In this document: piece by piece, positions 1-16,792 of the stretch | How the letters are laid out: each line of letters starts with the position of its first letter | How positions within the stretch are numbered: position 1 is the stretch's first letter | Source of the DNA: Promethearchaeota archaeon | GTDB lineage: Archaea; Asgardarchaeota; Lokiarchaeia; Sigyniarchaeales; SOKP01 | DNA: 16,792 nt | Reading direction: 5' to 3' | NCBI GenBank assembly: GCA_011364925.1 | Contig: RDOA01000021.1 | Location: forward strand, 37,511-54,302 | Program-made: the position numbers and the translations under genes | Notes under the pieces: generated by a model | The model's database searches: none | What the model saw: only the letters and a program-made list of their open reading frames with translations | Told to the model about the DNA's origin: nothing

Positions 1-519
1 AAAGATATGAGGCTTGTAATGCTTCGCCCTAACGAAATTATGGAATTTTGCGAATTTGCTGGAACAAACGCCGAAGACATTCTTATTTGGGTTGGAAAAT
101 CTCTTGGAAAAATATTTATGGAAAAATTTTTCTACAATAAAGATTGGAGTGCTGAGACCTTAGGTACTAAAAAAGAAGTCGTATTAGGTGCATTAGAAGT
201 AATGATGCTAATGGGTTATGGAGGACTTACAGGTACGTTTAAAAAGGATCATATTATCATAAATGTGTATGAATCTTTAGCGTCTCAGGAAAAAGGGAAT
301 ATTATGGCAAAGAACTTATGTTTATTGTATCTTGGTATTTTCAACAGTGTTTTTGATGTGCTAGGTATCGAAGTAGAAGGAGAAGAAATAGAATGTGTTC
401 TAACTGGAGGAGACAAGTGTTCTTATAAATTTGAACTTCTCGTAGAAGAATTAGATCACAGCTTAATTGATGAAGAAATGTCAGATGTAGCGGTTTCAGA
501 CTTTTTAGCTTCATTATAA
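1..519 (+). CDS. V4R-domain protein (Bet3/TRAPP-like fold), probably 5'-truncated
   Basis: Frame is open from base 1 (AAA GAT ATG), so the true start may lie upstream. It has the V4R C-terminal signature EGEEIECVLTGGDKCSYKF, an upstream Cys (NLCLLYLGIF), GKSLG and MGYG motifs, and an acidic tail. Confidence 0.8.
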   Translation, partial: KDMRLVMLRPNEIMEFCEFAGTNAEDILIWVGKSLGKIFMEKFFYNKDWSAETLGTKKEVVLGALEVMMLMGYGGLTGTFKKDHIIINVYESLASQEKGNIMAKNLCLLYLGIFNSVFDVLGIEVEGEEIECVLTGGDKCSYKFELLVEELDHSLIDEEMSDVAVSDFLASL

Positions 520-606
520 TAAGTCAATTTTTGATAGTTAAAAATATAAAAAATATCTAATTGCTCCTTACTTTTTTATACATAATAAAGATAGGTAATT
601 TTAAAT

Positions 607-816
607 ATGGTAGAAAAACAATTATTAAAACTATCTAAACTATGCGAACATTGGGCAACGCATAACGATTCTCATAAAGAAAGTTTTATAAAGTGGAGAA
701 ATATTGCAACGGAAGAAGGTTTAACTTCTGTAGTAGAAAGATTAAATAAAGCTATTGAGATGATGGATAAATGTACTGAGTATCTTCTCCTGGCAAAAAA
801 CGATCTTGAGAAATAA
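607..816 (+). CDS. Small helical protein with HWxxHNxxH motif, putative metal-binding
   Basis: 69-aa ORF with ATG start and AGGT upstream (592-596). It contains EHWATHNDSH followed by amphipathic helices. Confidence 0.7.
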   Translation: MVEKQLLKLSKLCEHWATHNDSHKESFIKWRNIATEEGLTSVVERLNKAIEMMDKCTEYLLLAKNDLEK

Positions 817-856
817 GTTAGCTAATAGGATAAAATAATTTACGTAAAAAAATTGA

Positions 857-2065
857 TTATAGGAATAAATTAATCAAAGGAAGTAGTTGTTGTTTGAAAT
901 AATCTATTTTTTCATACATTAATTCCACATTATCTGAAAGAAGCCATAAATATACGGGTATATTTAACTCTGAATATTCAAAGAGTTTTTCTCCTCGAAT
1001 ACTAAAGCCATTCAGAGGAAAATTAAGCGTCATCGAAGGTTCTCTCATTAATCCAATTGAATTATGAAAATTTGAAAGCGTTTGCATAATTAATGCGGTA
1101 TTGTTTAAGAGAGCCTCGTCAATATCAGAATTCGTAAAACTTCCGAATATTAATCCATCCATAGAAATCAAACTTGTTGCCTTTCCCTCAATTGTATTTG
1201 TGAAATCTTCAAGAATATTTACTATAATTTCAGAAGTTTCAGAAACTAGCTTCAAAGCTTCGCTAAACATTTGCATTATCGTTTCTCTCTGATATATAGT
1301 TGTGTCGGCATAACTGATAGTTGTCTTTTCGTGCTCTCTTATGATATTATTGAACTTATTTTTTATAGCGTTGACATTATTCTGCCATTCTAGAGTTGTA
1401 CGAACATCTTGATCACTTTTAGACAAAACCACCAACACAGGAGGAAATTCATTTAAATCATTCAATACTTTTAAGACTTGACGGAAATAATTAGCTGCTT
1501 CAGCGAATCTATCGCTATCTTGGGTGTCAATAACATATAAAACAAGATCTGCTTCAGTAAAAAACAATTCTGGTCGATTAAAATAGAGTTTTTCTCGGTA
1601 TTGAACCTGACCTCCTAAATCCCAAGAAAGTATTGGATACCCAAAGAAATCTAATTTCTCTCGTTTTACGCCCCTTGTTGGTAGAAGAGACTTAATGATT
1701 GAAAATTTATCTTGTAGAACAGCTAAGATGCTGGTTTTTCCACCATTATCCAAACCGATCATTAATAACTTTTTATGGGATTTTATTTTCTCTTTTATCG
1801 CTTTTTCTAATACTTGAGCGATTTTAACCCATTTTACAAGGACAGAAGGAGGGATCTCTTTGATATCAGGAAGATTCTCTAATGAAAGATGTGCTAACTC
1901 TTCTATGTTTTTTACATTGTATTCAGCCAATTTTTCAGAAGAAATTTGGTCTATCCCAATTAGAGTATCCGGCTTGAATTTTAAGGCTTCGTCTAACTCG
2001 TTAAGGATAATCGAACTTTTGAAAAAATCTTTAATTACAATGTTCCTAGTCTCTTCTTCAGTCAT
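857..2065 (-). CDS. Arf/Rag-like small GTPase with N-terminal helix-hairpin-helix-like domain and C-terminal roadblock-like domain
   Basis: G1 GLDNGGKTS, G2 PTRG, G3 WDLGGQ, G4 SKSD and a G5-like TTIY. The C-terminal ATSLISMDGLIFGS is a roadblock-type motif. The N-terminal LIGIDQISSEKLAEYNVKNIEELA is HhH-like. Confidence 0.88.
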   Translation of the reverse strand: MTEEETRNIVIKDFFKSSIILNELDEALKFKPDTLIGIDQISSEKLAEYNVKNIEELAHLSLENLPDIKEIPPSVLVKWVKIAQVLEKAIKEKIKSHKKLLMIGLDNGGKTSILAVLQDKFSIIKSLLPTRGVKREKLDFFGYPILSWDLGGQVQYREKLYFNRPELFFTEADLVLYVIDTQDSDRFAEAANYFRQVLKVLNDLNEFPPVLVVLSKSDQDVRTTLEWQNNVNAIKNKFNNIIREHEKTTISYADTTIYQRETIMQMFSEALKLVSETSEIIVNILEDFTNTIEGKATSLISMDGLIFGSFTNSDIDEALLNNTALIMQTLSNFHNSIGLMREPSMTLNFPLNGFSIRGEKLFEYSELNIPVYLWLLSDNVELMYEKIDYFKQQLLPLINLFL

Positions 2066-2238
2066 GGTACATCGGATTTAATATCAAATTAACTATTTTT
2101 TATACTATAAGTTTATTTTATAGTAAAAGATCTAATTAATAAAATTTTAGTTTTGTGTAAAACCATAATTATTTATTATACTTGTATCATATAAATTTTA
2201 GAAATAAATAAGGGCTTTTGTAAAAGCATAAAGGGTAA

Positions 2239-3438
2239 TTGATATTGTCTGAACGGCACCCAGAAAACATTGTTATCTGTATTGACACATCTAGATCTAT
2301 GTACCGTGCAGATTATAAACCAAATCGCTTGAGAAGCAGCGTAGAAGCCGTTAAAAAATTAGTAAACGAAAGATTTGCGGGAGATAACTCTTCTGCTTTT
2401 GCGGTTGTTAATTTTTCAGACAATCCAAAAAAAAGTGTTGATTTTACCGCTGATACAAGCCTAATCTTTGAAGCTTTAGACTCATTGGAAGTCTCAGGGA
2501 AATCAGCTATGGGTGAAGCTATAGGTTTATCAATTAAGTTGATTATTTCCGAGTTGCGTAAAATTGAGGCTAAAATTCCTCGTATTCTTGTTATATCTGA
2601 TGGTAATTTCACTAATACCTCCGTAGATCCATTGAAAATGGCTCGTTTAGCACAAGGATTAAATATTAAAATAGACGCATTTCGTTTAGGTGAACTGTCT
2701 CCTCTAAATACATTAAAAAGGATGAGCGATCTCACAGGAGGTAATTATTATTATAATAATGACGATCAATCGTTATTACAAGCAGCACACGATTTGGCTA
2801 TTTCAAATATAAAAACCTACGGTGATGGAGCTGCGGCATTTATCGAAAACCCTGCTTTTCTCCGAAAAATTGCTGCTAATCTTTTACGAGTTCAAGATTT
2901 AACTAAAGATCAAGAACAACGCTTACTACAAATAAGAGGTTTGGCAGATTATAAAAAATGTTCTATATGTTTTTCTGATGAGAATCCATACACGAAAAGT
3001 TCTTTTTATGTTAGCGGCCGTTATTGCCCTAACTGCCAAACGCCATATCATGTCCATTGTTTATCATCTTGGGCTAATTCTCAAAAGGAAAAAATTATGA
3101 AACAAGCAGGGACAGTGCGATGCCCTCATTGTTTTTATTTATTGAAAATACCTGCTGAAGTCTCACAAGTCCAAAAACTCACATCTCTTGCGAAACCTAT
3201 TATTAAAGAAAAGAAGGAACCTGCTATACCTGAAATCTCCCATGTAGAAAAGATTGATTTCCGTGCCCTAAATTCAGATGCAATGTTCAATTCTTGTCCC
3301 GTGTGTCATTATATATTCGAAGAAGGTCAAAATATCCTTCAGTGCCAAAACTGTGAAACTTTATACCATGAAAAATGTTTCAAAGATTTACATGAAAGTA
3401 GATGTAAAAGTTGCGGTGTAAAATTGCATCAATTCTGA
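2239..3438 (+). CDS. vWA-domain protein with two C4HC3 RING/PHD-like zinc fingers (Ssl1/p44-like architecture)
   Basis: MIDAS motif DTSRS within IVICIDTSRSMYRADYKPNRL, plus ILVISDG and TGGNY. Finger 1 is CSIC-x18-CPNC-x4-HxxC-x20-CPHC; finger 2 is CPVC-x12-CQNC-x4-HxxC-x8-CKSC. TTG start preceded by AGGGT. Confidence 0.88.
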   Translation: MILSERHPENIVICIDTSRSMYRADYKPNRLRSSVEAVKKLVNERFAGDNSSAFAVVNFSDNPKKSVDFTADTSLIFEALDSLEVSGKSAMGEAIGLSIKLIISELRKIEAKIPRILVISDGNFTNTSVDPLKMARLAQGLNIKIDAFRLGELSPLNTLKRMSDLTGGNYYYNNDDQSLLQAAHDLAISNIKTYGDGAAAFIENPAFLRKIAANLLRVQDLTKDQEQRLLQIRGLADYKKCSICFSDENPYTKSSFYVSGRYCPNCQTPYHVHCLSSWANSQKEKIMKQAGTVRCPHCFYLLKIPAEVSQVQKLTSLAKPIIKEKKEPAIPEISHVEKIDFRALNSDAMFNSCPVCHYIFEEGQNILQCQNCETLYHEKCFKDLHESRCKSCGVKLHQF

Positions 3439-3531
3439 TCATTTCGCTTTTAAATTTCCACTAAAATACTATTTATAAATATGGATGGAGGATTTTTTAT
3501 CTTAACAACCAATTATAATTAAGTACCAGAT

Positions 3532-4413
3532 ATGATTTCAGATTATTTTTTATACGATGACATGAAATTAGGTTTCGGACATTTCGATTTACCGCCATTT
3601 CTAATAGGTACAATGTTCTATCAAGGACAAACGATTCTAGACAGGAATAATCCGCGTCAATTTGATGAGACTAAGGCGAAAAAGAGAATTGACGCTCATA
3701 TGAGCTTGATGGAACAATACAAACTCCCAGGGTTAATCGAAATATCTGCGGTAACACCAGAAGCGATGGTTAAATATTTAGATTTTTATTTAACAAGTTA
3801 CAAACCTCCATTCGTTTTAGGTGGTAGCTTTGACGCCAAAATTGCGGGAATTGAATATTTGAACGAAAATGGCATTAAAAGTGATGAATACATTTATAAC
3901 TCATTATCAAATCTTAAGAATCAAAGCGAACTTGAACTCATTAAGAAACATCGAATATCTTCGATGGTAGTTTTAATCCTTGGAGCTAGTAACATGAATT
4001 CATCTCAAAGATTTGCTTATATTACTGATAAAAACCAACCTGGAAATATAAGTATAATCGATGGATTAAAAAAACATGGAGTTGATAAAATTTGGATCGA
4101 CGGAGGTGTTATTGATATTGAAAGCTTATCACATATCCTCGATACGCAACAAATAGTTAGTCGTTCTCTTAAACTTCCGGTTGGTACTGCCCCTACTCTT
4201 TTTCTATTTAAATATTCTTCTCCTAGATTAAATCTTAAATATCATACTAAATATCGTAAAGCGAGTGTCATGTTTATAGCGTCTTGGTACTCCAATTTTA
4301 TATTTTATGGAGCAATTGAGGACGCAAAAGAATGTTTTGCGTCGGTTTATCAAGCTTTAGAACTAAAAAATGTGATGAAAAACAACAATATTAGACTTTT
4401 TGACAAGATTTAA
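3532..4413 (+). CDS. mtrH: MtrH-family (tetrahydromethanopterin/tetrahydrofolate:corrinoid) methyltransferase homologue
   Basis: N-terminal PPFLIGTMFYQGQ matches the MtrH PTVLxGTIFY motif. Also TPEAMVKYLDF, IYNSL, LPVGTAP and FIFYGAIE; 293 aa. No other mtr subunits are in the window. Confidence 0.78.
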   Translation: MISDYFLYDDMKLGFGHFDLPPFLIGTMFYQGQTILDRNNPRQFDETKAKKRIDAHMSLMEQYKLPGLIEISAVTPEAMVKYLDFYLTSYKPPFVLGGSFDAKIAGIEYLNENGIKSDEYIYNSLSNLKNQSELELIKKHRISSMVVLILGASNMNSSQRFAYITDKNQPGNISIIDGLKKHGVDKIWIDGGVIDIESLSHILDTQQIVSRSLKLPVGTAPTLFLFKYSSPRLNLKYHTKYRKASVMFIASWYSNFIFYGAIEDAKECFASVYQALELKNVMKNNNIRLFDKI

Positions 4414-4456
4414 TCATATTTATTAGGAAATTAGGTTATTATCAAAATTTAAATAA

Positions 4457-4518
4457 GCTTAATTGCATACATTAAGCATGGAGATTTCTAAATTAGGTTT
4501 CCTAATTAGTAAGATCTC
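4457..4518. promoter_or_regulatory. Two adjacent inverted repeats in the mtrH / TPR-gene spacer
   Basis: GCTTAAT-7nt-ATTAAGC (4457-4477) and AATTAGG-ttt-CCTAATT (4491-4507). The second extends imperfectly to GAGAT...ATCTC (4481-4518). Confidence 0.4.
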
Positions 4519-4550
4519 ATTAATTTCAAACTTCCAGTGTAATATTGAAA

Positions 4551-5696
4551 ATGTATAATAACGATGAAGTAGAAGAAAAAGAAGTTGAGGCAATCAAATT
4601 AATTGACTATGCTGAAACATTGGCTGATAGTGGAAAGGGAGATGACGCAATAAGAGAATATGAAAAAGCAGCCCAAATTTATCTTGATTTAGGGAGTTAT
4701 ATTAAATTAGATGAGTTGTATATTAGAATAACTCGAATAATCTCTCAATTTAAAAACAACATCCAAGCGGTATACCGACTAAAGTCTATCATTCGAAAAA
4801 CTGAGGAGTTAATGCTACACGAAATCTCAGCAAAATTGTTGGTTCAATTAGGTAATATCTCCTTTAGAATGAAAGATTGGGAGACTGCTGGAGAAAGTTG
4901 GAAAAAAGCTTCAGAATATTTTTTGGAGTCAGATCCCGAAGATTATAATAATTTAGCCTCGATTCTTCTGTTAGAAGCTGGTCAAGCATTTGAAAAATCT
5001 CAACTTACAAAAGATATAGGTAAACAGTTGATTTTAAAGGCAGTTATGATCATTAATGAATTCGATGAATTATACAAACAAGAGGAAAAAAAAGCTCACT
5101 ATTTACTTTTAAATAAAGAATTCGAAGCTGCTGCCGATAAATTTTATACAATTTCAACTTATTTTAAAAAGTCGTTAGAAAACCTTGAAGATTTGTTAAA
5201 GGATGCAGAATCTAAAAATACTGTATTGAACGCTAAGGCAAGATTCATACATTTCGTCGCAGAGTATCAAACTTTCTCAGCAATATGCTTATCTGTTACA
5301 GAAAATCCAGATTACAAAGAGAAAATTATCGACCTTGGTAAGGATTCGATAAATCTCTTTAAAACATCTATATCACTTCTGAAAGATTACCTTAATCAAT
5401 TTAATAAAGATTTTGATAAAGAAATCATTTTAAGAATTACTTTTGACACGATGTTGTTATCAATTCTCCAAAAGATTGTAAAAAGCGAAGATATAATCTG
5501 TAGTGAATTTTTATTAAATGAACTTGAGCAAAATAAAGCATTGGTAGAAACCCTAAAAAAAAGCCCCTACTACATAATTGTTGTAAAAATTGAAAAAACC
5601 GGTTTTGATGATGCTTTTGACGATCTCTTATCGATAAATTTAGGTCATTTTGAAAAAATCAAAAATGTTCTAATAACTAGTTTACAGGAGAAATAG
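4551..5696 (+). CDS. Alpha-helical repeat (TPR / alpha-SNAP-like) protein
   Basis: Repeated helical units such as AIREYEKAAQIYLDLG, WETAGESWKKASEYF and FEAAADKFYTISTYF. ATG at 4551, with an alternative TTG at 4545. Confidence 0.7.
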   Translation: MYNNDEVEEKEVEAIKLIDYAETLADSGKGDDAIREYEKAAQIYLDLGSYIKLDELYIRITRIISQFKNNIQAVYRLKSIIRKTEELMLHEISAKLLVQLGNISFRMKDWETAGESWKKASEYFLESDPEDYNNLASILLLEAGQAFEKSQLTKDIGKQLILKAVMIINEFDELYKQEEKKAHYLLLNKEFEAAADKFYTISTYFKKSLENLEDLLKDAESKNTVLNAKARFIHFVAEYQTFSAICLSVTENPDYKEKIIDLGKDSINLFKTSISLLKDYLNQFNKDFDKEIILRITFDTMLLSILQKIVKSEDIICSEFLLNELEQNKALVETLKKSPYYIIVVKIEKTGFDDAFDDLLSINLGHFEKIKNVLITSLQEK

Positions 5697-5736
5697 CAGC
5701 AGTTTAGAATATAATTTTGACGACAAAAGGTAAATA

Positions 5737-6123
5737 TTAAAAATTTATGATTACCTTTTCGTATTTCACTTTACTAATTTTTCTTACACCGTGATTACCA
5801 GAGCAATAATTGCAATATATTAGGCCCGCTTCTTGAAGATTTTTAATTTGCGCAGAGATATTTGCTTCCGTCATTTTTAAAATTGAAGCAATATTAGAAA
5901 CATCCATTCCATCATCTGAGTTTCGAATCAGGTTCAATATTATCCGTCTTGTTGGTGACGTGAGTGCCTTTGCTATCTTTTGTATTTGATTTTGCGAATT
6001 CTCGGTGGGAAAACCGTTATTTTCACTATTTAATTCTAATTCTAATACCACATCTGCTTCTGACTTTTTTAACGCTGAATCTGTCAATTCAGAACTTGAT
6101 ATATTGGTCTCGCTCAATTCCAT
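5737..6123 (-). CDS. ArsR/SmtB-like winged-helix transcriptional regulator
   Basis: KALTSPTRRIILNLI...MDVSNIASILKMTEANISAQIKNLQEAGLI, followed by a CxxC-containing wing (YCNYCSGNHG). Confidence 0.85.
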   Translation of the reverse strand: MELSETNISSSELTDSALKKSEADVVLELELNSENNGFPTENSQNQIQKIAKALTSPTRRIILNLIRNSDDGMDVSNIASILKMTEANISAQIKNLQEAGLIYCNYCSGNHGVRKISKVKYEKVIINF

Positions 6124-6229
6124 ATATAACTTTCAACCCTAAACAAAATTTTTAAGTGATCTTTTATCTTGGGATACATGTTTACAAAGTTTATTTATCC
6201 TTTTAAGTGTAATTCAATATTCAAATCAT

Positions 6230-6272
6230 TACATTTTACTACATATGTTACATAATTCTACATTATATACAA
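6230..6272. repeat. Phased TACAT direct-repeat array, candidate operator
   Basis: TACAT at 6230, 6240, 6249 and 6259, and TACAA at 6268 (spacing 10, 9, 10, 9 bp). Confidence 0.55.
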
Positions 6273-6741
6273 AAAATTGATATTAGGAATAAGTTTTCTG
6301 AAAGAGGTTGATCTTAAAAATTATTGACAAAAAATGATATATCTCTCAAAATTTTTTTAAATTTACTTTATGATAATGTGTTGCTGCATTTAATTTTCCT
6401 GACTTAACATCTCTTTTAATCAAAAGGATGTTTATTTAATATATATAGCTTTAAAACGAATTTAGGAATTTTTTTTTTTTTCACATGAAAATAAATAAAA
6501 AGACAAAATTGTTGAGAAAATTCAATGTATTTTAAAATTCTTATTTTTCCCGGTTATATCTTAAATAAAATGGAATATATCTAATTAATGTAATAATTAA
6601 ATTGAAGATTATAATTTCACATTATTCAATCATAATTTATTTTTTCAAAATATAATGATTAAAATACTTTGATTACATTAGTAACATAGATAATTAAATG
6701 CATACAATTTTTGCAACAAATTAGATAAGAGGTTGGCTTAA

Positions 6742-7356
6742 TTGAGTGAAGATCCTACTCCTAAGCGCGCAACTAAAGTCATAACAATAAGAATTGATGA
6801 AGAATTGAACGAATATTTAGATAGAATGCACAAAAGGCTTGGTGTGTCCAAAACGAGTCTTATAAAAAATTATTTAGGGCTTTCTAAATTTATTGTTAAG
6901 CATAAATCAACGCTGCAATCGCTAAATGATCGAGACTTGATTATTATAAAACGAAGTCACTTACGGAATCTGGTTGAACGCTTAGATGAAAGCGATCAGT
7001 TATTATTTGGAGATAAATTAGGTGTTTTTGTAAATGATATCGCCAGAATATACGGAAAGCAAGAAGATATTACTTATAAAGTTGATTTTTGCGACAATTT
7101 AGGATATTTTAGCAGTATCATAGACGATGATAATAATTTGCTCGTAGTAAAAAAATTAGGACCAAAGAAATTTGTAGAAGCTTTTTTATGGCGACTATTT
7201 GAGCAAAAAGAGTTAAATCCTAACTATATAGAAGAAGAAATGAAAGGAAATAAAAGTTTACGGCAAAGATATAATAACCAAGTTAAGGAATTAGATATCT
7301 CATCCTCCCATTATTCGTATGAGTTTGCGAAAATCCCAGATAAAAATAAAGAGTAA
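6742..7356 (+). CDS. Ribbon-helix-helix (CopG-like) regulator with a C-terminal domain of possible V4R-like fold
   Basis: KVITIRIDEELNEYLDRMHKRLGVSKTSLIKNYL is a typical RHH beta-alpha-alpha. TTG start with upstream GAGGT; the first ATG lies inside the RHH domain. Confidence 0.8.
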   Translation: MSEDPTPKRATKVITIRIDEELNEYLDRMHKRLGVSKTSLIKNYLGLSKFIVKHKSTLQSLNDRDLIIIKRSHLRNLVERLDESDQLLFGDKLGVFVNDIARIYGKQEDITYKVDFCDNLGYFSSIIDDDNNLLVVKKLGPKKFVEAFLWRLFEQKELNPNYIEEEMKGNKSLRQRYNNQVKELDISSSHYSYEFAKIPDKNKE

Positions 7357-7363
7357 AGATTAT

Positions 7364-9100
7364 CTAGTACTTATCGATAATTTCTTTAAGACCAATAATA
7401 GGAATGATAATATTTTCTGGTCTAAAAAGTAGTTCATAATCTAATTCGTGTAATACTCTTTCAATCGTAAAGAAATTAATCAATGTAAAATCTAAATTAA
7501 GACTTTTTTCTAATATTTTCCCCATTAGCTTGTTTTCCCATAAATTAAGGAGGTTTAACGCGGCTTCAAGTTTTTTATGTCGTCGAGTAAGTTTTGAAGA
7601 TTTTTTAAAATAAATATTATAAAGGAATTCTGCCGGAACTTCAAATCTCTCTTTATCAACGATTTCTTTCTCAATAAATTTAAGCAATGTATTAAATTTG
7701 ATATAACTTAATGATCTTAGGAAACTACCTAAATCTTTTTCAACAGGGAATTTTTGCTTTTTCTGTTCTTCGGAAAGTTGGGGATCGCCTTCAAAATCTA
7801 TGAAATAGAAGGTATATTCATCATTAATTTGGTTATAAAGGATCTGTTGAAAGTGGAGATCCTGATGTACGGGTTGAATTTTAATCCGTTCTCTTTCAAA
7901 TTCGGAAAGAAATTTTTCAATAATATCAGTAATATCAATCAAGATTGAACCTATCTTAGGTGACTTATAGAAAGCTTGTTCAGAACCTTTACTCATGTTG
8001 ATTTGGATTTGATTTACCATAGATTTTAATTTTTCGGTGTAATTCTTAAGATAATCTTTACTTTGAACTGTTTCTATAGAATAAAGTGGATCGCCTTGTA
8101 GTACTAATCCCTCATGTAATTGTTTTATCTGAAAACCTATTTTCTCAGATACTTTTATTGAATGCTTACAGAATTCTTTTATGTATGTAGACATGCTTTT
8201 CTTATCATCGAACGAAGAAAGATCATCTCCTATCTTGATAAATATAGAATTAATCATAGTATTAAGCTCGTTCCAGTAAATATCACCCAGATTTCCTACA
8301 TTTGGGACATTCTCAAGGACACCGATCGTTTCTCTCCCCTGTAACTTGATAGTACCATATATTTTAGGAGCATTTGGAAAATTATTCTTCACCAAAACAA
8401 ACAATTTTTTTGGTTCTAAACTCCCGGAGTACTCTTTATATGATTTTAGGACGAAGGAGGTAGGTTTTTGGTCGGGATATTTATTATTTGCAATATTGAG
8501 TAAAAATACTAAGTTAGTAGTGTTTCCACCACCAAGTTGTTTTAAGTCATATTCGTATCTTTCTGGATATAAACTGGCCTCAATGAGAGTTCGAACCTTA
8601 GTCATATTGATTTCATCATTAAATTGGTCAGTGTATAGAGCAAGGTCCATTGACATGAGAGGAAAACTTTCTGAAATTTTTTTATCGAACAATATTTTTT
8701 TCCAGAATAGTGCACAATATTCTGCTTCGATAAGGTTAAGATAAAGTATTTTTTCTTTTTGATTGTCATGAACGCTCAACGCAATTATTTTGCTAAAAGT
8801 ATTCTCAGTTAGCTTAACTACGTTTACTCTTGTATTTTCTTTTGGTTCTAGAATGTCTTGAATTTTATCATAAATGGTTATAGGGAGAAAGTATGATTTC
8901 GTATAATCTTGCGAGGTGATCTCGATAATTGTTAAGAATATTTGATCTGATATCACGCTAAAATACTTAATTAAAACTTCAAAAGATAAGTCTGATAAAA
9001 GAAATTTATCACCAAACCATCTTTTTGAAAGAAGCCATCCTTTAAACTCATTAGAGTTGAAGACTTGTTGAAATAAATTTTTATCAAAATAATCTTTCAT
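7364..9100 (-). CDS. Maltokinase-like (Mak/Pep2; aminoglycoside-phosphotransferase fold) sugar kinase
   Basis: N-terminal cap WLLSKRWFGDK, catalytic loop HQDLHFQQIL (cf. HGDLHLGQVL), FIDFEGDP, KDLGSFLRSLSY and ELDYELLFRP. Confidence 0.82.
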   Translation of the reverse strand: MKDYFDKNLFQQVFNSNEFKGWLLSKRWFGDKFLLSDLSFEVLIKYFSVISDQIFLTIIEITSQDYTKSYFLPITIYDKIQDILEPKENTRVNVVKLTENTFSKIIALSVHDNQKEKILYLNLIEAEYCALFWKKILFDKKISESFPLMSMDLALYTDQFNDEINMTKVRTLIEASLYPERYEYDLKQLGGGNTTNLVFLLNIANNKYPDQKPTSFVLKSYKEYSGSLEPKKLFVLVKNNFPNAPKIYGTIKLQGRETIGVLENVPNVGNLGDIYWNELNTMINSIFIKIGDDLSSFDDKKSMSTYIKEFCKHSIKVSEKIGFQIKQLHEGLVLQGDPLYSIETVQSKDYLKNYTEKLKSMVNQIQINMSKGSEQAFYKSPKIGSILIDITDIIEKFLSEFERERIKIQPVHQDLHFQQILYNQINDEYTFYFIDFEGDPQLSEEQKKQKFPVEKDLGSFLRSLSYIKFNTLLKFIEKEIVDKERFEVPAEFLYNIYFKKSSKLTRRHKKLEAALNLLNLWENKLMGKILEKSLNLDFTLINFFTIERVLHELDYELLFRPENIIIPIIGLKEIIDKY

Positions 9101-9261
9101 AATAATCTTTAAGTGTCAATTATAATTAAAGATTTTACCAAAATTAACGGTCTAAAGCCATCTAAATAGAGCCTTCTTTTTTTTTAAAACAGTAATTGCA
9201 AAGAAATTTAAATTCTTCCAAGCTTAATTTCTTAATATCAAAAAATTTCTGTTTTCCAATT

Positions 9262-11448
9262 ATGAGCGAAAAAGAGATTTATTTACCAATTGTATTCCAT
9301 TTTCATCAACCAGTCAACAACTTCGAGTTTGTATTCGAAGATGTTTATAAGAAAGCATACAGTCCTTTAGTTGAACACATTTTTAATTATCCAGAGATAA
9401 AATTTACTCTCCACCTCTCGGGTAATTTATTAGAATGGTTACTCGATAAAAAGCCAGATTTTATAAATATGTTGAGAGTCATGGCTAAAAGAGATCAAAT
9501 AGAAATTATAGGGGGTGGATTCTATGAACCTATTTATGCGATTATTCCCGATAGAGACAAAATCACCCAAATGAAAATGCTGTCTGATTTAATTAAGAAA
9601 GAGTTCGGATTAGAGGTAAAGGGTGCGTGGTTATCTGAGAGAGTTTGGGAACCAAGTTATCCCTCATTTTTAAGTAAAGTAGGATTAAAATATGTAATTG
9701 TTGACGATAATCATTTTAGGGCTACTGGATTAACAGAAATAGACACTTTTTATTCTTATATTACAGAAGACGAAGGAAAAACGATTAGAATCTTTCCTAT
9801 TAATGAAGAATTAAGATATCTGACTCCTTGGAAACCTACCTATTTTTCTATTAATTACTTAAAGAAGTTTGCTACTAAAAAGGGTGATAGGGTGGCTTTG
9901 TTAATATCCGACGCCGAAAAAATGGGTGTTTGGGGGACTACTCATCAAATCTGTTATGTAGACGGACAGGGACATAAAGAAGGAGATGGAGGGAAACCGT
10001 TTATCCCAGCCTTATTCGACCAAATAATGGACAACAAGTGGATAAAATCGATTACTCTTTCAGAATACATGGATACATATCCAGCTAAGAGTTTGATATA
10101 TCTACCAACTGCGAGCTACGATAAGATGGAAGAATGGGTGTTACCAACCAAAGAGAGAATTAAGTTTGAAAAAGTAAGAAAAGAGTTGAAATCGAATCCA
10201 GAAAGACAACAGGAATATCAGTTTTTAAAGGGTGGATTTTGGAGATATTTCTTAGTTAAATATCCCGAATCAAACAATATGCATAAAAAAATGCTTTACA
10301 TTAGAGAAAAACTCACGCAAGTTGAACGAATAATAGCTAATTTGGAAAATGAAAAACATAGAAATAATGCTCAAAGTATGATAAATGAGGCTTGGATGGA
10401 AATTTATAAATCGCAGTGTAACGATTGTTATTGGCATGGATTATTTGGAGGTGTATATTTACAATTTTTGCGATTTTCAGTGTACACTCATCTAATTAAT
10501 GCCGAAAAAATTGTTGATAATTTATACACTCAATTCCAGTCAAATAAAAGCAAGTTCGTTTCGATTAATCTACTAGACTTCAATAAAGACAGCAGGATGG
10601 AGGTTCTTATCGAATCTGATCTTCTTAACATCTACATAAATCCATTAGATGGTGGTACTATTTTTGAATTAGATTATAAACCAAAATCTTACAATATTCT
10701 AAATGTATTAACGCGATGGCCAGAGGCTTATCACAATAATGAAGATATTGAAGAATCAGATGTATTGATTGATCGATATAAGAGAAACATGTTTCGGCTA
10801 CGATTTCTTCATAAGAATACATCTCTAGACCTGCTTGAAGCAGATCAATACCAAGAGTATGGATCCTTCATCAATGGCGAATTTAAAGTTATTAAAATTG
10901 AAAAAGATTTAAATTCGGCTGTAATCGAACTTGAAATGAATGGATGTGTAAAAACTCCGACCTCAAACAATAATTATCCATGTAAGATCAATAAAGTAAT
11001 TAAACTTGAAGATTCTACGATCAGTTTTACTGTAAAAGGGAACTTTGAGAAACTTTTAAATAAGGAGACATTATTAAATGAGATTTTAGATGAGTTATTT
11101 TTAGGTATAGATCTTCCATTCTTTTTTAACGGAGACCCCACTAAATTTCGATGGGAAAGTAAAGATGTCAAATTCGCAAAAGGTGATGTAAACCATCTGT
11201 TAAAGGAATTTGAATTTGCGGGTCAACATTTTAAAACTTATGACGAGTCTTACGACTTACACTTAGAATTTTTTCTCTCTAATCAATCAAAAAATAATAA
11301 AAATCTCGCTAGAATGTACAAATTTCCTATAATAGCATATACTTTTACAGATGAAGGATATAAAAAAATATATCAAGGGATAAACCTTTTATCTCGATTC
11401 AAAATAGGTGCTGAGTTTGAGTTTAAAATCAATATTTCTATTTTTTAA
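9262..11448 (+). CDS. GH57 alpha-amylase / 4-alpha-glucanotransferase
   Basis: FHFHQP, GGGFYEPI, WLSERVWEP (nucleophile Glu), SDAEKMG (acid/base Asp), YLPTASYDKMEEW, KYPESNNMHK and QCNDCYWHGLFGGVY. ATG at 9262 fits the family N-terminus better than the TTG at 9196. Confidence 0.92.
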   Translation: MSEKEIYLPIVFHFHQPVNNFEFVFEDVYKKAYSPLVEHIFNYPEIKFTLHLSGNLLEWLLDKKPDFINMLRVMAKRDQIEIIGGGFYEPIYAIIPDRDKITQMKMLSDLIKKEFGLEVKGAWLSERVWEPSYPSFLSKVGLKYVIVDDNHFRATGLTEIDTFYSYITEDEGKTIRIFPINEELRYLTPWKPTYFSINYLKKFATKKGDRVALLISDAEKMGVWGTTHQICYVDGQGHKEGDGGKPFIPALFDQIMDNKWIKSITLSEYMDTYPAKSLIYLPTASYDKMEEWVLPTKERIKFEKVRKELKSNPERQQEYQFLKGGFWRYFLVKYPESNNMHKKMLYIREKLTQVERIIANLENEKHRNNAQSMINEAWMEIYKSQCNDCYWHGLFGGVYLQFLRFSVYTHLINAEKIVDNLYTQFQSNKSKFVSINLLDFNKDSRMEVLIESDLLNIYINPLDGGTIFELDYKPKSYNILNVLTRWPEAYHNNEDIEESDVLIDRYKRNMFRLRFLHKNTSLDLLEADQYQEYGSFINGEFKVIKIEKDLNSAVIELEMNGCVKTPTSNNNYPCKINKVIKLEDSTISFTVKGNFEKLLNKETLLNEILDELFLGIDLPFFFNGDPTKFRWESKDVKFAKGDVNHLLKEFEFAGQHFKTYDESYDLHLEFFLSNQSKNNKNLARMYKFPIIAYTFTDEGYKKIYQGINLLSRFKIGAEFEFKINISIF

Positions 11449-11569
11449 AGGTTAAGACCGAAATAATTGATAATTCTGAATAAAAGTTTATTAGTATACA
11501 AAAATTTTTTTATATTAAAATATACTCTCTCAGTCTCAAATTTTTGAATGCAATTTCAATTAAAATTGG

Positions 11570-12283
11570 ATGGTTTTAAAATTGCTTAGCATTAGATCAA
11601 GAAATAATTTGTTCGTTCTTTTTAGCCTATTAGCTGTACTTGTTTTAATATTAATTTCCCCAGTCGCCTCAAATTTGGTACAAGCGCTTGGTTTTAGGCA
11701 TGGAGAGTCTACAATAAATTATAGGACAGATTATAGTGATGGATATGGAGATGTAATTATGAAATTCGAAATTAATAGTAATCCACAGGCAGAAGAGAGA
11801 TATTATTGGAAAATATCATGTAATTTTAGATCAGGCGGCGCAGTAGAAATTGTCGGTATTAGTCAACTAAATTTTACTATTGATGTTAATGGGTTAGCGA
11901 TATATTCGAATTTCCTTAACTGGACTCCCCCACATGAACAATATTCCCTAAATCCTGTGAGTTTGGTTCGATTAACAAAAAATAATGTGATTTCATGGAC
12001 TGGAAATATAAATGTTCAATATATTTCTAATAGTATACTTCAAACTGAATCACACGAATTCACTTTAAGAATCGTTGTTCCGATGGGTTCTGAAGATTAT
12101 TACAATTTACAAATACTTAGCAATTTTGTATTCTTCTTTTGGTTGTTGGCTTTCCCAGGATCACCGATTATTATTAAATTTATAATAAAACCCGGTTTTT
12201 CTGTTCCTTTAGATGACGATCGTAAAGAAGCGGAGAGAAAATACTTTGACTTTTTCAAAAAAGGTAAAAAAGAACAAGATTAA
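11570..12283 (+). CDS. Hypothetical membrane-anchored protein (N-terminal signal/TM, beta-rich ectodomain, C-terminal TM, charged tail)
   Basis: Hydrophobic segments LFVLFSLLAVLVLILISPVA and FVFFFWLLAFPGSPIIIKFII; sequons NFT and NWT. Confidence 0.75.
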   Translation: MVLKLLSIRSRNNLFVLFSLLAVLVLILISPVASNLVQALGFRHGESTINYRTDYSDGYGDVIMKFEINSNPQAEERYYWKISCNFRSGGAVEIVGISQLNFTIDVNGLAIYSNFLNWTPPHEQYSLNPVSLVRLTKNNVISWTGNINVQYISNSILQTESHEFTLRIVVPMGSEDYYNLQILSNFVFFFWLLAFPGSPIIIKFIIKPGFSVPLDDDRKEAERKYFDFFKKGKKEQD

Positions 12284-12429
12284 ACCAACTCAAGCATTCT
12301 AAAACGAATTTATTTGAATATAAATTGTTCTACTTTTTCTTTATAAATTGTCGGTTTTAATTAGTTTTAAATATGTTAAGAGAATAATAACAACTATATT
12401 TCGTAAAAAAATTAAAGGTACGGACATTT

Positions 12430-12573
12430 TTGACAGAAAATAATAAAGGAAGACACAACGGCTATGCATACACCAATAAATCGGTAAAAAATAACATCGA
12501 AAATAATGAATTTGTAAAAAGTGTTCGAAAAAAATTAATGCAAGAGCGGTTAAGAAAAAACTTTTCTAATTAA
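12430..12573 (+). CDS. Putative 47-aa basic protein (not in ORF track)
   Basis: TTG ACA GAA ... AAT TAA translates to MTENNKGRHNGYAYTNKSVKNNIENNEFVKSVRKKLMQERLRKNFSN. AAGGT lies about 10 nt upstream, and a short hairpin plus T-tract follows the stop. Confidence 0.4.
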   Translation: MTENNKGRHNGYAYTNKSVKNNIENNEFVKSVRKKLMQERLRKNFSN

Positions 12574-12610
12574 CCTAAGAAGGTTTATCTTTTTCTCTAA
12601 ATAGTTAATA

Positions 12611-13297
12611 TTACTCGGGAAAACCCCATTCTCCAATTAAGGGAACAAATCTCACGCCTGTAATTCTTTTAGATTCGAATTTATCCTTTTTTTTAGTTAC
12701 AATGTAAAGATCCTGACCCCACTCTTTTGAACCCGTAGGAATACAAAGAAGACCTCCAATTTTTAACTGTTTTTTAAGTGGAGGCGGCACTTTTTTGGGC
12801 GAGGATGCTGTAACTAAGATTTTATCATATGGTGCTTCTTTGGGGTAACCTAAAGTTCCATCTCCATGAATAACGGTTACATAATTCGCATAACCTGCGT
12901 TTGAAAGATTTTCTCTGGCTGATTCTGCTAATTCTAAGTGTCTTTCGAGAGTATAAACATGTCCGGGATTTAATGAATTTTCTGGAGCAACGATTTCAGC
13001 GCATAAAGCAGCGTGATAACCAGAACCAGTACCAACTTCTAAAACTTTATCTCCTTCTTTGAGTTCTAACAATTCACACATCATAGCGTTCATATGTGGC
13101 GCAGAAATTGTCTGTCCCATTCCGATTGAGAGAGGAGAATCTATATACGCTGAAGAAATTGCCCCTTCTGGAAGAAATTTGTGGCGAGGAACTTTTAGCA
13201 TAGCCTTAATTACACTCGGTTTGGTTAAAAAATCTCGACTTTTTAGGCTTTCTACTAATCTTTTCCTCTTTTCTTCAAAATCCATAAGATAAACCAT
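12611..13297 (-). CDS. pcm: Protein-L-isoaspartate O-methyltransferase
   Basis: VPRHKF, GQTISAPHM, VLEVGTGSGY, GDGTLGYPKEAPYDKI and VRFVPL. Confidence 0.95.
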   Translation of the reverse strand: MVYLMDFEEKRKRLVESLKSRDFLTKPSVIKAMLKVPRHKFLPEGAISSAYIDSPLSIGMGQTISAPHMNAMMCELLELKEGDKVLEVGTGSGYHAALCAEIVAPENSLNPGHVYTLERHLELAESARENLSNAGYANYVTVIHGDGTLGYPKEAPYDKILVTASSPKKVPPPLKKQLKIGGLLCIPTGSKEWGQDLYIVTKKKDKFESKRITGVRFVPLIGEWGFPE

Positions 13298-13302
13298 TAG
13301 AT

Positions 13303-14538
13303 TTATGTTTTATATATGATATAAATTTTATCTTCTTTCTTTACTTCTTTACCTAGCCGCATATTTACTTTGAACGGATTATCGTAACTTTTTTTATAGA
13401 TGTTCTTAATTTTTTCACCTTTGTAGACCATATGTTTGATTTTTTGACGGTGGTAAGTGTCATCCCCAGTTATAATTATCTCATCCCCCAACTTTAAATT
13501 GAATTCCTTGATTTCGATTAATATATTTGCTGTCATACTCCTTTTATCAAACGCTAGAACTCTTCCAAGATAATGTTTTTTGAATGGAGACACATTTCCT
13601 CTTTTTTCTAACTCGACATCTTCAATTGTTGGGCGGTGAAAATAAAATCCCGTGTGAAAACCGCGATTGTATACTTTATTTAATCTAGTTAACCAATCTT
13701 GAACTTTTTCTTTCGAAAATGTAGAATTGAAGTAGCTATCAATTGCTTCTCTATAACATCTTGCTACAGTCTCAATATACATGGGATCCTTCGCCCTTCC
13801 TTCGATTTTGAAGGCGTCAATGTTTGCATCAATTAGTTCTGGTATATATTCAATCATACAAAGATCCTTCGCGTTAAGGAACATTTGACCGTCATATATA
13901 AACTCGTTATTTTCATCGTCAATAACTCTCCACGCTCTCCTACAAGGTTGAACACACCTGCCTCGATTTGCAGAATATTCTTCTGAATCACAAATGGTTG
14001 CTGATAAATAACAGCGCCCAGAAATTGAGGTGCACATCGAACCGTGAACGAAGCATTCTATTTTCGTTTCATTGAGATGGTGCTTTATTAATTTAATTTG
14101 ATTTAGGGATAGTTCTCTTGCTAAAATAATTCTTTCTGCTCCTAAACTTTCATAAAACTTAGCACTCTCAATATTTGAAACATTTGCTTGAGTTGATATA
14201 TGAAATTTAACTTCATTTTGTTTCGCAAACCTAATTGCTGCGAGATCATGAGCAATTATAGCATCTATGTTCGAAATTTTTGCTAATGAGATTAAATTTT
14301 CTAGATCCTCTAATTCGTTATCGTATACCAGAATATTTGTTGTAAGATATGCTTTTATTGGTGGATTTAAGTTATGACAATACTTTACCACACTTTCTAT
14401 TTCATTTCGCTCAAAATTTTTAGCTTTTGTCCTCATATTATAGTCATTAATACCAAAATATATAGCATCTGCTAAAGCACCAATATTACCTAAAGAGTCC
14501 CAATTTTGAGCAGGAACTAATAATTCAGGCTTCTTAAT
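13303..14538 (-). CDS. U32-family protein (TrhP/RlhA/UbiU-type Fe-S hydroxylase), extended 34 codons to a probable ATT start
   Basis: HISTQAN, ILARELSL, E-x2-VHGSMCTSISGRCYLS, ANRGRCVQPCR and FKIEGR. In-frame sequence upstream of the track's Met encodes the conserved IKKPELLVPAQ...ADAIYFG...YNMR, bounded by TAA at 14560-14562. Confidence 0.88.
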   Translation of the reverse strand: MKKPELLVPAQNWDSLGNIGALADAIYFGINDYNMRTKAKNFERNEIESVVKYCHNLNPPIKAYLTTNILVYDNELEDLENLISLAKISNIDAIIAHDLAAIRFAKQNEVKFHISTQANVSNIESAKFYESLGAERIILARELSLNQIKLIKHHLNETKIECFVHGSMCTSISGRCYLSATICDSEEYSANRGRCVQPCRRAWRVIDDENNEFIYDGQMFLNAKDLCMIEYIPELIDANIDAFKIEGRAKDPMYIETVARCYREAIDSYFNSTFSKEKVQDWLTRLNKVYNRGFHTGFYFHRPTIEDVELEKRGNVSPFKKHYLGRVLAFDKRSMTANILIEIKEFNLKLGDEIIITGDDTYHRQKIKHMVYKGEKIKNIYKKSYDNPFKVNMRLGKEVKKEDKIYIIYKT

Positions 14539-14823
14539 AATAAGTCCTTCCGTTTTATTTTATTAATTGTAGTTCACTGATTAAACATTATCTTATCTCA
14601 TATTAAAATTGTATAATAAAATTGATAATTGATTATCTTTTTCTCTCCGAGAAAAAAAGGAATTTCATATATTTTCTTTGCTGAAAATTTAAAAGTATTG
14701 AGTTTTATGTATTATAAAATAAAAAATGTTCTCATAATTGGCTTAACTCTACTAACTGGCATTTTATAAGGAATTACGAACAAGGGGATTTTGTTAAATT
14801 AACTAAAAAAAGATGCACGAATT

Positions 14824-16792
14824 ATGAATAGGAAAATTAAAACGTTTATTTCGATAAATTTACTGATATTAAGTGTGTTAATTGCTTGTAGTAATCAATT
14901 CAAGGTCGTTCGTTCCCAATCTACTGGAGATTCTTTAACGATCGGTAGTAGCTATAGATTTCAAGAGTTTTCGAATTTATCTTTAACACAGTATAATACA
15001 AACCATATAAACATAAGTCTTCCAGATGCAAGATGGAATCTGACTAATATAAAAATGAGTTTTACTGACATTAAACTAGGAGAAGAAATTAAATCAATTG
15101 AAGAAGGAGGATCGAGTTTTAAGCCAATTTATAAAGCTGTGAAGGGATACGGAGTTCAACTCAACATAACAGAAGCTATTACACTTTTAGGGGTACAGAT
15201 TTATGGATATTTAGAATTAACATCTTCAAGTCAAGTTTACGTACAGATAAATGGATACGATATTGGTAATAATTGGCCGAATGCTACTGTGTATGGTAAT
15301 CCCGTCCCAATAAACATCTCAAGTGTTCCCAATTGGTATGAACAAAAATTTCCAGAACCAATTTCTCTTTCGGCGGGTTATTACTATTTAGTAGTTAACG
15401 GATCTGAGTATATACCATCCGATAACTCTAAATATAACTGGTTTTTAAACGAGGATGATTCAATCTATACGCATCTTTATACTTCAAAATATACAAGCGG
15501 AGTGTGGTCTATAGAGGCTCAAGGCAAACCATTTAGGCACAGATTAATCCAACGAACCGACAAATCATATAATCCTGAAGCTATTAACATGACCGTTAAG
15601 GTTGATGATACTTTCTATGAAATCACAGAGGATTTGCCCGGAACTGGAAAAGTGGAAATTTCAGATATTAAAATGCCAATTAATCAAACTGGGATAAATT
15701 TCCAAGTAAATCATAATCAATCGGTTGAATTGATGTTTAATGTAAGTTGCGATCTCGAATTAGAAAACTATTTTAGTTCTCTTGGAGAGGTAGAGATAGC
15801 AGAAACTCATGATAATTATTGGAGTGTCAATCCCATAATCGACCCTGAATATACTAATTATTCCGTAAAATTTTCTTTCCCACAAAAATGGACTGATATT
15901 AGGGTATTTAGAAATTCTGTCAACATTACCAGCCTAGTGGATATCAATTATACTGATAATATTATCTATATCTCTGAAGATTTAATCTCAGAAGGTGATT
16001 CATGGGAAATTTCCGCTCACAGTTCGAAAACTGACTTTAACCTCGATGTAAGCAGAACAGAGTTTTATGTAGGTCAAGAATTGAAGTTTTTTGTTGCTCC
16101 TCCCGTTTTAGAAGGAAATTATACTTTTATTTTAACAGATACTTTTAAGGATCAAATCAATAGTACGACAAAACAATTACCTAGTGGTTCAAATAGCTTC
16201 ACATATACGATACCAATGAATGCTCTGGATGGTTCCTATAAAGCATATGTGTATTGGTATAACGGTACTGACGCAGGCGTAGCTACTCATGTATTTTCTG
16301 TCATTATACCAGATATAATTGATTGGACATTAATAATTGTTATACTGGTTGTAGTAGGATTAGGATCAGCGGTAACTGCTTCATCAATCGTTATCGCTAA
16401 GAAAAATAAACGCAAAAAAGAAGCTTTAAAACAAAAGACGATTCATAAATTCATGGATATTCTGAATTTAAACTATGTAATAATGATCGAGAAGAAATCA
16501 TCTCTAAATGTCTATGATCAGAATTTTACTGAAAAAAAAATCAATTCAACGCTCGTTTCGGGCTTTTTGGAAGCTATTCGTACGTTTGGATTGGATCTCT
16601 CAGGCTCGGGAGAACACTCACAAACCGTTAAACTCGAGTATCAAAACTCAAAAATCTTGATGTCAGATTATAAAAACTTCCGACTCATATGTATCATGAA
16701 AGAAGTACCATCCTCTCAATTTTACGAAGTAATTAATAATTTATCCTTAGAAATTGAGGAACGGTATGGAACTTATTTAGAGAATTTCAAAG
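14824..16792 (+). CDS. Large single-pass surface glycoprotein with cytoplasmic longin-like domain, 3'-truncated (not in ORF track)
   Basis: Stop-free frame of 656 codons from ATG 14824 to the window end. Signal peptide MNRKIKTFISINLLILSVLIAC, beta-rich ectodomain with about 17 N-x-S/T sequons by manual count, TM WTLIIVILVVVGLGSAVTASSIVIA (16324-16398), KKNKRKK, then LNYVIMIEKKSSLNVYDQNF...STLVSGFLEAIRTFG...KLEYQNSKILMSDYKNFRLICIMKE. Confidence 0.88.
   Translation, partial: MNRKIKTFISINLLILSVLIACSNQFKVVRSQSTGDSLTIGSSYRFQEFSNLSLTQYNTNHINISLPDARWNLTNIKMSFTDIKLGEEIKSIEEGGSSFKPIYKAVKGYGVQLNITEAITLLGVQIYGYLELTSSSQVYVQINGYDIGNNWPNATVYGNPVPINISSVPNWYEQKFPEPISLSAGYYYLVVNGSEYIPSDNSKYNWFLNEDDSIYTHLYTSKYTSGVWSIEAQGKPFRHRLIQRTDKSYNPEAINMTVKVDDTFYEITEDLPGTGKVEISDIKMPINQTGINFQVNHNQSVELMFNVSCDLELENYFSSLGEVEIAETHDNYWSVNPIIDPEYTNYSVKFSFPQKWTDIRVFRNSVNITSLVDINYTDNIIYISEDLISEGDSWEISAHSSKTDFNLDVSRTEFYVGQELKFFVAPPVLEGNYTFILTDTFKDQINSTTKQLPSGSNSFTYTIPMNALDGSYKAYVYWYNGTDAGVATHVFSVIIPDIIDWTLIIVILVVVGLGSAVTASSIVIAKKNKRKKEALKQKTIHKFMDILNLNYVIMIEKKSSLNVYDQNFTEKKINSTLVSGFLEAIRTFGLDLSGSGEHSQTVKLEYQNSKILMSDYKNFRLICIMKEVPSSQFYEVINNLSLEIEERYGTYLENFK

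Follow-up and report, generated by a model that had tools for sequence, protein, structure and literature searches.

A lokiarchaeial vWA protein with two RING-type fingers, encoded beside a Rag/Arf-like GTPase gene, as a candidate ubiquitin ligase or adaptor

Does this locus of an Asgard archaeon encode a forerunner of a eukaryotic TFIIH or proteasome subunit, or a ligase of the archaeon's own ubiquitin system? To our knowledge, the core subunits of TFIIH (except the helicases XPB and XPD) and Rpn10 are generally held to be eukaryotic inventions. An Asgard protein with an Ssl1/Rpn10-type vWA domain and two RINGs would be a testable candidate for the origin of those subunits. The gene is located in a window of 16,792 nucleotides, the whole stretch of contig RDOA01000021.1 that was analysed (Table 1). 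The initial annotation, based on the letters of the DNA, proposed a relative of p44/Ssl1 or a vWA-RING ubiquitin ligase. The open reading frame is genuine, and all strings quoted in that annotation are found in the translation, among them IDTSRSMYRADYKPNRL at residues 15-31 and SDLTGGNY at residues 163-170.

Table 1. Features of the locus, with positions in the window and residues of the vWA-RING-RING protein.
Feature	Position	Strand	Details
Arf/Rag-like GTPase gene, 402 aa	857..2065	-	Pfam Arf 70.6 bits, Gtr1_RagA 69.9 bits; divergent from the vWA-RING gene
Shared AT-rich intergenic region	2066..2238	.	Between the divergent GTPase and vWA-RING genes
vWA-RING-RING gene	2239..3438	+	399 codons from TTG 2239; probable start TTG 2245, giving 397 aa
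vWA domain, residues 10-190	2266..2808	+	Pfam VWA_2 66 bits, VWA 58 bits, Ssl1 24.1 bits
MIDAS DxSxS (D16, S18, S20)	2284..2298	+	Invariant in 28 orthologues
Further MIDAS residues S89, D121	2503-2505, 2599-2601	+	Invariant in 28 orthologues
Helical linker, residues 204-234 (NPAFLRKIAA.LLRVQDLTKDQE...)	2848..2940	+	Nearly invariant
Finger 1, C4HC3 RING (RING-CH/RINGv type), residues 241-300	2959..3138	+	E2-contact triad I243, W278, P296
Finger 2, C4HC3 RING, RING-H2-like, residues 353-392	3295..3414	+	Pfam Prok-RING_1 below cut-off; profile and fold matches
SNAP-like TPR protein gene	4545..5696	+	Pfam TPR_12 and SNAP, both weak

Since the orthologues open with MSER, translation probably begins at the TTG at 2245. 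The search identified 331 homologues at E<=1e-3, the closest with 94% identity. The family is strongly conserved and is annotated as Loki- or Promethearchaeota in the public records. Within the phylum sample of 301 genomes it is seen only in the source's own class, none being found in the other 224 genomes. Two old paralogues are present in nearly every own-class genome that has the family; in the source genome, the second paralogue is encoded at C48:127092-128243. Some longer relatives (619-700 aa) carry C-terminal extensions, in which no Pfam match was obtained. The only names given to the members in public records are "VWA domain-containing protein" and "YegL", and no description of the family, of an Asgard vWA-RING protein or of an Asgard p44 was found in the searchable literature.

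The N-terminal vWA domain has a complete MIDAS and belongs to the Ssl1/Rpn10/BatA type. Its AF2 model has a pLDDT mostly above 85. The DxSxS motif had been described as intact, in agreement with our alignments, where all five MIDAS residues are kept in the orthologues. Over both paralogue groups, these positions hold D in 47/48 sequences, S/T in 47/48, S in 43/47, S/T in 34/51 and D in 49/53. By fold comparison (VIA), the Ssl1 vWA (4wfq) gave a Z-score of 24.6, BatA (4jdu) 23.8 and Rpn10 22.8. BatA and BatB together span 23.3-23.8, a near tie with p44. With the family profile, Rpn10 and human p44 have the best scores, followed closely by bacterial BatA/BatB. In a library of 1.8 billion proteins, the latter rank next beyond the family itself, at 55-63 bits. 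BatA/BatB, whose genes are found in MoxR operons, share the same DxSxSM...DxxPxRL start, but they are anchored in the membrane by an N-terminal segment (PF07584) and lack RINGs. The anchor, present in BatA-like controls, has no match in the vWA-RING-RING protein, where the vWA begins at residue 10.

The likeness to the Rpn10 vWA, also suggested by the initial annotation, is visible at the sequence level. Rpn10 reaches 68 bits with the family profile, compared to 61 bits for human p44, and 33 bits with the single vWA sequence. The Rpn10 vWA is the best PDB sequence match for this profile, for the protein (3e-7) and for its paralogue (2.8e-6), and Rpn10/S5a has a common D-x-S-x-x-M-x3-D-[YF]-x-P-x-R start in the alignment. 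Such scores would suit an Rpn10-like receptor or adaptor associated with the proteasome, with the vWA docking on the proteasome or on an AAA+ unfoldase cap. The architecture makes this role very improbable. Rpn10 carries C-terminal UIMs, while the C-terminal half of the protein consists of two RINGs, absent from Rpn10, and neither a UIM nor another ubiquitin-binding motif was detected with Pfam. Moreover, Rpn10 reads DxSxW in the alignment, a degenerate MIDAS, against the full motif here, and no proteasome genes are located near the gene. A Sec23/24-like protein, in which a vWA trunk and a zinc finger bind an Arf-family GTPase, was also considered and rejected: the related ArnB entry 8s05 has a Z-score of 21.6, below p44, BatA and Rpn10, and the Sec23/24 domain order is different.

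The vWA domain is followed by a linker of two helices (pLDDT 84-96, with the C-terminal half modelled alone) and by the two fingers, both modelled as cross-brace RINGs with a pLDDT of about 90. All 16 zinc ligands are unchanged in 28 orthologues. In 60 sequences from the two paralogue groups, with identities as low as about 25%, 14 of the 16 positions are invariant, the exceptions being C356, gapped in one sequence, and C380, a His in two. This invariance across orthologues and paralogue groups indicates that the finger pattern exceeds chance.

In finger 1, the ligands are C241,C244 / C263,C266 / H271,C274 / C295,C298. Within the same 60 sequences, the eight ligands, I243 and W278 are each conserved 60/60, and P296 is conserved in 56. 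The initial annotation had likened this finger to FANCL. Indeed, the FANCL RING is the top structural match, and the E2-contact Ile, Trp and Pro are kept. The VIA comparison aligned 69 residues with the FANCL match 4ccg_X (Z 6.6, rmsd 2.6), FANCL 7kzp_L gave Z 6.2 with an rmsd of 1.7, and the Listerin RINGs gave Z 5.5-6.0. No finger Z-score reaches 8, in keeping with the small size of the domains. The FANCL and Listerin matches share 23-29% identity with finger 1, as well as the C4HC3 ligand pattern and a Trp four residues past ligand 6. Their architectures are wholly different, with no vWA.

The C4HC3 spacing of finger 1 is also that of PHD fingers. The paralogue's finger 1 is narrowly above the Pfam PHD cut-off (24.8 vs 24), and PZP/PHD entries appear among the weak Foldseek matches. 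Instead of being a RING, finger 1 might be of the PHD type and read a peptide or histone tail. This hardly seems probable, as the invariant CxIC, C-L-x2-W and CPxC pattern corresponds to a RING E2 surface. The VIA matches aligning finger 1 comprise the RINGs of FANCL, Listerin, Slx1 and Deltex and the entry 3lrq (titled U-box domain), with no PHD among them.

Finger 2 is preceded by a modelled beta-hairpin from about residue 333, and its ligands are C353,C356 / C369,C372 / H377,C380 / C389,C392. Pfam matches are Prok-RING_1 (PF14446) at 27.1 bits, below the cut-off of 29.1 (16.6 bits for the paralogue), and zf-RING_2 at 24.9 bits. The family profile matches the RINGs of Arkadia, RNF165, RLIM and RNF38 at 28-36 bits over this finger. 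By fold (VIA), the p44 RING (Z 6.3-6.8) is tied with RNF38, RNF165 and RNF12 (Z 6.0-6.5). The E2-contact positions vary in finger 2: V/Y/I/F at the first, L/M/V at the second and K/R/P at the third. The LHES string ahead of the last CxxC, proposed earlier as a p44-like feature, is not kept. Orthologues have LTDK, LTNS, LFDS, LNNS and others in its place, and the string was therefore given no weight and dismissed as a p44-like feature.

The proposed kinship with p44/Ssl1 holds for the overall likeness, and specific p44 orthology is not supported. Both proteins have an N-terminal vWA, a zinc module and a C-terminal RING-like finger, and they are of similar length. Full-length p44/Ssl1 chains lead the Foldseek list over ~400 aligned columns (E 7e-15), and eukaryotic GTF2H2 forms the nearest named ESM-Atlas clusters beyond the family's own (0.90-0.87). 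Identity to p44 is only 13-15%. The Pfam Ssl1 model (PF04056, cut-off 27) gives 24.1 and 26.4 bits for this copy, 33-35 bits for the paralogue and up to 49 bits for orthologues, compared to 0-19 bits for BatA controls. Its cut-off is exceeded by most family members, in 75 of the 301 phylum genomes, all of the own class, and by no other protein of these 301 genomes.

The protein could be considered as a true counterpart of TFIIH p44/Ssl1, its vWA binding and stimulating the archaeal XPD and the two paralogues pairing like p44 and p34. The Ssl1 vWA has the highest fold score, the p44 RING is among the best matches of finger 2, two paralogues are present per genome, and an XPD-type DEAD_2 gene is encoded. 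Such an equivalence nevertheless appears improbable. The middle module of p44 is a four-Cys ribbon with a single zinc. Here, the module has eight invariant C4HC3 ligands and adopts a binuclear RING fold in the model, and the C1_4 signature (PF07975) gave no match at E<=1 in this protein and none in the Pfam lists of 120 relatives. Additionally, this copy remains under the Ssl1 cut-off, Rpn10 equals or exceeds p44 by sequence score, and BatA/BatB are nearly equal to p44 by fold. The p44 motif reads D-x-S-x-T, in comparison with the full DxSxS MIDAS of the archaeal protein.

A TFIIH context was not detected around the gene either. XPD is encoded on another contig (C26), and the constant neighbour encodes a Rag-like GTPase instead of XPD or XPB; the paralogue has MetRS as its conserved neighbour. 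A profile search did not detect Tfb2, for which the control matched nowhere either, nor a separate Tfb4, whose sole match was weak and on the vWA-RING-RING protein itself. The absence of the family from the 224 sampled genomes outside the class is a further argument against equivalence. Descent of p44 from the vWA-RING-RING family is possible. The family might represent an archaeal sister or ancestor-like form of p44/Ssl1, and possibly of Rpn10, so that p44 would have arisen from a GTPase-linked vWA-RING ligase and the two paralogues would prefigure p44 and p34; we regard this scenario as doubtful.

The gene neighbourhood is highly constant. The Rag/Arf-like GTPase gene adjoins the vWA-RING gene in 40/40 examined loci with flank and is oriented head-to-head in 39/40, although the compared genomes are relatives and these counts overstate independence. 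The head-to-head orientation was seen in 28/28 close loci with flank and in all 12 loci of a diverse set. In one further f2 genome, G162 (locus L058), vWA-RING is followed by TPR and then GTPase, all on one strand; the genes were thus rearranged but stayed together. A second vWA-RING-like gene is present on the other side of the GTPase in genome G180. Outside families f1 and f2, no full-length orthologue of the GTPase was detected. An HhH domain at the N-terminus of the GTPase is unsupported (HHH_2, E 0.16).

A SNAP-like TPR gene usually accompanies the pair. The TPR protein falls with SNAP clusters of the ESM-Atlas (0.92-0.93), with low recognition. Its gene is the third cluster member kept in the distant family f2 (loci L041, L048, L051 and L058), and in f1 it was not detected at either g4 locus (L042, L049). 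The constant association with the GTPase and TPR genes suggests a role of the vWA-RING-RING protein in the pathway of the GTPase. A defence-system reading was dropped, as no PADLOC defence model was matched by the vWA-RING, GTPase or TPR gene.

The description of the protein as a candidate ubiquitin E3 is a fair one, in view of the FANCL-like finger 1 with its E2-contact residues and of the ubiquitin, E1 and E2 genes in the same genome. These are organized in a cassette (C19:26071-28153) encoding Ub (26071-26247), E1 (26429-27331) and E2 (27737-28153), and a second E2 gene is present on C41 (C41:13-450). Both fingers have the eight-ligand, cross-brace binuclear zinc site of RING ligases, as indicated by conservation, model and fold, and finger 1 also has the hydrophobic E2-docking surface. 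No basic linchpin follows the last Cys in either finger: this residue is Phe or Tyr in finger 1 (F/Y299) and mostly Gly in finger 2 (G393). A basic Arg or Lys at this position occurs in many active RINGs, not in all. Active E3s that join a vWA to a RING are known from the plant families RGLG and WAV3/SOR1, which differ from the present protein by a copine-like vWA, another domain order and a single RING. The Ssl1 RING has also reportedly E3 activity.

With its three modules, among them the E2 surface of finger 1, the protein is most likely a RING-type E3 ligase or an E3-like adaptor, tied to the pathway of the Rag/Arf-like GTPase, a reading that we hold with moderate confidence. It would be cytoplasmic. 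The vWA may dock a partner or substrate via a metal-coordinated acidic residue, and the putative Ile-Trp-Pro surface of finger 1, the classical E2 docking site of RINGs, would recruit the Ub-charged E2 of the genome's own system. Finger 2 more probably functions in assembly, in partner binding or in pairing with finger 1. The protein could be an effector controlled by the GTPase, or it could modify the GTPase or its partners.

A RING fold alone is no proof of ligase activity, since the RINGs of p44, GATOR2 and HOPS serve assembly and not catalysis. Similarly, the vWA and both RINGs might act as assembly modules only, building a complex around the GTPase and the TPR protein without ubiquitin transfer. 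The conserved clustering with these genes, the variable E2-contact positions of finger 2, the two linchpins that are lacking and the nearly invariant linker, which resembles a binding surface, would all be in agreement with a scaffold, as would the location of the gene outside the Ub-E1-E2 cassette. We nonetheless consider it somewhat unlikely. Exactly the Ile, Trp and Pro that RINGs canonically use for E2 contact are strictly conserved in finger 1 across both paralogue groups, which would be difficult to account for without an E2-like partner, and the top fold matches are catalytic RINGs.

The described RING components of the minimal Asgard ubiquitin system are small proteins. As a RING-type ligase or adaptor, the vWA-RING-RING protein would add a large, substrate-docking E3 to this system. 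Its fixed pairing with the GTPase and SNAP-like TPR genes suggests that ubiquitin-type signalling and small GTPases could already have been coupled in Asgard archaea.

The divergent vWA-RING and GTPase genes do not form an operon, a point against the proposed functional link between the two. An alignment of 17 intergenic regions revealed a block at ~2159-2204 that is conserved across the genus and holds the TATA-like sequence CATATAAA.

The coding frame is preceded by a stop codon immediately 5' of the TTG at 2239. Translation more likely begins at the TTG at 2245, since the orthologues begin with MSER. The strings quoted in the initial annotation for the vWA opening, SDLTGGNY and the two C4HC3 fingers were all found in the ORF. 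The protein has 331 homologues at E<=1e-3, the closest being 94% identical, and over 100 clusters exceed 57%. Among 28 orthologues (59-86% identity), no variation occurs at the MIDAS metal-site residues D16, S18, S20, S89 and D121 or at any of the 16 zinc ligands. These comparisons mark the ORF as a genuine, strongly constrained gene. The 'LHES' string, which had been read as a p44-like feature, is not conserved among the same orthologues, so that comparison is dropped.

Coordinates of the vWA-RING gene, its parts and associated genes (window positions unless a contig is named)
Feature	Position	Strand	Remarks
Arf/Rag-like GTPase gene	857-2065	-	402 aa; head-to-head with the vWA-RING gene; Pfam Arf 70.6 bits, Gtr1_RagA 69.9 bits
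Intergenic block	2159-2204		
vWA-RING-RING ORF	2239-3438	+	open frame, 399 codons
vWA opening	residues 15-31		
SDLTGGNY	residues 163-170		
Finger 1	residues 241-298		eight-ligand C4HC3
Finger 2	residues 353-392		eight-ligand C4HC3
MtrH-like methyltransferase gene	3532-4413		between the vWA-RING and TPR genes
TPR protein gene	4545-5696	+	383 aa; resembles SNAP (soluble NSF attachment protein) in weak Pfam matches and ESM-Atlas features
Paralogue	contig C48:127092-128243 (L002:1480-2667)		own genome; 35% identical to the window protein
Ubiquitin-E1-E2 cassette	contig C19:26071-28153		own genome
Two weak ubiquitin-like matches	contig C19:23895-24358		just upstream of the cassette
Extra diverged vWA-RING-like gene	G180:C66 (L050) 10973-11917		24% identity over residues 7-305
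Extended vWA-RING-like frame	G294:C21:4571-5452		700-aa frame

The C-terminal half was folded with a 60-sequence alignment, reaching a mean pLDDT of 89.9. The best superposition of finger 1 (VIA) is with 4ccg_X (Z 6.6, rmsd 2.6, 69 residues, 23% identity), the UBE2T-FANCL RING complex. Together with the fit to 7kzp_L, which is FANCL within the Fanconi core complex (Z 6.2, rmsd 1.7), this bears out the resemblance to FANCL proposed earlier; the Listerin RINGs come next (Z 5.5-6.0, 26-29% identity). In RING-E2 complexes, the classical E2-docking surface is formed by the positions that correspond to I243, W278 and P296 of finger 1. Across both paralogue groups, the finger 1 ligands, I243 and W278 are kept in all 60 sequences and P296 in 56, while finger 2 is variable at the matching positions. 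In both fingers of this alignment, the position that follows the final Cys lacks the basic linchpin. Finger 2 superposes on the p44 RING (Z 6.3-6.8) as well as on the RING-H2 ligases RNF38, RNF165 and RNF12 (Z 6.0-6.5), whereas by sequence profile its matches are RING-H2 ligases (36 bits for Arkadia, 32 bits for RLIM) rather than p44.

In its own genome, the protein is accompanied by a ubiquitin-E1-E2 cassette and a second E2. We place about half of our confidence in the protein being a RING-type E3 ligase or E3-like adaptor, probably acting in the pathway of the neighboring Rag-like GTPase. The MIDAS-bearing vWA would dock a partner, finger 1 would recruit an E2, and finger 2, with the invariant linker, would serve in assembly. 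The finger 1 of the paralogue exceeds the Pfam PHD cut-off, as a PHD-type reader might; beside the FANCL superpositions and the retained E2-contact residues, we give that reading very little credence.

On the vWA domain of the window protein, generic vWA models of Pfam reach 58-66 bits, and Ssl1 and Tfb4 24.1 bits each, both below the cut-off of 27; the paralogue passes the Ssl1 cut-off (33-35 bits). Against PDB sequences, the window protein scores 33.2 bits with Rpn10, 13.9 with human p44 and 31.5, 28.7 and 25.5 with BatA/BatB-type proteins; the paralogue gives 29.8, 22.5 and 18.3, respectively. The 60-sequence family profile reaches 68 bits with Rpn10, 57-61 with human p44, 34-37 with yeast Ssl1 and 57, 42 and 39 with the BatA/BatB type. 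The fold Z-scores of the predicted model (Ssl1/p44 24.6-23.4, BatA 23.8, BatB 23.3, Rpn10 22.8) are near a tie by VIA's own rule. The Pfam Ssl1 model exceeds its curated cut-off in 75 of 301 genomes, all Lokiarchaeia, where its matches (up to 49.7 bits) are exactly the two vWA-RING paralogue groups; no match above the cut-off occurs in 224 other genomes of the sample or in 14 control genomes, and bacterial BatA-like proteins reach 0-19 bits. The vWA is therefore placed in the Ssl1/Rpn10/BatA branch, leaning modestly to the two eukaryotic families; by these scores, it does not fall with generic BatA-like domains apart from p44 and Rpn10. An Rpn10-like proteasome adaptor, favored by the Rpn10 scores, is very improbable.

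The top Foldseek matches of the full-length model are full-length p44/Ssl1 chains (~400 columns, E 7e-15 to 1e-12), some 3-4 orders of magnitude better than vWA-only p44, Rpn10 and BatB chains, and p44 chains come first again, weakly (E 7e-3), with the C-terminal half alone. In those ESM Atlas clusters that the family itself forms, 76-92% of the members bear Pfam Ssl1; the nearest named clusters after them are eukaryotic GTF2H2 (0.90-0.87). Because of the full-length and GTF2H2 matches, the p44-like layout is real, short of membership. Membership is withheld because the C1_4 signature of Pfam is absent from the protein and from the precomputed Pfam lists of 120 relatives, a binuclear RING stands in the middle where p44 has a single-zinc ribbon, identity to p44 is 13-15%, Tfb2 and a separate Tfb4 were not found in a search for TFIIH partners, and the XPD gene lies on another contig. 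That the protein is a genuine counterpart of p44 and works on XPD is quite improbable.

The full-length architecture was recovered down to ~24% identity in a full-database HMMER search, whose publicly named members are all labeled Lokiarchaeia or Promethearchaeota; a few closer relatives from the homologue search carry the labels Hermod-, Hod- or Thorarchaeota or a bacterium. No paper describing the family was found. Among 301 genomes sampled across the phylum (E<=1e-10), it is carried by 68/68, 7/7 and 1/1 genomes of the Lokiarchaeia families f1, f2 and f4 and by none of the other 225. The two-finger half as sole query gave the same distribution, with only single weak matches beyond the class. 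This restriction counts against the family being a sister of p44, perhaps also of Rpn10, which we consider improbable. Almost all genomes with the family have a second copy; in f1 as in f2, this second group lies beside the gene for methionyl-tRNA synthetase, so the duplication is older than their split. Some members (P0150, P0152 and P0168, 619-686 aa, and the G294 frame) keep the vWA and finger 1 and bear a C-terminal extension of ~300 aa, without a Pfam match in the three proteins.

The head-to-head GTPase/vWA-RING pair occurs in 28/28 loci of close relatives with flank available and in 12/12 more diverse loci, including f2, in which identity to the two window proteins falls to 36-40% and 33-38%. 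In the f2 genome G162 (L058), the order is vWA-RING, TPR, GTPase on a single strand: the genes are rearranged yet kept together. The full-length GTPase orthologue was found in f1 and f2 alone, with only paralogous Rag-like GTPases elsewhere; this co-distribution is no independent test, because the genomes are kin. A purely structural scaffold around the GTPase, the main rival to the E3 reading, is compatible with this pairing; beside the conserved E2-docking residues of finger 1, we hold it to be unlikely. An HhH domain proposed for the GTPase N-terminus was not confirmed, its Pfam match being very weak (HHH_2, E 0.16), and the last 100 residues, a proposed roadblock domain, matched no Pfam model.

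The TPR gene stays clustered with both genes in the distant f2, and none was detected at two loci of the f1 genus g4. The MtrH-like gene is present in most of f1 but missing from g4 and f2, and is therefore probably outside the conserved module. A V4R gene also lies in the wider neighborhood, and PADLOC defense models gave no match. The ~45-nt intergenic block, nearly identical across 17 aligned loci whose vWA-RING proteins are 66-87% identical to that of the window, reads AAAACCATAATTATTTATT...CATATAAA..TTAGAA and contains a TATA-like box that precedes the vWA-RING start by ~45 nt; the block probably serves this gene as promoter or operator. In genome G180, the extra diverged copy leaves the same Rag-like GTPase gene flanked on both sides by vWA-RING-like genes.
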